The notes under the pieces are model-generated. The model made no database searches. It was not told the origin of the DNA and worked only from the letters and a program-made list of their open reading frames with translations. A program made the translations under genes and the position numbers. A stretch of DNA of 64,000 nt from IMG/VR virus record IMGVR_UViG_3300001200_000009; one strand, written 5' to 3'. Below, one piece after another: positions 1 to 64,000 of the stretch (the first letter of the stretch is position 1; each line of letters starts with the position of its first letter). The stretch comes from a virus.

Positions 1-494
1 GTCCCAACCGGCGTATCGAATGATGAAGCATATGTCCATGCATTGAAGTTTGAAGCAGTCGTAGCGGCATCAGCAGTAAATGAGAACACCGAAACTTTCA
101 GTGAATTACCTAATGCGCCAGGATATTTAGCAACGAAGCCACCAACATCGCTATAAACGAGTGTTTGAGCATCGTAGTCTTCGGAATTTTTAACTGTGAC
201 AGTTGAAGCACCATTAGTAGCATTCAGCGCATTTTTGACTGTGCGAACTACCTTAAGGTCTTGACTGTATTGGAGGAAAGAGGCTGCAGATAAGAAGTCA
301 ACCGCATTAGTGCGGGACGGAGCAGCAAACTTTGCGACTAGATCGTTTTCTGAGCTAACAGACGTTACTTTGTCTGCAGGACCCCAACGAAAATCTCCTA
401 CGATCGCACCAGTCGATGTAGAAACGCCTGGTACTGAACCAGTTCTATCATCTTCGGTTACGATAACGCCAGGAGCGAGTAACGGTTGTACCAT
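1..494 (-). CDS. gp18: tail sheath protein, N-terminal part (runs off window start)
   Basis: Not in the ORF track. My translation from ATG 494 is MVQPLLAPGVIVTEDDRTGSVPGVSTSTGAIVGDFRWGPA...FLQYSQDLKVVR, a typical gp18 N-terminus; it follows gp17. Confidence 0.93.
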   Translation of the reverse strand, partial: MVQPLLAPGVIVTEDDRTGSVPGVSTSTGAIVGDFRWGPADKVTSVSSENDLVAKFAAPSRTNAVDFLSAASFLQYSQDLKVVRTVKNALNATNGASTVTVKNSEDYDAQTLVYSDVGGFVAKYPGALGNSLKVSVFSFTADAATTASNFNAWTYASSFDTPVG

Positions 495-543
495 TTGATT
501 TACCTTTTAATTTATAACAAGATTGAGCAATAACAAGTATTTG

Positions 544-551
544 TATTTATA
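544..551 (-). promoter_or_regulatory. T4-type late (gp55) promoter TATAAATA for gp18
   Basis: Exact TATAAATA in the gp17-gp18 intergenic region. Confidence 0.8.
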
Positions 552-568
552 CTTTTGAAGCTCACCGG

Positions 569-2248
569 TTAAAAGCCGAAGCTGACGTCCTGAGTTACCC
601 AACCGAAGTCTTCGTCTACCTTGTAGCCCATATCTTTACGGGCGTCGTTTAATTCGAATTCGCTTTGTCCTGAATTTGTGATGATACCAAATGATGGAAT
701 CGATTCGTCAATCAATCGGGTCTTCTCGGCTGACATAAGACTGCGTAGTCCGTTAGTATTTATCTCTCCAAAGGCGGCAGTTTCTACGAACCATGCAAAC
801 ATGACGAGAGTCATGACCATATCATCGTGGAATCCGTCTTTAGCCTGATAGGAATTCTTTTTGACCTCAAAGACACATAGTTCCTTGATGGTCTCAGGGT
901 CTGTGATGTGAATCTTGCCTTGCTCTACAAGGTCCTTAAGGTGAGAGCAACCTAATCGCTTGACCTTCTGATTCATCTCTAGACCAAATGAGACTCCCTT
1001 TTTGATGGCTCCCATATACATATTTTCATACTCGTGGTCGTAAAAGAGGGCCTTAAAGACAGTCGCGCCTAGGTCATTGGATTCAATGATGAGAAACGCA
1101 TTGTTGTAATGCTGAGCAAACTTGTGGACAATATCCGGAAATACCATCGGGCTAATCTCATTGTCTCGATAAACACAGACCTGTTTGAATGGAACTTCGG
1201 TTACATCTACAATAGAAAATGTCGAATAGTCCTGTCCACGACCTCTTGACGTATCGACTGACATTGTGTAGACATGCCCCTCTTTTGGTAGTTCGTACGC
1301 GGTCACATCTCCAGCTACCTTAACTGGCTCTGCTGCCTGAAGCTTAAGAAGGTATTCACCATTGATTAAAGTTGACGAAGTATTCTGAAATGAGTTACCA
1401 AATTCCTGCTCAAATTGCTTTTGAGACGTGTTGGCGATTGTCTCTTTTTTCCAAGCCTCATCACGACCAGGCACGTCCCACCAGTCAACTCGATACGGTT
1501 GGAACTCATTGGTTTTCTGAACAGCTCCCTCATACAGCTTATAGAACATATTGTTCACGCCGTTCGCGGTTGAGGTAATGATGATTTTTGTCTTCTTACC
1601 AGCCGCGATAACCGGATAGGTTGAGGTATAGAATTCGCCATCATTTACAACGAACGCAAATTCGTCGAGGTATAGAAGACTAATTGAGAGACCACGAATC
1701 GAAGAACCAGACGTCGAATGAGCACCGATTACTGTGTTGTTTGAAAAATGAATCGAACCTTTGTTCAATGCCTTACAACCAGGCTGCAGGAAGAACGGAA
1801 GATTCTCCAGCATAAGCGTGATACGACCAAGCATTTCCTTTGAGGTCGAGCCCTTGTTGGCAAGAATAGCGAGCGTTTTTTCGGAGTTAAAGAGCGCGAA
1901 ATGAAGAAGATAGGCGCATGAGCTGATAGATTTACCAGACTGACGACACGCTAGAACAATCGAGTGACGGTTCTTATCGAAATGCTTAATCATTTTCTTT
2001 TGATAAGGGTAAAGCTTGAATGGAACCAATCCTTTGTCAGGATGGATAACCTTGACATATGTCTCGCAGAAATACGTTAGGTCATTCTTACATTTTCGAT
2101 ATTCGTCCAACTCCCATTGTGTCCAAGGTTGGGCTACACCATGCTTCTTTACGAGAGCGTTGCCTAAATATGTCGGGAGGTTGTGAGGATTCTGGACTAG
2201 TTTAGTCGTCTTCGGTTTCCGTACCATCTTCTTTGTCCTTGTTCTCAA
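569..2248 (-). CDS. gp17: terminase large subunit
   Basis: LYPYQ Q-motif, Walker A RQSGKS, Walker B LLYLDEFAF, nuclease motifs VD..RGRGQDYS and HDDMVM; real start may be ATG 2227. Confidence 0.97.
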   Translation of the reverse strand: MRTRTKKMVRKPKTTKLVQNPHNLPTYLGNALVKKHGVAQPWTQWELDEYRKCKNDLTYFCETYVKVIHPDKGLVPFKLYPYQKKMIKHFDKNRHSIVLACRQSGKSISSCAYLLHFALFNSEKTLAILANKGSTSKEMLGRITLMLENLPFFLQPGCKALNKGSIHFSNNTVIGAHSTSGSSIRGLSISLLYLDEFAFVVNDGEFYTSTYPVIAAGKKTKIIITSTANGVNNMFYKLYEGAVQKTNEFQPYRVDWWDVPGRDEAWKKETIANTSQKQFEQEFGNSFQNTSSTLINGEYLLKLQAAEPVKVAGDVTAYELPKEGHVYTMSVDTSRGRGQDYSTFSIVDVTEVPFKQVCVYRDNEISPMVFPDIVHKFAQHYNNAFLIIESNDLGATVFKALFYDHEYENMYMGAIKKGVSFGLEMNQKVKRLGCSHLKDLVEQGKIHITDPETIKELCVFEVKKNSYQAKDGFHDDMVMTLVMFAWFVETAAFGEINTNGLRSLMSAEKTRLIDESIPSFGIITNSGQSEFELNDARKDMGYKVDEDFGWVTQDVSFGF

Positions 2249-2591
2249 TTACCTTAAGCACCTCGGAAGTATCTCCGGTAAATACGATTGCCTTTGCAGA
2301 ATCGGTTTCAATGTGCTCGATAAGAGTAGGGTCTTCTTTATTGCGTTTTGCCTGTAGGTCAAAATGCTTATCTTGTAGCTGAATCAATTTTTCATTGATG
2401 TCTGCCATATTTTTCATATAGCCCGAGAATACTTCAAAGGCTCTTGGATGTTCTGATTCCTTGGCCAATTCTTGAAGGTCTTCAAGCGATTCCATGCCAG
2501 TCTGTAGGAGCTTATAGAAGGTGACACGCGAGAACGTGTAGTCCTGAAGAATATCAGCACTTTCTTCGGCAGCTAGTAGGGGATTAGACAT
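2202..2591 (-). CDS. gp16: terminase small subunit
   Basis: DY.FSR...AKESEHPRAFEV and C-terminal VFTGDTSE motifs; synteny. Confidence 0.93.
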   Translation of the reverse strand: MSNPLLAAEESADILQDYTFSRVTFYKLLQTGMESLEDLQELAKESEHPRAFEVFSGYMKNMADINEKLIQLQDKHFDLQAKRNKEDPTLIEHIETDSAKAIVFTGDTSEVLKVIENKDKEDGTETEDD

Positions 2592-2614
2592 GGGTAGTTT
2601 CCTTTCGAAACTAT

Positions 2615-3421
2615 TTATTCACAGACAATTTCAAATTCTTCGTTGGCTTCAGCCGATAAAGGATTGATTGTCAAAGTCATATCATCAAAGACTTCATCTT
2701 CTCCATCAATATGATTGATGATAACTCTTTTGATTACTGGTCTTTCGGTAATATCCGAATCATATTCTCCAGTGCTGATACCTCCAGCACCTCCAATAGA
2801 CCCATCACCTGTAGCTCCAGAGCCTCTAAAATAATCGACGTTCTTGTATAGATTGATCGCGGCATCAAATGTTAGTGTGTAAATCAGAACTCTTTGCGTT
2901 GAGTCAGCCGCTCCCTCGTACTGGTCGTCTTTATTTGCCGACAAAAACGTGAATTTAAGGTTGTCGGTAAAGGTTTTACCTACCACAGGCTTAATGGTTA
3001 CACCAACCGACGGGTTAAAATATGGTAGAATCTGCTCGATAATCTGAAGAGCTTCATCTTCGTTCTTAGTATAAATCGATAGCTCAAATGGAATACGGTA
3101 AGGAGCAGGATTCTTGATTTTGTCTCTACCCTCTTGAATGTAACCACGTTTTGAACGCTGTCTTTCCGGGTCATAAAGAGGAGTTGAGTAAGAGAAGCTC
3201 ATACGTGGAAGTTTCATCGCGACCTTAGTATCTTCTAGGTCAGGACGTTGTCGAATACGCTCAAGAAATGACTGCTTTGGACCATAAGCAATAGGAACCC
3301 GTTTCTCGTTAGTTAACGAACCATCCGATTTTCTTCGAGCCACGTGGATATCATTGAACAGCGTACCAAATACTGCTGCAACTGAACGAATAGTTTTGTT
3401 ATAATACCATGGACCCCAAAT
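2615..3421 (-). CDS. gp15: tail sheath stabilizer / tail terminator (probable ATT start at 3421; ORF track uses TTG 3466)
   Basis: YYN.TIR...VFGTLFNDI, VPIAYGPK, LPRMSF and QIIEQILPYFNP motifs; AGGAG 8 nt upstream of the ATT. Confidence 0.93.
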   Translation of the reverse strand: MWGPWYYNKTIRSVAAVFGTLFNDIHVARRKSDGSLTNEKRVPIAYGPKQSFLERIRQRPDLEDTKVAMKLPRMSFSYSTPLYDPERQRSKRGYIQEGRDKIKNPAPYRIPFELSIYTKNEDEALQIIEQILPYFNPSVGVTIKPVVGKTFTDNLKFTFLSANKDDQYEGAADSTQRVLIYTLTFDAAINLYKNVDYFRGSGATGDGSIGGAGGISTGEYDSDITERPVIKRVIINHIDGEDEVFDDMTLTINPLSAEANEEFEIVCE

Positions 3422-3436
3422 TTGGAACTCTCCTGT

Positions 3437-3502
3437 TATAAATACTTGGTAGTCGCGAAACGCCAATTTCCACTACTCTAGAGCTACAAGGAGCTGACCA
3501 GC
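3437..3502 (+). promoter_or_regulatory. late promoter plus structured leader of GIY-YIG gene 1
   Basis: TATAAATA 3437-3444, then hairpin GTAGT-cgc-GAAA-cgccaa-TTTC-c-ACTAC and a second hairpin AGCT-acaagg-AGCT covering the AAGGAG SD. Confidence 0.7.
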
Positions 3503-4033
3503 ATGTATATTTATACGGTCTATAAGACAACAAATCTCATTAACGGCAAAATCTATATTGGAGTCCATAAGACCACCAATCCTGACGACTCGTATTTAGG
3601 TTCTGGGGTAGCTTTACGTAAGGCTATATTAAAATACGGAGTCCATAATTTCTCTAAGAGCATACTTCATGAATATGCTATCGAAGAATCTGCTTATATA
3701 AAAGAGTCAGCTTTAGTAGACAGAGCCTTCATCGCTCGTCGTGACACTTACAATATGAAAGTAGGAGGTATTGGAGGCTCAGGAAATTATGGTAGACCTC
3801 ATTCAGAAGAGCACAAACGAAAAATTTCAGAAGCTCTTAAGGGAAAACCTGGTCCATTTGCTGGTAAAGCATTATCAGAAAGACATAAGAAAAGTTTATC
3901 AGCCGCGAAAAAAGGTAAATCTAACCACTTAAAGGGCTCTACCCAACCTAAGGTTGAATGTCCTCATTGTGGTAAAATTGGTGCAAAAACCGCTATGGGT
4001 AGATGGCATTTCGATAACTGTAAATCGGCCTAA
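3503..4033 (+). mobile_element. free-standing Seg-like GIY-YIG homing endonuclease 1 (NUMOD3 repeats + C-terminal CxxC..H..C)
   Basis: VYKTTNLINGKIYIG, YLGSG, AYIKE, YN, HSEEHKRKIS and CPHCGK..RWHFDNCK. Confidence 0.9.
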
Positions 4034-4878
4034 AACGCTCCAAACGGATTATCTGGGTCGAATTCAATAATGTCTTCGGCCTCTAGTTCAATTTCATCGT
4101 TTGACTGGAATCTGTCATCAGTGTCAGCGATCATTAGAACCATACGCGATAGCTGAGTATCGCTTGAGACGATTGGAATGTCTTTTCTGAATGTAGCATA
4201 TTCTCCAGACTCGGATGTTACGTTCGCTACTTGAATTACAGTTCCATCGCTCTTAACTAATGTTCCGGTTACATTTCCATCTGGCTGAGTTTGCGAAATT
4301 GTCTCGCCAATCTTATAATTACCTGGCGAGTTAATCGTTAGGTCAACAGAGTTAGCCGATACGATGTTCGATACGTCAATATCCTCTTCAACGAAGTCCA
4401 GTTTCTCGTCATTATATTCGAACGCTGTCACGTTTAACTTGTAAACCGGCAGATTCTGTAACTGATAAAACGGCTCTTCATGCTCAACAAACGAAATAGT
4501 AAAGAGTGACTTCGAGAATGGCACATAGATAAGGTCTCCCTCATGCGGTCTCTTCTGGTCCTCATGACAACCAACTGCGTCGTTCCAGCGCTTCTTTGAG
4601 ACTACAAAGGTCGACTCGTCTTTAATCTCATATCCAAATTTTTGGAATAATTCTTCGCCATCATATCCAGCGACAGTCTCAACATACATCTCAATCTCAT
4701 AAGATTGGTCAAAGTGAGACGCAATGTCCTCACCAAAGAGTTTATCGACGTTTACGACATTACGAGGGATGTAAAGAAAATCATGACCATAAATCTGTAG
4801 GGCCTCAATGATAAGGTCCTCATACAGATTCTGTTCTGGCTCGTAGCCTTGTCTAGAGAAATGTGGGTTGGTTGACAT
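4030..4878 (-). CDS. gp14: neck protein
   Basis: EQNLYEDLIIEALQIYGHD.LYIPR, EGDLIYVP, VEHEEPFYQL and C-terminal NPFG motifs. Confidence 0.95.
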   Translation of the reverse strand: MSTNPHFSRQGYEPEQNLYEDLIIEALQIYGHDFLYIPRNVVNVDKLFGEDIASHFDQSYEIEMYVETVAGYDGEELFQKFGYEIKDESTFVVSKKRWNDAVGCHEDQKRPHEGDLIYVPFSKSLFTISFVEHEEPFYQLQNLPVYKLNVTAFEYNDEKLDFVEEDIDVSNIVSANSVDLTINSPGNYKIGETISQTQPDGNVTGTLVKSDGTVIQVANVTSESGEYATFRKDIPIVSSDTQLSRMVLMIADTDDRFQSNDEIELEAEDIIEFDPDNPFGAF

Positions 4879-4881
4879 GCG

Positions 4882-5649
4882 CTACCCCACAAAGAACATA
4901 GGAGGAGGTGTGTATCTGTCTTCTAGTTCTTGTTCAAGTTTTTCGATCGTTTCCTTGGCCTTTGCGATTATATCTTGTCCGTTAAACGTGACTCCACCAA
5001 GCATTTCGACTCCGCTAAACTTAGATAGGTTCTGGCCCCACTGAAGTTCGATCAGAGCTGTTGCATATCTCTTAAGCCACGAGTCATTAAGGCCATAAGC
5101 GCCATCTTCTTCTGGGTCAACCGCAAGATTAACCACCATAACGATGTATTCGCCTTCGGCAATATCATTTTCCCAGTCCATTTGAATCTCTAGACGATTA
5201 CGTCGGCGAGAGAACTCAACAATATTTCGACCATTTAGGGTGTCATTAAGAAAGTTGAGGTATTGTTTAGTCATAACGAAGTTTGAGATACCTCCACCTC
5301 GTCCGCTTAGACCGCCTGCACGTAGGTCAAAGATGTCATTAAGATGCAATTGATATTCGATATTGAACATACCAGAGCCTAGTCCGGTTGACCTAATAGG
5401 TAGAACAGATTCGACCCTCAGAACATTTTGCGGAAGAACAATATAACCATTAGCCTTATCTGCTGCAGTGACCTGGTGTTTTACGACGGTCTCGTCTGAA
5501 CCATCCATGTGACGTTCATTCCATATTTGAATAGCTTCGTCAACCCGATCGTCTACTTGGGCAGGCGAAATGTTGATTTGAATCAATCCATGACCCAATT
5601 TACGAAGACAATATTCTCCAAATTCTTTACGAGTTGTAATACTAGGCAT
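4882..5649 (-). CDS. gp13: neck protein
   Basis: YCLRKLG...IQIN...QVDD, WLKRYATAL..QWGQNLSKF.GV..GGVT.NG motifs. Confidence 0.95.
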   Translation of the reverse strand: MPSITTRKEFGEYCLRKLGHGLIQINISPAQVDDRVDEAIQIWNERHMDGSDETVVKHQVTAADKANGYIVLPQNVLRVESVLPIRSTGLGSGMFNIEYQLHLNDIFDLRAGGLSGRGGGISNFVMTKQYLNFLNDTLNGRNIVEFSRRRNRLEIQMDWENDIAEGEYIVMVVNLAVDPEEDGAYGLNDSWLKRYATALIELQWGQNLSKFSGVEMLGGVTFNGQDIIAKAKETIEKLEQELEDRYTPPPMFFVG

Positions 5650-8376
5650 TTGCTTCTAGTGCTTTAACCTTCTCATTTAGTTCTTTGAGTGAAGCCAGTA
5701 GGAGTGGAACAAGCTTTTCATAAGAGACAGTTTTATAACCTTCCAGCTCCTGTCCAATAGCTTCAGGGAAATGCTCTTCAACTTCTTGAGCGATAACACC
5801 AACTTGTCTTTCTTTAGATACGATTCCAATTTCTTCGGCCTTGTCATTCCAATCATAATAGACTGGGTTAAGCTTTTCAATAGTATTTAGTCCTTCTATC
5901 GCCGCAAAATCTTTCTTAAGATTTTTATCAGAGAAGGCTGTGATGTCACCGGTTGCAGTAAAGTTACCGGTTGCTTTAGCAAACGTAAATCTAGTAGTGG
6001 CATTATCTCTTACGAATAGATTTCCATTGTATAGGTCTACAAAATTAGATGAAGAGGTATGATGAATTCTCATGTCTGCAGAGTTACCAAGTCTAACTTG
6101 GAAACCATCTTGCCATTCCGTATGTCCAAGCACATTGTCATCGGTATCAGAGCGAACAAAACTTCCAGCAGATTGTCCACCTAAGAAACCTGCATTGATG
6201 TTCTTAGTGTCCAAATAGGCAGTTGTGACAACAGCTTGAACTCTTGCTGTCGTATGATAAAGATTAGTACCTTCCGACAGATTTGAAGTAGAGAACCCGT
6301 TGATATTGGTGATATAGCCCTTCGACAGAATTCTGCTTTCGATAGCCGCCGCTGAAGCAAATACGCTATTTGACGTAGACCACGTCTCAGTCGATAATAG
6401 AACATCCGAAGCCAGAACCTTTTCAAATGTAATTGCCGGCAGTCTAGCGATGTTAAGGATTCCTGAAGTAATTTTTGAAGAATCAAGATTTGGAATACGG
6501 CTAGCGTTAAGAGTTCCTGAAGTAATTTGAGATGCTGGTAGAGCTGGAATTCTAGCAGCTGTTAAAACGCCCGAAGTAATCTTCGAAGCCGCAAGATTTG
6601 GAATACGACCGGTTGCAAAAATCCCAGTAGTAGTTTTTCCTGCGTCTAAAGCTGGAATACGACCATCAGCAAAAGTCCCAGAAGTAATTTGAGTAGCCGG
6701 AAGCGCAGGAATTCTAGAGCTGATGGCGTAAATGTAGAAGGCTTGCCAGTGATATTAGCCCATGCTAGATAATATGCAGTTCCTTGCCCATTTAGAGTCG
6801 TAGCATTTACTCCTCCAATGGTAGTAACCACCTCACCAGTAGTAGAGCCATTGAATACGAAAAACTTATCTTCCGATTCATCCCAATAAAATTGAGCATC
6901 AGTTAAAGAACCTCTACCGAATTTAATACCTGCATCAGTCGTTGGAGTACCTGTTTGGTCTTGGTTTAGATTAATAAAGCTGTCGCCAACATTGATTTCA
7001 TTACTAGATATGGCGTTAATTTCGCCTTGTACATTAAGGTCTCCCTGCACAGTGACATCATTAGCAAACGTTTGATTACCCGAGAGTCTTGCAAAAGAAG
7101 ATGCATGCACACCATCAACCGTATCTGCGTCTAGACCAGAGCCTGTTCCGTCATTTCCAGCATGCCAAACGATAAATCCATTTACGGAAATCGCATTTCC
7201 GGTAATTACTGTGGTATCTCTTCCGGCCCATCCAGAAACCCAATTGTCTGGGGACGTGTTAATAGACATTCCAGATTCAGCATTAACATAGACCACTTCG
7301 GCGGTTTGACCTACAGCGTGTGAATGCGATTCGCCAGCCGAAAGGATTAGATGATTACCATTACCCGTTCTCAGTTCTGAAGTAAGCATTTTACCAGTGG
7401 CTTGTAGGTCAGCACCTACGATATTGCCAGCAGCAGTTATATTTCCTGTGCCAGATAAGTCCGTTTTCACAGTCACAATCGAATTGCTAAGCTCTAGTCT
7501 TTCTTCGGTGGCGTTGTCGTCGATACCACGAGAAGTAAATGTGTTATTGAAAACAGCAGCACCGTCAACAGTTAAACTGCTTAAAGTCGTAAGGCCAGCT
7601 ACGTCTAACGTACCTGAAACCGTAGCGTTAGTAAAGTTTACAGTTGTGCCAGTCTGTAGATTGTAAATGTAGTTAATCGCCGCGACAATAGAATCATTAT
7701 TTGAACCAAAAATTCCAGCATCAAGAGCAGTCAGTTCTCCAATTACTGTATTCGTATTAGACAAGTCCGCGGACAAATTGTTAAAGTCGGTTTTAACTTC
7801 ATTCACACCACCTCTAATCGTCTGAGAAGTAGTGATTAAAGTAGTTGATCGTCCTGACTGAATTCGATAATCATTCCATACATCTCTAAGACCGTCAGTA
7901 ATATCTGTCGGAGAGGTTAAAAATCCATCGATAGTAAGATCGGATAAATTAGAATTTGGACCAACTCTAGTATCAAGAGCTACAGCAGCAGCATCGGTTT
8001 GAGCTAAATCGGCTGACAAATCATTAACATCAGTCTTTAATTCATTAATGGCTGGAATTACTGATGTTGCGGCAGTAATAAACGTAGTGCCTCTACCCGT
8101 TACTGCAACATAGTCACCCCAAAAGTTTCCAATGGCTTGAGTTACAATATCGCCCGTGACGATACCAGCAGTGTTCATTACATCAAAATTAGAATGCGGA
8201 CCAACATAAATTTCGAGGTCATCGATACGTTGATCGTTAACATTAAGACCATCAATGATATCAGACGCAGTGTAAGAAAGCGAGCTAAAGTCGCCAATAT
8301 CAGTAGCCAATAGGTTATATTTAGCAACCCATTGTTCTACTGTTTCGTAGTTATTTTCAATAATTCTAAGAGCCAT
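5642..8376 (-). pseudogene. collar/whisker-position fibre protein with C-terminal Peptidase_S74-type chaperone, interrupted by a frameshift near 6716-6720
   Basis: The 576-aa ORF goes out of frame after TPSA. The -1 frame reads RIPALPATQITSG... without a stop into the 5642..6214 ORF (GDITAFSDKNLK...GVIAQEV). The gene sits at the wac position upstream of gp13. Confidence 0.75.
6435..6716 (-). repeat. five tandem 54-nt (18-aa) repeats RIPxLxAxxITSGxxxxx
   Basis: Translated by hand: RIPALPATQITSGTFADG / RIPALDAGKTTTGIFATG / RIPNLAASKITSGVLTAA / RIPALPASQITSGTLNAS / RIPNLDSSKITSGILNIA. Confidence 0.85.
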
Positions 8377-8548
8377 TTATCAGTTTCTCTAGTCTGGCGA
8401 TACGTTCTTCTAGTGTATTTATCTTATTATCCTTCTCTATCCGCATTCTAGCCGCTTTTTTTGCTCTCTTAAGAGCGGCATTGTCAACGCTGACGATTGC
8501 CCCGTTTACAGTTTTTCGAAGAGAAGGATAGCCCTCAATTTTCTGCAT
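8366..8548 (-). CDS. small conserved T4-like hypothetical protein (coiled coil)
   Basis: KIEGY..L....GAIV..D pattern seen downstream of DUF4815 genes in marine T4-like phages; tight gene packing. Confidence 0.7.
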   Translation of the reverse strand: MQKIEGYPSLRKTVNGAIVSVDNAALKRAKKAARMRIEKDNKINTLEERIARLEKLINGS

Positions 8549-8549
8549 G

Positions 8550-10589
8550 TTAAGTACCTAATGCTATACCGCGGAAGTCTCTAACTCGAGGAACGGTTGA
8601 GTTGTTTTGCGATAGGAATACAATTTTGAATTGGAAGATGTCAAACGCTTCTAGTCCGTCAATTGTGTACTCATATTCTCTAAATACATTAGGGTCATCA
8701 TCTGGCTGGATAATTTGATCGATGTCAGCCTTACTCCAGTCTAACTGTGAGATAACTGATGAAGAACCTGACGAGACAGTTCGATAGTATAATTCAACTT
8801 CAGAGAACGGCGGACGGTTAACTCCCATTAGAACCTTTACACCCTCCGCTGGCTGTTCAAGAGTTACCGGCTCGAATAAATGCTTGCCAAGAGCTGACCC
8901 ATCTTTTGAATCAGTTTCTGCGACAAAGTCATGCGGTACGTTGAAACCAAAGGTTTCAGTCGAAGCTGGATTATCCACACGATTTGCAATAAGATTCATC
9001 GACAATCTTGACAAATCAACGATAGGTGAAACATAATCCGAAGTCGTGGTAAAATCTACTCTTGTTGATAGACCCTTACTGCCATTTTCGTTTAGAGCAG
9101 ATGCTACAACCCTTGGTGAGCGAGTAAAGATATTATCATTGATGTCTACAGGCGCAAATCCTTGAGATGGCACATATGGAAGTTCTGAGCCAGCGTGCGA
9201 TCGACCAGACATCGTTTTAATGTTCCATCTAAGACCTGTTTGACTTAATACCAATTGGTTAGCATTAAGAAATCCTGTGTCCCATAAAATATTAGGACGA
9301 TATACTAGATTTGGTAAGGAAACTAATCCACCTAATGTTGATGTTCCAGCCGCTAATACGATTTCAAACGAGTCAGCCGACGAAACTTTATCAACAACAT
9401 GTGTCGTGTTCCATTCAGCCGCAGTAATACCGAAAACAGTTTGTCCACGATCAAATTGCGTTGTAGAACCAGCGAATAATCCATGGTTTACTGCATGAAC
9501 CCTAACGCGTGGGTTTGCACCAATCTCTAGAATTTCTATTTGAGCGCCCTTGCGATAAGGAACAGCAAGGTTTTCCATGAAAGCCGAACCGCTTGTTTGG
9601 AACTTTGCTCTATTGATTCTGAACATCATGTCTCTAGACTGGTCTGGAGTCCATGTAGAACCATTTTGAGATTTAAAGAACGATCCCATCGCTGGCTGTT
9701 TTGTAATACGTCGACTAGTAGAACCAACAACATACTCGGTCGTCACAGCAGTCCAAATATTATAGTCATCAGATTCGGCAAGTACTACTACACAGTACTC
9801 AATAAATCCTTCTAGATATACCGGAGCTCGGAATGTACCTTTAGTCGCTGTTGCTGGATTGTTAACAGAAGGAGACTCAGATACGTTCACATCCGAAGAT
9901 GGAATAAACACTGCAGCGCCAGGAACAGGCGCATTTGTAGGGCTACCATTAATCATTGGTCTAATTTCAATCTGAAGAGGCACGGTCGCCGACTTTGACT
10001 GCATGTACACTTCAACCGAGGTAATGAATGCGCCTTCATTTTTCTCGATGATAAATGACTGAGCAACCGGGTCTCTTCGTCTAACAATAGGCGGAGGCGG
10101 AGGCGGTAACGGTAAGATTGTGGTAATTGTAGTTTCTTGAGTCTCTAATGTTCCTTGTGCAGTAAAAGCAGCAAAGGCTTTAGAAAGCGCGGTAGCATCA
10201 TTAAGAGAATTCCAATCTAATACCTTGAATTCTCTACGGCCAGCACGAAATCTCAGAGTTGAGTTATTTGGGATAAACAAAGACCCTTCGATAACTCCAT
10301 TGTTATCAGAAATAAGAGGAGTAGCTCCTTCTGGGTGAGAAGTCTCGTCTTGGGTTAGGTCATCATCAGAATCTACTTCCGAGATAAATTGAAATGGTTC
10401 TTCGCGAACCCAATCGGATACGTCAACGCCGTCAAAGAAAGGACGGTGTCTCATGTTAGGTAATAGACCTTCCATGCGGAAATAAACCAACTGAGACCGA
10501 ATGAATGGAAGCAAAACGCTATCCACTGTTCTAGTTTCAGTAGTTCTTCTAATACCTCCAGGGAGGTTAACTGATGTTGGTCTTAACAT
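8550..10589 (-). CDS. DUF4815/VrlC-like virion protein, C-terminal half
   Basis: PFIRSQ, PFFDGVDVS, DPVAQSF, GSFFKSQNGSTWT..Q..D..F and FREYEY..FQFKIV..PRVRDFR motifs. Confidence 0.8.
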   Translation of the reverse strand: MLRPTSVNLPGGIRRTTETRTVDSVLLPFIRSQLVYFRMEGLLPNMRHRPFFDGVDVSDWVREEPFQFISEVDSDDDLTQDETSHPEGATPLISDNNGVIEGSLFIPNNSTLRFRAGRREFKVLDWNSLNDATALSKAFAAFTAQGTLETQETTITTILPLPPPPPPIVRRRDPVAQSFIIEKNEGAFITSVEVYMQSKSATVPLQIEIRPMINGSPTNAPVPGAAVFIPSSDVNVSESPSVNNPATATKGTFRAPVYLEGFIEYCVVVLAESDDYNIWTAVTTEYVVGSTSRRITKQPAMGSFFKSQNGSTWTPDQSRDMMFRINRAKFQTSGSAFMENLAVPYRKGAQIEILEIGANPRVRVHAVNHGLFAGSTTQFDRGQTVFGITAAEWNTTHVVDKVSSADSFEIVLAAGTSTLGGLVSLPNLVYRPNILWDTGFLNANQLVLSQTGLRWNIKTMSGRSHAGSELPYVPSQGFAPVDINDNIFTRSPRVVASALNENGSKGLSTRVDFTTTSDYVSPIVDLSRLSMNLIANRVDNPASTETFGFNVPHDFVAETDSKDGSALGKHLFEPVTLEQPAEGVKVLMGVNRPPFSEVELYYRTVSSGSSSVISQLDWSKADIDQIIQPDDDPNVFREYEYTIDGLEAFDIFQFKIVFLSQNNSTVPRVRDFRGIALGT

Positions 10590-10596
10590 TTATTGC

Positions 10597-13575
10597 CTAA
10601 AATATTTGAATGTTGCGAATGTCTTCTCGGAAATTGCCGCCAAAGGCACCACCTGTAGCTCCACCACCAAGCTGGAAACTTCCATCTAGGACAGGTGTCG
10701 TAGGTCTACCGGCCCAGTTCCATGCCCAGTTACCCCAGTTACCGAATTGAATTGGGTTAACGCGCGTCGTGCCTTGAATTGTGGTTGTTACTGTTTGTGT
10801 TTCCACGTCTCTCCATTCATCTGTTTCTGGAGATATAGTGATACCACCGATACCCGTAATAACCGAATAAGGATTCACGTTAATCGATGATGACGCAAGT
10901 TCTTGTTGAATTTCTAGCTCTTCGGTATAATCAAGCATTAGCATATCACCGACTTGGGCCATATTAGAGCTTGTGCCATCGTTTGTCGCCGCCTTATACA
11001 CCAATCGGATGTTTTTCTCATCGAATGTAGGTCTAACTTCTCCAGCCACAGGGTCAATCGAAGAACGATACTCTGGAGATGTAAAGTCAGCAAATGCATG
11101 GTCATTAAAATTGTCAACAAAGAATCCAGACTTGAATCGATTGTTGCCGTTGTCGTCTAATACTTCGAACGCCGCAGTAGACGTCTCAAGAGCAGATAGT
11201 GTAGCAAATTCTTCTAGTCTATCGACACGATTTTCGATTTTACCGATATCTCTCATCGTATAGCGTTTGTTCTCCACGAAAGAAAGGAAAATGTCTTGCT
11301 CATCTAGAGTACCAGCGTTCATAAAGATTTGGTAAATTGCCATTGCATTATCAGGATGAGGCGGAATAGTAGCATCTAAAGATGGATTACCTTCTGATAT
11401 TCCAAATGTACCTTCTTCGTCCAAATAAAGAACGTCAACCCGAGGTAAGAAGTATGTTACATCGCCTTGAATAGACTCGTTCTGTTGAGGTAGCTCATTA
11501 ACAAATGCTCCACTACCAGAAAATGACCCAGAGCTATTCTTACGAGGTCTAAAGTCGAAATATTCAGAAAGACTTTCAAATCTTCCATCCGCAAATCTGT
11601 GAACCGGAATATCTTTATAGGTGTATTCTGGTAGGTCAACTAAAGAGTTGTATGAGTCAACCGAGAAATAGTCTCCAGTACCATGCGAGAAATATGAAAA
11701 ATTCACAGTAACAGAACCACCAGGAACTGGGCTTCGGCCCGACTTAAGGATTAATTTACCTTCGTCATAATAGTTATCGCGTTGTCCATTGTCCAATCTA
11801 TAATTATCAGTGATATCGTTACCACCACCATCAAGTACTTCATCTACCTTATAGATATCGAATTCGCCTAACTCAACAACACCGCCAACTTCTGATTTTA
11901 TATCAGACACTTCATTAAGAGTTTTAGCTCTAGCAGTAGACGTTGCGGTAGTTTTATCAAGAATTGCAGCAATACGATATGTTTCCGAAGCATTTAGACC
12001 ACTCAATGTAATAGTCTGCGCTCCAGTCCCTGTAGATGACGGTGTCACGACTGTACCATCATTTTGAGTGATTATCCATGAGTTATAGCTAGCCCATGTC
12101 TGTGTTGGAGCATTGGTATCAAGCGTAATTTCTCCAGAACCGTTTGAAGCCATAGAAATATATCTCTGAACTCTAACAGTAATATCCTGGATAGATTTAA
12201 TACGTGAGTTGGGAACTCTAAACAATAGGCTATTCTGACGAGTGTCTTCAAGAATTGCATCGTTACTCGTTGGCGCGTTTGAAGCATTAATCAATGTTGC
12301 GCTAAAATTAGTACCGTCGATCGTCTCTACCTGATTAAAGGCTCCACTAGTCATCTCAACTTCGAAGAGGTATAGTCTAAATCTGTCAGCAGCTTCGGCT
12401 TCGATATATCGAATTCTAGCAGTACCGATTGTTACTCCACCATCTTTTAAGTTATATTGAGGGAATGTAGAAAGGTTAGGCACTCCAGACAAAGTGTTTA
12501 CACGAATGTAGTTACCAAAGTATGTTGATGTCCGTCCGTTATTTTGAAGGTCAGTATCAAGAGCTCTACGAGTTTCAACTCTTGTTGCTAATGGCTTATC
12601 AATTTCATAACCTCGAACATAGGCCTTACCAGTATCGACCACAAGGTCCAAAAGAGTTTCATCTGTTGGATGCTCTTGGGCGCGTACAATAAAAGGTTCA
12701 ACCGTGTAATTACCAGACTCGTCGAAAGTTCTTCGAGCAAGCTCTTGGCCAAGTAGGGCGTACTGCGAACGGGTAAGCTGTTCTACAATTTCTTGGTCTT
12801 TGATGGTAACAATAGTGAAATACTCTTTAACAAGTAGACCATCTCCATCGACGGCCGCGTCTTTCTTAATAAGCGACAGAGTATTTTTTAAGCGATCAGC
12901 TCCAGGCGCGTTCTTGTTATTAGTACCATTAGCATTATCTAATAGAGATGGGTCATCATTTGAAGTAACCAACTCTTGGTCAAATATAAGACCAATTTCT
13001 TGAACGCCCGAAGGAATTCCATATTTCTCTATTAGGAGAGATTGAGAAACCGCGGCCACAAAGAAACCATTAACGAAATAGATACCTTTGTCCAAATCTA
13101 CTTTAGTTCCAACTCCAGTACCTGAAGAAGTGTAAGACCCTGAGCCAGTTTCAGGGTTAGTCCATGTAACCGTCTCGCCTGTTTGGAAACGTCCACCATC
13201 TGAACCTCCACCACCTGTGTAACGAAGGTATAGAGTAACCGGATCGCCATTTTCGGCTGGAATAGCTTGAATGACCTCGGCAATCATGTTAGAAGTGTTA
13301 CCGACTAGTGTAGCGCCAGAAATAACCCCACCTAATTCAGCGTCAGTGATCGTTAAGTATTCGTAATTGGTATCTACAGACACACCGCCCGGAACAACAA
13401 CCGATCCGTCAAGAAAGATATTCTGTCCAAATCTAGTGATTTGGTTTTGAAGGATAGTTTGAAGTTGTGTTAGCTCTCGAGCTTGAACCGCCCTACCAGG
13501 TCGATAAAGAAGCCGAGCAAAGCCTTTATCTTCATCGTAATCGTCGTAATAAGGAGCTAGTGATGTGTCAACCAT
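10597..13575 (-). CDS. DUF4815/VrlC-like virion protein, N-terminal half
   Basis: PYYDDY..LYRPGRAVQARELTQLQTILQNQI, APGADRLK, LARRTFDESGNY, RYTMRDIG and RFKSGFFVDNF motifs; start at a TAATG overlap. Confidence 0.85.
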   Translation of the reverse strand: MVDTSLAPYYDDYDEDKGFARLLYRPGRAVQARELTQLQTILQNQITRFGQNIFLDGSVVVPGGVSVDTNYEYLTITDAELGGVISGATLVGNTSNMIAEVIQAIPAENGDPVTLYLRYTGGGGSDGGRFQTGETVTWTNPETGSGSYTSSGTGVGTKVDLDKGIYFVNGFFVAAVSQSLLIEKYGIPSGVQEIGLIFDQELVTSNDDPSLLDNANGTNNKNAPGADRLKNTLSLIKKDAAVDGDGLLVKEYFTIVTIKDQEIVEQLTRSQYALLGQELARRTFDESGNYTVEPFIVRAQEHPTDETLLDLVVDTGKAYVRGYEIDKPLATRVETRRALDTDLQNNGRTSTYFGNYIRVNTLSGVPNLSTFPQYNLKDGGVTIGTARIRYIEAEAADRFRLYLFEVEMTSGAFNQVETIDGTNFSATLINASNAPTSNDAILEDTRQNSLLFRVPNSRIKSIQDITVRVQRYISMASNGSGEITLDTNAPTQTWASYNSWIITQNDGTVVTPSSTGTGAQTITLSGLNASETYRIAAILDKTTATSTARAKTLNEVSDIKSEVGGVVELGEFDIYKVDEVLDGGGNDITDNYRLDNGQRDNYYDEGKLILKSGRSPVPGGSVTVNFSYFSHGTGDYFSVDSYNSLVDLPEYTYKDIPVHRFADGRFESLSEYFDFRPRKNSSGSFSGSGAFVNELPQQNESIQGDVTYFLPRVDVLYLDEEGTFGISEGNPSLDATIPPHPDNAMAIYQIFMNAGTLDEQDIFLSFVENKRYTMRDIGKIENRVDRLEEFATLSALETSTAAFEVLDDNGNNRFKSGFFVDNFNDHAFADFTSPEYRSSIDPVAGEVRPTFDEKNIRLVYKAATNDGTSSNMAQVGDMLMLDYTEELEIQQELASSSINVNPYSVITGIGGITISPETDEWRDVETQTVTTTIQGTTRVNPIQFGNWGNWAWNWAGRPTTPVLDGSFQLGGGATGGAFGGNFREDIRNIQIF

Positions 13576-13784
13576 TATTCTATATTCCAATCAACAATTT
13601 GTTTGGCCTGTTTAAGCGACGAGCCGGTGTCAACACCATTACCTAAATCGTCATAAACATTCCAATTGCCAGTATCTTCGGTTTTTTGGATAATCCACCC
13701 TCTATAGATGTATCTACCGTATTCCCCGCCTCTTTTAAGTTTGTGCTCACGAAGAATTTGTTCTGCAGCTTCAGATAAATTCAT
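13575..13784 (-). CDS. hypothetical protein with LSEA..ILRE N-terminus (possible internal head protein)
   Basis: 69-aa ORF with TAATG overlaps on both sides. Confidence 0.6.
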   Translation of the reverse strand: MNLSEAAEQILREHKLKRGGEYGRYIYRGWIIQKTEDTGNWNVYDDLGNGVDTGSSLKQAKQIVDWNIE

Positions 13785-14587
13785 TATATTTTACTCTTAC
13801 AATTATCCATATGATATTTATACATGGCTGGGCCAGAACCTTTCTTAGAACAGTAAGGACATATCACCTTTTTGAAATTCTTTTTCTTACCTTTTTGACA
13901 TCCAACATATACCCCAGGGACTTTCTTTTTACCCTTCATAGCTACTGAAATTTTAGCTTTAGACTCTTCACTATGAGAACTATTGATATTAGCTTTAGCT
14001 TCTTTTATAGCTTTACAATGAGCTTTAGATTTTGTTTTACCACTAAGGGCCTTTGAAATTTTTTGACCTATTTCTTCTGTTTTTCTTTCAGTTCTATTTT
14101 TGTGTACCGCCCTTAGAGATTTTGCCCTATCTTCAATTTGTTTTGAGGTTTTGTTTTTGTTGTATCGCCTTAATCCTTCGGAATGCTTGGTTTTCCATTC
14201 TTCCGATCTGTTCCTTTTTAGGTAGACAGAATTATCTCTCTGAGCGGCATGCAACTTCATTTTAGCTATAGACTTTGGGGTGTGTTTACCCGTAAAGCCT
14301 AATATATTTCCATTTGGGCCTCCCGGAACTAAATTATAATTGTTTTTTTCTAAGCAAAATTCTTTAGTTACAATTTCAGCTTCTTTATCATATGCCTCTT
14401 GTAAAGTGTCAAACTTGTAGAGAATTTTTTTAGAGAAATTACCTTTTCCATACTTCTTTATAGCTTTAGAAATAGCATTTCCGGACCCCATATAACTGTC
14501 TTCAGGATTCTTGGTTTTATGAACTCCTATATAAATTTTGCCGTTTATAGTATTTGTTGTTTCATAGACTGTATAATATGTTTTCAT
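13784..14587 (-). mobile_element. Seg-like GIY-YIG homing endonuclease 2 (the only co-oriented copy)
   Basis: VYETTN..NGKIYIG, YMGSG, AYDKE, YN, NUMOD3-like repeats, CPYC..YHMDNCK; TATAAATA at 14593-14600 is 5 nt before the ATG. Confidence 0.9.
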
Positions 14588-14605
14588 ACAGTTATTTATA
14601 TAAAA

Positions 14606-16183
14606 TCAGACCTGAATTACGAGTTTGATGTCTTCTGTTTGGTCTGGAGCTCTTGAAACCGCGACACGATTTTCAAGATAAAGGACTGTACCTGAGTATT
14701 TATCGAATTCGCCAGGAGTATTTGAAGTAGCAATTGTGCCAGCCGAAACGCCTGTTCCAGTTAAAGCCTCCCCATCAGAGAAATCTACAAATCCAGTGTC
14801 ATCATTTTGATGATAATAAAGAGTTTCGGTATTTGCGTCATAGTAGTCTATGATAGCCTTCGCGCCTGATGAAGCACCAGTGATTACATCATCAAGAACC
14901 CATGTTCCAGATGGCTGAACTGTATGAGACTCAAGAGCAATACCGGTAGTTTCTGTGAATCCTGAAGCAGGAGAACCCTTAAGCGGATTCTTAATAATTG
15001 TTAACTGACGATAGTTGTTTGCTGGAATAAAGTCACCATTGAATCCATCAACCGGATTTTCATCACCCTCTAGAACGATATTGAACATTAAGAAATAAGC
15101 GTTAAGTTCTAGAAGAGGATTATAGCCAAATCCACCTTTAGCTGTTGTATATTGAACATTGAGTTCAGCTTCGGTACCAGCAGTAGAAAATGTCGGAATA
15201 GCCTTCGCTTCAGTATAGCCATATCCTGGAGTATCGATTACTACAGAATTCTGAATCGATCCACCAACAACCGTTGCTGTAGCTGTAGCTCCAGTACCAT
15301 CACCATTAATATCTAAAGCCAATGAACCATTCGTGTATGACGACCCACCTGAGACTACCTCTACTCCTTCAATTTCTCTTCCTAGAGACGTAGGAGATAC
15401 AACTGCATTAGCAATAGCTGGGGTTGTGGGCGACCCACCTGAGATAGCAACCTTCGCGTAAGTATATCCTGAACCGTAGTTGGTTATCGCAATATTAGTT
15501 ATTACGCCACCAGAAATAGTAGCAGTAGCAGCCGCTCCTGTTCCGTTACCAGTGATCGAAATAGTTGGTGTAGAACCATATCCTGCGCCTTGTTCAGTTA
15601 AAACAACATCAAAGATTTGTCCAGCTGTCGCATTGGCAGCCACGAATTCGTTTCTGAAAACTGGCATAAAGTCATTTGTTAGATATTTTTGAGCGTCAAC
15701 AGCCGAAATAGTGTATAGATATTTCCAAATGTAACCATCAGCTCCTAGAACGGGTTGTGCAATACCTTGGTCGGTTTGAACACCAGTTCCGTTATCGTCA
15801 ACTCCAAGCGGCTCAACAGTCGAAGAACCAGCACCAGCCTTTAGACAGATGTAAACATTAAAGTTGTTTTGGTTAATGACATAATACTGTTTGGTATGAA
15901 GGTCTGCGTCTGCGTCGTCATAAGCTACAAAAGTTTCACCAGCTTTCCAGTTATATCTTGGAGCACAAGGCGTAACGTCAACAATTCTCTTAATCGATTG
16001 AAGTCCATGACGAACTCTTAGAGAATCTTGTGGTGCAACAGTAGGTTGTGGTGGTTGAAGGTCATTCTCCCATGGCTCAGAACGGCCAATGCCAAGGTAA
16101 TATAGGTCTTGGCCCAATGTTACTCGGTTGAAGATGCCTGATAGGTTATCGAATCTAAACCGATCGGTAATAATTGCTGTCAA
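14606..16183 (-). CDS. gp8: baseplate wedge subunit (TTG start)
   Basis: AIITD.FR, YLGIGR..PW, PRYNW, VYICL, DGYIWKYLYT and LYLENR..VSR..DQTEDIKLVI motifs. Confidence 0.92.
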   Translation of the reverse strand: MTAIITDRFRFDNLSGIFNRVTLGQDLYYLGIGRSEPWENDLQPPQPTVAPQDSLRVRHGLQSIKRIVDVTPCAPRYNWKAGETFVAYDDADADLHTKQYYVINQNNFNVYICLKAGAGSSTVEPLGVDDNGTGVQTDQGIAQPVLGADGYIWKYLYTISAVDAQKYLTNDFMPVFRNEFVAANATAGQIFDVVLTEQGAGYGSTPTISITGNGTGAAATATISGGVITNIAITNYGSGYTYAKVAISGGSPTTPAIANAVVSPTSLGREIEGVEVVSGGSSYTNGSLALDINGDGTGATATATVVGGSIQNSVVIDTPGYGYTEAKAIPTFSTAGTEAELNVQYTTAKGGFGYNPLLELNAYFLMFNIVLEGDENPVDGFNGDFIPANNYRQLTIIKNPLKGSPASGFTETTGIALESHTVQPSGTWVLDDVITGASSGAKAIIDYYDANTETLYYHQNDDTGFVDFSDGEALTGTGVSAGTIATSNTPGEFDKYSGTVLYLENRVAVSRAPDQTEDIKLVIQV

Positions 16184-16219
16184 AATTTTATCCTTATAAA
16201 TATATTGAGGAGTTCATCT

Positions 16220-16828
16220 ATGTTTATTTATACGGTCTATAAGACAACAAATTTAGTAAACGGCAAAATTTATGTCGGGGTTCACAAAACTAAGAACCCT
16301 AATGACTCGTATTTAGGGTCTGGCAATCAAATCAAACGAGCAATTGAAAAATATGGCGCAGATTCATTCTCTAAAGAAATACTGTTTGAATATGCCGATA
16401 AAGATTTAGCGTATGCTAAAGAGGCTGAAATTGTAAACGAAGAATTTTTATTAAGAGATGACGTGTATAACCTTTGTCATGGTGGTAAAGCATTTAAAGG
16501 GATGTTAGGTAAGACTCATACTGAGGAACACAAACAATATCTCAGAGAATTGTCTACCGGTAAATTACATACCCAAGATGCCAAAGACAAAATGCGACAA
16601 AATGCTTCTAAACATTGGGAAGGTAAGAAATTTACTGAATCCCATAAAAGCAAAATGGCCAAGGCAAAACAAAAACGAGTTGAAATAGACGGAATTGAAT
16701 TTGACTCAATGACTGCTGCTGCCAAGCATTTTAATAGAGGCGGAGCTGCTATCCGATTCTGGATTAAGAAGGGTAGAGGAAAGTTTATCTTGGAAGAAGT
16801 AGATTTTCCCATCCTTTTCCATCTTTAG
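16220..16828 (+). mobile_element. Seg-like GIY-YIG homing endonuclease 3 (NUMOD3 + C-terminal NUMOD1-like HTH)
   Basis: VYKTTNLVNGKIYVG, YLGSG, AYAKE, YN, IDGIEFDS...AAKHF; TATAAATA 16195-16202 and GAGGAG SD. Confidence 0.9.
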
Positions 16829-17195
16829 ACTGAATTTTGTGCCACTTATAACCAAGCTTTCCATATGGCTCGATTCTCTCGTGGTTATTGTCAAGAACGT
16901 ATGAACCGCCTTCGGTGTCAACCACCAGGACAGCGTGATATTCTTTATTTTCGGCCCAACAGGTAGCGAGTCTAAAGTCGTTTCTGTTGTCAGGAAATGC
17001 TTCGATTAGAAGAGCTCGTTTGGTTACTGCATAATCGTCGCAGTCTCCATACCCTTTGCCTCTTATAATTTCCCAATATTCAGGAATGTCAAGATTAGGA
17101 TAACTCTCCTTGTCAGTCCTGTATTTTATATTCTTATTGACCTTCCTCTGGATTTTCTGAACTATCTTTCGATTTTCCGGTGTCCACTGTAACAT
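16785..17195 (-). CDS. transglutaminase-like cysteine protease (BTLCP / Peptidase C93, LapG-like), catalytic part
   Basis: Catalytic triad context GDCDDYAVTKR ... HAVLVV ... VLDN; also VN..I...D and W motifs. Confidence 0.88.
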   Translation of the reverse strand: MLQWTPENRKIVQKIQRKVNKNIKYRTDKESYPNLDIPEYWEIIRGKGYGDCDDYAVTKRALLIEAFPDNRNDFRLATCWAENKEYHAVLVVDTEGGSYVLDNNHERIEPYGKLGYKWHKIQSKDGKGWENLLLPR

Positions 17196-17361
17196 TTATA
17201 GCTGGTTCCCTGTCTGTTGAACATTGATCGGGTTCTCGCTTACAAAATTCCGTGTAGCCATAGGGTGCGCTCGTAGGAGCGCCAGAGGGAAAGTGTGGGT
17301 TTTGAGTTGAAGAACATGCTGCCAGAATAATGCATAAACTACTTACTATGAATCTTTTCAT
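17134..17361 (-). CDS. lipoprotein equivalent to the N-terminal part of alphaproteobacterial BTLCP
   Basis: Lipobox LAAC; PYGYTEFCKREPDQC matches the P.G..EFC...P..C motif of BTLCP N-termini. Confidence 0.75.
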   Translation of the reverse strand: MKRFIVSSLCIILAACSSTQNPHFPSGAPTSAPYGYTEFCKREPDQCSTDREPAINVTVDTGKSKDSSENPEEGQ

Positions 17362-18308
17362 GTGATAATAATCCTTGCGCTTCTAGCTCTTGTGAAAGGA
17401 ATTTCCTTTGCGTTATATTTATCAAAATCCTCAATTTTGAGGTGCTCGATAGAATAAATTGGATATACTGAAGACACCATATTTTTGCTGCCTTGGTCTA
17501 AATTACGTGCCGGTTCGGCGATGCATACGTCCCAGAACTTACGAATAATTTGACAGAATCCTTGCATTCTAAGCGCAGCAGGAGAAGCAACTTGTTCGTT
17601 GACTGCGAAGAATATAGCCGCTCCAAGAATAAGTAAATTAGTATCGCGTTCTTGGAATCCAGGTACGCATGTAGGAGACTTAGTGTTGTATTCAAATTGA
17701 GCTAGCTCGGTAAGCCTAACTTCTCCAAACAAATTCCATCCAGCGGGATGAGCAAGTTGTGTAAAGAGCGGTCCCCAGTCAGAGATCGATACGTCTGAGC
17801 GGACAAGATAAGAGAAAATCTGGTAAAAGTTCGAGTCTTGAATGACCATAGTAGTCTCTGATAATCGGCCGCGGCTGTCTGTCCACCTTTGTCCTGCCTC
17901 GTCCCACTGTCCATCCGAGACTCTAAGCATATTATCCTTTGGATAGACCACCTCAGCTTCAGCATTTAGGAACAACTTAAAATATGCTTCCATGGCTCGC
18001 TGTGAACCCTTCGATTTAAACCAATACTCGAAAACCTTAAGGGCTGTAGAATCATCTAAGGCAGTATTGTTAGGAAACGACGGCGCGTATTCTTTCTTTA
18101 GCAACTCAAGAAAAGTATTTGAACCAACATCTACGTTTCGAATATCTCTTAGTTGAGCCAGAATCCCATCAATTCCATCTGATGAATCAATAAATTTGTA
18201 GTACACGTCCAAAAATTTGACAAAATCCGGGTACTCCTTAACGAAATGAGACGGCAAAACAGTCTCAATCGATGGTCTACGAAAATTGGATGGTGTAATA
18301 GCTCTCAT
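17358..18308 (-). CDS. gp7: baseplate wedge initiator (short form)
   Basis: LP..F..EYP.FV.FL..YY, KSKGS, YPKD, IQDS.FYQ.FSY and HPAG motifs. Confidence 0.85.
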   Translation of the reverse strand: MRAITPSNFRRPSIETVLPSHFVKEYPDFVKFLDVYYKFIDSSDGIDGILAQLRDIRNVDVGSNTFLELLKKEYAPSFPNNTALDDSTALKVFEYWFKSKGSQRAMEAYFKLFLNAEAEVVYPKDNMLRVSDGQWDEAGQRWTDSRGRLSETTMVIQDSNFYQIFSYLVRSDVSISDWGPLFTQLAHPAGWNLFGEVRLTELAQFEYNTKSPTCVPGFQERDTNLLILGAAIFFAVNEQVASPAALRMQGFCQIIRKFWDVCIAEPARNLDQGSKNMVSSVYPIYSIEHLKIEDFDKYNAKEIPFTRARSARIIIT

Positions 18309-20095
18309 TATACCTGTTCAAATTCCTCGATAGCGTTAACAGCTGTACGAACCGGATCGATATCGATCAAAAGATTCTTCTGTGGATAGATAGCGTTTTC
18401 ATCGGCCGGTTTAATAGAGAATCGAATACCCTCATTAATGTTCGGTACCGATGATGGTCTAAATGGAAGAAGAGTAACTGTGTTCGTTGCGGTGTCAATA
18501 AATCCAGCATCGTCAACAACGATGATTTCTCCCGAAGCTCCAGCTCTGATAATTTCTAGACGAAGCGACTTCTTTTGGTTACGAAGAGTACATGGATACG
18601 AGATACCATTAATGATATATTCAAAAGTGTCTGACGTAAGAATATGGTCACGAGAATCGATAGGTGCAAAGGGTAGCGAATATCTTAGGTCGTATCTACG
18701 AGCAACATTGAGCTCAGGAATTAGACGTCGCTGTAGGCTTACTTGCGCGTCGACTGAAACAATAGCTTCGTCCGAATCGTCGATAAATCCAAGAAGTCTA
18801 GATTTTCTAAATAGCGCCTCAAACCCTACTAAACGCTCTTGAGAGAAGTCTTGAATCGTGTCTTTGATTCGATTTTCTAACTGAGATTTAGTGAATGGTG
18901 TTTTAGTGCCATCATATCGTGCATTGACCTTCACTTCGATATACTGAAATTCTGGAGCTACAAATCGAGGCTCGATAGTTAATACAGCCCGAGGTTCAAG
19001 AATGTCATCCCGCACAAAGGCTTCTTCGATCGATGTCATTTCGACGCGATCGAATGGCTTGATCGAAATAAACACCGATCCATAGTCAGGCGGAGTATTG
19101 GTTTCTCCACCCCATACATTCAAGGACTCGACAAACGAGGCTTCAGACTTGATAAACATTTTGTAATCATTTGGAGTCACCGCTCTATTCTGAGCTGCAA
19201 AGGCCTTTGGTGCATTAAACTTAATTGACGCGATCGATTCCTTTTCGGCCCCACCATAAGAAGCTTCAATCGTCGAAATCGAAATATTATGGCCATTAAT
19301 TGTTTCAGCAGTTTTGAATTCAGTTATCCGATTTCCTTCAGTACCCGAAGCCTTAAGATATTCAATATCAATAACCGAACCTTCCGGCGGCTTGAACCCA
19401 ATAAGATTGTCACCAAGCATAATCTCGTAATAGTTGTTGGCAGACTCATGGATAAAGTAGTTGCGACGCTCTGGTACCAACTCTTCGACTCCCTTTGGAA
19501 TCTTATAAGCCTCTTGAACAGTAGCATTCAATCCGCCCTTGACGACTACTGTCATAGTTGTGGTGTCGATTTGATCGTCTGGAATTACATAAATTGGATA
19601 TTCTTGTTGGTCTGAATCAACAATGAATCGCTTAAGGATTTTCTTACCTTCGTAAACAAAAATATCGGCTGTGTAGTTATTTGCAACATTCAAAGAATAC
19701 TCGTCAAGAGTATAGAATGTGAAGATTTTGTTTTCGGAAGCAGCGGTAAATCTAAGATATCGTGGAAGAACAAGATCGCCAGACGGGCTTCCTTGTAACG
19801 TCACTCGCACAAGAGCTCTAGAAGAACGAACAGAACGAGGAACATAATTAAGTGGCTTGGCGTGCGACACAACCGAACTACGAAGTTGGGCGGTATCTAG
19901 AAACGACTCATTAACCGCGAAGTTAGCATACATAGCTTGAAGGTGAGTGTTATACGATAGAACATCCATCATAGTGTTCATGCCTGAACCTTCAAAGTCG
20001 TAGTCGTTATACTCTCCGGTATTTTTGAAATAGGTCTTCAAAGACTCTTTAATGTCTTCGAAATTAAGTTTTGACGGGGTAAAATTATCCGACAT
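18308..20095 (-). CDS. gp6: baseplate wedge subunit
   Basis: LNFEDIK.SLK, DYDFEGSG, LSYNTH, NESFLDTAQLRSSVVSHAK, QNRAVT.NDY and WGGE motifs. Confidence 0.96.
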   Translation of the reverse strand: MSDNFTPSKLNFEDIKESLKTYFKNTGEYNDYDFEGSGMNTMMDVLSYNTHLQAMYANFAVNESFLDTAQLRSSVVSHAKPLNYVPRSVRSSRALVRVTLQGSPSGDLVLPRYLRFTAASENKIFTFYTLDEYSLNVANNYTADIFVYEGKKILKRFIVDSDQQEYPIYVIPDDQIDTTTMTVVVKGGLNATVQEAYKIPKGVEELVPERRNYFIHESANNYYEIMLGDNLIGFKPPEGSVIDIEYLKASGTEGNRITEFKTAETINGHNISISTIEASYGGAEKESIASIKFNAPKAFAAQNRAVTPNDYKMFIKSEASFVESLNVWGGETNTPPDYGSVFISIKPFDRVEMTSIEEAFVRDDILEPRAVLTIEPRFVAPEFQYIEVKVNARYDGTKTPFTKSQLENRIKDTIQDFSQERLVGFEALFRKSRLLGFIDDSDEAIVSVDAQVSLQRRLIPELNVARRYDLRYSLPFAPIDSRDHILTSDTFEYIINGISYPCTLRNQKKSLRLEIIRAGASGEIIVVDDAGFIDTATNTVTLLPFRPSSVPNINEGIRFSIKPADENAIYPQKNLLIDIDPVRTAVNAIEEFEQV

Positions 20096-20535
20096 TATCT
20101 GACTCTCTCAATTGCGAGGTTAAGTGTGACAATCTCTTCGGTTGCGACGATCACGAATTCTACAAGTATATTTATGACTTGGCTCTCCTGACCTCGTATT
20201 TTTATCGAAGTAATTCTTGCTCTTGGTTCATAATTCTCAATCACTCTTCTAATGGAATCTTCAATTTCAACCGATGTAAAGGTGTCATTGAGTTCAAACA
20301 AGAAGTCAGAAAGATTTCCACCAATATTTGAATTGAATGGTCTCTCATATGAGTTTGTTAGAATAAGATTCTTAACTGATTGAAGAACCGCTTTTGCGTC
20401 AACAACTTTAAAAAGGTCTTTGTTGCCCATACGAGGTTTGAAGAGCAGATTAAAGTCCGAATAGTCACGCGACCTTGATGTAACAATCGAGGCTCTGTTT
20501 AGAATAGCATCATCTTGCGCGAAGTTTCTAGTCAT
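20095..20535 (-). CDS. gp25: baseplate wedge subunit
   Basis: YSD..L.F, AVLQSVKNLILTN.YERPF and IENYEPRA motifs. Confidence 0.95.
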   Translation of the reverse strand: MTRNFAQDDAILNRASIVTSRSRDYSDFNLLFKPRMGNKDLFKVVDAKAVLQSVKNLILTNSYERPFNSNIGGNLSDFLFELNDTFTSVEIEDSIRRVIENYEPRARITSIKIRGQESQVINILVEFVIVATEEIVTLNLAIERVR

Positions 20536-22558
20536 CTGATAGGTCCAAAATGTTATCACCTAAAGAGCGGTGGTTAAATTCAGTTTTTACTTTTCTTTCG
20601 TTATTTTTCAAGTCAATCGAAATTAGAATTGTCGGCTCATTGATTCCAGAGGGGTCATAATCCAAATAGCTTAGAGTTAACTCATCATAGGTCAGATGGT
20701 TTCTCATCCATTGAGCTGCCTCAAAATAATTAGAGTTGGGTAGAGAAGGAAATTGAATACCAACTGCAAGCCCTTGGACAGCTTTGGCGGTTACGGTGCC
20801 GCTACCGATTTTTTCTTCTTCGAACGGACAGTACAGACCTTCTGAAATAGTCCACGTATCCTTGAATTTTTCTCTCAGTGGCTCCAGGATATTGTAGGCC
20901 AGGTATTGCATATTATCAAACAGTTGAGACCGTGATAGTCCTCCCTGTTCACAGAGATTCACAGAAAGACCGTCTCCGGCTAACATATGCGATACTCTGA
21001 AGTTTGGCGATAACATTGTGCTTCGAGCAATACGTTTAGGTTTCATATGCTTTGGAATAGATTCGATTCTAAGGCGGTTAGACTGAGCAATTTTATATGA
21101 GCTCAGACCAGTCTGAGAAATGCTAGTGTCGCCATATGAGACATCAGTCTCTGACCCTTCTCTTATTGTACGAGGAGGCGAACCACCAGTAATAGATGAA
21201 TTTACCGACCCTTGGTTGACTTGGTCGGACACCCAATCTTGATCGTTGCGTAGCCAATCATTACGAGCTCTGGCAATAACCTCTCCAGTATTTAGGATAC
21301 GAGAATTGAATTTGCTTTCGGGTTTACGGTCTAGATTCAGAATAAAGGCGTCACTAGTCTCTATTACATCAGTAACTCCTTCAGAAGAAGTTGGGTTTTC
21401 TTCACGATCTTCTGGATCGTCTCCACTTGAAGGAGACGAAGGATTCGGAATCTTAGGAATCGGAGTACCCAATGAAGCCTTTGCGGCAGTGTCAGCAAAC
21501 TCAGCTTTAACAGCAGTTCCTTGTAATTTCGAAGTATGTATATCTCCACCAGCCTTGATAGTCCCATCCACATCAAGCGTCGAATTTATTTTAACAGCCC
21601 CACCTATGTCAACACCAGAGGCTGTTCTTACCACGCCTTTAATATCAGCAGTTCCTTCAAGCTTAATATTATCGAAATGTAAGTCAGTCCCGTAAACCGT
21701 CTTGACTACGAGATTGCCCTCTCCTTCGGTTCCTTCCTTATCAAATCCGTTCCATGTTACGGTTCCGCCAAAATAAGACCCATTAAACTCACCATACGAT
21801 CGTTGTGCGATAGACCCTTCGGTGGTCAATCTCCAGTTACCTCCGAATTCTTGAGTATGGTCTCCAAGAGTCCGTTCTATGACATTTGATAGATTCCGCC
21901 TGATAGTGTTACCACGGGTTTCAGTAAGCCTTCCACCAGTAACGCTATCTTCAGAGTTACCATGGACACGTTCTTTTTTGTCTCCTTGAACTTCAAGATT
22001 ATAATCTCCTTGGACTAACTGATTAAGGTCACCGTCAACCTGCATAGTTGCATCGCCTTGGACGCGGATATCGGCGTTTGATTCAATAACCACAAGACAT
22101 TGACCTCTTACAACTAGTTCAGAGTCTGAAGCTACAACTTGATAGGACCTATTCTGAGATTTGAGAAACACCGAACCGTCTGGCAACATTTCAATTCTAG
22201 AACCAGTGCGGTGCTGAAAATTTAATCGCTCATTGCCAGGCGTATCGTCATATTCTATTAAATGACCTGATCGAGTTTCGATCGTCTGGTTTTTTGGATA
22301 TGTCGAACGAGCTGACTGTTGAGGCTCAGAAACCAGCTTTGCAGAAGTCTGAGAGTCTTTTGAAGCTTTACGTGCAGTACGAGTACCGAGTGTTGTCTTC
22401 TTAACATCTGTCTGAAATGTACCTCGATTGTTAACATCCGAAGTTTTGTCATAGTCACGCTTCGGATAAACTCCATCCTTGTCTTGGAATCCCCCTCTAA
22501 CCGGATTCCCGGGTCTTTGGGTTAAATTAAGGTCAAAATCTTCGGCGTCTCGACTCAT
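20528..22558 (-). CDS. gp5: gp5 C-terminal (beta-helix needle) protein with a degenerate M15-like C-terminal domain
   Basis: YPKN..ETRSGHLIEYDDTPG.ER...HRTGS..E..PDG, VxGD repeats; LSPNF...NILEPLR near the C-terminus. Confidence 0.85.
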   Translation of the reverse strand: MSRDAEDFDLNLTQRPGNPVRGGFQDKDGVYPKRDYDKTSDVNNRGTFQTDVKKTTLGTRTARKASKDSQTSAKLVSEPQQSARSTYPKNQTIETRSGHLIEYDDTPGNERLNFQHRTGSRIEMLPDGSVFLKSQNRSYQVVASDSELVVRGQCLVVIESNADIRVQGDATMQVDGDLNQLVQGDYNLEVQGDKKERVHGNSEDSVTGGRLTETRGNTIRRNLSNVIERTLGDHTQEFGGNWRLTTEGSIAQRSYGEFNGSYFGGTVTWNGFDKEGTEGEGNLVVKTVYGTDLHFDNIKLEGTADIKGVVRTASGVDIGGAVKINSTLDVDGTIKAGGDIHTSKLQGTAVKAEFADTAAKASLGTPIPKIPNPSSPSSGDDPEDREENPTSSEGVTDVIETSDAFILNLDRKPESKFNSRILNTGEVIARARNDWLRNDQDWVSDQVNQGSVNSSITGGSPPRTIREGSETDVSYGDTSISQTGLSSYKIAQSNRLRIESIPKHMKPKRIARSTMLSPNFRVSHMLAGDGLSVNLCEQGGLSRSQLFDNMQYLAYNILEPLREKFKDTWTISEGLYCPFEEEKIGSGTVTAKAVQGLAVGIQFPSLPNSNYFEAAQWMRNHLTYDELTLSYLDYDPSGINEPTILISIDLKNNERKVKTEFNHRSLGDNILDLSDD

Positions 22559-23061
22559 TAACTAAAGTCACTCGCTGTCAATGCTACTGAAACGTTGGCT
22601 GAATAGACCACATCGCTGTTATTGTCGGTAACCTTACATCTCCAAATCGCGGTCCAAGTCGTTTCTCCTCCAGGAGGAGGCTCCGGGATACCAGCCGAGA
22701 ATCCAGTAGAGTTGGAACTAGGGGTGTTTGCACTTATACCATTATGACCAGAAACGAATTCCCATAAGAAGCTAACTGGTGATTGCGCTCCCGAAGAAGT
22801 CACAGTAGCATTTGTATTAGTCGTTACAAGAACAGTACCACCAACAGCGCTTGATGCCGCCCCTGTTAGAATAGTAGGTGTTACGCTAACAGTAAATGGA
22901 GGTCCGGATGCAGTGCCATGAAAGTCTGACCAGCTGATAGCTCCTGAAGCAGGCACTCCAGTATCAGCAGCGTAATATTCGCTGATTGAAATTGGATTAG
23001 AGCCTCCAAATTCCGTTTGAATTTCAGAAGCCTTAATAGTACCTGATGCAGGTAATGCCAT
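22558..23061 (-). CDS. fibre-associated protein with Ig-like C-terminal domain
   Basis: MALPASG.I..SEIQTEFGGSNPISISEYY...SDFHG is a common fibre-tip adaptor N-terminus; follows the S74-chaperoned fibre. Confidence 0.65.
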   Translation of the reverse strand: MALPASGTIKASEIQTEFGGSNPISISEYYAADTGVPASGAISWSDFHGTASGPPFTVSVTPTILTGAASSAVGGTVLVTTNTNATVTSSGAQSPVSFLWEFVSGHNGISANTPSSNSTGFSAGIPEPPPGGETTWTAIWRCKVTDNNSDVVYSANVSVALTASDFS

Positions 23062-23387
23062 TATTTAGCCTTTGTAGTTTTCTTACGTGTTTTACGTTTC
23101 TTTGGTTCTTTTACCTCTTCAACAGGTTCGACCTTACGTTTGAAACGCTTCATGCCATGTTCGGTTGCAGTTTTTTTCTTACGCTTTTCACGACGCTTGA
23201 TTTGCATTTTAACTTCAATGCCTCGACCAACCTCTTCAGCACGAGTCATTGTAGCATCTGTGTCAACCGCCCCGTCTTCTTTAAGGATTGGGTTTACCCC
23301 ACGCTCGACATCTTCGCCATCTTTATTTTCAAAATTATACATGACTAGACCAGTGTCTTCATCATATCCTAGTAGTGTAATCTTCAT
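23061..23387 (-). CDS. hypothetical protein, possibly fibre assembly; basic C-terminal tail
   Basis: AGGAG SD; TATAAATA at 23411-23418 (minus strand). Confidence 0.6.
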   Translation of the reverse strand: MKITLLGYDEDTGLVMYNFENKDGEDVERGVNPILKEDGAVDTDATMTRAEEVGRGIEVKMQIKRREKRKKKTATEHGMKRFKRKVEPVEEVKEPKKRKTRKKTTKAK

Positions 23388-23396
23388 ATGAAGCTC

Positions 23397-26300
23397 CTAT
23401 TTCTTTAATGTATTTATAAGCTGTCTGAGCTCTTTTAGCTCTTCATGAAGCCTATTGATTTGACTATCTGAATTTTTCTTTTGAGCTGCGATTGCAGCAA
23501 TAGCTAGTTTCGCATAGTTAACCGAGAGAATTCCATCTTCAGATTCAATAACTGCTTCTGGAAAATATTCTTGAACTTCTTGAGCGATAATACCGACATC
23601 TTCTTTATTATCCAAATCTGTTCGCTTAAACCGCTTTACTTCAAGTTTAGAGATGTCAAAGTTCTCATATGGTTTAATGTCTGTTTTAAGACTCTTATCC
23701 GAGAAGGCTGTGATGTCACCAGTTGCGGTAATACTTCCAGTGACTGTCAATGCAGTCGCAGTAAGTTGCATTTTGTCTGAAACACCGCCATCAGCAACAT
23801 TGCCTACGTACCATCTATGATTTTGATGAGCTCTATAATACATCGTACTAGACTCAATGCCGATAGCATAACTAGTAGCAGAATCTTTAGTGCCGTAAAC
23901 AGCAATTCTGTCGCCAAGAAGGTTTGACATCTGAATGTCGCCAGATAAAGTTCTAGAACCATTAGCTCTAAATAAAGAGGTCTCTTGGATTCCATCGAGT
24001 AAATCGGCATCAAGTCCAGAACCAGAACCATCGTTACCTTCATGAAAAACTTTATAGACATTAGCACCCATTGACCACCCGCCCACAGAAAGTTGGTTGG
24101 TTCCTCCGTCAATTCCAAAATAAACAGCATAATCACCAGCCACATGGAAAGCCATATATGCGTCTTGACCAGCAGTCTGCTGTTGAACCTGTAAATGATT
24201 ACCTGGGGCTGTAAAACTAGAACCGGCAGTGTTATAAAATGTATGAGTTCCAGTATGAGTGTCTGAGGCATCGGACCTAGCATATGAAGAACCTTGAACT
24301 CCATCTAACAGGTCAGCATCTAATCCTGAGCCAGACCCATCATTACCAGCATGGAAAATCTTGTAATAGGTTCCCCAACTAGTAGCATCCCAATTGCTCT
24401 GTATAAAACCAAGCGAATTACCTGTTTTACCAAATACTAAAGCGTTAGACGTTTTAACATCTGCGCCAGTATAAGAACTCATCCATAAAACGTCGTTCCA
24501 AGTATCTGGAGAGCCAGTGTTTACTCCGCTAGACCCTCTTAACATTTGAAGTCTTAATCTACCGCTGCCAAATACATTTGGTTTTTCGAGTCCACCTGAA
24601 GTATATCCGGCACCGAGATAATTAGATGTGTTATACGATTTATGGTCTAAGGCCGCTCCCTGATAACCATCAAGTAAATCAGCATCTAGACCAGAGCCGG
24701 AACCGTCATTACCAGCATGCCATGCAATATTAGGGCCCTGCATATAAATCGGTCTAGATTGCGCATAATTGTTTAGATACATTGCACCATCTGTAGACGA
24801 ATCAATATGAAGATTCGATGACACGCCGATTGAAGCTCTTGTCGCGGTATTCTGATTGTAGTTACCAATCCATAGTTCGTCTGTTCCAGCTTGGAAAACC
24901 GCATTATCTTTAAATCGTACTTTATTATCGCCATCTCCGACAGAAAAAATCTCTATTTCTCCGCCTGCACCGACGTTATTGTTATAGAATCTTACGCCGC
25001 CATAATTCCAATATGCGCCAATTTTTATACCAGTATGGTAGTTGATAATCAAATCAGGATAAGGGTGCGACCAAGGACCGGATTCTTGATACATTGCATA
25101 ACCATAATGCCCAACCCCACTATCCCCGCCAACGCCTTTTGGCGTTAGTTGATAATAAATGTCAGAAGCATCGCTTCGTAAATAAGAAGAACCTTGAACA
25201 CCATCTAACAGGTCAGCATCTAATCCAGAGCCAGACCCATCATTACCTGCATGCCAAGCTGTATTGCCGTCGATTGTTAAACTAGAACCATTAAATAATA
25301 GAGATTGTGTAACTCCACTCCAATTGTAGTCTATAGAAATACCGCTTGGAGTATTTTCAATTCTATCATATCTACCATTTGTCCTAAGATGAATTGAAGG
25401 GTTGCCAGTTTGACCGGCATCTCTAATAATGTCAAGAACAGGACTGTTTTTGTAAATCGTAACATTGTTAGAAAATGTTTTCGCGCCACCTATAGTTTCA
25501 TTACCTGTAAGACCAACTTTATTATTTAATGCTGTTTGAGTAGCCGTAGAAATAGGTTTAGCTAAGTCTGATGTATTATTGACATTTCCTAATCCTACAT
25601 CTGAGGATGAAAGAGTAACCACACCTGTTTGCCCAGCAACCGAGGTTACCTGACCTGGAGAACTCATCTCTCTCCATACTGCTCCATCATATACAAATGA
25701 ACCAGTGAATCCGCTTCCAGTGTCTGCTACAATAGCTACATCGCCTGTTTCTACCGTTAAAGCATTTCTAGCCGTAATATCTGCTACTGGAAATACGTTG
25801 ACAATAGCTAGAGCAGGCACTTGAGACGACAGCAATTTACCATTAGCGTCTAGAGTCGCAACTCCGTTGGCTACAGCTTTTTCTGTTGTAGGAATGTACG
25901 GAAGAGTCGGAATTCTAGCTGCTAAAAGTACTCCAGAATTTATCTTAGCAGCATCTAAATTTGGAATTCTGTCGACGTGTAGTATACCGGTAGTGATGTC
26001 ATTACCATCATGCGTATGAGCTGACGGAGTAAATGAAGTTGGAACACCTGTAATGTTAGCGTAATCTAAATAGAAAGAACCTTGTTGTCCATCTAGTAAA
26101 TCTGCGTCAAGTCCAGAACCAGAACCGTCGTTACCAGCATGCCAAACATTATTGCTGTTGACAGTTGGAACATTACTAAAGTCCCATGTACCGGTCATAG
26201 TGTAATTGCCGCTTGTATCAAATCCGCCCGCAAGGTCATTTAAAGTAGCAAGGTCAACACCATTGAATTGTGGTCTTGCAGTAAAGTTAGACACAACACT

Positions 26301-28088
26301 TTTTTCGGCATAATCTGAATGGTCAGGAATAGTAGGAATTTCAGAACTTAGAGCGTATCCAGATAAGTCTACCGGAGCAGGTAAATCTTCAATTAGTAGA
26401 TATGCGCCGAGAGCCCCACCCAACGCGCTAGTAATAAGCTGTTGAATAATAGTGGTAGGTACTTGAGTAGCAAACGTCAGAGGATTTTGCTGACCTGCAA
26501 TAGTAGAAACAGGGTCTTCAAACGGACTTGGAACGACCGATGAAACTTCGGCAGGTTTAATTTCAAACGGAACTGGTTGAACTTCTTCGAATAAATCTTC
26601 ATTAACCGAAGCGACTACAACAGGTTCGGCGTCAATAATAGCCGGAGTTTCGGCCGGATTCAAAGCTTCTCTTGGAGCAGAATCATCTTCGGCTTGAACA
26701 ACTTCTTCGATAGTTTGAGAAGGAGATGGTTCGATAGTCGATACCCACATCGGCTTCTTGCTTCGAACATAATCCTTTACATCGAATTCTGGGTCAGTAC
26801 GTCTTTCAGGGTCTACATCTCTATGACCAAGTAGATTTGAATTTGGATACGCATGTAGGAATACGCCAATAAATTTGTCAAAGGTTTTCCATTGAGCATC
26901 GGTAAACGTGTCTGCCGAACGAATAAGACCCTTCTCATTGCTATGACCTCTACGTCCGCCGATAAAGGCGATACCAATAGACTTCTCATTACGTCCACGT
27001 GCATGAGCACCTGGTGTATTGACATTACGCCCAACCTGAATACGACCGTCTCTTCGAATAATGAAGTGATAGCCGATTTGGTCAAATGGTTGCTGACCCT
27101 TTGGGGGATTTTTATGCCAGCTGTCGATGTCTTCGACATTCGTGTCCATATTTTCATAGGTGTCGGCATGGTGGACAATAAGCTCAGAGATGTCACGTGA
27201 TGAAGAAATTAGAAGAGCATAGAGTTGCTCATTAGATGTAATATGGCTACCAAAGTTAATCTCTTGTGGAGGAACTCTTAAAGGTAGACGTGTTTTACCG
27301 CCTGTAGAACCATATGCGGCTTGAACCTCGGAAGCTTTCTTTTTAACCGATGCTTTCGAAGAGTCAGTGTCTAGGTTATAATAGCCTTGAATAAAAGCGG
27401 TCGCTGCTTCAGGCGCTGTCGTAGGAGTGATTGTCTTACCAGACTTGGTAAGGAAGTTTGGCCATCCTCTTAGAGAAAGTGTGTCAACAAGAAATTCAAG
27501 TTGTGTTTCAAGGTCTTCGATGGTCGAATTCTGACGTAGAACATACTCACGATAAGCTCTAAGTTGATTATCATCCCATAGACCTAATCCAAATCGTTGG
27601 TTAAGATAGAACTGGCCTGGGTCTAGCTTTTCACCAAGATATTCAATCATCCCAGCTACAATACCGGTAGCTTCAAATTCCTCAAAACCTTTATTGCGAA
27701 GGTAATTGAATACGATTTCTGGGTTAGAATTGCCTTGAAGAGTCGGTTCGCCTTGAATCTCGCCTTGTACTCGTGTACGCTTGTTGAGGCCAATGATGAC
27801 ACCCTCAACTAAGAAATTCTGTTTAGACATACCGTCCATGAATTTACCATGGACTAACGAGCCTTTAACAAGCCCAATCGGAGCTTTACCTAGGCCTGAA
27901 ATACCGGCATTGGTTGCATCGATCGCGATTTGAGACCATGGGAGGTCTGACGTAGGAAGGATATTATCATCTTCAGAATGAAGACCATAGATTCTTACGC
28001 GTACGCGTCCTGCGCGTGATGGGTCATTGATGTCTTCGACAACACCGATGCCCCAAACTGTTGTGTCACCGTAAAATGAGTGCTTCAT
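23397..28088 (-). CDS. gp5: gp5 N-terminal OB fold + lysozyme-like + Amidase_2 domains fused to a tail fibre with S74 chaperone
   Basis: GVVED.NDP..GRVRVRIYGLH..LPW (gp5 OB); IVHH..IGYHF..GAH..N.SIGI..GHRD (amidase); five GNDGSGSGLDAD boxes; GDITAFSD..LK (S74). Confidence 0.88.
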   Translation of the reverse strand: MKHSFYGDTTVWGIGVVEDINDPSRAGRVRVRIYGLHSEDDNILPTSDLPWSQIAIDATNAGISGLGKAPIGLVKGSLVHGKFMDGMSKQNFLVEGVIIGLNKRTRVQGEIQGEPTLQGNSNPEIVFNYLRNKGFEEFEATGIVAGMIEYLGEKLDPGQFYLNQRFGLGLWDDNQLRAYREYVLRQNSTIEDLETQLEFLVDTLSLRGWPNFLTKSGKTITPTTAPEAATAFIQGYYNLDTDSSKASVKKKASEVQAAYGSTGGKTRLPLRVPPQEINFGSHITSNEQLYALLISSSRDISELIVHHADTYENMDTNVEDIDSWHKNPPKGQQPFDQIGYHFIIRRDGRIQVGRNVNTPGAHARGRNEKSIGIAFIGGRRGHSNEKGLIRSADTFTDAQWKTFDKFIGVFLHAYPNSNLLGHRDVDPERRTDPEFDVKDYVRSKKPMWVSTIEPSPSQTIEEVVQAEDDSAPREALNPAETPAIIDAEPVVVASVNEDLFEEVQPVPFEIKPAEVSSVVPSPFEDPVSTIAGQQNPLTFATQVPTTIIQQLITSALGGALGAYLLIEDLPAPVDLSGYALSSEIPTIPDHSDYAEKSVVSNFTARPQFNGVDLATLNDLAGGFDTSGNYTMTGTWDFSNVPTVNSNNVWHAGNDGSGSGLDADLLDGQQGSFYLDYANITGVPTSFTPSAHTHDGNDITTGILHVDRIPNLDAAKINSGVLLAARIPTLPYIPTTEKAVANGVATLDANGKLLSSQVPALAIVNVFPVADITARNALTVETGDVAIVADTGSGFTGSFVYDGAVWREMSSPGQVTSVAGQTGVVTLSSSDVGLGNVNNTSDLAKPISTATQTALNNKVGLTGNETIGGAKTFSNNVTIYKNSPVLDIIRDAGQTGNPSIHLRTNGRYDRIENTPSGISIDYNWSGVTQSLLFNGSSLTIDGNTAWHAGNDGSGSGLDADLLDGVQGSSYLRSDASDIYYQLTPKGVGGDSGVGHYGYAMYQESGPWSHPYPDLIINYHTGIKIGAYWNYGGVRFYNNNVGAGGEIEIFSVGDGDNKVRFKDNAVFQAGTDELWIGNYNQNTATRASIGVSSNLHIDSSTDGAMYLNNYAQSRPIYMQGPNIAWHAGNDGSGSGLDADLLDGYQGAALDHKSYNTSNYLGAGYTSGGLEKPNVFGSGRLRLQMLRGSSGVNTGSPDTWNDVLWMSSYTGADVKTSNALVFGKTGNSLGFIQSNWDATSWGTYYKIFHAGNDGSGSGLDADLLDGVQGSSYARSDASDTHTGTHTFYNTAGSSFTAPGNHLQVQQQTAGQDAYMAFHVAGDYAVYFGIDGGTNQLSVGGWSMGANVYKVFHEGNDGSGSGLDADLLDGIQETSLFRANGSRTLSGDIQMSNLLGDRIAVYGTKDSATSYAIGIESSTMYYRAHQNHRWYVGNVADGGVSDKMQLTATALTVTGSITATGDITAFSDKSLKTDIKPYENFDISKLEVKRFKRTDLDNKEDVGIIAQEVQEYFPEAVIESEDGILSVNYAKLAIAAIAAQKKNSDSQINRLHEELKELRQLINTLKK
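23991..26144 (-). repeat. five dispersed 57-nt (W/F)H(A/E)GNDGSGSGLDADLLDG boxes at 23991, 24300, 24666, 25200 and 26088; sixth copy at 7111-7167
   Basis: Read directly; the copies at 24300 and 25200 are nearly identical in DNA and exactly 900 nt apart. Confidence 0.9.
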
Positions 28089-29420
28089 CTACCTTGGTCT
28101 CTTTTCACTGTCTTCGCGTGTTTCTTCATTGATATTATCCGGACTCTCGGTTCTTGCGACCGATAGAGACACTCGATAATTGCCATCTACGTCGAAAATA
28201 TGTCTGGCATTTGTGATGAGAAATTTACCAGACCGTTTCTTATCTTCTATTCTACTTATATCCGTTTCCGAATAGGCAGGCTGGTCCTTTGGTACCGAAA
28301 TATTGATGATAGTTCCAACAGTCGTATCATCTTCATGCGCGAGAGCGTGGTAGCCTGGAATCAGAATCTCAAATCGTTCTCGATTCAGTAAAACCAAGTC
28401 GCTATAACGAGAAAGCTTGTGCTTTTGACTGAAGAGCTTATCTTCATCATAGGCATTGATGTCCTTATACATTTGCGACGTGTTGACCTGTGTTACATAT
28501 CTTGACTCAGCGTTTGAAATGACTTCACCATCGATTGAAAAATTCTTATCAAACAAGGTCTGGTCGTATAAAACCTTTGCATTGTCCTTCTTTGTTTCAA
28601 AATAGTCAGCAGCCGAGAAATCGACGTGATCGACCGATCGAGTGAAGGTGTCAATGCTGAAATAGCGAGACCTTACAGCCCCTGTCTTAGCTACGTCGAG
28701 AATATTATCCTGCTCTGGGATGTTCATGTTGTAGATAACCGAAGCTTCGTGTAGGAATCTCGATTCGAGGTTAGGGTACGGTACTTGCGTATATCTAAAT
28801 GTCGTGTCTGGTAGTGGTTCACGACCAAGCATTTCTCCAAGAGAGGTGAAGGCCAATCCGCTGTTCAAAGTAGAATACAAGAACATCGGTTCACCAATAT
28901 CGGAGGTTGCTCTGTCTGTTAACCAAAATGATATTTCAATTGGAGTTCGATTGACACCAAGAACTTTAACTGTCTGGTCTGACCCTTCACGAACAGTAAT
29001 TTCTTCTTCAAAGACTTGGGCTAGGATGTCTTCGATTTTACCAGAATATGAACCTCTTAGGCGTCTAAATGCTCCAGTATAACCGCGCTTTTCAATGAAG
29101 TCAAGGACATATGAAGATGACCCATCGGCTAATGATTTAACCGATGATGGCACCGCAAAGATAATGAAGTCTTTTGCAATAATTCTGTCTCCAACCTCAA
29201 ATTCGATTGTGAGTTCTTCTTGGCCTTGAAAGTTAATCATCGAGGCAAGAGCAGAGGTGTCAGCGATAGCCAAAGACCCTGTCACGTAGGGAATGTAGAT
29301 ACTCTCATAGAAATTGAATTCGGCTACAGCGCGTGTAACGTCATATGCGGGTGATTCAATATTCTCATATCGATTCCGGCGAATCTCTACCTTACGGATT
29401 TTATAATCTGTTGCGTTCAT
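28089..29420 (-). CDS. baseplate hub protein (gp27-like)
   Basis: YESI..P.VTG....D, G.E and SGKFLIT..RH motifs; position between gp53 and gp5. Confidence 0.75.
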   Translation of the reverse strand: MNATDYKIRKVEIRRNRYENIESPAYDVTRAVAEFNFYESIYIPYVTGSLAIADTSALASMINFQGQEELTIEFEVGDRIIAKDFIIFAVPSSVKSLADGSSSYVLDFIEKRGYTGAFRRLRGSYSGKIEDILAQVFEEEITVREGSDQTVKVLGVNRTPIEISFWLTDRATSDIGEPMFLYSTLNSGLAFTSLGEMLGREPLPDTTFRYTQVPYPNLESRFLHEASVIYNMNIPEQDNILDVAKTGAVRSRYFSIDTFTRSVDHVDFSAADYFETKKDNAKVLYDQTLFDKNFSIDGEVISNAESRYVTQVNTSQMYKDINAYDEDKLFSQKHKLSRYSDLVLLNRERFEILIPGYHALAHEDDTTVGTIINISVPKDQPAYSETDISRIEDKKRSGKFLITNARHIFDVDGNYRVSLSVARTESPDNINEETREDSEKRPR

Positions 29421-30277
29421 TATCTGTCTAGTGAATTTGCTCTAAGCTTAACGAATTCGCCAATAAGTCCTGGCTTTACGATTTTGATATTCGATAGGTC
29501 TTGATTCTGATTCTGGTACCATTCTTTCCATGTTACCGTGTTATAAGGAGCTGTTAATGCGTATGGGTCAGGCGTGACAAGGTCTCCAACAACCCCGCCA
29601 ATAATGTTGGTTTCGCCTTCATTGCCTCTTCCACGAAAATCAAGGGCATAGTCAACATCGACATTGTCTCCATCGCCATCTTCAAAATGATGAACCGCAA
29701 GATAAGCTGGATTATGAACGATACGAGCAATCAATTGAGAATCGGGAGCTCCTTCAAAGACATCAACCACTGATTCGTTACGAAGGAATGGAATATCATT
29801 CGTCTTTCGTACGAATAGTTGTCCAAGGTCTACATTACGAGCATAGACAACTCCACTGGCTCCAGAAATTTGTCCAAAGATATTTGACCCAACCGGAAAG
29901 GCGTCAATCATAGCATGCTGAAGATAATCAGTGTTGTCACCAACATCAACTCCGTCTTGTGGTAAAAATACTAAACACTCGCCTGGCAATTGTTCATTCA
30001 TCAGCTTGTTTAGATTTTCTACTGATTGAGGCCAGCCTTTTTCTCTTAGGTCTGGATTTAGCATGAAGAACGTCCAATAATAGTCACTTGTTCCATACAG
30101 TCGTTCAGACACAATATCTGGTCTCTCGCCATCGGTCACGCTAAAGAAGCTGTAAACGCTTGTCGCATCTACGACTTGGTCAAACACATCAGAGTACGTA
30201 GTCATGTTAGTGAACTTGACTTTTTTACCGTTTTTGAAGGTATAAGGAACCTCTTTGAATTTGTCGAAGTATGTCAT
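29420..30277 (-). CDS. gp53: baseplate wedge subunit
   Basis: YF..F, DGERPDIVS.RLYG..DYYW.F...N...WP and I.IVKP motifs. Confidence 0.92.
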   Translation of the reverse strand: MTYFDKFKEVPYTFKNGKKVKFTNMTTYSDVFDQVVDATSVYSFFSVTDGERPDIVSERLYGTSDYYWTFFMLNPDLREKGWPQSVENLNKLMNEQLPGECLVFLPQDGVDVGDNTDYLQHAMIDAFPVGSNIFGQISGASGVVYARNVDLGQLFVRKTNDIPFLRNESVVDVFEGAPDSQLIARIVHNPAYLAVHHFEDGDGDNVDVDYALDFRGRGNEGETNIIGGVVGDLVTPDPYALTAPYNTVTWKEWYQNQNQDLSNIKIVKPGLIGEFVKLRANSLDR

Positions 30278-31225
30278 CTAGAATCCTTTTTCGATTTCTG
30301 CTTTCGATAGAGTTCTATCTTCGGTAATAGACACTGAAAGCTTAGTCGCGATAGGTTGACCGTCAGCGTGCCATGACATTGTACTCTCTGGGTCAAGGGT
30401 CGTTTGAATGTCAGTGATATACGAATATTGTAGACGAGGACCAATACGAATCATACCGTTGTTCTTGTCGATACCGTCAACCCCATATTGTTCTTCGATT
30501 TGCTGCTCAATAACTGGATTCGAGTTAAGGATGTCAAGAGCATCATCGTTCAACTGATAGAACATATCGACTTTAAGCATCGATGGAAACTTATAGACAA
30601 GATTTCGAGTAAGCTCATTGTTTGAGGTCTCATACTCTGGATAGGCGATAAGACGGAAGAACTTAACGATTTTTTCGATTTGTTCAGCCTCTTGACGGTT
30701 TGTAGGAACCATGTCAAAATCAAATCCAAACGAACGAATCTTAACCTGATCGAATACTGATCGGGTATGCGGATTGGCGGTATAACGTAATCCTGAGCGA
30801 ACTGCAGTACCGGCTTGGGTGTTTTCTAGATTGAATCGCTGAAGAACCTTTGTTACCAACGAAGCGTTAATCTTCTCTCCACTGATAAAGTCCTTACCAG
30901 TTTTGATGGCGTCAACAAAAGATGAAGACGCGAAGTCTAGAGCGGCAGCAGTACGTTTACCTACATCTCCAACCGGACCAGCTGCTCCAGCCAAAATAGC
31001 CTTTTCAAGAACTCGACCAGAAAAGTCAAGGTCTTTCTCATTGTAGCTCAGTCCGTCTGAAAAGTTAATAGCTCCAGGCAGATAGAGGTAAACGGCTGGC
31101 GTATTAGCTCCCTTAATGCGAGTAATATTGCGGTCATCGAGCTCAAAGTCTAGCTGTTTGAATCGAATCCATGTACGATTCTTCGACGATTTCTCAAATG
31201 GGTAACGATAAACTTGATTTGCCAT
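30278..31225 (-). CDS. gp48: baseplate tail-tube cap
   Basis: YP, LYLP, NP....F....RSF.F.F...P....EA..I..I...FR...YP motifs. Confidence 0.85.
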   Translation of the reverse strand: MANQVYRYPFEKSSKNRTWIRFKQLDFELDDRNITRIKGANTPAVYLYLPGAINFSDGLSYNEKDLDFSGRVLEKAILAGAAGPVGDVGKRTAAALDFASSSFVDAIKTGKDFISGEKINASLVTKVLQRFNLENTQAGTAVRSGLRYTANPHTRSVFDQVKIRSFGFDFDMVPTNRQEAEQIEKIVKFFRLIAYPEYETSNNELTRNLVYKFPSMLKVDMFYQLNDDALDILNSNPVIEQQIEEQYGVDGIDKNNGMIRIGPRLQYSYITDIQTTLDPESTMSWHADGQPIATKLSVSITEDRTLSKAEIEKGF

Positions 31226-31232
31226 TTGGCTC

Positions 31233-31682
31233 CTAAAACTTCAAAATCTTCTTGGCCTTTAGAATCTTCTCGGTCCAGACCTGAAAATCCCAGCCACGGT
31301 CTGCAGCATAGTTTTCTGCTGCTTTCCATTTACACTGATTGGTTATGTACGTTCTGCCTTCTTTGAGGTAACGCTGACGATTCCTGTTCTTACCCTTACG
31401 AGGCGGCTTTGTTTCCTTATGAGGCTTAATTTCGATAAGAGTAGTCTTACCGTTAGCCCATACTACCTTTGCATCCATAAAGTAACGACGAGTTCTATTT
31501 GTAGTCTTATCGAAATAAGGCACAATGGTTTCTTCGGCTTCCCAAAAAGCTACTTCCGAAGACTTATCACACCAAAGAAAGAATGCGCGCTCCCAAGATG
31601 AACGATAAACTACCTTCGTCGGGTCTCCAAGATACTTCTCTGGTTTCTTAAGCTTATAGGTCCCTTTGTGGTATTTGGCCAT
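31233..31682 (-). CDS. gp4: head completion nuclease
   Basis: KY.GDP..V.YRSSWER.F..WCD, RRYF.D, IEIKP and NQ.KW.AA motifs. Confidence 0.93.
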   Translation of the reverse strand: MAKYHKGTYKLKKPEKYLGDPTKVVYRSSWERAFFLWCDKSSEVAFWEAEETIVPYFDKTTNRTRRYFMDAKVVWANGKTTLIEIKPHKETKPPRKGKNRNRQRYLKEGRTYITNQCKWKAAENYAADRGWDFQVWTEKILKAKKILKF

Positions 31683-31690
31683 TATAATCC

Positions 31691-31719
31691 TATAAATACT
31701 TTCATGCAATGTATTTATA
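31691..31719. promoter_or_regulatory. pair of opposed late promoters serving gp4 and the gp2/gp54/tape-measure operon
   Basis: TATAAATA on + at 31691-31698 and on - at 31712-31719. Confidence 0.8.
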
Positions 31720-31734
31720 TCACATGTGAGACCG

Positions 31735-32124
31735 ATGAACTATAAAGAGTGGATTTCTAGACGTCTTGGTCAATCAAAGGGCCGTGCCGAACTGAAATTT
31801 GGTGGTATCTATTTGTTTGACGTACGTAGACAATTGCCGCCTGTCATGATCGTAACAAGAGCCTATACGCACGCCATATACGGATTTGACCTGTCAAAGA
31901 TGAGTAATAATCTTAGACGAGCAGTGATGTCTGAATATAAAAAAGCCATGGCCGAAACGAACGAACTTCGTCGTAACGGTAAGCTTTTCAATATTGAGCG
32001 TAGACTGAAAAATTATCGAGTGTCTAAAGATTCGGTAGTTTCGTACAAGACAAGAGATATACTCAGTCGTGTCGTAGAATTAACACCTACAGAAATTGAT
32101 GAATTCATAAGGATGTCAAAGTAA
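31735..32124 (+). CDS. divergent DNA end protector-like protein (gp2 position)
   Basis: Synteny (divergent from gp4, upstream of gp54) with only weak G.IYLF...GF.L resemblance. Confidence 0.45.
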   Translation: MNYKEWISRRLGQSKGRAELKFGGIYLFDVRRQLPPVMIVTRAYTHAIYGFDLSKMSNNLRRAVMSEYKKAMAETNELRRNGKLFNIERRLKNYRVSKDSVVSYKTRDILSRVVELTPTEIDEFIRMSK

Positions 32125-32765
32125 TGGTCGCAATCGGACCTAAAATAGCTAAATCGATCATTAACTTTAATGGCGGAGTCGCTAAAGAAAACAAATATCG
32201 TGTTGTGATGCCCACTCTCTTTATCGGCGGAGACGCTATCACGATGGATGTCCTATGTCGTTCAACAAGTCTTCCAGGTAAGGTGATTGCTACGGCCGAT
32301 CGTAAGACGAACATGAAGAAGATCGCTGTGCCCACTGGTTATGAGGTCGCGGACATTGAGATAACCTTTACCGAGCCTGCTAATCGAAATGTTTCAAGAT
32401 ATTTCGATATCTGGTTGGATAGAATCGTCGACAAAAAAAATTACAACATTGCCTATAAGGACGATATCGTACGCGATATTCTAGTCATGTCGACCGACGA
32501 TAACGGAATTCCAAATTATATCGTAACTCTTCGCAACGCCTTTCCTGTTATTAAGACCCCAATACCGCTAACCGACAAATCTGAAAATGCAATCAGCGAG
32601 GTGAGCGTAACATTCTCTTATGAAGACTTCAAAGTTCACGACAGTACTCTTCTTTCGGGTGCGTCTGACTTATCAAGGCAAATATCCGCCAATAGCTTTG
32701 TGGTTCCAACAAATATTCTACGCGGCATTACAAGTGGAATCAATATTGATCGAGGTATTCTATAA
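32124..32765 (+). CDS. gp54: baseplate-tail tube initiator
   Basis: GG.A..N.Y.V, LC..TSLPG, L.NAFP and VTFSY tube-family motifs. Confidence 0.85.
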   Translation: MVAIGPKIAKSIINFNGGVAKENKYRVVMPTLFIGGDAITMDVLCRSTSLPGKVIATADRKTNMKKIAVPTGYEVADIEITFTEPANRNVSRYFDIWLDRIVDKKNYNIAYKDDIVRDILVMSTDDNGIPNYIVTLRNAFPVIKTPIPLTDKSENAISEVSVTFSYEDFKVHDSTLLSGASDLSRQISANSFVVPTNILRGITSGINIDRGIL

Positions 32766-34432
32766 TGGCTGACCTTGGAACTATTGCTGGACTGATTCGA
32801 GAACAAACTGAGATAAATGAACTTAGTACCGAAATGGTACGTGACGAAATCGCCGAAACAAATGACAACATCCAAGAGATGATTGGATTCCTAGTTTCTG
32901 ACCGTAGAGAACAACGTGAAGCTAGAAGAGAAGAGCGCGATGATCGTCTTGACAAAGACCTCAAAGACAAGATTAAGCAGAAAGATAAATCTGAACTTCC
33001 TCCACAGCGTATCAGAGGAGGCATTAGTCCATTAGGTGCTGCTGCCGGATTTCTTGGAATTTCGACTGGGCTATTAGGCGGACTTCTTGGCATTCTTGCT
33101 CGTTGGGAACAGAAAAAAGATGAAATCGACCAGTCTATTCAAGGCGCACTTACATCTATTAATGGTATCGTAGCAGCGCCTGTGATTACTTCCTTTCTTG
33201 GCAAAGTCCGCGGACTTACAAAGGGTGCAATATCAAGCGTGATAAAGTTCTTTAGCCTTGGATTCAATAAGATTGCTATTCCTATTACTGCTGCTATTCA
33301 AGCCGAACTGGCTGTACTAAGAGCTGGTGGAGCAACGCTTAAACCCGGATGGGCAAAAACCTTCAAATTGATTGGTGGTTTATGGAATGGATTAAAGGGA
33401 ATTTCAGGTTTCCTTTCAAAGGTAGTTTCTACTGGCTCAAAATTTATCAAACCTTTCTTTAAATTCGCGGGTGGTTTTCTAAGTTTCTTCGGTCGTTTAT
33501 CTGGTGTGTTCACAATTGCCATCGCTTTCTTCGATGGAATCAGAGCTTTCTGGAAAGAATGGGAAACTGGAGAGCGTAACATCTTTAGACTGTTTAGAGT
33601 AGGTGTTGAAGGCGCTCTTAAAGGTTTCTTATCCCTAATAGGAGATGTTGGTGGAGTATTTGGCTGGATGGCTGAAAAGTTTCTAACATTCATCGGTGTT
33701 TCTGAAGAAAAGTCAGCTGCAATCAGAGGAATCATTACATCTTCATTTGAAGTCATCGAAGCTATCCTAACTAGAGTTGTTGGAATCTTTGGTGACATAT
33801 TTGAATATGTTGGAAATGTGATAACCAATCTTTGGGGTATTTTCTCGAATAGCGACACAACTCTAAAAGAAAAGGGTTCAGCATTCCTTGGAATGATTGG
33901 TGCCGGCCTTGGTAATTTGGTTGGTGTTGTCAAGGGATTCTTTAAAGGTCTTCTTAGTCCGATTACAAGCTCTAAAAATTTAGTAAAGAAATTTACAGGC
34001 GGGTCTGATAATGAAGACGGTCAAGCAATCATCAAAGCGTTCAAGGGTCTGCGGGACAATATGAATAAGCTCTTAAAGAAAATGACTGACGGTATTGTCA
34101 AGAGATGGGAAGGCGTGAAGGCTTGGTTTGGTAAGCAAAAAGCAAAGCACTTCCAGCGCCTTACGACTGAAGAGGCTATAAGACAGGGTTATATTCCACC
34201 GTCTGATGAGCGCACTCAAGTTATGTCTACTCCGGTTAGAGCTACTGGCATGAAGCTAAAATCAGCTAGTCAAACTATTGCTCAGCATGAGACTCGACAG
34301 GCCGTTGCAATTTCTGCCCCAAGTGTTACACAAAATTCTTCGAGCGTTAACGTAAGCTCTAATTCTCAGTTGGTAAGTATTCCACCATCTGCTTCTAATC
34401 GTGCTGACCCGCACGCATACGGCATACGGTAA
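32765..34432 (+). CDS. tape measure / baseplate hub protein (gp29-like)
   Basis: Long helical G/F/W-rich amphipathic sequence, SAPS..N..S C-terminus; follows gp54. Confidence 0.7.
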   Translation: MADLGTIAGLIREQTEINELSTEMVRDEIAETNDNIQEMIGFLVSDRREQREARREERDDRLDKDLKDKIKQKDKSELPPQRIRGGISPLGAAAGFLGISTGLLGGLLGILARWEQKKDEIDQSIQGALTSINGIVAAPVITSFLGKVRGLTKGAISSVIKFFSLGFNKIAIPITAAIQAELAVLRAGGATLKPGWAKTFKLIGGLWNGLKGISGFLSKVVSTGSKFIKPFFKFAGGFLSFFGRLSGVFTIAIAFFDGIRAFWKEWETGERNIFRLFRVGVEGALKGFLSLIGDVGGVFGWMAEKFLTFIGVSEEKSAAIRGIITSSFEVIEAILTRVVGIFGDIFEYVGNVITNLWGIFSNSDTTLKEKGSAFLGMIGAGLGNLVGVVKGFFKGLLSPITSSKNLVKKFTGGSDNEDGQAIIKAFKGLRDNMNKLLKKMTDGIVKRWEGVKAWFGKQKAKHFQRLTTEEAIRQGYIPPSDERTQVMSTPVRATGMKLKSASQTIAQHETRQAVAISAPSVTQNSSSVNVSSNSQLVSIPPSASNRADPHAYGIR

Positions 34433-34442
34433 TTTCACAAAA

Positions 34443-34465
34443 TAAAAGGGACCATGTCCCTTTTA
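34443..34465. terminator. bidirectional intrinsic terminator
   Basis: TAAAAGGGAC-CAT-GTCCCTTTTA between convergent genes. Confidence 0.8.
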
Positions 34466-34523
34466 CCGACCAGCTAGGCTGACCCATGGGCGTTGCCCTA
34501 AAATTGTGTACCGGTGCCGTGCA

Positions 34524-34823
34524 TTATTTTTTTGATAGCCATTTCTCAACTCCAAAGAATGTAGCAATAATACCAAACATTCCGACATAGAAGAATCCAA
34601 GGACTACTCCATACGCCTGAAGAAGGGCAATTGAAACAACTCCAGCAGCTGGAGCAATGAGTAGAAATGCAGTTACCAGCAAAATAGCAACAAAAGCGCC
34701 GATAGTTAATCTACGGCGCGATTTGAATTTCATGAAAAAGACAGTGTGTTCGTCCTCAGTTACGTGACCATCGTTATCTAGGTCTTCGCCAGGCTGATGG
34801 ATGTGGTCATCATCGTGCATCAT
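34524..34823 (-). CDS. two-TM membrane protein with EF-hand-like loop (holin candidate)
   Basis: DLDNDGHVTEDE followed by RRR and two hydrophobic helices. Confidence 0.6.
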   Translation of the reverse strand: MMHDDDHIHQPGEDLDNDGHVTEDEHTVFFMKFKSRRRLTIGAFVAILLVTAFLLIAPAAGVVSIALLQAYGVVLGFFYVGMFGIIATFFGVEKWLSKK

Positions 34824-34977
34824 TTTCTTCCATTTCTCTTGCTCGCTCTTCTACAAGGGCGATGTGAATTTCTCTTTCCCAAGGTACCCAAGCCTCTTGA
34901 ACGTCGATTGGATAGTTGAAATCTTGGTGTAATTGAAATTGAGTTCGATAGAAATTCTCAAGATCGTTATAGGACAT
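34810..34977 (-). CDS. gp51: baseplate hub assembly catalyst (short gp51 type, 55 aa, not in ORF track)
   Basis: Translated by hand: MSYNDLENFYRTQFQLHQDFNYPIDVQEAWVPWEREIHIALV...; PWER motif, TAATG overlap with gp26. Confidence 0.8.
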   Translation of the reverse strand: MSYNDLENFYRTQFQLHQDFNYPIDVQEAWVPWEREIHIALVEERAREMEENDAR

Positions 34978-35699
34978 TAAGACCCGAAAAAATTTTCGAT
35001 GCCTTCCAACCTCCGGTCTTTGTTATCTTCTCCACAGCTTTTACAAACGAACGGCACCTCTAAATAAGCAGTAGGTGTACCATCAATAAATTCTCTTAGC
35101 TTTTGATGAGTTGGCGAAGATAAAGAATCTAAAAAGTTTTCTCTATCGGCCTTTGATTCATCCGAGAATTTCATGATATCGTCAGTCGTTTGGACTGTAT
35201 CAACAACAACGTCGAGAACCTCGTAATAGAGACTCGCTTCCTTATTGTTATTTATAAGCTTCGGATTTTTCAGCACATCTCCGAGTGTTAATTCTCTTAA
35301 ACCGATATGAATATTGTCTGCAACTTCGATAGTCGCGGCTTCACCAGTACGAGGTTCTCCACTGAATTTAATTGCTTCAAGGTCTGCTGTAATCTTATGT
35401 GGATGCTCACACTTCTTACATAGAACTTGCAGCTCTTGGTCTTCTCCAACAGACTTACCGCGAATTTGGCTTAAAGCATATTCAGTATAATATAGAGGTT
35501 GGTCATTGAAGGTAAAATTCTCGACGCAAGCGTTTGTCACGTCGAGAATAGCTTTTGCTAGACTAATCGAGTCGTTTGACTCAATTGATAATAGGAGTAC
35601 CTTCTCTTCCTTACCGGTAAAAGGCCGATAGTTCAGATTTACATTGCCCGGAAGGGTCATACTGTGGGTAAACCCAGTCTGGATAATAGGTAACGCCAT
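34977..35699 (-). CDS. gp26: baseplate hub assembly protein
   Basis: MALP, YRPF..KEEK.LL, IRGKSVGE, CxxC twice, LEG..NFF. Confidence 0.9.
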   Translation of the reverse strand: MALPIIQTGFTHSMTLPGNVNLNYRPFTGKEEKVLLLSIESNDSISLAKAILDVTNACVENFTFNDQPLYYTEYALSQIRGKSVGEDQELQVLCKKCEHPHKITADLEAIKFSGEPRTGEAATIEVADNIHIGLRELTLGDVLKNPKLINNNKEASLYYEVLDVVVDTVQTTDDIMKFSDESKADRENFLDSLSSPTHQKLREFIDGTPTAYLEVPFVCKSCGEDNKDRRLEGIENFFGS

Positions 35700-35702
35700 T
35701 GA

Positions 35703-36017
35703 TTAGTCCTCTTTGTTTTCGTCTGCTTCGACACCAGGGTCTTGCGAACGGTCTTCATCAGCTCCGACTGGATTTGGAGCTACTCCTTCTTGAGGCTTAG
35801 GTAACCATGCTAGATGGACCCAACCTTGAGGGATAAGATGATGGATGCCTTGCGCGTCAAGTACGAAATGACCGTTTGGTCCTTCGTGAATTCCGACTGG
35901 GGCATTGATTTGAACCTTAGCGCCAGATGAGGCTGTGTAGACACGCCACGCTTCATGACGAAGGTCTTGGAGCTGAACTCCTTGCTGACCTTGCGGTTCT
36001 TGAGTTTTTTCGGTCAT
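35703..36017 (-). CDS. hypothetical protein
   Basis: AAGGA SD before MTEK; E.WR.Y...V.I..P...H..D..G..H.IP.GW pattern. Confidence 0.6.
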   Translation of the reverse strand: MTEKTQEPQGQQGVQLQDLRHEAWRVYTASSGAKVQINAPVGIHEGPNGHFVLDAQGIHHLIPQGWVHLAWLPKPQEGVAPNPVGADEDRSQDPGVEADENKED

Positions 36018-36032
36018 TGAATTCCTTAAAGT

Positions 36033-36054
36033 GGCGGTGGAATTAACCACCGCC
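36033..36054 (-). terminator. hairpin terminator downstream of gp32
   Basis: GGCGGTGG-6nt-CCACCGCC followed by ACTTT. Confidence 0.65.
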
Positions 36055-36063
36055 TAGTTGCGA

Positions 36064-36969
36064 CTAGTCTTCGTTAGCCATGTCTTGGAAGTAGCTTAGC
36101 GACTCTTCGGACGCTTCATTTTCTACTGTCGTTTCGTCAGTAGACTCTTCTTCCGCGGTTTGGTCGCTACGAGGTTCGGCTGTACGCTCATTGTCCGAGT
36201 AGGACGTTGCGGCTCCAGCTGAGATACCCATAACGCGATTGAACTTCGTTTTCAGTTCATCGTAAGATTTGAACTTGTCAGCCGAGATTAGGTCTTCGAT
36301 GTTTTCCATCTCATTGTAAACTCGTTCCAATTCGCCTTCGTCACCAGCTAGAAGCGGAGAGACTTTGTCGAATGTTGAACTGTCATAGTTCGCCCATCCT
36401 TCTACTTTCTTACGACGCAGCTTGAAGTTAGCACCGTCCCAGAAGTCGAATGGGTTGATTGGCTCATCACCGTCAAACTCAGGAGACATAGCGTCTTTGA
36501 TTTTGCCGAAGATTTTCTTACCGAACTTGTATTTGAAGACCTTACCATTGTCCTCTGGATTCGACGGATGGTCGATTACCAGGATGTTGGTAACATAGTT
36601 GAGATTACGGGTCATGCCCAAATCACGAACTCGCTTCTGTCCTGCTTCGCCAGTATTCCAAAGCTCAGATGAGTATTCACCAACTGGGTCAGGTTGTCCT
36701 AGAGTAGACAAAGCCTTCTCTACGTAGTATTGACCATTTTTCGGATTTTTGAAGAAGTAGTCCCAATACTGAATCCAGAACTTAGCGTCCGGTCCTTTAG
36801 CTGGGAGGAAGCGGATAACGGCTTGGCCATTACCAGTCTTTTTGTCATAACCTAATTTCCAGAACTCGTCGTTCTTGTAATTTTTCTTGCCTTCGTAAGC
36901 TTCAGTAGCTTGTTTAGCGAGCGAGTCTAGGTCCTTGACGCGATTTTTTTTCATAGTTGCAAATGACAT
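36064..36969 (-). CDS. gp32: single-stranded DNA-binding protein
   Basis: MSFA.MKK, GNG.AVIRFLPA, DPV.E, NPFDFW.GANFKL and NYD.S.F motifs, acidic tail. Confidence 0.96.
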   Translation of the reverse strand: MSFATMKKNRVKDLDSLAKQATEAYEGKKNYKNDEFWKLGYDKKTGNGQAVIRFLPAKGPDAKFWIQYWDYFFKNPKNGQYYVEKALSTLGQPDPVGEYSSELWNTGEAGQKRVRDLGMTRNLNYVTNILVIDHPSNPEDNGKVFKYKFGKKIFGKIKDAMSPEFDGDEPINPFDFWDGANFKLRRKKVEGWANYDSSTFDKVSPLLAGDEGELERVYNEMENIEDLISADKFKSYDELKTKFNRVMGISAGAATSYSDNERTAEPRSDQTAEEESTDETTVENEASEESLSYFQDMANED

Positions 36970-37031
36970 TGTATGCTTTCGTTATGTTTGTTGTTTTTGA
37001 ATTATCCACGCTAGCATGATATAGATGTTAT

Positions 37032-37060
37032 ATTGTAACATAAAGGATTCACATTGTAAA
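37032..37060 (-). promoter_or_regulatory. early sigma70-type promoter
   Basis: TTTACA-17-TACAAT upstream of gp32. Confidence 0.7.
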
Positions 37061-37075
37061 TAGCTTTATGCAGAT

Positions 37076-37666
37076 TTATTTATATGCGTTTTGGAGTGCT
37101 TTTTCGACTTTTTTCGTGAGGTCATCTCTATCGATTTTGATGAATGACCCATATTTCAGCAGCTTTAAACGCGTTGCTGGCCATAGGAGTTGGTCGAACT
37201 CTGGCATTTTGTTGACATTGCCGGTTAGCTTATTGAACATCACGACAGTTTCAATCGAGATTTCTTCGGCTAACAGGCAAGTGATGATGTACGGCTTTTG
37301 GTCTTCGCCTAAGAAGACCTCATTGAACTTCTTACCGCTCGACAATAGGAACTTAATGTCCTTCTCGAATTGATAAGACCGCCGCTCAAATCTGGCTTCC
37401 CACTCATTATAGATAAATGGGTCGTGTTCGAACATGTCGCCAATCCATGAATGGTCCTCAATAAGGGACGCTAGACAGAATCGGATAAAATCTTTTTCGT
37501 TGGGATATTTGTCACAAGCCTTGTGGAAGTGCCATTGGTCTCGACGTTTTAAGAAGGAGCCCTCAGATGCACCGGTTTTGAAGCCGTATTTTGGGGCATT
37601 AAAACCTTCAGATGAGAAGTGAAGCTTCATCGAGAGGTAAATTTGAAAGGCGCGAAATGGTGTCAA
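37076..37666 (-). CDS. gp59: helicase loader
   Basis: YLSMKLHF, F.KR.D..F, WIGD, ISIET and KY..F motifs. Confidence 0.9.
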   Translation of the reverse strand: MTPFRAFQIYLSMKLHFSSEGFNAPKYGFKTGASEGSFLKRRDQWHFHKACDKYPNEKDFIRFCLASLIEDHSWIGDMFEHDPFIYNEWEARFERRSYQFEKDIKFLLSSGKKFNEVFLGEDQKPYIITCLLAEEISIETVVMFNKLTGNVNKMPEFDQLLWPATRLKLLKYGSFIKIDRDDLTKKVEKALQNAYK

Positions 37667-37910
37667 GTACTATTTTCTTCAACAAGTAGGACAATCAATC
37701 CAATGGTCATTATTATGGCAGCAGTGAAATACGCCTGAAACGCAAATAGTATTGCGCCAAATCCGAAGTTTATACCTCCTAGAAAGCAATGGAGATTACT
37801 ATTCACATGCCATCCAATTTGCTAGAAGACCGCCTAAAATCAAGGCTAATCCTAATGGACCTAACCCGCCAAGAATGCAGATAAATCCTGTGATAATAAT
37901 CGCACTTACG

Positions 37911-38240
37911 TTATTTCCAAATCGTCTTGTCAATTAGAATGCCTTGCATAGAATGCAATAGAGGCAGCAAATAATTAAAAAGCTCAGCGTTTAGTCTAAG
38001 AGCTTCTGTAAGAGCTTGAGAAATAGTCCCAAAGGTTCCATGAGAGGTACACACTCTGTCCCAAACTTCAACAGTTAGAGAATGGGCTTCAGGAATATCA
38101 GCCGGACCAAGGCCCTCTTCAGTGAGAGGCATTTCAATAACGAAATATGGCCATTTTCTCGGGTCTAATGGGTCGTACCAATTCTTCACAAATTCGTCGA
38201 CGTTACCGTCTTTGTCTAGGTATAAAGAATGGTCTGTCAT
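37911..38240 (-). CDS. hypothetical protein
   Basis: ORF with ATGA overlap to gp33. Confidence 0.5.
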   Translation of the reverse strand: MTDHSLYLDKDGNVDEFVKNWYDPLDPRKWPYFVIEMPLTEEGLGPADIPEAHSLTVEVWDRVCTSHGTFGTISQALTEALRLNAELFNYLLPLLHSMQGILIDKTIWK

Positions 38241-38467
38241 AGGAAATCCGAAAGGGTAGTTTCAGGAGCGCCTTTAAGCATGTGTTTGCCTTGGGCCTCC
38301 GCTTCAATTTTGTCTTTGATGACTCCCTTTACGAGAGATTTGACATCTTCAGGTTCTACTCCTTTGTCTTCACAGACTTGGAGTACTGCTTCCATGTAGG
38401 TGTGGCCACTCTTAACGTAACCAAGCACCATTTCATTGAAGTCAGCGATTTTGATAAATTTGCTCAT
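38237..38467 (-). CDS. gp33: late promoter co-activator
   Basis: YMEAVL..CE...VEPEDV..L....K.KIEAEA; synteny with gp59/gp32. Confidence 0.88.
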   Translation of the reverse strand: MSKFIKIADFNEMVLGYVKSGHTYMEAVLQVCEDKGVEPEDVKSLVKGVIKDKIEAEAQGKHMLKGAPETTLSDFL

Positions 38468-38473
38468 AATGTT

Positions 38474-38503
38474 ATTATATAACAACTCCAATAGATTGTA
38501 AAC
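38474..38503 (-). promoter_or_regulatory. early promoter
   Basis: GTTTACA-17-TATAAT, back-to-back with the late promoter (38505-38512, +) of endonuclease 4. Confidence 0.75.
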
Positions 38504-38518
38504 GTATAAATAAAATAA

Positions 38519-39088
38519 ATGAGATATACAGTTTACAGAACGACGAATTTGGCCACCGCTAAAATTTATATAGGCGTCCATAAGACGCTGGACCCGAATG
38601 ATGCATATCTCGGGTCGGGGTCTACCATGCTTTCCGCTATTGCCAAATACGGTAGAAGCCAGTTTTCGAAAGAAATTCTGTTTGATTTCGAAACTTCAGA
38701 AGAGGCTTATGCTAAAGAAGCGGAGCTCGTAACTGAAGATTTTGTAGCTCGAGACGATAATTACAACATAAAACTAGGTGGCGGAAGTCTATCTAGACAT
38801 TCCAAAGCAACAAGGGCTAAAATGTCTAAGGCTAAACTGGGCAATAAGAACTCTTTAGGGCATAGACATTCCGTTGAATCCAAGAAACTTATGTCTCAGG
38901 TTAAAATTGGTAATACATTCGCCTCTGGAAATTTAGGCAATAAGCGCTCTAAAGCAACCAAAGACGCCATATCAAGGGCAAATTCTAAATCAACAATCGT
39001 TAAAGGGCTTCAGTTCAAATCTAGAACTGAAGCCGCAAAGCATTTTAACGTATCTCCAACAACTATTGGTAGATGGCTTAAAGCCTAA
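38519..39088 (+). mobile_element. Seg-like GIY-YIG homing endonuclease 4 (C-terminal HTH)
   Basis: VYRTTN...KIYIG, YLGSG, AYAKE, YN, FKS..EAAKHF; TATAAATA 6 nt before the ATG. Confidence 0.9.
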
Positions 39089-39655
39089 CTACTTTTTCTT
39101 GGGGATAATCGGATGCTTGACGAGCATATACTCGTGAGCTCCAATCGTTTTGCGATTAACGCCGTGCTTGGACCAACCGGGATTTACGGCAGTTGTATGA
39201 TAATGGTCAGCGCCTTGTGTTTGGTCTGCCGAATAATCCTTTAGAACCATAAAGGCCACGAATTGGGCTACCAACCACGCTTCAGTTTCGTATGGTCGGT
39301 CTGATTTACCGTCATGTGTCCATGAGAATTGCTTTGGTTGCCAAACGACACCACAGATAGAATCTCTAAATCCTGCAGCATCTCGTCTGTTAAGAACTAC
39401 ATGTGCAGTCGAGGACATATCATAATATGTCGAACTTCGAGCTTCGTGATAGATATTGACCGCTAGACAAAGAGCTTCGTCATAGTCTTTACCTTCAAAA
39501 TGCTCTGAAAGAATTGTTGGGGTTTCTTGTTCAATCCACTCGTGGAGGGTTGTCCACTCATAGCTATAAACAGTGTCTTTGGTTTGGGCCTCAGCTGTAC
39601 CGCAAATTGCAGCTAAAGATAAGGCAATACTCGTTAGAATTTTCTTCATAATCAT
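39089..39655 (-). CDS. cell wall hydrolase, SleB/Hydrolase_2 family, with signal peptide
   Basis: CLAVNIYHEAR, VVLNR, ICGVVWQPKQFSW, GADHYH...V.P.W and IGAH motifs. Confidence 0.92.
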   Translation of the reverse strand: MIMKKILTSIALSLAAICGTAEAQTKDTVYSYEWTTLHEWIEQETPTILSEHFEGKDYDEALCLAVNIYHEARSSTYYDMSSTAHVVLNRRDAAGFRDSICGVVWQPKQFSWTHDGKSDRPYETEAWLVAQFVAFMVLKDYSADQTQGADHYHTTAVNPGWSKHGVNRKTIGAHEYMLVKHPIIPKKK

Positions 39656-39691
39656 TCTCCTTATCGTGATAATATCACAACTTAGTTAAAG

Positions 39692-39720
39692 ATTATATAA
39701 TGTTCGGAGTAAAAGTAAAC
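39692..39720 (-). promoter_or_regulatory. early promoter
   Basis: GTTTACT-16-TATAAT. Confidence 0.6.
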
Positions 39721-39723
39721 TGC

Positions 39724-40104
39724 CTAAGCAGCTTTTTTGAAGCTGCTTAGCACCTTAGCGCTATAGGTTCTGTATTCGGGGACGTATTCGCGCTTGACAG
39801 CTGCTCTGAAATCCTCAAAGGAGTCATAAACGTTTGGCGTAGTGTTGGTAACATAGTCGACTTCTTGGTCAAGACCTATCACTGATTCTTCGTCTAGGTC
39901 AATGAACTCAGAAATGACACCATCTTCATCTACTTGGATGGCACAGATTACATCTTCATAGGTGTAATTCACCACCTGGTCACGCTCGTTTCCGGTGATT
40001 GATAAGCTTACACCCATAAACAATTCGAACCACTGAGCCACATCGAGCGCCGAGTAGCTATTGATGCTTAGCACTCTTGATAAAGCTGGGATAATACTAC
40101 CCAT
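39724..40104 (-). CDS. hypothetical protein
   Basis: 126-aa acidic ORF in operon orientation. Confidence 0.55.
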   Translation of the reverse strand: MGSIIPALSRVLSINSYSALDVAQWFELFMGVSLSITGNERDQVVNYTYEDVICAIQVDEDGVISEFIDLDEESVIGLDQEVDYVTNTTPNVYDSFEDFRAAVKREYVPEYRTYSAKVLSSFKKAA

Positions 40105-40224
40105 TGAGTTGAACCTTAGTCCTTAATCCAACCGGAGTTTCGGTCTTCTTAGAGTCAGCAATAAGTTTTGCTTGCTCTTCCTCGGTCAGTTCGCCGACCT
40201 CGGCTAACATGATTTTTTCAGTCA

Positions 40225-40656
40225 TTAGTTGTCCTTAAATGCTCGTGAGATGCCAAAGTATTTTTGGCGGCCAGCCACTTTAAAGGCAGACCATTTAGCA
40301 ATATAACCAGCAGGTCGATACTTACGTTGACCTACATCGATATGCATTCCAGCTTGGGGTTTCCAGTCTGGGTAAATTCCTATTCCCGTAGCTCCTGCTG
40401 CCATTGCGGTCTCGTAGCCACGTCGAAAGTCTTCGGTTGTAACGAAGTTAGATGGCATAATATCCACAGCCTTAACGCTACCATGTTTTTTGTAATTGTG
40501 GAAGCCATTTCCAGTTGTCCTTGCGATAGCGTCTGGGTGAGGTGAAATCGTTACAGGCGAGCCCCATAGCTCTCTGAATTTGTCCAACATCTTCTTAAGT
40601 TCGGGGTCAAGACGCTTATAATGTCCGCCAAACTCTTTTGCTCTAAAATATTTCAT
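40225..40656 (-). CDS. peptidase M15 family (endolysin candidate)
   Basis: KYF...EF, LD.FR...G.P..IS..R..H...AVDI, GIGIY...HID motifs. Confidence 0.85.
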   Translation of the reverse strand: MKYFRAKEFGGHYKRLDPELKKMLDKFRELWGSPVTISPHPDAIARTTGNGFHNYKKHGSVKAVDIMPSNFVTTEDFRRGYETAMAAGATGIGIYPDWKPQAGMHIDVGQRKYRPAGYIAKWSAFKVAGRQKYFGISRAFKDN

Positions 40657-40675
40657 TGAAATCCTTGGTAAAATA

Positions 40676-41015
40676 GAGGTTTCTGTTGCTAGGTACCTCA
40701 GGACCCCTGGTGGAACTAAGCTACTCGAGCTAGTTCTCCAAATGCGAAGTTATCGTTCGCTGCGTATACTGTTTTTGCAGTTACAAGTTTTGATTTTATG
40801 TCGCTATCACGCGGTACTTCTACTACTCATCGCTTTTGTCAGTCGATACCTGTCGCCCCCATCAGAAGAACAGAAGACCTTTTTTCTAGAACATTGCAGA
40901 GCTTAAGGTGCAATCTTGCGGCTTAGTCAAGCCGGGTTATTTTCTGTTCTTGTGGTGGAGGCGGAGGGAATCGAACCCTCGTCCTGTCCAACTATAACTC
41001 GTTATCAACGAAATA
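40676..41015 (-). ncRNA. ssrA: two-piece (circularly permuted) tmRNA, alphaproteobacterial type
   Basis: The acceptor piece ...GAGGGTTCGATTCCCTCCGCCTCCACCA (CCA end 40953) precedes the coding piece starting GGGGGCG at 40860. The acceptor stem is fully paired with a G3:U70 wobble. Tag ORF 40778-40716 encodes AKTVYAANDNFAFGELARVA*; the coding piece ends GGTACCTAGCAACAGAAACC. Outer ends approximate. Confidence 0.92.
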
Positions 41016-41020
41016 CAAGA

Positions 41021-41051
41021 TATTTATATCATACTGGTCTGAAATGTAAAC
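41021..41051 (-). promoter_or_regulatory. nested early and late promoters for tmRNA
   Basis: GTTTACA -35 (41051-41045) and TATAAATA (41028-41021). Confidence 0.7.
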
Positions 41052-41053
41052 GA

Positions 41054-41500
41054 CTAATATAGCCCTTCGGAATATAAAGTCGTTGTTGACCCACCACAAC
41101 CTCTGATACAAATTGTTTGACCAGCTTCTTTAGCGACTTTCATCGCCTCTTCCCTGGTCAGGAAGTTATACCGATTGTCAACGAATCCCTGTTCTTGAAA
41201 ACCTAGGACATCATGCCAATTGCCTCCGTCAGCGTTTACCACCGCTTTCATTTGGCTTATCATAAACCCATCGCCGTGTCTTACGCCACAAAAGACTGTA
41301 TCAATTTTGGCGCATCGAATGGCAGCCGAAACTACGACTGTTTTGGTGTGAATTCTTACATCGTCATGGTCTGGAAGAGGTGTATGGTCTATTCCATCCT
41401 TTGACTTTGGCTCATCACCGCACGTAGCAGTTCCATGTCTTGGACTTCCTCCGCATTCGATGCATAAACCATTATGAGGATGAACTTTACACTCAGCCAT
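41054..41500 (-). CDS. conserved phage hypothetical protein
   Basis: V.SAAIR...G.RH.D...EQGFVD...FLTREEA...LYSE pattern. Confidence 0.65.
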   Translation of the reverse strand: MAECKVHPHNGLCIECGGSPRHGTATCGDEPKSKDGIDHTPLPDHDDVRIHTKTVVVSAAIRCAKIDTVFCGVRHGDGFMISQMKAVVNADGGNWHDVLGFQEQGFVDNRYNFLTREEAMKVAKEAGQTICIRGCGGSTTTLYSEGLY

Positions 41501-41696
41501 TCTTAATCTCCTGATACCGGTCGAACATTTCGATAGCTTCAGGCGTGCAGCTTCCGCATTGTTCTACAGTGCGTCTAGATATATGGGGACCCTTGATTTG
41601 TGCAAGTTCCCATTCTGTTTGAATACCAAGAGCCTCGACTAGAGTCGAGAAAGAATTATCGGCCATACATTTCCTTATATTTAGCACGGGTTTCAA
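41493..41696 (-). CDS. hypothetical protein
   Basis: Short ORF overlapping both neighbours. Confidence 0.4.
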   Translation of the reverse strand: MKPVLNIRKCMADNSFSTLVEALGIQTEWELAQIKGPHISRRTVEQCGSCTPEAIEMFDRYQEIKNG

Positions 41697-42330
41697 GAAG
41701 TGGTTTTACCCAATTATCTCGTTTTTCAATAAAGACCTGAGCCTTTGGTGAATCGTCGCACGCAATGACAACCGCTAATTGAGGAACGGCGAGGCCAGTT
41801 CTCTCTTCGAACGCAATAGCATTTGCACATGTCTGCATGAAATATGAGTCAATCCACTCTTTCTTTTTCTGCTTTCCAGACGTCTTAGCATCGAACGAAG
41901 TTCGAATACCGTCCCACCGAAGAATAGAGTCGCATCGCATTCCAAGTTCAAGGTGATGAGAATATAAGGCTTTCTCAACCGCGAATACCTCGGTTACGTG
42001 CTCATCAAGCTCAGCCTTTAAAGAGGCATATCCGGCTTGAATGAGCGGAGAGTTAATGGTTGGCGTGATATTTTGGAGATACATTTCCACTGCTTCGTGG
42101 ACTTGAGTTCCTCTCCATGCAGCGGCTTTACCTACACGGGCAGCTTCTTCCTCACCAACTCTAGCTTTCCATTCAGCAATAGAGTCAGCCGAAAGGATTG
42201 AAAGAACAGTGGTAATGGAAGGGTATTTTACGCCAGGTTTATCGTGCGCTTCGTAGAGTCGCATGTTGTCGGTATGTTCAACATTAAGGTCGCCGTATCC
42301 AAGCTCGGCGGGCTTTTGAATGAATGTCAT
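41656..42330 (-). CDS. PD-(D/E)xK (Cas4/RecB-like) exonuclease
   Basis: YPSITTVL, W..RVGEEEA, RGT.VH...E, D...D.KTS.K.K and YF.Q motifs. Confidence 0.88.
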   Translation of the reverse strand: MTFIQKPAELGYGDLNVEHTDNMRLYEAHDKPGVKYPSITTVLSILSADSIAEWKARVGEEEAARVGKAAAWRGTQVHEAVEMYLQNITPTINSPLIQAGYASLKAELDEHVTEVFAVEKALYSHHLELGMRCDSILRWDGIRTSFDAKTSGKQKKKEWIDSYFMQTCANAIAFEERTGLAVPQLAVVIACDDSPKAQVFIEKRDNWVKPLLETRAKYKEMYGR

Positions 42331-42566
42331 TTAGTGTTTATCGTGCAGCCTTTACCTGATTTCTTTTTGATGTCCTTGAGAATGTCATTGAACCCATCAT
42401 CTAGCTTTCGTAAACCGGTAGACTTACCAGAGATAACGTTTACTGACCATACTCGGTCAAACCCGTCGATGTCCATTTGATGTTCAAGTTCATCGTAGTT
42501 TGCGACGGTGTCGTGTCTGTCGACGACTTCACCAGTCTCACGGTGTTGAAATGTGTAAAGTGGCAT
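42327..42566 (-). CDS. FmdB-like small protein without the zinc-ribbon cysteines
   Basis: MPLYTF...TGE and DGFNDILK.IKK motifs; usual neighbour of the exonuclease in T4-like phages. Confidence 0.65.
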   Translation of the reverse strand: MPLYTFQHRETGEVVDRHDTVANYDELEHQMDIDGFDRVWSVNVISGKSTGLRKLDDGFNDILKDIKKKSGKGCTINTK

Positions 42567-42814
42567 TATTTGCGGTTACGAAACGCGTCGATTAATGCAG
42601 CAATGCCGATAAGAATTCCTGCGCCAACGCCGAAAAACAGAAGAATACCAAGCACTAAAGCAAGTCCGCCGTAAAACGGTAGAAGTACCAACCACCATGA
42701 CCAGGTTGCGACCGCACCCCAACCCATGACTTTCATTACTACGAAGATGATACCAAGAATACCAAACACAGGAAATACCCGTGTGACGTTTGGTACTGAG
42801 CTAGAGTCAGCCAT
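42566..42814 (-). CDS. small membrane protein
   Basis: IF.VMK..G...WSWWLVLLP pattern, two TM helices. Confidence 0.7.
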   Translation of the reverse strand: MADSSSVPNVTRVFPVFGILGIIFVVMKVMGWGAVATWSWWLVLLPFYGGLALVLGILLFFGVGAGILIGIAALIDAFRNRK

Positions 42815-42839
42815 AAAATTTTCCTTTTCAATTTTGTCT

Positions 42840-42869
42840 ATAATAAACTATAGACGCTCAAATGTAAAC
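42840..42869 (-). promoter_or_regulatory. early promoter
   Basis: GTTTACA-17-TATTAT. Confidence 0.65.
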
Positions 42870-42960
42870 GTTTATTTTCCAAATACTGCTTTGATTCCGT
42901 TCCAACAGGCCATGACAAACGGAGTGCCAAAGACTAATAGACCTATTGCAGCGAGTTCCA

Positions 42961-43599
42961 TTATCTGTTACGATTCTTTTGGGCTTCGAGGTCACGCTTT
43001 GCTTCATCAGCTCGAACAGCCTCTTGTAACCACATACGGTCAGCAGCATCTTTGGTTTTCTTAGCGAGCGCGAAGCATTTCTTAATAGTCATGGCTTGGG
43101 CAATTGCATCTGATTCGCCGTCATGTTTAGTGGCGGGTACGACCTTTTCAACAGGCCATTGTTCTAGCATGGTGCGCATGTCGCGAACTTTCCAGAAGAC
43201 GTATGGCGTATGAGCATTCATCGTCTCTTCTAGCATTGAGCGTAAAAGAGTTTCATCAAATGATGAACCATTACCCCAAACTCGACAGCCTTTAGCGGCA
43301 AATTCAGCGTATGTATTGCGGAAAAGTATAGCTCCATCTTCCATCGAATAAGTACCAGATTTCAGATTTTCAAATAGTGCCTGGTCTTCGCGTTCCCAAA
43401 AGGTCTTAGTGCCTTCCGATACATGACGACCTTTAGCTGCTTGTTCGGTCTGGTCTAGCTTAAATTCAGCTGAGGCATATTGTTCAGTTTCGTCTTCGGC
43501 ATCGAAGAAGCACATGCCCAATTGCAAGAGGGCTGCGTTGGTTTGAGTTGACATGGTTTCCCAGTCAATCATCAAATCCGTGTATTTTTTATTCAGCAT
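42961..43599 (-). CDS. dexA: DEDDh 3'-5' exonuclease (DexA-like)
   Basis: MIDWET, VWGNG.SFD, RD.RT and H...DA..QA motifs. Confidence 0.85.
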   Translation of the reverse strand: MLNKKYTDLMIDWETMSTQTNAALLQLGMCFFDAEDETEQYASAEFKLDQTEQAAKGRHVSEGTKTFWEREDQALFENLKSGTYSMEDGAILFRNTYAEFAAKGCRVWGNGSSFDETLLRSMLEETMNAHTPYVFWKVRDMRTMLEQWPVEKVVPATKHDGESDAIAQAMTIKKCFALAKKTKDAADRMWLQEAVRADEAKRDLEAQKNRNR

Positions 43600-44038
43600 T
43601 AATGAGGCTTTCGTTTAATTTTTTCGTGTAGGATTTCGGATAATTTTTCATGATTTGAAGCATTTCAGCCGAGCCAGGGCTAAACTGAAGTACTTTGACT
43701 TCACCATCCTGTCTATGAGCGGCTGCCCAAGTGTGGTGACCATCCATGATTCGATTATCACCAGAAATCATGATGCGTTTGTTACGATAATTGCCTGATT
43801 GGGCCATACCGATAATTTTCTGTTTGTTGAACTCAGCCTGAGTAGGTATTAAGCTCTTTGTTGGAAGAGTTAGCTTCTTAGGCTGTTCGATGAGCCCTTG
43901 CTTCATAGCCCATTTGATAAAGTCTTGTTGGTCTGCTTTGTCGATTTGAGGCATAGCATATCGCTTTTTGCCCTTTGACATGCTCAGATTTGGAATGTCC
44001 ATAAATTCCGAGAACTGCTTAAATGTTAATCGTCCCAC
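43589..44038 (-). CDS. ParB/Srx-like domain protein with capsid-targeting-like N-terminus
   Basis: MPQI, L.PTQ.E, IS.DN.I.DGHH.WAA; N-terminal TFKQFSE. Confidence 0.75.
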   Translation of the reverse strand: MGRLTFKQFSEFMDIPNLSMSKGKKRYAMPQIDKADQQDFIKWAMKQGLIEQPKKLTLPTKSLIPTQAEFNKQKIIGMAQSGNYRNKRIMISGDNRIMDGHHTWAAAHRQDGEVKVLQFSPGSAEMLQIMKNYPKSYTKKLNESLINAE

Positions 44039-44565
44039 CAGTCAGGTACCCCGTTTCTCTTAAATGTTGCGAATCGAGATTTATCCTGCCGATAGAAATT
44101 TCGATATGACTCTGTGATAGAGTCTACATGATATTCGTCAGGCATGCATTTCGGTAATGGTGTTTGACCGATAAAGTATTGCTTATTAGGCGGCTCTTTG
44201 AGCGCGGTCAAAAGCTTTACGATAGTTGCATGTTGCCGTCCAGACGTAGCTTCATATATTTTGCCAAGTTCATCAAAGACGTCGAAGAGCCATTGATAAT
44301 TTTCGGCTGATTTGCGTAGCCATACATTTGAAGGATGGTTAGCGTGAGTAGGTTTGTATAAGAGGGTTTCCATTTCTTGAGAGGGATGGACCCAATATTT
44401 CATTCGCCTACCAGTTTTAGACCTACGGATAATTTCAGTGCCATCGATAATTCGATGGGCGGTTGACATCATCTGAGCGTATTCGACCAGCATTTTAACG
44501 ACGTGCTGGTCACAATGCATCCTAGCAGATTCTATTGGGTCATCGTGGAGCCAGAAGACATTCAT
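44026..44565 (-). CDS. pyrimidine-dimer DNA glycosylase (DenV-like) family protein
   Basis: MNVF.L..DP..SA..HCD.HVVKM..E.AQM.STAH, TH.NHP...W and YR.FY motifs. Confidence 0.8.
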   Translation of the reverse strand: MNVFWLHDDPIESARMHCDQHVVKMLVEYAQMMSTAHRIIDGTEIIRRSKTGRRMKYWVHPSQEMETLLYKPTHANHPSNVWLRKSAENYQWLFDVFDELGKIYEATSGRQHATIVKLLTALKEPPNKQYFIGQTPLPKCMPDEYHVDSITESYRNFYRQDKSRFATFKRNGVPDWWDD

Positions 44566-44801
44566 AAAGTTCTCTCGACTATTAGACTATCACCCAGACC
44601 GGTTAAAGTTACTATGCCGTCAGTTTCCTTGACGGATTTAACGAAGAATGGTAACTTGTAGTCATGATAGATACTCATACCAGGGACAATACATAACTGA
44701 CGATGCCCCATGTCGAATGTAATCATTTTGTCGGTGTCTTTGACCCGCTCGATAGACTTACCTATCAGGTCAGCGAACTGATTTTCTGTTTCATTAAGCA
44801 T
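44562..44801 (-). CDS. hypothetical protein
   Basis: ATGA overlap; GTTTACA-17-TATATT promoter at 44838-44809. Confidence 0.55.
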   Translation of the reverse strand: MLNETENQFADLIGKSIERVKDTDKMITFDMGHRQLCIVPGMSIYHDYKLPFFVKSVKETDGIVTLTGLGDSLIVERTL

Positions 44802-44840
44802 ATTGCGTAATATAACACATCTTCAGTCAAATGTAAACGA

Positions 44841-45209
44841 CTAAAGTAACTTTTTTATGCTCTTAAGATTACGAATTGCTTCGGCGTATTCTTCGATTGT
44901 CGCATCGTCCGAAGAATCTAAACGCTCGACCGTGATATCGAGAATTTTACGTTCGAACATCTCAATCATTTCGTCAATGAAAGCGTATTTCTCAGGGTCT
45001 ACACAATTTTCTTGACCTTCTTCTTGGTCAATCTCAAAGGCCTTCTTAAAAGCCTTGGTCAAATCTTCGATATCTTGAGGTGTAGCTTCCTTGGGAGGAG
45101 TTGTAGGAATCAATGGCTCAATTTCAGGCCAACGTTTATGAGGATTCCATGGCTGCTCCCATGGCGGTGTTTGTCGATAATGGTCGCCCACTGCAGATAC
45201 TATGCACAT
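44841..45209 (-). CDS. hypothetical protein
   Basis: TAATG overlap; MC.VS.VGDHY N-terminus. Confidence 0.6.
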   Translation of the reverse strand: MCIVSAVGDHYRQTPPWEQPWNPHKRWPEIEPLIPTTPPKEATPQDIEDLTKAFKKAFEIDQEEGQENCVDPEKYAFIDEMIEMFERKILDITVERLDSSDDATIEEYAEAIRNLKSIKKLL

Positions 45210-45655
45210 TAGGATTTGTCCTTCTTAGGTAGAAGGTCAGGAAATGCTTTACGCACTTGTGAAGCCGTTACCCGCGGGTATAGCGCCTTAACGTGATATT
45301 CCTTACACTCTTTGTTTGTTTTAGTAGACGCCGCAATTAGAAGCGCAGCATCTTTAGGATGGATAGCTTCCAGCATTCCAAGAAATCTTCGTTCTCTTGC
45401 TGGGGCGTTTAAACGAGATTCGCCGATAAAGATGCCCATCCCTTTGACTTTGCGATGGTATGATTCGGCAAATAGGTCTTTGTCCATTGGAATAAACGGC
45501 GGGGGCGTGTCTGGCAAATTCATTACCATATCGTCGTTAAATAGGAGAACCAGCATTTGCTGTAGTCCTATGCAGTCGTGTTCTTTTAGAACTTCGGCTG
45601 GCTTCTTTGCGGCTTGTGCGAGTTCAAATATCTCGCAAACTTCTTTACGGCTCAT
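45209..45655 (-). CDS. conserved T4-like hypothetical protein downstream of RNase H
   Basis: LP..PPPF, RE..F..MLE.IHP.DA.LL and V..AFP.L motifs. Confidence 0.75.
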   Translation of the reverse strand: MSRKEVCEIFELAQAAKKPAEVLKEHDCIGLQQMLVLLFNDDMVMNLPDTPPPFIPMDKDLFAESYHRKVKGMGIFIGESRLNAPARERRFLGMLEAIHPKDAALLIAASTKTNKECKEYHVKALYPRVTASQVRKAFPDLLPKKDKS

Positions 45656-46533
45656 TAAAGCGTTCCTTGTTTAAAGTCATTCATATCGTTCAGCAGATTG
45701 CCAGCACGATTTTTGATTAGGTAATTCATGACACCTCCAAAGTTTGGAAGCTCGTACTCATCGTACTGCTTCATGACTTCGGCTTGGATTTCGTCAGGAA
45801 TCATTGTGAAATCCATCAGCTTTTTATTTCGCATAAATGCAGACCACTGTTCAGGCGGTAGATAGGATTCGAGATTGTTACGATTTTCCCACAGGTCAGC
45901 AAGTCGCTTCTTTGAGACCGCTTTTTGACGACCAACATCCTCACCGTCTACTTTGCGCTTATAGAAATCATGAGGTGAGAAGATGTTTGGAACACCATCT
46001 TTACCTTGGCCCTTAACGCACTGTTCGAATAGCCATAGATGAGGGTTCTTTTCCTTCACCATTTTCTTTGTCAGTGTAGAGATTTGTTTAACGTTCGAAT
46101 GAACTTGAAGCTGTTTGTAATCTCCATCGGAAGCCACGATAAGAACAGGCTCAGATTTTCCAAGCTCCTGTGTAGACTGAGCAAGGGTTGCAATGATGTC
46201 ATCAGCTTCAGCTCCTTTATGTTGGATTACTTTCCAAGGAATATAGGTGCGAATTTCGTCAGTAACCTTATTGACGATTTTGAACATCTCTTCCCAGTTG
46301 ATTGAAGACTCATCGCGACCTTTCTTACGAGAGTATTTGTAGAACTCGTAATAGGTCTTGCGCCATGAAGAGTGGTCGCAACAGATAACCATTTGGCCAT
46401 ACTTGTCACGATTTTTCTTGTTGTACGCGCGAAGGGAGTTTAGTATCATGTGACGAAGTAGATTTTCGTCTGGTGGGAGCCTTTGGGATGCTATATTACC
46501 TATAGAAATTGCGGAAAAATCTACCAATATCAC
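45655..46533 (-). CDS. rnh: RNase H (5'-3' flap exonuclease), GTG start
   Basis: ILVDF, LRHMILNSLR, SWRK..Y..YK..R, EADDIIA, SDGDY.QL and G..DGVPN motifs; AGGA SD 8 nt before the GTG. Confidence 0.93.
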   Translation of the reverse strand: MILVDFSAISIGNIASQRLPPDENLLRHMILNSLRAYNKKNRDKYGQMVICCDHSSWRKTYYEFYKYSRKKGRDESSINWEEMFKIVNKVTDEIRTYIPWKVIQHKGAEADDIIATLAQSTQELGKSEPVLIVASDGDYKQLQVHSNVKQISTLTKKMVKEKNPHLWLFEQCVKGQGKDGVPNIFSPHDFYKRKVDGEDVGRQKAVSKKRLADLWENRNNLESYLPPEQWSAFMRNKKLMDFTMIPDEIQAEVMKQYDEYELPNFGGVMNYLIKNRAGNLLNDMNDFKQGTL

Positions 46534-46604
46534 TGTTACGTTCCTATTCTTATAAATAATTTTACCTATGGACAACTATTTATAATCAAAAAGAAGCCAT
46601 CTTA

Positions 46605-47333
46605 ATGTATATTATATACCGAACCACCAATAATGTAAACGATAAAATTTATATAGGAGTTCATTTCAGAGTCGAGAATGATGATAAGTATTTAGGCTCT
46701 GGAACTCTCCTTAACAAAGCTATCAAAAAATATGGCCGTAAAAATTTCTCAAGAAAAACATTGTTCGAATTTGAAACTGAAGAAGAAGCTTATCTAAAAG
46801 AAAAAGAAATTGTTAACTCAGAGTTTGTAAAAAGACCTGACACTTATAATCTATGCGAAGGTGGCAAATATAATGGAGTTCCTAGTAAGGAAACTAGAGC
46901 TAAAATGTCTGAATATGCCAGAAACAGACCCAAATCACACAATCTTTCCATATCAGAAACTAAAAAATTATCAGGTTCTGCGCGGGGCAAAAACAACGGA
47001 ATGTACGGTAAATCGCATTCTGAAGAAGCTAAGGCGGCGATGTCCAGAGCTCGCAAGGGGAGAAAGCTCACTAAAAAATGGAAAGAAAATATTAGTAGAG
47101 CGTCTACTGGGCGATATCACTCTGAAGAGACTAAACGACTAATGAAAGAAAATGCGACAAAGCCATGGCTAGGAAAAAACCTTTCTGTGTCTCATAAAGC
47201 CGCGATTTCAAAAGCTCAAACAGGAAAAACACTTATTCGGAAAGAACGAACTTGTCCTCATTGTGGAAAAGTCGGTAAGGGAGGTAACATGGCCAGGTAT
47301 CATTTTAAGAACTGTCATTTGCTGCGAGAATAG
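46605..47333 (+). mobile_element. Seg-like GIY-YIG homing endonuclease 5
   Basis: IYRTTN..N.KIYIG, YLGSG, AYLKE, YN, NUMOD3 repeats, CPHCGK..RYHFKNC; TATAAATA 46551-46558. Confidence 0.9.
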
Positions 47334-47535
47334 CTGGGTGATTAGTGTTTACCATACCAGATTCAATCCATTGCTCTAGTGGAATGAGAGGTTCTAGTCC
47401 TGGTTGTGCTTCGTATTCCTCGATGACTTCATCAGGAATTACAGCAGCTACTCGTGAAAATCCAGGCTTCTCAAGTTCGATGATTGTATTTTCAGCTTTG
47501 TGCCGTCTCATAATGTAAGTCATACAATCTCGCAT
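47305..47535 (-). CDS. hypothetical protein
   Basis: ORF directly downstream of an early promoter. Confidence 0.5.
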   Translation of the reverse strand: MRDCMTYIMRRHKAENTIIELEKPGFSRVAAVIPDEVIEEYEAQPGLEPLIPLEQWIESGMVNTNHPAILAANDSS

Positions 47536-47585
47536 AAAAAATCCGATTATGAGATATTATATCATAATCGGATTGCGTTGTAAAC
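47536..47585 (-). promoter_or_regulatory. 13-bp inverted repeat (terminator-like) superimposed on an early promoter
   Basis: AATCCGATTATGA-9-TCATAATCGGATT followed by a T-run; GTTTACA-17-TATAAT with the -10 in the loop. Confidence 0.7.
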
Positions 47586-47599
47586 TGTTTATTTTGCTA

Positions 47600-48046
47600 T
47601 TACGAGAGGCCAGACATGAAATCGCCGTGCGCCGAGGATACTGATTTCATAGACTTTTTATGGTCTATTTTCTGCCTCTTAGCCCGTTGCGCGTCTACAT
47701 ATCTTTGATCCTCTATTTTGACCTTGTCCAGTCGAGCAAAAATTTCAGTTTTAGGAGATACGATAAAGTTTTTCTTTGCTAATCCCTTAAAGCGCCGCTT
47801 TAAGTCTTGTAAGTCTCTGATGGCTGAACCTTTCCTATAGCCAGGAGAAGCCGCTAATGTCTCGTCGCTTAGCGGCTTCCAAGTCAAAAGACCCATGTAA
47901 ATCTTCGGGTTGGTTGCTGTCCGCCATCTTCCATTTGACGTAGTTGCCTCATCTGTAAGGTCATATCTTACGATGGCATATTCTTTTGAAGATTCGACTA
48001 TTTGTTTATAAGCTTCGGCAATTGTTCTATGTGTATTACTTGGCAT
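47600..48046 (-). CDS. hypothetical protein, putative internal head protein
   Basis: N-terminal HRTIAEAYKQIVE motif shared with neighbours. Confidence 0.6.
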   Translation of the reverse strand: MPSNTHRTIAEAYKQIVESSKEYAIVRYDLTDEATTSNGRWRTATNPKIYMGLLTWKPLSDETLAASPGYRKGSAIRDLQDLKRRFKGLAKKNFIVSPKTEIFARLDKVKIEDQRYVDAQRAKRQKIDHKKSMKSVSSAHGDFMSGLS

Positions 48047-48614
48047 TGAGATAATCCTTAAATCCATAACTTACTTCGTATAATACAACAGTATGGGCGT
48101 TTTGTAAACTCTCTTTTAAACTTTCTTTTACATCTCCGTCGTCACCTAGTTCTGGGATATCGTCAATCTCAGGGTTAGCGTCTTGAGCTGCAATGGCTGC
48201 GTTAGTCTCATCGTCTCTGTCGTCCGGATGAGTATCATTTGGCTGTAGGTCTAATTGAGCGGTACCAGGCTTTTGGTCTTTGGTGTATTTTCTACGACGA
48301 AGAACACGAGTAAGGAACGATAGTTTCTTAGGCTCAGCTCTTAGGACTCTATTAACTCTAAATGAGCGCCAATCCTTTTTAACGAGGTCGAATACGGCAA
48401 GGTTACCTGGTGGAATGTTTGAAGGACCACCCTTAGGATGATTCTTTTTTGGAATCATGTCCATGCGTCTTGTGCAATACATGATTCGGTCTTTTTCGGT
48501 TGATACCTTACGGAAGGAAACAACTACAGTCCCCTTAGCCAATAGTCTACGCAATTGGCTCACAGTATATCCTTCGAGAATATACTCGACTGAACCTTCC
48601 GTAAGGGTAATCAT
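48036..48614 (-). CDS. WYL_2/SH3 beta-barrel (DUF2693-like) protein with acidic extension
   Basis: L..G.V.V.F.K....R.M.CT......VFDL..K.WRSFR pattern. Confidence 0.75.
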   Translation of the reverse strand: MITLTEGSVEYILEGYTVSQLRRLLAKGTVVVSFRKVSTEKDRIMYCTRRMDMIPKKNHPKGGPSNIPPGNLAVFDLVKKDWRSFRVNRVLRAEPKKLSFLTRVLRRRKYTKDQKPGTAQLDLQPNDTHPDDRDDETNAAIAAQDANPEIDDIPELGDDGDVKESLKESLQNAHTVVLYEVSYGFKDYLNAK

Positions 48615-48615
48615 T

Positions 48616-49026
48616 TTATCGGCGCGGCTCAGAATCAGCTACACGAGGTCCGTTAGGTCCTCTTCGTGCATGAATATCGTCATTGGTAAGGTCTAGCCAT
48701 TCGTTTAGTTTCGCATCTTTTTTAGCGCCAGAATTGTCATTTCCTTCAGCGTCTTTTTGGAAGCCTTCTTCCATTTCTTCTTTGTCCTTATCGGCTGGTT
48801 TATCGTCTCCGCCATCATCAGCTTTTGGCTCTTTGAATGCTTTTTTAACGGCACGCTCTAGGCTATCGGCTTTCTTGACAAGGTCTTTGGTTTTGTCATT
48901 ACCTTCTAGCATGTCGCCAAGTTCGTTAATGCATGAAAGCATTTGACGCATCGAGGCAGCTGCTGTTTCTTCGGTAATCATTGTTGTGTAAGCCTCAGTA
49001 AGGCTACGGTGTGCTTTGTTGTCCAT
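48616..49026 (-). CDS. hypothetical acidic protein, putative internal head/core protein
   Basis: N-terminal HRSLTEAYTTMITE; multiple LxE sites. Confidence 0.6.
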   Translation of the reverse strand: MDNKAHRSLTEAYTTMITEETAAASMRQMLSCINELGDMLEGNDKTKDLVKKADSLERAVKKAFKEPKADDGGDDKPADKDKEEMEEGFQKDAEGNDNSGAKKDAKLNEWLDLTNDDIHARRGPNGPRVADSEPRR

Positions 49027-49048
49027 TGTGTTTTCCTTAACTTAAGAC

Positions 49049-49687
49049 TTATTGTGTTGAATTTGGAAGATTTTTAAACATTTGTTTAGAGCCTCCACTT
49101 AGTTCGTGGGCTAGACCTAAAAGAGCTGGCCAGACTTCCAAGCCAGCAGCTTCTTTATTACTGGTTTGGTAAATTTCTTTTCCGTTTAAATTAAACCTAT
49201 AAGAACCACCAACACTTTTAACTTCTAATTTTCCAATAGAATATTCTTTTGTGGCGACAATTTTCTCTTCAGTAAAATTTTTACCCGGTTCTTCCATTAC
49301 TGTTGAAGGAGTTTGATGATTGTAATCTTTTCCGTTTTTACCTCCAAGCATATAAGCTGCTCCAAGAGCATCATGTAATTTTGGCGGAAGCTCTTCAACT
49401 CCCATATATTTGCGAGCAATATTTAAAAGCGCCTGCTCGAACGGAATAGGCTTATTAGACTTACGCGGTCTTTGTCGCATTGTATTTCTAGCTGTTTGAC
49501 GAGCTTCCATATCTCTTGGAGCTTCTTTAACTACTGGTGCTGGTCGTCTAGACCGATAAGCTTTACGCCTACCTCTAGCGCTTTCGGTTGACCGGCCGTA
49601 GTAGCCTTCATTTAGAGTTTTATCGGCGTTTCTTTCTTCTTGAAGAGCACGATAAGCATTTACGATGCCAACATGATTTTTACCCAT
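49049..49687 (-). CDS. hypothetical protein, putative internal head protein
   Basis: N-terminal HVGIVNAYRALQEE and LNE site. Confidence 0.6.
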   Translation of the reverse strand: MGKNHVGIVNAYRALQEERNADKTLNEGYYGRSTESARGRRKAYRSRRPAPVVKEAPRDMEARQTARNTMRQRPRKSNKPIPFEQALLNIARKYMGVEELPPKLHDALGAAYMLGGKNGKDYNHQTPSTVMEEPGKNFTEEKIVATKEYSIGKLEVKSVGGSYRFNLNGKEIYQTSNKEAAGLEVWPALLGLAHELSGGSKQMFKNLPNSTQ

Positions 49688-49727
49688 TGATAGTGTACCT
49701 TTAGATTTATTAAAGTATAAATACTTT

Positions 49728-50354
49728 ATGATTCAATATATTTATAAGACTACTAACTTAATAAACGGCAAAATATATGTCGGAAAACATCAGGCCGAAA
49801 CGCTAGATAATTCCTATTTAGGCTCTGGTGACCTTATCAAAAAGGCTATCAGAAAATACGGAAGAAAATCTTTCAAAAAAGAAATTCTTGAAATTTGTAA
49901 TTCTTCGATTGAAGCCTATGACAGAGAAGCTAAAATAGTTAACGAAGAATTTATCGATAGAACCGATACATACAACTTAAAAATTGGAGGCGAAGGCGGT
50001 TCGGGAATTACTCCATGGAATAAAGGAAAAACACTACCTCAAGAAATGAAAGATAAAATTTCCAAAACATTAACCGGTAGAGTTCAGCCCAAAGAAGAAA
50101 TAGATAGAAGAGCTGCAGCTATGATTGGAAGAACTCATTCAAACGAAACAAAGCTTAAGATGTCTAGAGCTAAGTTAGGAAAAAAATTTACTGAATCACA
50201 TAAAAATAAGTTGTCACTGGCCGCAAAAAATAGAAAATCACATGGAAATCAGGGCAAGAAAAATAAAGTCGTCGAATGTCCTCATTGTAAAGTTAAAGGA
50301 GGGGCAGGAGTTATGAAGAGATGGCATTTTGATAATTGCAAAACTCTTCCTTAA
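49728..50354 (+). mobile_element. Seg-like GIY-YIG homing endonuclease 6
   Basis: IYKTTNLINGKIYVG, YLGSG, AYDRE, YN, PWNKG, CPHC..RWHFDNCK; TATAAATA 4 nt before the ATG. Confidence 0.9.
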
Positions 50355-50757
50355 GTAGAGAAATATGCCTTGAGTGTATCTTTACCCCGATAAATTCATT
50401 ATAATAATCGTCTTTGAAGAGAACTTCGCGGTCGATTTGTTCCTTAAGTTCGATGTAAGACATCTCACCCTTGGCTTTACAGAGCCTCAAAATATCTCGA
50501 CGATATCTTTCAGCTCCGTTGGTCTCGATGTCCTCTTGAAGGGACTTTGACGAGCCGTAATACTTTGGCCAATCAGAAGGAACCCGTGTTTTGATTCTTC
50601 TTTTACGTCTAGAATTCTTTGGGAGTATTTTTGGCTTCCAAAAAAGTTTCTTGCCAACATATTTCTTGTCTGTGACAGTGTCCGTGATTAGATAAACAAA
50701 TCCGACAAATTCTTCCGGTGTTTCAGTGAACACCTTATCCTCATAGTACCATGTCAT
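50311..50757 (-). CDS. single-domain GIY-YIG nuclease, conserved T4-like core type (endonuclease II-like)
   Basis: GFVYLIT..KKYVGKK.FW, SDW..YYGSS, E...Q and YYN motifs; no NUMOD tail. Confidence 0.8.
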   Translation of the reverse strand: MTWYYEDKVFTETPEEFVGFVYLITDTVTDKKYVGKKLFWKPKILPKNSRRKRRIKTRVPSDWPKYYGSSKSLQEDIETNGAERYRRDILRLCKAKGEMSYIELKEQIDREVLFKDDYYNEFIGVKIHSRHISLLKEEFCNYQNAISS

Positions 50758-50766
50758 ACGATTTAT

Positions 50767-51243
50767 TTATACGTCCGAATACGTGAAACGGGTAGGTACC
50801 GTACGCAGCTTAAGGTCCATTGCAATAAGCAATCTGTGATTACCTTCATCTAACCAAGCCTCGGTGTCACCAGTCTGCTTGTTTCGCGACATATGAATAG
50901 TCACGGCTTCTTTAATTCCATTAGCTTGTATGTCTTTCTTAAGCCTAGCAACTTCGTCGTCAGACCTATTGCTTCGCTCTGAACGGTCGAATTCGCGGTA
51001 TGGATAAATAGTGGCTGGTTTAGCTTTGATAACAGTTCGTTCAGACAAGGAAATTTGATGATATGAATACATTTCGATGATAGTCTCAAGGTCAAATTTT
51101 CGACCCGGCCATATACTGTTGACTGACTTCATAAACGGTCTGAGATTTTGCACATCCTTAAAATCGTCAACCCGTTGGCCTTTGAATTTAACTCTAGGCC
51201 TACGACCTCCAGTCTTTTCTGTGAAGAATTCTCTAAAGCTCAT
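50767..51243 (-). CDS. ParB/Srx-like domain protein with capsid-targeting-like N-terminus
   Basis: L..DI..NGI.E.V....LDEGNHRL..A..L..TVP; N-terminal MSFREFFTE. Confidence 0.75.
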   Translation of the reverse strand: MSFREFFTEKTGGRRPRVKFKGQRVDDFKDVQNLRPFMKSVNSIWPGRKFDLETIIEMYSYHQISLSERTVIKAKPATIYPYREFDRSERSNRSDDEVARLKKDIQANGIKEAVTIHMSRNKQTGDTEAWLDEGNHRLLIAMDLKLRTVPTRFTYSDV

Positions 51244-51292
51244 TTAATGTTACCTAGTCACACATGTTAATAATTACCAGTATAAATACTAT

Positions 51293-51916
51293 ATGCTTAT
51301 TTATACCGTCTACAGAACTACAAATTTAGTTAATGGAAATATATACATAGGGGTTCACAAAACTTCTGACCCAAACGACTCATATTTAGGTTCAGGTAAA
51401 CTTATTTCTAAGGCTGTTAAAATTTATGGCAGAGAAAATTTCGCAAAAGAAATACTTTTTGAATTTGACAATAAATCAGACGCTTATGCTAAAGAAGCAG
51501 AGCTCGTAACTCCCGATTTTATAAAAGAAAGAACCAATTATAATATAGCTCCTGGCGGCAAAGGAGGAATATTATGGAATTGTGATAATCATCCGACTAA
51601 AGGTAAAAAACACTCTCCTCAAGCGATAAAAAATATGTCCATTGGTTCTATTGGTCAAACATCTGGATTAGAGAATTATCAGTTTAAGGGATATTACAAA
51701 CTTCCTAATTGCGACATTTTGTTTGAAACTTCTGGTAAAGCTGCTGAATATTGTGGTATGGCTTCAAGCAATATTAGAAGAATTTGCAAAGATAAACTAG
51801 ACCTAAAGGTTACACCAGTGTCTTATCGGTCAAACAGATATATAACCTCCTTAGGCAATAAAGAAAATGTCGTCGGTAAAACTCATAGAGAATTAGGATT
51901 TGATTTTAAAATTTAG
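51293..51916 (+). mobile_element. Seg-like GIY-YIG homing endonuclease 7
   Basis: VYRTTNLVNG.IYIG, YLGSG, AYAKE, YN, HTH and GKT..ELGF.F C-terminus; TATAAATA 4 nt before the ATG. Confidence 0.9.
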
Positions 51917-53646
51917 TCGCACATCCGACAGTCACCAGTTGAAGGAGCGATTCCTTTTTCGCTGTAGAGATAGTAGAGCGATAGAACATTTTCATTGTTG
52001 AACGCTTCCTGATGGACTTTGGCGATATAAACCGGGTCTTCATCACCAGAGAAGAACAAATTGATTGATTGTCCTTGACAGATGAAGGGTTGCCTACTAG
52101 CCGACAGTCTTACCAATATCTCTTGAGGGATTTCAAAAGCTGTCTTAAAGACTCTTAATTCATGGGCAGTAAAGAAGTCGAGATGCTGGATTGAACCACC
52201 GTTTTCTCGTATAGATTTCCTTACCTCATGAGTATATTTATTGTACCGTTTCAGGTGAGGTATTAACGCAGGGTTAATGCGATTGATATCAGGACCGGCG
52301 CCTTCATGAGTGTAGGCATTTTTATAGAATGGTGAAACACCAGGCGAAACTGAATAGCAGATAAGAGAAGTCGTCATCGTTGGTGCAATTGCGGTTCGAT
52401 GCGAATTGCGGTAACCTAAACCTTTACACCACTTCGGTTCACCGGCTATTCCAGCCATCCATTGAGACGCTGCAAGAGACTGTTCATCGATAAGCTTAAA
52501 GATGTCTCGATTAAGCTTGTTCAGACGAGAGTATTCCATGACATCTTGCGGGTCCATCGAAATCATGTTGTTCTGCAGATAGGTATGGAATCCAAATACG
52601 CCTAACCCAAGAGCACGGAAGTCTTCGGTAAATTTGACGGCCTTCTCAAGACCTACTAGCTTCTTGCCTTTACGAATAAAGTCTTCGGCCACACAGTCAA
52701 GGAAGACTGTTGAGATGTGGACCGCGTCGGTGTCTTTCCATTCGTCAAACAGAACTAGGTTCAGTGACGATAAAACACAGGTGAATGTATAATTTTCGTC
52801 ACATGGCAACATAATCTCGGTGCACAGGTTTGAATTCTTGATGCTGATACCTGAAGCCTTAACTGCAGGAGGAGCCTGTCTGTTGGCCTTGTCTGGGAAG
52901 AAGTAGTAACCTTTGCCTCGAACAAGCTTCAAGTATTGGGCTTCTTGCAGATGTTTGTTGGTCTTCTTGTGTCCCTTACGGAGATTTTCGATATCCTTGT
53001 CGTAGACATTCCAACCGATATTGTATTTCTTAGGCTTTTTCCATACCATATTCCAGATATCATCAAAGTCTCTTGTCATTAGGTCAGTGTACCATGCACC
53101 AGAACCTCTACGTCCTGGTTGTCGCACTTGTTCTACTGCTCTGGCTTGTTGGTCGATAACCGGCCCTTGTCCATCAGCCTTACCACCACCAGCAAAACTC
53201 TTGCCGCGCGTACGTACGTCGCCAACATAACCACTAGTTCCAAATCCATTCTTTGAAAGTAGAGCTACTTCTCTGGCGTGATTGAAGAACCCATCAACCG
53301 AGTCAGGCACATACCCACCTGAGCAGGAAACTGAACAGCCCTTATCGGTCCCGGTATTCATCATGACTGGAGTCGATGGTGCAAGCCAACCCTTCCAAAG
53401 GATATCGAAGAAATGCTTCTTCCAAGATTCACCTTTGTATTCACCATAAAGGTCATCGCCAACCGCTCCAAGCGTATCGGAGATACGGGTCAGTTGTTCT
53501 TTGTAGGTGTCACAATCATAGAGGTATTGCTCCATAAAGGTCATGTACCCGATTGTTGTCATCCATTTTGGAATGTCACCATTTTTCTGAGCTTCCCGTC
53601 TCTCAGTACCCCATTTGTAAAGTTCGCTGTCTTTATTCTTAGTCAT
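51913..53646 (-). CDS. nrdA: class I ribonucleotide reductase alpha subunit, short form without ATP cone
   Basis: STP..N.G...SC, SNLCTEI, TCVLSSLNL, RALGLG, AIAPT, CQGQSINL, LYY and C-terminal CxxC motifs. Confidence 0.95.
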   Translation of the reverse strand: MTKNKDSELYKWGTERREAQKNGDIPKWMTTIGYMTFMEQYLYDCDTYKEQLTRISDTLGAVGDDLYGEYKGESWKKHFFDILWKGWLAPSTPVMMNTGTDKGCSVSCSGGYVPDSVDGFFNHAREVALLSKNGFGTSGYVGDVRTRGKSFAGGGKADGQGPVIDQQARAVEQVRQPGRRGSGAWYTDLMTRDFDDIWNMVWKKPKKYNIGWNVYDKDIENLRKGHKKTNKHLQEAQYLKLVRGKGYYFFPDKANRQAPPAVKASGISIKNSNLCTEIMLPCDENYTFTCVLSSLNLVLFDEWKDTDAVHISTVFLDCVAEDFIRKGKKLVGLEKAVKFTEDFRALGLGVFGFHTYLQNNMISMDPQDVMEYSRLNKLNRDIFKLIDEQSLAASQWMAGIAGEPKWCKGLGYRNSHRTAIAPTMTTSLICYSVSPGVSPFYKNAYTHEGAGPDINRINPALIPHLKRYNKYTHEVRKSIRENGGSIQHLDFFTAHELRVFKTAFEIPQEILVRLSASRQPFICQGQSINLFFSGDEDPVYIAKVHQEAFNNENVLSLYYLYSEKGIAPSTGDCRMCD

Positions 53647-53698
53647 TAGGATTTATTCCTTATAAATATAATATCTATTGGTTCATCAAGGAGATGAA

Positions 53699-54412
53699 AT
53701 GTTTATCGTTTACGAAACTACAAATCTTGTTAACAATAAGATTTATATTGGCGTTTCTGGTACTGGGGACCCTAAATATTTAGGGTCCGGTATTGCCTTA
53801 AATAAAGCCTTTAAAAAGTATGGTAAAGAAAATTTTGTTCGTAAAACATTATTTTCATTTGATAACTATCAAGAAGCTTACGCTAAAGAGCAAGAAATAG
53901 TAAATTCAGAATTTATTAGCTCTTCTAATAATTATAATCTTAGAATCGGTGGGCGTGGGGGATTTACCGTTACCAATAAAGCTAAAAAGATGATTTCAAA
54001 TAAACTCACTGGTGTAAAATTTTCCGAAGAAAGAAAGACTAATATCAAAAACGCTATATCTAAATCCGGAATTCATGATAGACTAAGAAATAAAAAGCGC
54101 GATAAACGTATATGCGATAAGATTTCTAATACAAAAAATAAAGGAACTTATTCTCTACCCCTTTACGGTAATTTTTCTTCTTGTTCAAAAGCTGCTAAAG
54201 CTATTGGATGTTCTCCTACATTTGTTTTAAAATATTGCAAATCTGCTAATGCGATACCTTTGACTATTAAAAATCTTAGATTAAAGTCGTCATATTTGGA
54301 TGAAATTTCTAATAGCGACAAATATTCTTTAATAGGTAAAACACCTAAGGAATTGGGATTTGGATTTAGTCTAAACTCGGGTCCCAGCCAAGTTTTTCTC
54401 TCGGCCAGTTGA
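53699..54412 (+). mobile_element. Seg-like GIY-YIG homing endonuclease 8
   Basis: VYETTNLVN.KIYIG, YLGSG, AYAKE, YN, GKT..ELGF.F; TATAAATA 53661-53668; SD inside hairpin TTCATC-AAGGA-GATGAA. Confidence 0.9.
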
Positions 54413-55370
54413 TATTGTATTCAGAGGCTTGTGTGTTGAACAGGTCAGTGAACTTGCCGCCTGTTGTAGACTCATAGAACCAATCAGCAATGGGATTATA
54501 TTTCTTGTGTTCGTCTTCGAAGATTGGCTCGATGCCAAGGCTCTTAAGACAAAAGTCAATACGCGACTTCGAGAAGAGATTTAGTTGGTGAAGAGTAACG
54601 CCGCCCCGGCCCATCGACCCTTTTTCCATAATCATTGCATTGATTTGCATCTCATGTTCAGCGATTATTCTGGCTGCTTCTGTGACTCTTCGATGCACTG
54701 CTGGCAAAGAGCGTCCGTCAAGGTCCATTTCTTCGAGTGTCGTATTATAGAGCCAAATAGTTCCTTCGGTGTGGAGCGTTTCATCAACCAAAGATGAAGA
54801 AATACCGGCATTGATATTTGGAATTTTGTTCTTGCCTTCTGATTGGAAGTGTTTTAAGAACGCGAATGAGCTATAGAGAATAGCGCCTTCGACCATTGAG
54901 AATACTCCCAAGGATGTAAGGATGTCCTCATGATTGATGTACTCGTCGATGAAATCCATACGCGCTTTGAGGATAGGGTCATCCACATAAGACAAATAAA
55001 ATTCTGGAGTAGCAATACCCAGAACCTCATTGATTTTGTTATAGAATGGAGCATGTACGTTTAGCTCGGTGTTACCGAACGCCGATGCCATACGTCTAAT
55101 TTCAGGACGTTGAAAGTCCCGCATAATACGGCCTGTCCAATAGTCTTCTCCAGCAAAGAGTTCGTATGTCGTAAAGAGTCTAAGAACCGTGACGACGCCG
55201 TGATATTCAGCCTCGCTCATATGAACCCTCATATCTTGAATATCGTCTTCAGCGGCTGGCTCATCAGGAGGCCAGATTATGTCTGTTTGCTTCTTTGCGA
55301 ATGCTGACGCTTGAGGGTAAAGGTCCGTGTAGTCACGGGTGGGGGCCATTATTCTTGGGGCTCTATTCAT
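54366..55370 (-). CDS. nrdB: class I ribonucleotide reductase beta subunit
   Basis: W.P.E, E..VH..FY, VEG..LYSSFAFL and DE.LH motifs. Confidence 0.95.
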   Translation of the reverse strand: MNRAPRIMAPTRDYTDLYPQASAFAKKQTDIIWPPDEPAAEDDIQDMRVHMSEAEYHGVVTVLRLFTTYELFAGEDYWTGRIMRDFQRPEIRRMASAFGNTELNVHAPFYNKINEVLGIATPEFYLSYVDDPILKARMDFIDEYINHEDILTSLGVFSMVEGAILYSSFAFLKHFQSEGKNKIPNINAGISSSLVDETLHTEGTIWLYNTTLEEMDLDGRSLPAVHRRVTEAARIIAEHEMQINAMIMEKGSMGRGGVTLHQLNLFSKSRIDFCLKSLGIEPIFEDEHKKYNPIADWFYESTTGGKFTDLFNTQASEYNINWPREKLGWDPSLD

Positions 55371-55408
55371 ATAAATATTTTACCTACTTAAGATTACACA
55401 GGGTTACG

Positions 55409-55966
55409 ATGATTATTCTTTACAAAACGACTAACACCATAAATGGAAAAATTTACATTGGTGTTAGAAAACTAACATCTCGAAAGAGTATTTATTTGGG
55501 CTCTGGAGTAGCTATAAAAAGAGCTATCCAAAAATACGGTAAAGAGAATTTCGTCAGAGAAACTCTCTTCGAATTTGATACAGCTAAAGAAGCTTTCGCT
55601 AAAGAAGCTGAAATAGTTAACGAAGAATTCGTGTCTAGAAAAGACACTTATAATATAGGCCTCGGAGGGCAAGGCGGAGACTTTAGTTCTGGCAGAAAAT
55701 TGTCTGAAGAACATAAAGCTAAAATTTCAAAAAGCCTTACAGGAAGAAAGTTAACTCAAGACCAGAAAACTAAAATCTCCGAATCTATGATTGGACTTCC
55801 ACCGTCAAAGGGGTTTACTGGAATGACTCATTCTGATAAAACATTAAGTAAAATGTCAAAATCAGCTAAAGCACGTAAAAAAATTCAGTGTCCTAACTGT
55901 AAGACTATGACTCCAGTAAATGTAGCTAAGAGATGGCATTTCGATAACTGTAAGGTTATTATATAA
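55409..55966 (+). mobile_element. Seg-like GIY-YIG homing endonuclease 9
   Basis: LYKTTN.INGKIYIG, YLGSG, AFAKE, YN, NUMOD3, CPNC..RWHFDNCK; TATAAATA 55370-55377. Confidence 0.9.
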
Positions 55967-55987
55967 CACTCTTGATGAAAGGTAAAC
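55958..55987 (-). promoter_or_regulatory. early promoter for nrdB/nrdA
   Basis: GTTTACC-17-TATAAT; the -10 overlaps the last codons of endonuclease 9. Confidence 0.7.
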
Positions 55988-56016
55988 AAAAAAATCGAGC
56001 CCGGTAAGACTCGATT
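55988..56016 (-). terminator. intrinsic terminator
   Basis: AATCGAG...CTCGATT hairpin followed by a T-run on the minus strand. Confidence 0.7.
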
Positions 56017-56042
56017 GATTTAATTTTGAAGGTGCCGGTAGG

Positions 56043-56597
56043 CTAAGAGCCGCCGATGCCGTTATCGTCTAAAATATCAAGAATGGCGTGAGCCAATCTT
56101 CTAGCCTGCGGATATTCTCTTTTAAGAACAGAGGAACGACAGAGGTCTTCGATCTCAAGAGCCCAGTTTGGAGAATCGGTATTAGGAGTATAGGTAGGCC
56201 CAGCTTCATCTAAAGACTCTTTCATAGGATTCTGTTCAATTTCGTCTACGTCAAATTCTAAAACGCCCGCAATGACTTCCATATATTTTGGAATGTATTC
56301 GATAAACATTTTAGTGTCAGGGTCTCTTTGATTAGCATGAAGTTTTGTGTGAGAATACATTGCATGCTCGTCAAAGACCTCTGCTGCTTCCTCGCCCAAC
56401 TGCTGTTCAATAGCCATGATAATTTGATCATAGTCTTCTTGGCTATTGATGTCTCTCATAATTTTGTTGAGTTTTTTCGTATAACTATATGCTGTTTGAC
56501 TATCGAAAAAATTTTCGGCCAGCTCTTGAGCTTCTCTAAACTTTGCGGCTTGAGCAGCGAACCCAAACCCCTGCGTCGATTTGATATTACGGTTCAT
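56043..56597 (-). CDS. hypothetical acidic protein
   Basis: ORF with AAGGA SD; contains LAE/MKE/LDE sites. Confidence 0.6.
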   Translation of the reverse strand: MNRNIKSTQGFGFAAQAAKFREAQELAENFFDSQTAYSYTKKLNKIMRDINSQEDYDQIIMAIEQQLGEEAAEVFDEHAMYSHTKLHANQRDPDTKMFIEYIPKYMEVIAGVLEFDVDEIEQNPMKESLDEAGPTYTPNTDSPNWALEIEDLCRSSVLKREYPQARRLAHAILDILDDNGIGGS

Positions 56598-56946
56598 TGG
56601 GTTCTTCCTTATTTTTATGTTCTAGATTCCATTTAATAACCTCTTGGGCGGACTTCCAGCAGATTTCGTGCGACCCAGCTGTTGGAGCCACATAGTATTT
56701 ATTATAGAGGTCTTCGGTGTCTACTTCATCGTTGTCTCTTCCTGATGTGATTTCAAAAATCTGTTCAGGAGTCAGAACAATTGGGTCAGGACATTCGATT
56801 AGACCGTCTGGAATGGTCACATAAACCGTTTCGGTCTTTGTGATGTAGATAGGTTCTGGGTCTTTCTTCTTAAAGATAGAAGCACATCCGCCATTTACAA
56901 GAGCGAACGCTAAAAGACTACTCAGTAGGAGCTTTTTCATTTTCAA
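56587..56946 (-). CDS. o-spanin (Rz1-like) lipoprotein
   Basis: Signal peptide with lipobox-like Cys, Pro-rich IP..LI.CP.P segment; overlaps the i-spanin. Confidence 0.75.
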   Translation of the reverse strand: MKMKKLLLSSLLAFALVNGGCASIFKKKDPEPIYITKTETVYVTIPDGLIECPDPIVLTPEQIFEITSGRDNDEVDTEDLYNKYYVAPTAGSHEICWKSAQEVIKWNLEHKNKEEPNEP

Positions 56947-57358
56947 TCAACAATTGGTTACGTTCGTTCATAATAAGCAAGAATTTTTCAGTACGAGGAG
57001 AGATGTCTCCCGACTCTAGAGTTTCAAGCTCGCGGTCAAGGCTTCCCATAAACCGGATAAGGTCTTGTTTACCTTCTTCGAGGGTTTCTTTTTGGGCAAT
57101 GGCCAATTCAGCTCTTCGTTCGGCTTCATCGGCCCGTTCGTTTGCTGCGGTCAAAGCGCTCTCAAGACCAGTAACATTACATTCAATGACCGCCTTGTTA
57201 TATCCTTCAGTATAGATATTATCTTTGAAGTTGCCGAACCATGCTTTACCTCCAAAGAATAGGCTAAGCGCGATTGCGAGTCCAGCAAATCCTTTCATAA
57301 GGTTAGCGCCTGTAGCGGCTGCCTTGATTCCAGCTTTAATTCCTGCGATTGTAGGCAT
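56918..57358 (-). CDS. i-spanin (Rz-like)
   Basis: N-terminal TM helix followed by a coiled coil; upstream of the lipoprotein. Confidence 0.75.
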   Translation of the reverse strand: MPTIAGIKAGIKAAATGANLMKGFAGLAIALSLFFGGKAWFGNFKDNIYTEGYNKAVIECNVTGLESALTAANERADEAERRAELAIAQKETLEEGKQDLIRFMGSLDRELETLESGDISPRTEKFLLIMNERNQLLIENEKAPTE

Positions 57359-58629
57359 TAGTTGCGCCTCTTAGGTTTCCCACCGAAAGGACCACCTGTA
57401 AATCCGTTATGGCCATTTGGTTCATAAACAGCAGGTTGGGTTGCAGTACCCATAGCTTGGCCAACCGAAACATTTTCAGTTTTTGGTAGGTTTGGATTAT
57501 CCCAATGTAAAACAGCTTCGCCGTTGTCGTAAAGGGTTACTGAGCGATACATTCCGATTTGGTTGTTCTTGTAATAGACTTGAGCAAATCGGCCAATAGA
57601 ATTGGTGTGGATGATATTCTCTTCGCCGTCAGACTTATAGATTCCTTTGACCACGAAACGGTCGCCGTTTTCATTCATGTTTTTTGGTCTAGGTGGAATC
57701 TTTTCTCCAGGCGCCCGTTTAGCTGGTCCTTCTCCTGGTTTTACAGGAGTATATTTACCATCAGCTCTCTGGCGATATGTGACTAGTTCATCATCTTCCA
57801 TGACTTCGTCTTGTCCAGTAACCGCCATAGCAAGTTTTGCGGCAGCTCCAAGATTTTCACTTTGTTGAGAAACTACTTTGCCTTTTTTACGACGAGCAAT
57901 TTGATTGGCTTGTTGTTCATTTTTGACAATTTCTTCTTTGGTGATTCCGTTCTCTTTGTAGACAACTTTGAAAACTTCATTTGAGGATTCGGCTACGTAA
58001 GCTCTGAATCCTTCGCCGAAACGACGAGCATCTTCGATAGGTTCTTCATCTGCTAGTGGGTCAGCCATAGGGTCTTCAACTCCAACTTCTGGCTCTACAT
58101 CAATCTCAGGTTCTACTTCAGGAATAGCATCACCAGCGACTGGTTCAACTTCAGGAACCGCGTCTGGTTCGTCAATCATATCTTCTGGGTGAGGGGTACC
58201 AGTCATGGCCGAGAAAGCTTTTTGTAGCTGCTCTTCGTTAGGCATAGTTAGGAAGATAGACGCTGAACCTTCGTTCATGCTGCCTTTAACCTGAAATACT
58301 CCGCCTCTAGCTTCTTTGAACGCAACAAGAGTTTCAAGAGTGTCTGGTCCGCGATTGATTCGCGGAATAAAGATGTCTCGATTGAACAGCTTGTTAAGAG
58401 TTTTAGACAGTTTTGTTGTAGTGTCTTGCAGGAACTGATACGTTTCGTCACGTACGTCAACGCCAGGATTCATCTTGATGATATTGTATTTCTCATGGAA
58501 TTTACCAGGGGCAACGTCATAAACCTCTGGTCGAGAAGAGAATTTGTTAACCATCTGGTACCAGGTAGTCATGCACGAAGACGTCAGCGCGAGTACTAGT
58601 CCCTGTCCTTGTAGATGTTTATTAGCCAT
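57358..58629 (-). CDS. hypothetical multi-segment protein with acidic P/E linker
   Basis: 423-aa ORF with internal FRAYVAE, VME and MNE motifs. Confidence 0.65.
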   Translation of the reverse strand: MANKHLQGQGLVLALTSSCMTTWYQMVNKFSSRPEVYDVAPGKFHEKYNIIKMNPGVDVRDETYQFLQDTTTKLSKTLNKLFNRDIFIPRINRGPDTLETLVAFKEARGGVFQVKGSMNEGSASIFLTMPNEEQLQKAFSAMTGTPHPEDMIDEPDAVPEVEPVAGDAIPEVEPEIDVEPEVGVEDPMADPLADEEPIEDARRFGEGFRAYVAESSNEVFKVVYKENGITKEEIVKNEQQANQIARRKKGKVVSQQSENLGAAAKLAMAVTGQDEVMEDDELVTYRQRADGKYTPVKPGEGPAKRAPGEKIPPRPKNMNENGDRFVVKGIYKSDGEENIIHTNSIGRFAQVYYKNNQIGMYRSVTLYDNGEAVLHWDNPNLPKTENVSVGQAMGTATQPAVYEPNGHNGFTGGPFGGKPKRRN

Positions 58630-58999
58630 TTTTTCTGAACTCTCTTAATTTTTCAACGATAGCCGGGTCCATGGAGATTCCGGTATATTCGGTAACTTCA
58701 ACGTAGCTTAAATAGACCAAGAATGGCTTCAAAGCTGGCCAGTATTCTGGCGATATTTTGAATTCCAACATCTTCTTCATGGCTTCAATTCCAAATACGT
58801 TTTGGAGGAAGATGAGATAATTGAAAATCAATCTTTCTGTAATCTTACCAGTCTTTCGATACCGACCCAGACATTTCTGGATGTATTTGAAAATGGTAAG
58901 GTCTTTTTCAAATTCCTCGATGCTTACGCACTGAGGATTCTGATAATGCTGATGCGCATAGAAGATGAAGTTGTCGTCTGTGAGGTTGCTTATATCCAT
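58622..58999 (-). CDS. conserved T4-like hypothetical protein
   Basis: NF..YA...Y.NPQC...EEF..DL..FKYI...RY...G...ERLI.N...N.FG and LKPFL.YL motifs. Confidence 0.8.
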   Translation of the reverse strand: MDISNLTDDNFIFYAHQHYQNPQCVSIEEFEKDLTIFKYIQKCLGRYRKTGKITERLIFNYLIFLQNVFGIEAMKKMLEFKISPEYWPALKPFLVYLSYVEVTEYTGISMDPAIVEKLREFRKNG

Positions 59000-59024
59000 A
59001 TAGATATTTATTCAACCTTGAGGA

Positions 59025-59411
59025 CTACTTTTTAGAAGTTGACTTCTTTTTTGTAGTCGCTTTTTTCTTAGCAGGAGCTTTCTTAGGAGTAGGTTTTACT
59101 TCCTCTTTAACTTCTTTGGCTTCAACTTCAGTTTCTGGGTCGATGTCAGCAGTCTTTGCTTCTACAACAGGCTTAGGTTTTACGTCGGCTGTGATGACTT
59201 CTTCAGCCACTGGTTCTGGTGTAGGTTCCACGACTGGAGCCGGTTCTGGCTCTACTGCAGCAGGAATACCGCGAGTTGCATTGTATTCTTTGATATCGTC
59301 TGCCGAGAATTTGCGAGCAGCTAGAAGTTCGCCAGTTTTTACGCACCTCCAGCCTTTAGGGTCAATCACTGCGTCTTTTGCGTAGTGGGGTGCTTTAATT
59401 GGTTTTGCCAT
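59025..59411 (-). CDS. hypothetical protein with P/E-rich linker and Lys-rich tail
   Basis: P.Y..DAV...GW...TGELL N-terminal domain. Confidence 0.65.
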   Translation of the reverse strand: MAKPIKAPHYAKDAVIDPKGWRCVKTGELLAARKFSADDIKEYNATRGIPAAVEPEPAPVVEPTPEPVAEEVITADVKPKPVVEAKTADIDPETEVEAKEVKEEVKPTPKKAPAKKKATTKKKSTSKK

Positions 59412-60341
59412 TTATGCCTCAATTGGTGATAGGTAGTAATACATGCCAGTCTGACGTCCTCGTTTTAGGAAGACACTTCCGGCGCGTGCAATTACGATTT
59501 TTGTTGTTTGGTCGGCAACTTGAATTTCAGCAATCACTTTACCGTCTTGATTGATGGTATTGATTACTTTGCCGGGAATAATTTTGCTCACAGCTTCTAC
59601 GCCATGACGAATGATATTGATTTTGGTACCTTTTGGAAGGTTAGCCACGTCATTAGTATCGCCCTTCGAAATAGATTCGATGGCGTTATAGACATTACGA
59701 AGCGGTTGGCCTGTAAAAATCTCTTGTGGCTTGGTTTTACGAGCTGGGTCTGATGTAGACATCGCAACTTCTGTATCAGCTGCAGCTTTGTCGTCTCCAA
59801 TATCTTCGGTAATTTCAGAACCAGACAGACTCATAGCAATAGCTCGAATCTCGTCAGTTGTCATTTGCTGCTCAGCAAGGGCACGGTGAATAGACTTCCA
59901 TGAATAGGTAGCGTTATCGTGCGACTCAGCGAGCTTTTTTCCAGGGTCACCAGGCTTGGTTTCTCCAACCGGAGTACCAGGTCCTTTACCTTTAAGGTCA
60001 GGGGTCTTAGACCCTACACCAACCTTTTGGCTCTTATCGTGAATCTCTTTGTCGCCATTGTCATATTCATCATTTTCGATAGCTTCTTTTTCGTCAGCAC
60101 GTAGCTCACGACCATGTTTTAGGTCTGGGTCTTTGCCGACTTCGATTTTAGTCTCGATTAGAGTTTCGAATTCGTGGTCGTGCATGTATGAAGCAGCAGG
60201 ACTGATACGCGAATGATGAAGAGGCACTTTGCCTTCAGTGAAATACGAAACTTTTACGCTTGTGTTAGACCCGATTCGCACGGCCTTAGCGTAGACAGCT
60301 CCTTTTGGAGTGGCCACAGTTCGTCTGTTGAGTTTGTGCAT
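59412..60341 (-). CDS. hypothetical protein
   Basis: 309-aa ORF with LAE/ITE sites. Confidence 0.6.
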   Translation of the reverse strand: MHKLNRRTVATPKGAVYAKAVRIGSNTSVKVSYFTEGKVPLHHSRISPAASYMHDHEFETLIETKIEVGKDPDLKHGRELRADEKEAIENDEYDNGDKEIHDKSQKVGVGSKTPDLKGKGPGTPVGETKPGDPGKKLAESHDNATYSWKSIHRALAEQQMTTDEIRAIAMSLSGSEITEDIGDDKAAADTEVAMSTSDPARKTKPQEIFTGQPLRNVYNAIESISKGDTNDVANLPKGTKINIIRHGVEAVSKIIPGKVINTINQDGKVIAEIQVADQTTKIVIARAGSVFLKRGRQTGMYYYLSPIEA

Positions 60342-60344
60342 TGT

Positions 60345-60884
60345 TTATCCTAGTGTGCTAATCATGTATCCGGCGCCTACGAAGAACATTCCGCCGATAC
60401 CTGCAACTGTCGCGAGAACTGTTGCTATCTTCTTCCAGTTAATTTTATTTATACCCGTCGATTTGTCCTTTTTCGGAGAATCGCCAATAGCTTTTACAGC
60501 TCCTTGGTCAGGCGGAAGTGGATAAACCTGACCAACTAGGTAATAAACTTCTCCATTTTGCTTGAACGGCATCACACGAAGATGGACGTAAACGATCTTA
60601 TTTGTCTTAGTAATATAACCCTTAAACATGTCATAACCAGATTTGGCTCCACGAAAAACCTCGTCCGCTAGATTCATATCAATTTCTACGTCTGATGGAA
60701 GAGTGATTTCACGAAACTTCATGTCCTGAAGCTCCATCTCATTATACTCAACAATTTTACAGAATGCTGGGTTCGCTCTTTGGAAGCTACCATCTTTGTT
60801 TACGATTGCAAGGCCAGCTAAGCCTTTTTCCCATAGCAGGTCATAGAGACCCTCTTTATGAGCGATTGAAAATTTATTTGTCAT
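60345..60884 (-). CDS. stand-alone PAS/PAC domain protein with C-terminal TM helix
   Basis: GLAIVN.DG.F..AN.AFC.IV.Y...EL....F.EIT.PSD...Y...K.Y..K.....V.LRV; hydrophobic C-terminus. Confidence 0.85.
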   Translation of the reverse strand: MTNKFSIAHKEGLYDLLWEKGLAGLAIVNKDGSFQRANPAFCKIVEYNEMELQDMKFREITLPSDVEIDMNLADEVFRGAKSGYDMFKGYITKTNKIVYVHLRVMPFKQNGEVYYLVGQVYPLPPDQGAVKAIGDSPKKDKSTGINKINWKKIATVLATVAGIGGMFFVGAGYMISTLG

Positions 60885-61674
60885 ATAGTCTGATGTCCTC
60901 TGGCCAACACTTTGATGTTTGCCCATTTGTCTCTAGGACGATAAAGTTAGGACCAAGTTTCACAACAACCGCTTCGTCGATGCTATTCGTGGACACCTTA
61001 TCCCCAATTTTTACCAATTTTTTAGAATAGAAGAGCTCGCGCGCTTCGCTTCTTGTCAATTCAACTTCGTTGGACTTAAGTAGCCCTAATCCTTGGCTTA
61101 CCTGCATGAACATCTTCTTTGAGACCGCGAGGCTAACACTTGACGGGAGTCCGTTCTTAAATTCCTCGAAGTTGTCGGTTTTTACCAGCTCTCTCATCTT
61201 TGACGACGACATACCAGCGATACCTTCAGCTTCAGGGTCTCGTTTGCCAGAACTGACAGCCCTAATAGACTTAAAGTTGTAATCTCTACTGTTGTATTTA
61301 TCAAATATGTTTTGGAAGTAGTCCACCCGGTCCTCACCGGTCACAAGAATTACATTGGCAAATGCATTTTGTAGGGACTGAAGAACAGCGGTTATTGTAC
61401 GAAGGTCAGATTCAACGACATAGTTCTTGTAGCGAGGGAAAATCGATTTCATGAAGGACACCTTGTCCTCATAAGAGAGCGGGTTCTTCTTATTATCTTT
61501 TGTGTGGGTGATATAGATTTTGAAGGGCCAGCCTTGTTTGTTGGCTAGCTGCGCTCCGAAATTGAATACAGCTTCGTGCCCGATGGTTGGAGGATTACAT
61601 CGCCCCCAAAAGAGAACGACCCCGCGGTCGAGGTCTTCTTTAACATAATGCTGAAAGGACTTGTAGGCCTTCAT
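60874..61674 (-). CDS. HIGH-family nucleotidyltransferase (phage 'cytidyltransferase', NMNAT/PPAT-like)
   Basis: GR.NPPTIGH, KNPL...K, G.DR and SG.RDP...GMSSSKMR (KMSKS-like) motifs. Confidence 0.9.
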   Translation of the reverse strand: MKAYKSFQHYVKEDLDRGVVLFWGRCNPPTIGHEAVFNFGAQLANKQGWPFKIYITHTKDNKKNPLSYEDKVSFMKSIFPRYKNYVVESDLRTITAVLQSLQNAFANVILVTGEDRVDYFQNIFDKYNSRDYNFKSIRAVSSGKRDPEAEGIAGMSSSKMRELVKTDNFEEFKNGLPSSVSLAVSKKMFMQVSQGLGLLKSNEVELTRSEARELFYSKKLVKIGDKVSTNSIDEAVVVKLGPNFIVLETNGQTSKCWPEDIRLYDK

Positions 61675-62636
61675 CTTGTGCGGAAATTCCGTTTAACGAG
61701 TTTGAAAGCCGTGTCGCCTTCTCCAACAACAAATCCTTCTCCACCGAATTTGCCATCGAAATATTGAGGAAACTTGCCATCAATAGCTCTTTGAGTTTCT
61801 AAGGCATGAACCATATCGTTCTTGATGCCGTTTAGTGTATTTATAACCATCGTGGCGTTAAGAACTGTAGCTCGTAGCTCGCGCGGAATTGTAGTGTCAG
61901 CGAAGAATTCCTTAGCCATATTGTCGGAAAAATCGACGTTTCGGCAATTAAACGAATACAGCTGCTGACAGAGCGCTCTATTAAAATGAAGTAATGCTAA
62001 TTGCGAGAACTCGATGTTGATAACATCTTGAACTTCTTTTAGCCTGTCTCTGATGGATGATGGAGCTCTTGCCTGTTCGAGCGTTATCTTTTCCTGACCT
62101 TGCCACCACAAAGCATGATTATTTCTCAGTCGATTTATAGGGCCTGAATGGATAACTATACCAAGACTCTGAAAAACAGTTGAGGGTATGTGATATTCGA
62201 CGAGGTTTGGTTTGACTATTCGGGTCTTTATATGAGAGTTTCGTGATTGTTCTTCAGGCAACCAAAGGACATCCGCTTCAAATTGAACCTCGATAAGACC
62301 ATCGGTCGATTCTTCAAGGACATCCCAAGCTTTTGCCATCATTTCGGCGTATTGAATTTGAGAGTCTGTCTGCTTACGACGGAGAATGGTTTCTTTGATG
62401 TGTTCTCTTGACTTGGCCTTGCCGTCATAAGTTTTCGCTCTGAACCGATTTTTGTCATTGAACATAAATTGCCCAAGATGGTCTCTTGCAAAGGTAATCG
62501 ACGGAGACCCATCGAATTTTGTAGTGGTTGCCATCATGCCAGTAGACACGTGCAATAGGTCATCAATAGCCTTCAAGGCCGCTTGAGGACCTTTTCGAAT
62601 GATTATGTCTTCAAAGTGCTCCATAAAGGTCCTCAT
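61671..62636 (-). CDS. ATP-dependent ligase-fold nucleotidyltransferase (DUF6267-like)
   Basis: Motif I TKFDG, motif III-like FEADV, motif IV GEGFVV, motif V FKLVK; N-terminal EH.ED. Confidence 0.75.
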   Translation of the reverse strand: MRTFMEHFEDIIIRKGPQAALKAIDDLLHVSTGMMATTTKFDGSPSITFARDHLGQFMFNDKNRFRAKTYDGKAKSREHIKETILRRKQTDSQIQYAEMMAKAWDVLEESTDGLIEVQFEADVLWLPEEQSRNSHIKTRIVKPNLVEYHIPSTVFQSLGIVIHSGPINRLRNNHALWWQGQEKITLEQARAPSSIRDRLKEVQDVINIEFSQLALLHFNRALCQQLYSFNCRNVDFSDNMAKEFFADTTIPRELRATVLNATMVINTLNGIKNDMVHALETQRAIDGKFPQYFDGKFGGEGFVVGEGDTAFKLVKRNFRTR

Positions 62637-63375
62637 ACCATTTGAATTCTATCGGGCTGATGTGTTGAGTTTCTTTGCGTTCTCGAAACTTGCGAATAAT
62701 TTCTGGAATGCGGGGCGAATAACGATTTCTTACGCTCCAAAAAATAGACTCAAAACTGTCGACGTCGATTCCATACTCGACTAATATTCTTTCAGCGGAT
62801 AGAGGCCTATCTCTCAAAAAAGGAGTATTGACCCATTTTTTTGTATAGCCTTTTCCGTCTTTACGCGGCTGAAGTTCTCTTTTTATTGCAACTAACCCAT
62901 ATTTTGGAGAAAACGACAATGACATATATCTTACCAATACACCGTTGTCATGCTCTTGGAAAGTCTTTTGAATGCACCCAAAAACAATCATTGCCAATAT
63001 AGTTCTCATTTCACCGGAATAACGACTATGTTTGGGCGCATGATAGAAAAGTTTGGCGGCCTCAATGTTTTCGCATTTCATGAAGTCAACTTGGACGTGA
63101 TGAGTGATTGAGTTTTCTGGTGTATAGGGCCAAGCTGATGATAAGACGTTTGCGACCAAAGCATTTGGCATTTGAATATCTTCGATAATTCTTTTACAAA
63201 TATGCTCGAATTCTTCTGGAGTTACAGCGATGTCAATATCGCCAGACATATCCTTCTTACCGGCCGAGCCTAGTAATCTGTCTGAAAAATCTATTCCAAG
63301 ATTTCGATTCAGATTTTCTAGCACTAAGGGAATATTGGCCGAATGGATTGGCGAGCAGTTCATTGATTTGGTCAT
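62611..63375 (-). CDS. Pol-beta superfamily nucleotidyltransferase
   Basis: LLGS.GKK..SGDIDIAV and third aspartate in VQVDFM. Confidence 0.85.
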   Translation of the reverse strand: MTKSMNCSPIHSANIPLVLENLNRNLGIDFSDRLLGSAGKKDMSGDIDIAVTPEEFEHICKRIIEDIQMPNALVANVLSSAWPYTPENSITHHVQVDFMKCENIEAAKLFYHAPKHSRYSGEMRTILAMIVFGCIQKTFQEHDNGVLVRYMSLSFSPKYGLVAIKRELQPRKDGKGYTKKWVNTPFLRDRPLSAERILVEYGIDVDSFESIFWSVRNRYSPRIPEIIRKFRERKETQHISPIEFKWYEDLYGAL

Positions 63376-64000
63376 AATTTAATCTTCACTCCAACTCGAG
63401 TCGAGACGCCGTTTGGACCACCATAAGTCCGTAATGAAAACGACTTGAGCTCAGGAAATTGGCCCATCTCGATTAGGTTCTTATCTAGACCAGTGTGATA
63501 GCAAGAGAAATCTTCTTGGTTACGGTCATACACAACGAAATAGTTGTCATTTGACTCGCACAGGTGGTCGAGAATAATTGTTCTTATTTGAGACAATATA
63601 TCATAGTCCGTGACGTTTGTAAACTGAAAAGGCATTTTTCCGCTCTTACAGACACCTTCATCTCCCGCAAATCCGATACACGGGTCTTCGTTTCGATAAA
63701 AGTCTACTAGCTCCACGAAGCCAGCTCCAGGCATTATTAGATTTGCCGCCTGGTCAAATATTTTGGGGCATTGGGTTCGATTAACACTCTTATCGAACAG
63801 TGTTATCGGTGCGCCTAAAGAGGCTGCTCCTTTAATTTCAAACTGAGTTCTAGCGTCTGCAATATCTACCACCAAATCTGGGTCTTGTGACCCTGGCTTT
63901 GCGATAGATATTAGACTTGCATTAAACTCAGACTCGGTCCAATCGAATACCTTCTCTTGGGCTATTTTGCCGTGATTGACTCTGCCTTGTAAATTTCCGC
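63372..64000 (-). CDS. PD-(D/E)xK nuclease-like protein (5' end outside window)
   Basis: Frame stays open to the window edge: GNLQGRVNHGKIAQEKVF...PGSQDPDLVV...QFEIKG. Confidence 0.65.
   Translation of the reverse strand, partial: GNLQGRVNHGKIAQEKVFDWTESEFNASLISIAKPGSQDPDLVVDIADARTQFEIKGAASLGAPITLFDKSVNRTQCPKIFDQAANLIMPGAGFVELVDFYRNEDPCIGFAGDEGVCKSGKMPFQFTNVTDYDILSQIRTIILDHLCESNDNYFVVYDRNQEDFSCYHTGLDKNLIEMGQFPELKSFSLRTYGGPNGVSTRVGVKIKL

Follow-up and report, generated by a model that had tools for sequence, protein, structure and literature searches.

A putative late operon of a T4-like phage joins a restriction-like nuclease to three transferases: a possible DNA repair kit with modular parts

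What task brings three transferases and a restriction-like nuclease together in one phage operon is the question raised by the window, a 64,000-nt stretch of DNA whose source is a T4-like myophage. A sequence-only reading had described five minus-strand genes joined by ATGA stop/start overlaps, and a check of open reading frames and overlaps bears this out: five minus-strand ORFs lie at 60345..64000, with ATGA at 63372-63375 and at 61671-61674. The features of the region are the following.

63372..64000, minus strand: PD-(D/E)xK nuclease gene (ORF 63372-63998), 5' end outside the window
62611..63375, minus strand: Pol-beta nucleotidyltransferase, minimal and PolX-like (254 aa)
61671..62624, minus strand: DUF6267 protein with a putative ligase-superfamily fold; likely start 62624, 62636 possible
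61838..61845, minus strand: T4-type late promoter motif TATAAATA, within the DUF6267 gene and ~165 nt upstream of the HIGH gene
60874..61674, minus strand: HIGH-superfamily, NMNAT-like transferase with a small C-terminal domain
60345..60884, minus strand: PAS protein with a C-terminal membrane anchor (first-pass ORF 60345-60926)
60446..60453, minus strand: late promoter motif within the PAS gene, 5' of subsequent late genes

Two further overlaps had been described. The one of 26 nt holds with the first ATG of DUF6267 at 62636 and shortens to 14 nt with the likelier second in-frame ATG at 62624, which has GAGG 5' of it and fits the 317-aa gene call P0001. The one of 11 nt stands if the PAS gene starts at 60884. 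The operon runs beyond the PAS gene as far as ~56043, and the five genes are therefore not a closed unit. The T4-type late promoter motif occurs in 25 copies in the window (4.4 expected), and late expression of the operon is supported by these motifs. The fold assignments made from the sequence are supported, and the catalytic residues are kept across alignments of the Pol-beta, DUF6267, HIGH and nuclease families.

The Pol-beta protein has the GS, DxD and third Asp of its superfamily (G36, S37, D46, D48 and D97 are present in 53/53 alignment rows), and its Atlas model aligns with an NTP_transf_2 cluster at TM 0.69. It matches no Pfam or PHROG family. Compared with clade profiles built from fetched genomes, the family profile reaches a probability of 63.9% with PolX (E 6.6e-5, 68 columns covering all three Asp), as against 20.6% with MNT, 0.5% with CCA, 0.2% with RlaP and 0.05% with SMODS, the SMODS profile being a thin one of 3 rows. 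Control comparisons gave 27% for PolX with MNT and 85% for MNT with RlaP. The palm thus appears nearest to that of family X DNA polymerases, with a local match that is moderate, and the protein was rejected as an RlaP or CCA enzyme at the similarities just given. PF14792 matches weakly in 3/53 family members, and the PolX thumb and helix M/N give an alignment of low confidence, and that only when the threshold is switched off. The GS lies at residues 36-37, and the N-terminal 8-kDa lyase/HhH part is absent. Gap filling is the predicted function of the protein. A scan of prokaryote genomes with a 4-row Pol-beta alignment returned a single locus, which lies on a phage-like contig of a MAG. A literature search for a phage family X DNA polymerase with virion and ligase found none.

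The DUF6267 gene matches Pfam PF19782 (E 2e-15), and ligase motifs I, III, IV and V are conserved in its family. Motif I (K36/D38/G39), motif IV (E296/G297) and motif V (K308, with R312) are kept in 60/60 members and D118 of motif III in 59/60. The family has features of its own as well, namely an N-terminal HxED motif whose H and E are near-invariant (59/60), an invariant His at motif IIIa, an Asp in motif III, and an invariant Lys within a long helical insert. The protein ends ~5 residues past motif V, and the C-terminal OB domain is absent. It is RNA ligases, not DNA ligases, that typically lack an OB domain, and EG in motif IV is the form found in ATP-dependent ligases. A model made from family alignment A4 reached pLDDT 91 and pTM 0.87 (pLDDT 35 from the single sequence). 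Its best VIA match is the nick-sealing RNA ligase 5cot (Z 6.6, 166 residues aligned, rmsd 4.1), its top fold neighbours include NgrRnl, Rnl2, REL1 and Rnl1, and among the VIA matches listed all those that align more than 130 residues are DNA or RNA ligases. VIA Z scores are all below 8 with helical bundles interleaved among the matches, and a Foldseek search of the PDB gave nothing at E <0.001 (best E 0.24, Rnl1). By profile, the family shows no family-level similarity to Rnl2/Rnl5 (0.4%; 11 rows), ATP DNA ligases (1.6%; 7 rows) or NAD DNA ligases (0.05%; 16 rows), with controls among the ligases at 36-93%, and PDB sequence searches with alignments A4 and A5 gave no meaningful match. The modelled fold weakly resembles OB-less ligases. 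No literature naming DUF6267 was found; supplements and family tables may list it.

The HIGH protein matches CTP_transf_like (E 5e-7) and has both superfamily motifs, (H/T)xGH and SxS/TxxR, with G24, R25, G32, H33, S156 and R161 in 51/51 members. It belongs to the cyanophage 'cytidyltransferase' family, of which 563 phage records were found. The most specific NCBIfam matches in the family are NadD (14/51 members), NadR (12) and NadM-type, with a best E of ~1e-8; the protein of the window itself matches 0 NCBIfam families. Scores are weak, and among PDB sequences PPAT is as near as NMNAT. From its sequence relatives, the protein may be described as NMNAT-like. A search under the name 'cytitidyltransferase' found no literature, and in the literature consulted the identification of the gene as an NMNAT is a guess.

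The window holds the 3' 208 codons of the 325-aa nuclease (P0040), which is encoded in full on a 159,499-bp contig. Its PD...(D/E)xK residues D158, E171 and K173 are invariant in 17/17 aligned members. It matches no Pfam or PHROG family; its feature neighbours in the Atlas are the R.HinP1I, SmaI and ThaI families at 0.91-0.92, which serves as a lead only. The N-terminal ~110 aa have no family assignment, and Pfam detects no sensor domain in the 17 family members. DUF6267 is the next gene in 18/37 loci of nuclease relatives, and Pol-beta is near them in 0/37. The slot upstream of DUF6267, occupied here by the nuclease, is variable among relatives. Pfam identified no nuclease family among 34 genes upstream of DUF6267, and some genes in the slot are clearly not nucleases (AOX, HD). 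PD-(D/E)xK motifs in these genes were read by eye, and none was seen in cluster c37, which fills the slot in 9/57.

The proposal that the transferases co-occur was borne out in a survey of phages, with fusions of DUF6267 to either partner. DUF6267 lies within 6 kb in 66/80 Pol-beta loci (13/16 after 70% dereplication) and in 55/67 HIGH loci with >2 kb upstream (37/44 dereplicated). Pol-beta and DUF6267 are fused in loci L116 and L118 and combined in an Atlas cluster of 525 members, Pol-beta is also fused to HIGH in the Atlas, and DUF6267-HIGH fusions are found in BFVD and phrog_455. Adjacency is retained at ~20-30% identity. In jumbo-type phages, the PolX-like protein is the usual neighbour or fusion partner of DUF6267. 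DUF6267 relatives number 466 phage records, nearly all from marine cyanophages.

All three transferases together are rare. Pol-beta is absent from S-CAM9, C48C1, Syn9, S-CREM2, RaK2 and three complete IMG/VR genomes; RaK2 has HIGH alone of the three, and Lak-B2 has Pol-beta, with HIGH and DUF6267 not seen. HIGH lies ~60 and ~108 kb from Pol-beta in PA5oct and Phosso, and DUF6267 and an annotated cytidylyltransferase are ~65 kb apart in S-CREM2. The operon of the closest syntenic relative, L166, reads nuclease-HIGH-PAS, with Pol-beta and DUF6267 missing. L166 also has a separate gene that looks Rnl1-like by eye. The single pathway first suggested for the three enzymes, if it means an obligate one, was abandoned on these grounds. 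Because linkage is pairwise and the parts occur apart, the four-gene set is a cassette of modular parts rather than a pathway of three obligate steps.

Part of the system had been proposed to be injected with the DNA. N-termini resembling the T4 head-targeting peptide begin 57/81 HIGH proteins and 31/51 cyanophage-type DUF6267 proteins, compared with 0/32 helicases and 0/39 primases. Many unrelated neighbour genes show similar N-termini. The HIGH protein of the window has the F..Y..E core, and no such start was seen on its Pol-beta protein. Virion MS is positive for HIGH relatives, a PA5oct Pol-beta homolog is annotated as detected by virion MS, and two papers report NMNAT-like proteins from the virions of cyanophages (PMC9602691, PMC10665884). 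Two DUF6267 relatives are negative, one in PA5oct (no MS note) and the other S-CREM2 gp87 (missing from the virion table). Packaging of HIGH is likely; packaging of DUF6267 was not seen. The idea that this DUF6267 carries a separate capsid tag that can be cleaved off was rejected, since the supposed tag overlaps the conserved H and E of the family (59/60) and the likelier start at 62624 drops its leading residues.

The explanation tentatively preferred, which falls a little short of an even chance, is a late, possibly partly head-packaged kit for cut-fill-seal DNA repair with modular parts. Direct support comes from the folds and motifs, the conserved active-site residues, the adjacency and fusions, and the late-promoter motifs. 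DUF6267 would self-adenylate its motif I lysine and then seal nicks, the use of ATP being suggested because motif IV reads EG; the nucleic acid in which it seals breaks would probably be DNA. The PolX-like protein would fill short gaps before sealing and hold the DNA; DUF6267 has no OB clamp and would therefore need a partner. Ends would be made or trimmed by the swappable nuclease, whose target might instead be the DNA of the host or of a rival. Early in infection, HIGH would probably provide NAD+ or a related dinucleotide, and its coupling to the others may go no further than shared packaging. A bolder version, doubtful though with an appreciable chance, takes DUF6267 for a branch of the ligase superfamily that has gone unrecognised, present in most T4-like cyanophages of the sea and in many jumbo phages. 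It would be the hub of a machine for end processing that is injected into the host and to which the swappable nuclease, the mini-PolX and the NMNAT-like enzyme are plugged in as partners. Such a machine would protect the genome on entry from cuts by restriction or CRISPR systems or reseal it, or would transfer nucleotides to a substrate new to this fold.

The repair kit has to be weighed against accounts that link the genes differently or leave them unlinked. That there is no shared pathway, only independent late head-cargo genes with common late promoters and a common packaging route, is unlikely. Each enzyme does stand alone in some complete genome, the genes are far apart in PA5oct, Phosso and S-CREM2, and many unrelated neighbours have similar N-termini; the recurrent fusions (Pol-beta with DUF6267, DUF6267 with HIGH, Pol-beta with HIGH) and the adjacency that persists in distant relatives argue otherwise. 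RNA repair against tRNA-cutting defences, with DUF6267 as an RNA ligase and Pol-beta restoring lost nucleotides (the role predicted for RlaP), has a small chance. It draws on the OB-less form and RNA-ligase fold neighbours of DUF6267 and on jumbo phages that are reported to pair RNA ligases with RlaP/CCA nucleotidyltransferases (PMC7824862). The Pol-beta profile points away from RlaP and CCA and towards PolX (64%), which also counts against the RNA end-healing role proposed earlier. Moreover, no Pnk, 2H or HAD gene is prominent in the flanking maps, where clusters were not annotated by family, and L166 encodes its Rnl1-like gene as a distinct one.

It is quite unlikely that the transferases serve to AMPylate host targets as the phage enters, or that they hold a packaged nuclease inactive in the style of an MNT antitoxin. 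The distance of the DUF6267 profile from true ligases, MNT as the second-best Pol-beta match and the variable nuclease slot would suit nucleotidylation of this kind; elsewhere Pol-beta is unlinked to the nuclease family (0/37), and L166 retains the nuclease without Pol-beta and DUF6267. An NAD-centred role, in which HIGH remakes NAD+ from NMN, either to counter defences that deplete it or to provide it to DUF6267 as an NAD-using ligase, is improbable. The leading NadD, NadR and NadM-type matches and the virion reports of NMNAT-like proteins favour it, and NAD resynthesis, raised in the first reading, could explain HIGH alone. It leaves Pol-beta and the nuclease unexplained; HIGH scores are weak with PPAT equally near, a NAPRTase/NadV-family partner gene is present in only 1/5 related genomes, and DUF6267 has EG in motif IV with no NAD-ligase profile match. 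A CBASS-like messenger made by the nucleotidyltransferase to activate the nuclease, also suggested at the outset, is highly improbable. The two genes adjoin, and the nuclease has its unassigned N-terminal region; the 3-row SMODS profile gives nil similarity, Pfam finds no sensor domain in the 17 nuclease members, and nuclease relatives are without Pol-beta nearby in 37/37 loci.

The DNA repair reading has viral parallels. The repair set of African swine fever virus includes Pol X, a minimal family X polymerase of palm and thumb that also lacks the N-terminal lyase/HhH domains; it works with an OB-bearing classical ligase and an AP endonuclease, and has no HIGH partner. PgVPolX of Phaeocystis globosa virus 16T is a precedent for a viral PolX core joined to a ligase for fill-and-seal repair (PMC5537341); the pair discussed here is likewise fused in phage relatives (L116, L118). 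In PgVPolX there is lyase activity, and the ligase domain is that of an NAD+-dependent DNA ligase, whereas the PolX-like protein here lacks the N-terminal region and its partner is an OB-less DUF6267 with no NAD-ligase profile match. DUF6267 shares motifs I, III, IV and V and the missing OB domain with NgrRnl/Rnl5 (5cot), T4 Rnl2 (2hvq, 1s68), REL1 (1xdn) and T4 Rnl1, but Z is only 5.3-6.6, and the HxED, motif IIIa His, motif III Asp and helical insert set it apart. Jumbo phages are also reported to place a Pol-beta nucleotidyltransferase (RlaP) beside an RNA ligase (PMC7824862); the Pol-beta protein here is not RlaP by profile, and DUF6267 is neither Rnl1 nor Rnl2. The HIGH protein belongs to the NMNAT-like core gene family of cyanophages (phrog_395, phrog_3041). 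Phage NadM/NadR are reported together with NadV (PMC9503650), whereas the HIGH family is mostly without NadV and linked to DUF6267 instead.

If a role in repair or counter-defence were assigned, it would account for genes that are near-core in very abundant viruses of the ocean, and DUF6267 and Pol-beta could turn out to provide a new OB-less ligase and a minimal polymerase. The operon is rare in having nuclease, Pol-beta, DUF6267 and HIGH in one genome, and with all four parts in a single operon it is therefore a good target for reconstitution.

The PAS protein, first listed as a component of the system, is probably a lineage-specific neighbour outside the module and would be a bystander in DNA repair. 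Its gene matches PAS_9 at E 2e-5, under the cut-off, and queries with the single protein found no homologs, either among phage records or by a scan of viruses. Among all phage loci searched there is one homolog, on which ground a role as sensor of the module was rejected; it is a 181-aa protein in L166. The PAS protein of the window has a single C-terminal hydrophobic stretch at residues 167-185, with a mean hydropathy of 1.95.

The module is real, widespread and apparently uncharacterised; a modular cassette of late genes, its hub being DUF6267, fits the data best. DUF6267 would be paired with a swappable nuclease and a HIGH protein in cyanophage-type genomes and with a mini-PolX in jumbo-type genomes, all of them coming together in the window. 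The five ORFs, both ATGA overlaps and the motifs claimed by the sequence-only reading were all found in the window. The five genes, a spanin-like pair downstream of them and a distant small domain have these positions.

63372-64000, minus strand: nuclease
62611-63375, minus strand: Pol-beta protein
61671-62624, minus strand: DUF6267, probably starting at 62624 (GAGG upstream; database call of 317 aa)
60874-61674, minus strand: HIGH protein
60345-60884, minus strand: PAS protein, probably starting at 60884
56587-57358, minus strand: spanin-like overlapping pair (membrane-anchored protein and lipoprotein with Cys after the signal peptide), also in L166
43589-44038, minus strand: small domain matching the C-terminal portion of phrog_3041, a long cytidyltransferase profile (E 3e-8)

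The gene content is that of a T4-like myophage (terminase, neck, baseplate, tail tube, SSB, helicase loader, late transcription regulator and aerobic RNR), and a sequence collection assigns the window proteins to a 159,499-bp contig. T4 late-promoter motifs number 25 against 4.4 expected, two of them within the five-gene region. Beyond PAS the operon continues with acidic late genes, DUF7207 and the spanin-like pair, as far as a hairpin near 56000 that resembles a terminator.

Among the best 80 of at least 588 confirmed HIGH-anchored loci, DUF6267 lies within 6 kb of HIGH in 62 (55 of the 67 with more than 2 kb upstream) and Pol-beta is near HIGH in one. Of the best 80 of 225 Pol-beta-anchored loci, 66 include DUF6267 and seven a distant HIGH clade, none having both; seven have neither partner, five of these being cut close to the gene. 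One viral locus (L016) seems to carry all three transferases, with ligase motifs III-V visible by eye in its truncated first ORF. The obligate three-enzyme pathway proposed earlier is not supported, as single parts occur alone or far apart in other phages and the operon of L166, the closest syntenic relative, lacks Pol-beta and DUF6267. L166 is the most telling point against such a pathway: its operon matches the window in nuclease, HIGH, PAS and downstream genes, a 128-aa basic gene sits where the window has Pol-beta and DUF6267, and neither of these turned up on its 58-kb, 35%-complete contig. Pol-beta was likewise not found in S-CAM9, C48C1, Syn9, S-CREM2, RaK2 or three complete IMG/VR genomes, in searches that divergent copies can escape; by the same searches Lak-B2 has Pol-beta only and RaK2 HIGH only. 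The DUF6267 family alignment A4, for instance, missed the PA5oct and Phosso proteins. Both of these phages have all three genes, with HIGH distant, and their DUF6267-like rows sit in the query alignment.

The nuclease residues D158, E171 and K173 are conserved in 17 full-length relatives. DUF6267 immediately follows the nuclease in 18 of 37 viral loci and is at most two genes away in 21; dereplication at 70% leaves 16 loci, with 8 and 9 such cases respectively. Pol-beta is in none of the 37. The position directly upstream of DUF6267 is a variable slot, occupied in 57 cyanophage-type loci by 17 clusters and 13 singletons. Many of these genes show PD-(D/E)xK-like motifs by eye, and Pfam assigned none of 34 as a nuclease. 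Since the nuclease also has relatives away from the module (L179, L187-L189, L194, L200 and L202), where a homing-endonuclease-like ORF follows them in the vicinity of an RNase H-like gene, the nuclease may be mobile.

Fill-and-seal on DNA is tentatively the most economical account of a PolX, a ligase fold and a nuclease, an account in which the chemistry of the ligase, the substrate and what HIGH does are inferred. Viral PolX-ligase repair has a precedent in PgVPolX (PMC5537341), and the module would be a new form of viral polymerase-ligase repair set, not a proven new pathway. The Pol-beta protein has no match in Pfam or PHROG; by tblastn, 21 phage records (the PA5oct group, Phosso and Lak) contain relatives, and G36, S37, D46, D48 and D97 are invariant among 53 aligned relatives. 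Against clade profiles from Planctomycetota genomes (28 PolX, 19 MNT, 24 CCA, 18 RlaP and 3 SMODS rows), hhalign gave PolX 63.9%, MNT 20.6%, CCA 0.5%, RlaP 0.2% and SMODS 0.05%, the last from only three rows. Because it matches PolX across the palm (thumb alignment is weak), the protein is by sequence a putative minimal PolX-like enzyme. CBASS-like signalling by the module is most improbable. DUF6267 has a predicted divergent ligase-superfamily fold: across 60 rows motifs I, III, IV and V vary little or not at all, the family-specific H3/E5/D6, Y144, H159 and K268 are conserved as well, and the confident model (pLDDT 91) is without an OB domain. The structure search ranked 5cot first (Z 6.6), with LigIV, Rnl2, LigIII and REL1 at Z 5.3-5.7; helical bundles are interleaved with these ligases, the ligase signal is weak and the best Foldseek E is 0.24. 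RNA repair by the module is unlikely. Membership in a named ligase family was rejected, as similarity to NAD-, ATP- and RNA-ligase profiles is at most 1.6% vs 36-93% among those sets themselves.

That the genes are co-located cargo without a shared pathway is somewhat unlikely. Fusions join Pol-beta to DUF6267 (L116, L118 and a 525-member Atlas cluster), Pol-beta to HIGH (a 52-member cluster) and DUF6267 to HIGH (BFVD, phrog_455). The HIGH protein falls within the 'cytidyltransferase' family of cyanophages (phrog_395/3041), present in 563 phage records. Its most specific curated matches, with weak scores, are NMN/NaMN adenylyltransferases, and PPAT is as near among PDB entries; a NadV-family partner gene is present in one of five genomes examined. 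A NAD-centred system is very unlikely, and nucleotidylation of proteins quite unlikely. Relatives of the small domain at 43589-44038 adjoin HIGH genes in six loci, and the domain may be a detached piece of the HIGH system. A small, very basic ORF often lies directly upstream of HIGH (e.g. L005:7636-8007 and L166:8927-9313) and is missing from the window.

Several further arrangements of PolX-like genes were seen. Phosso has a second PolX-like paralog at 118305-119132, distant from the ligase-linked copy, and a 57-member Atlas cluster of 600 aa joins a fold like the window Pol-beta protein to a PDDEXK_1 nuclease. In L137, L141, L142, L149, L157, L158 and L160 the gene just upstream of the PolX-like one belongs to a separate NadM-like HIGH clade whose members carry 800-1400-aa extensions; no DUF6267 is near.

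A head-targeting pattern modelled on T4 peptides, counted on proteins other than the window's own, occurs in 57 of 81 HIGH proteins; among DUF6267 proteins it fits 31 of 51 of the cyanophage type and 7 of 30 of the jumbo type. Against this stand 1 match in 37 Pol-beta proteins, 1 in 21 exonucleases and none in 32 helicases or 39 primases. The window HIGH N-terminus aligns with the family core F..Y..E. Many Pol-beta relatives start after an LxE-like site, but the window protein does not. The capsid tag suggested for the window DUF6267 consists of the conserved HxED, so cleavage after it would remove conserved residues, and the suggestion is abandoned. Parts of two papers report HIGH-type proteins from cyanophage virions, with NAD synthesis as a guess (PMC9602691, PMC10665884), and the S-SCSM2R virion proteins named in part of another include no NMNAT (PMC12801897). 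DUF6267 relatives are not listed among virion proteins of PA5oct or S-CREM2. The annotation of the PA5oct Pol-beta homolog records its detection in virions by ESI-MS/MS, and a word search of the main text of the PA5oct paper did not find it named (PMC7318152).

The PAS protein, earlier counted as part of the module, is lineage-specific and has no link to it: the only homolog among viral loci L001-L202 is in L166 (L166:10106-10651, E 8e-47), and phage records gave none. It has a C-terminal membrane anchor and belongs to a late operon, with the spanin-like pair a few genes further on; late operons of other phages encode a coiled-coil protein that likewise ends in a membrane anchor. Speculatively, the PAS protein may have a sensing, lysis-related role.

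Homing endonuclease genes are found elsewhere in the window, at least six of them matching phrog_314.

3503-4033: phrog_314 homing endonuclease
13784-14587: phrog_314 homing endonuclease
16205-16828: phrog_314 homing endonuclease
46605-47333: phrog_314 homing endonuclease
49728-50354: phrog_314 homing endonuclease
51293-51916: phrog_314 homing endonuclease
53678-54412: GIY-YIG-like ORF (by eye), one of two around nrdA/nrdB
55295-55966: GIY-YIG-like ORF (by eye), the other of the two

Most homing endonuclease genes run antisense to the adjacent genes, and several come with a late-promoter motif of their own.
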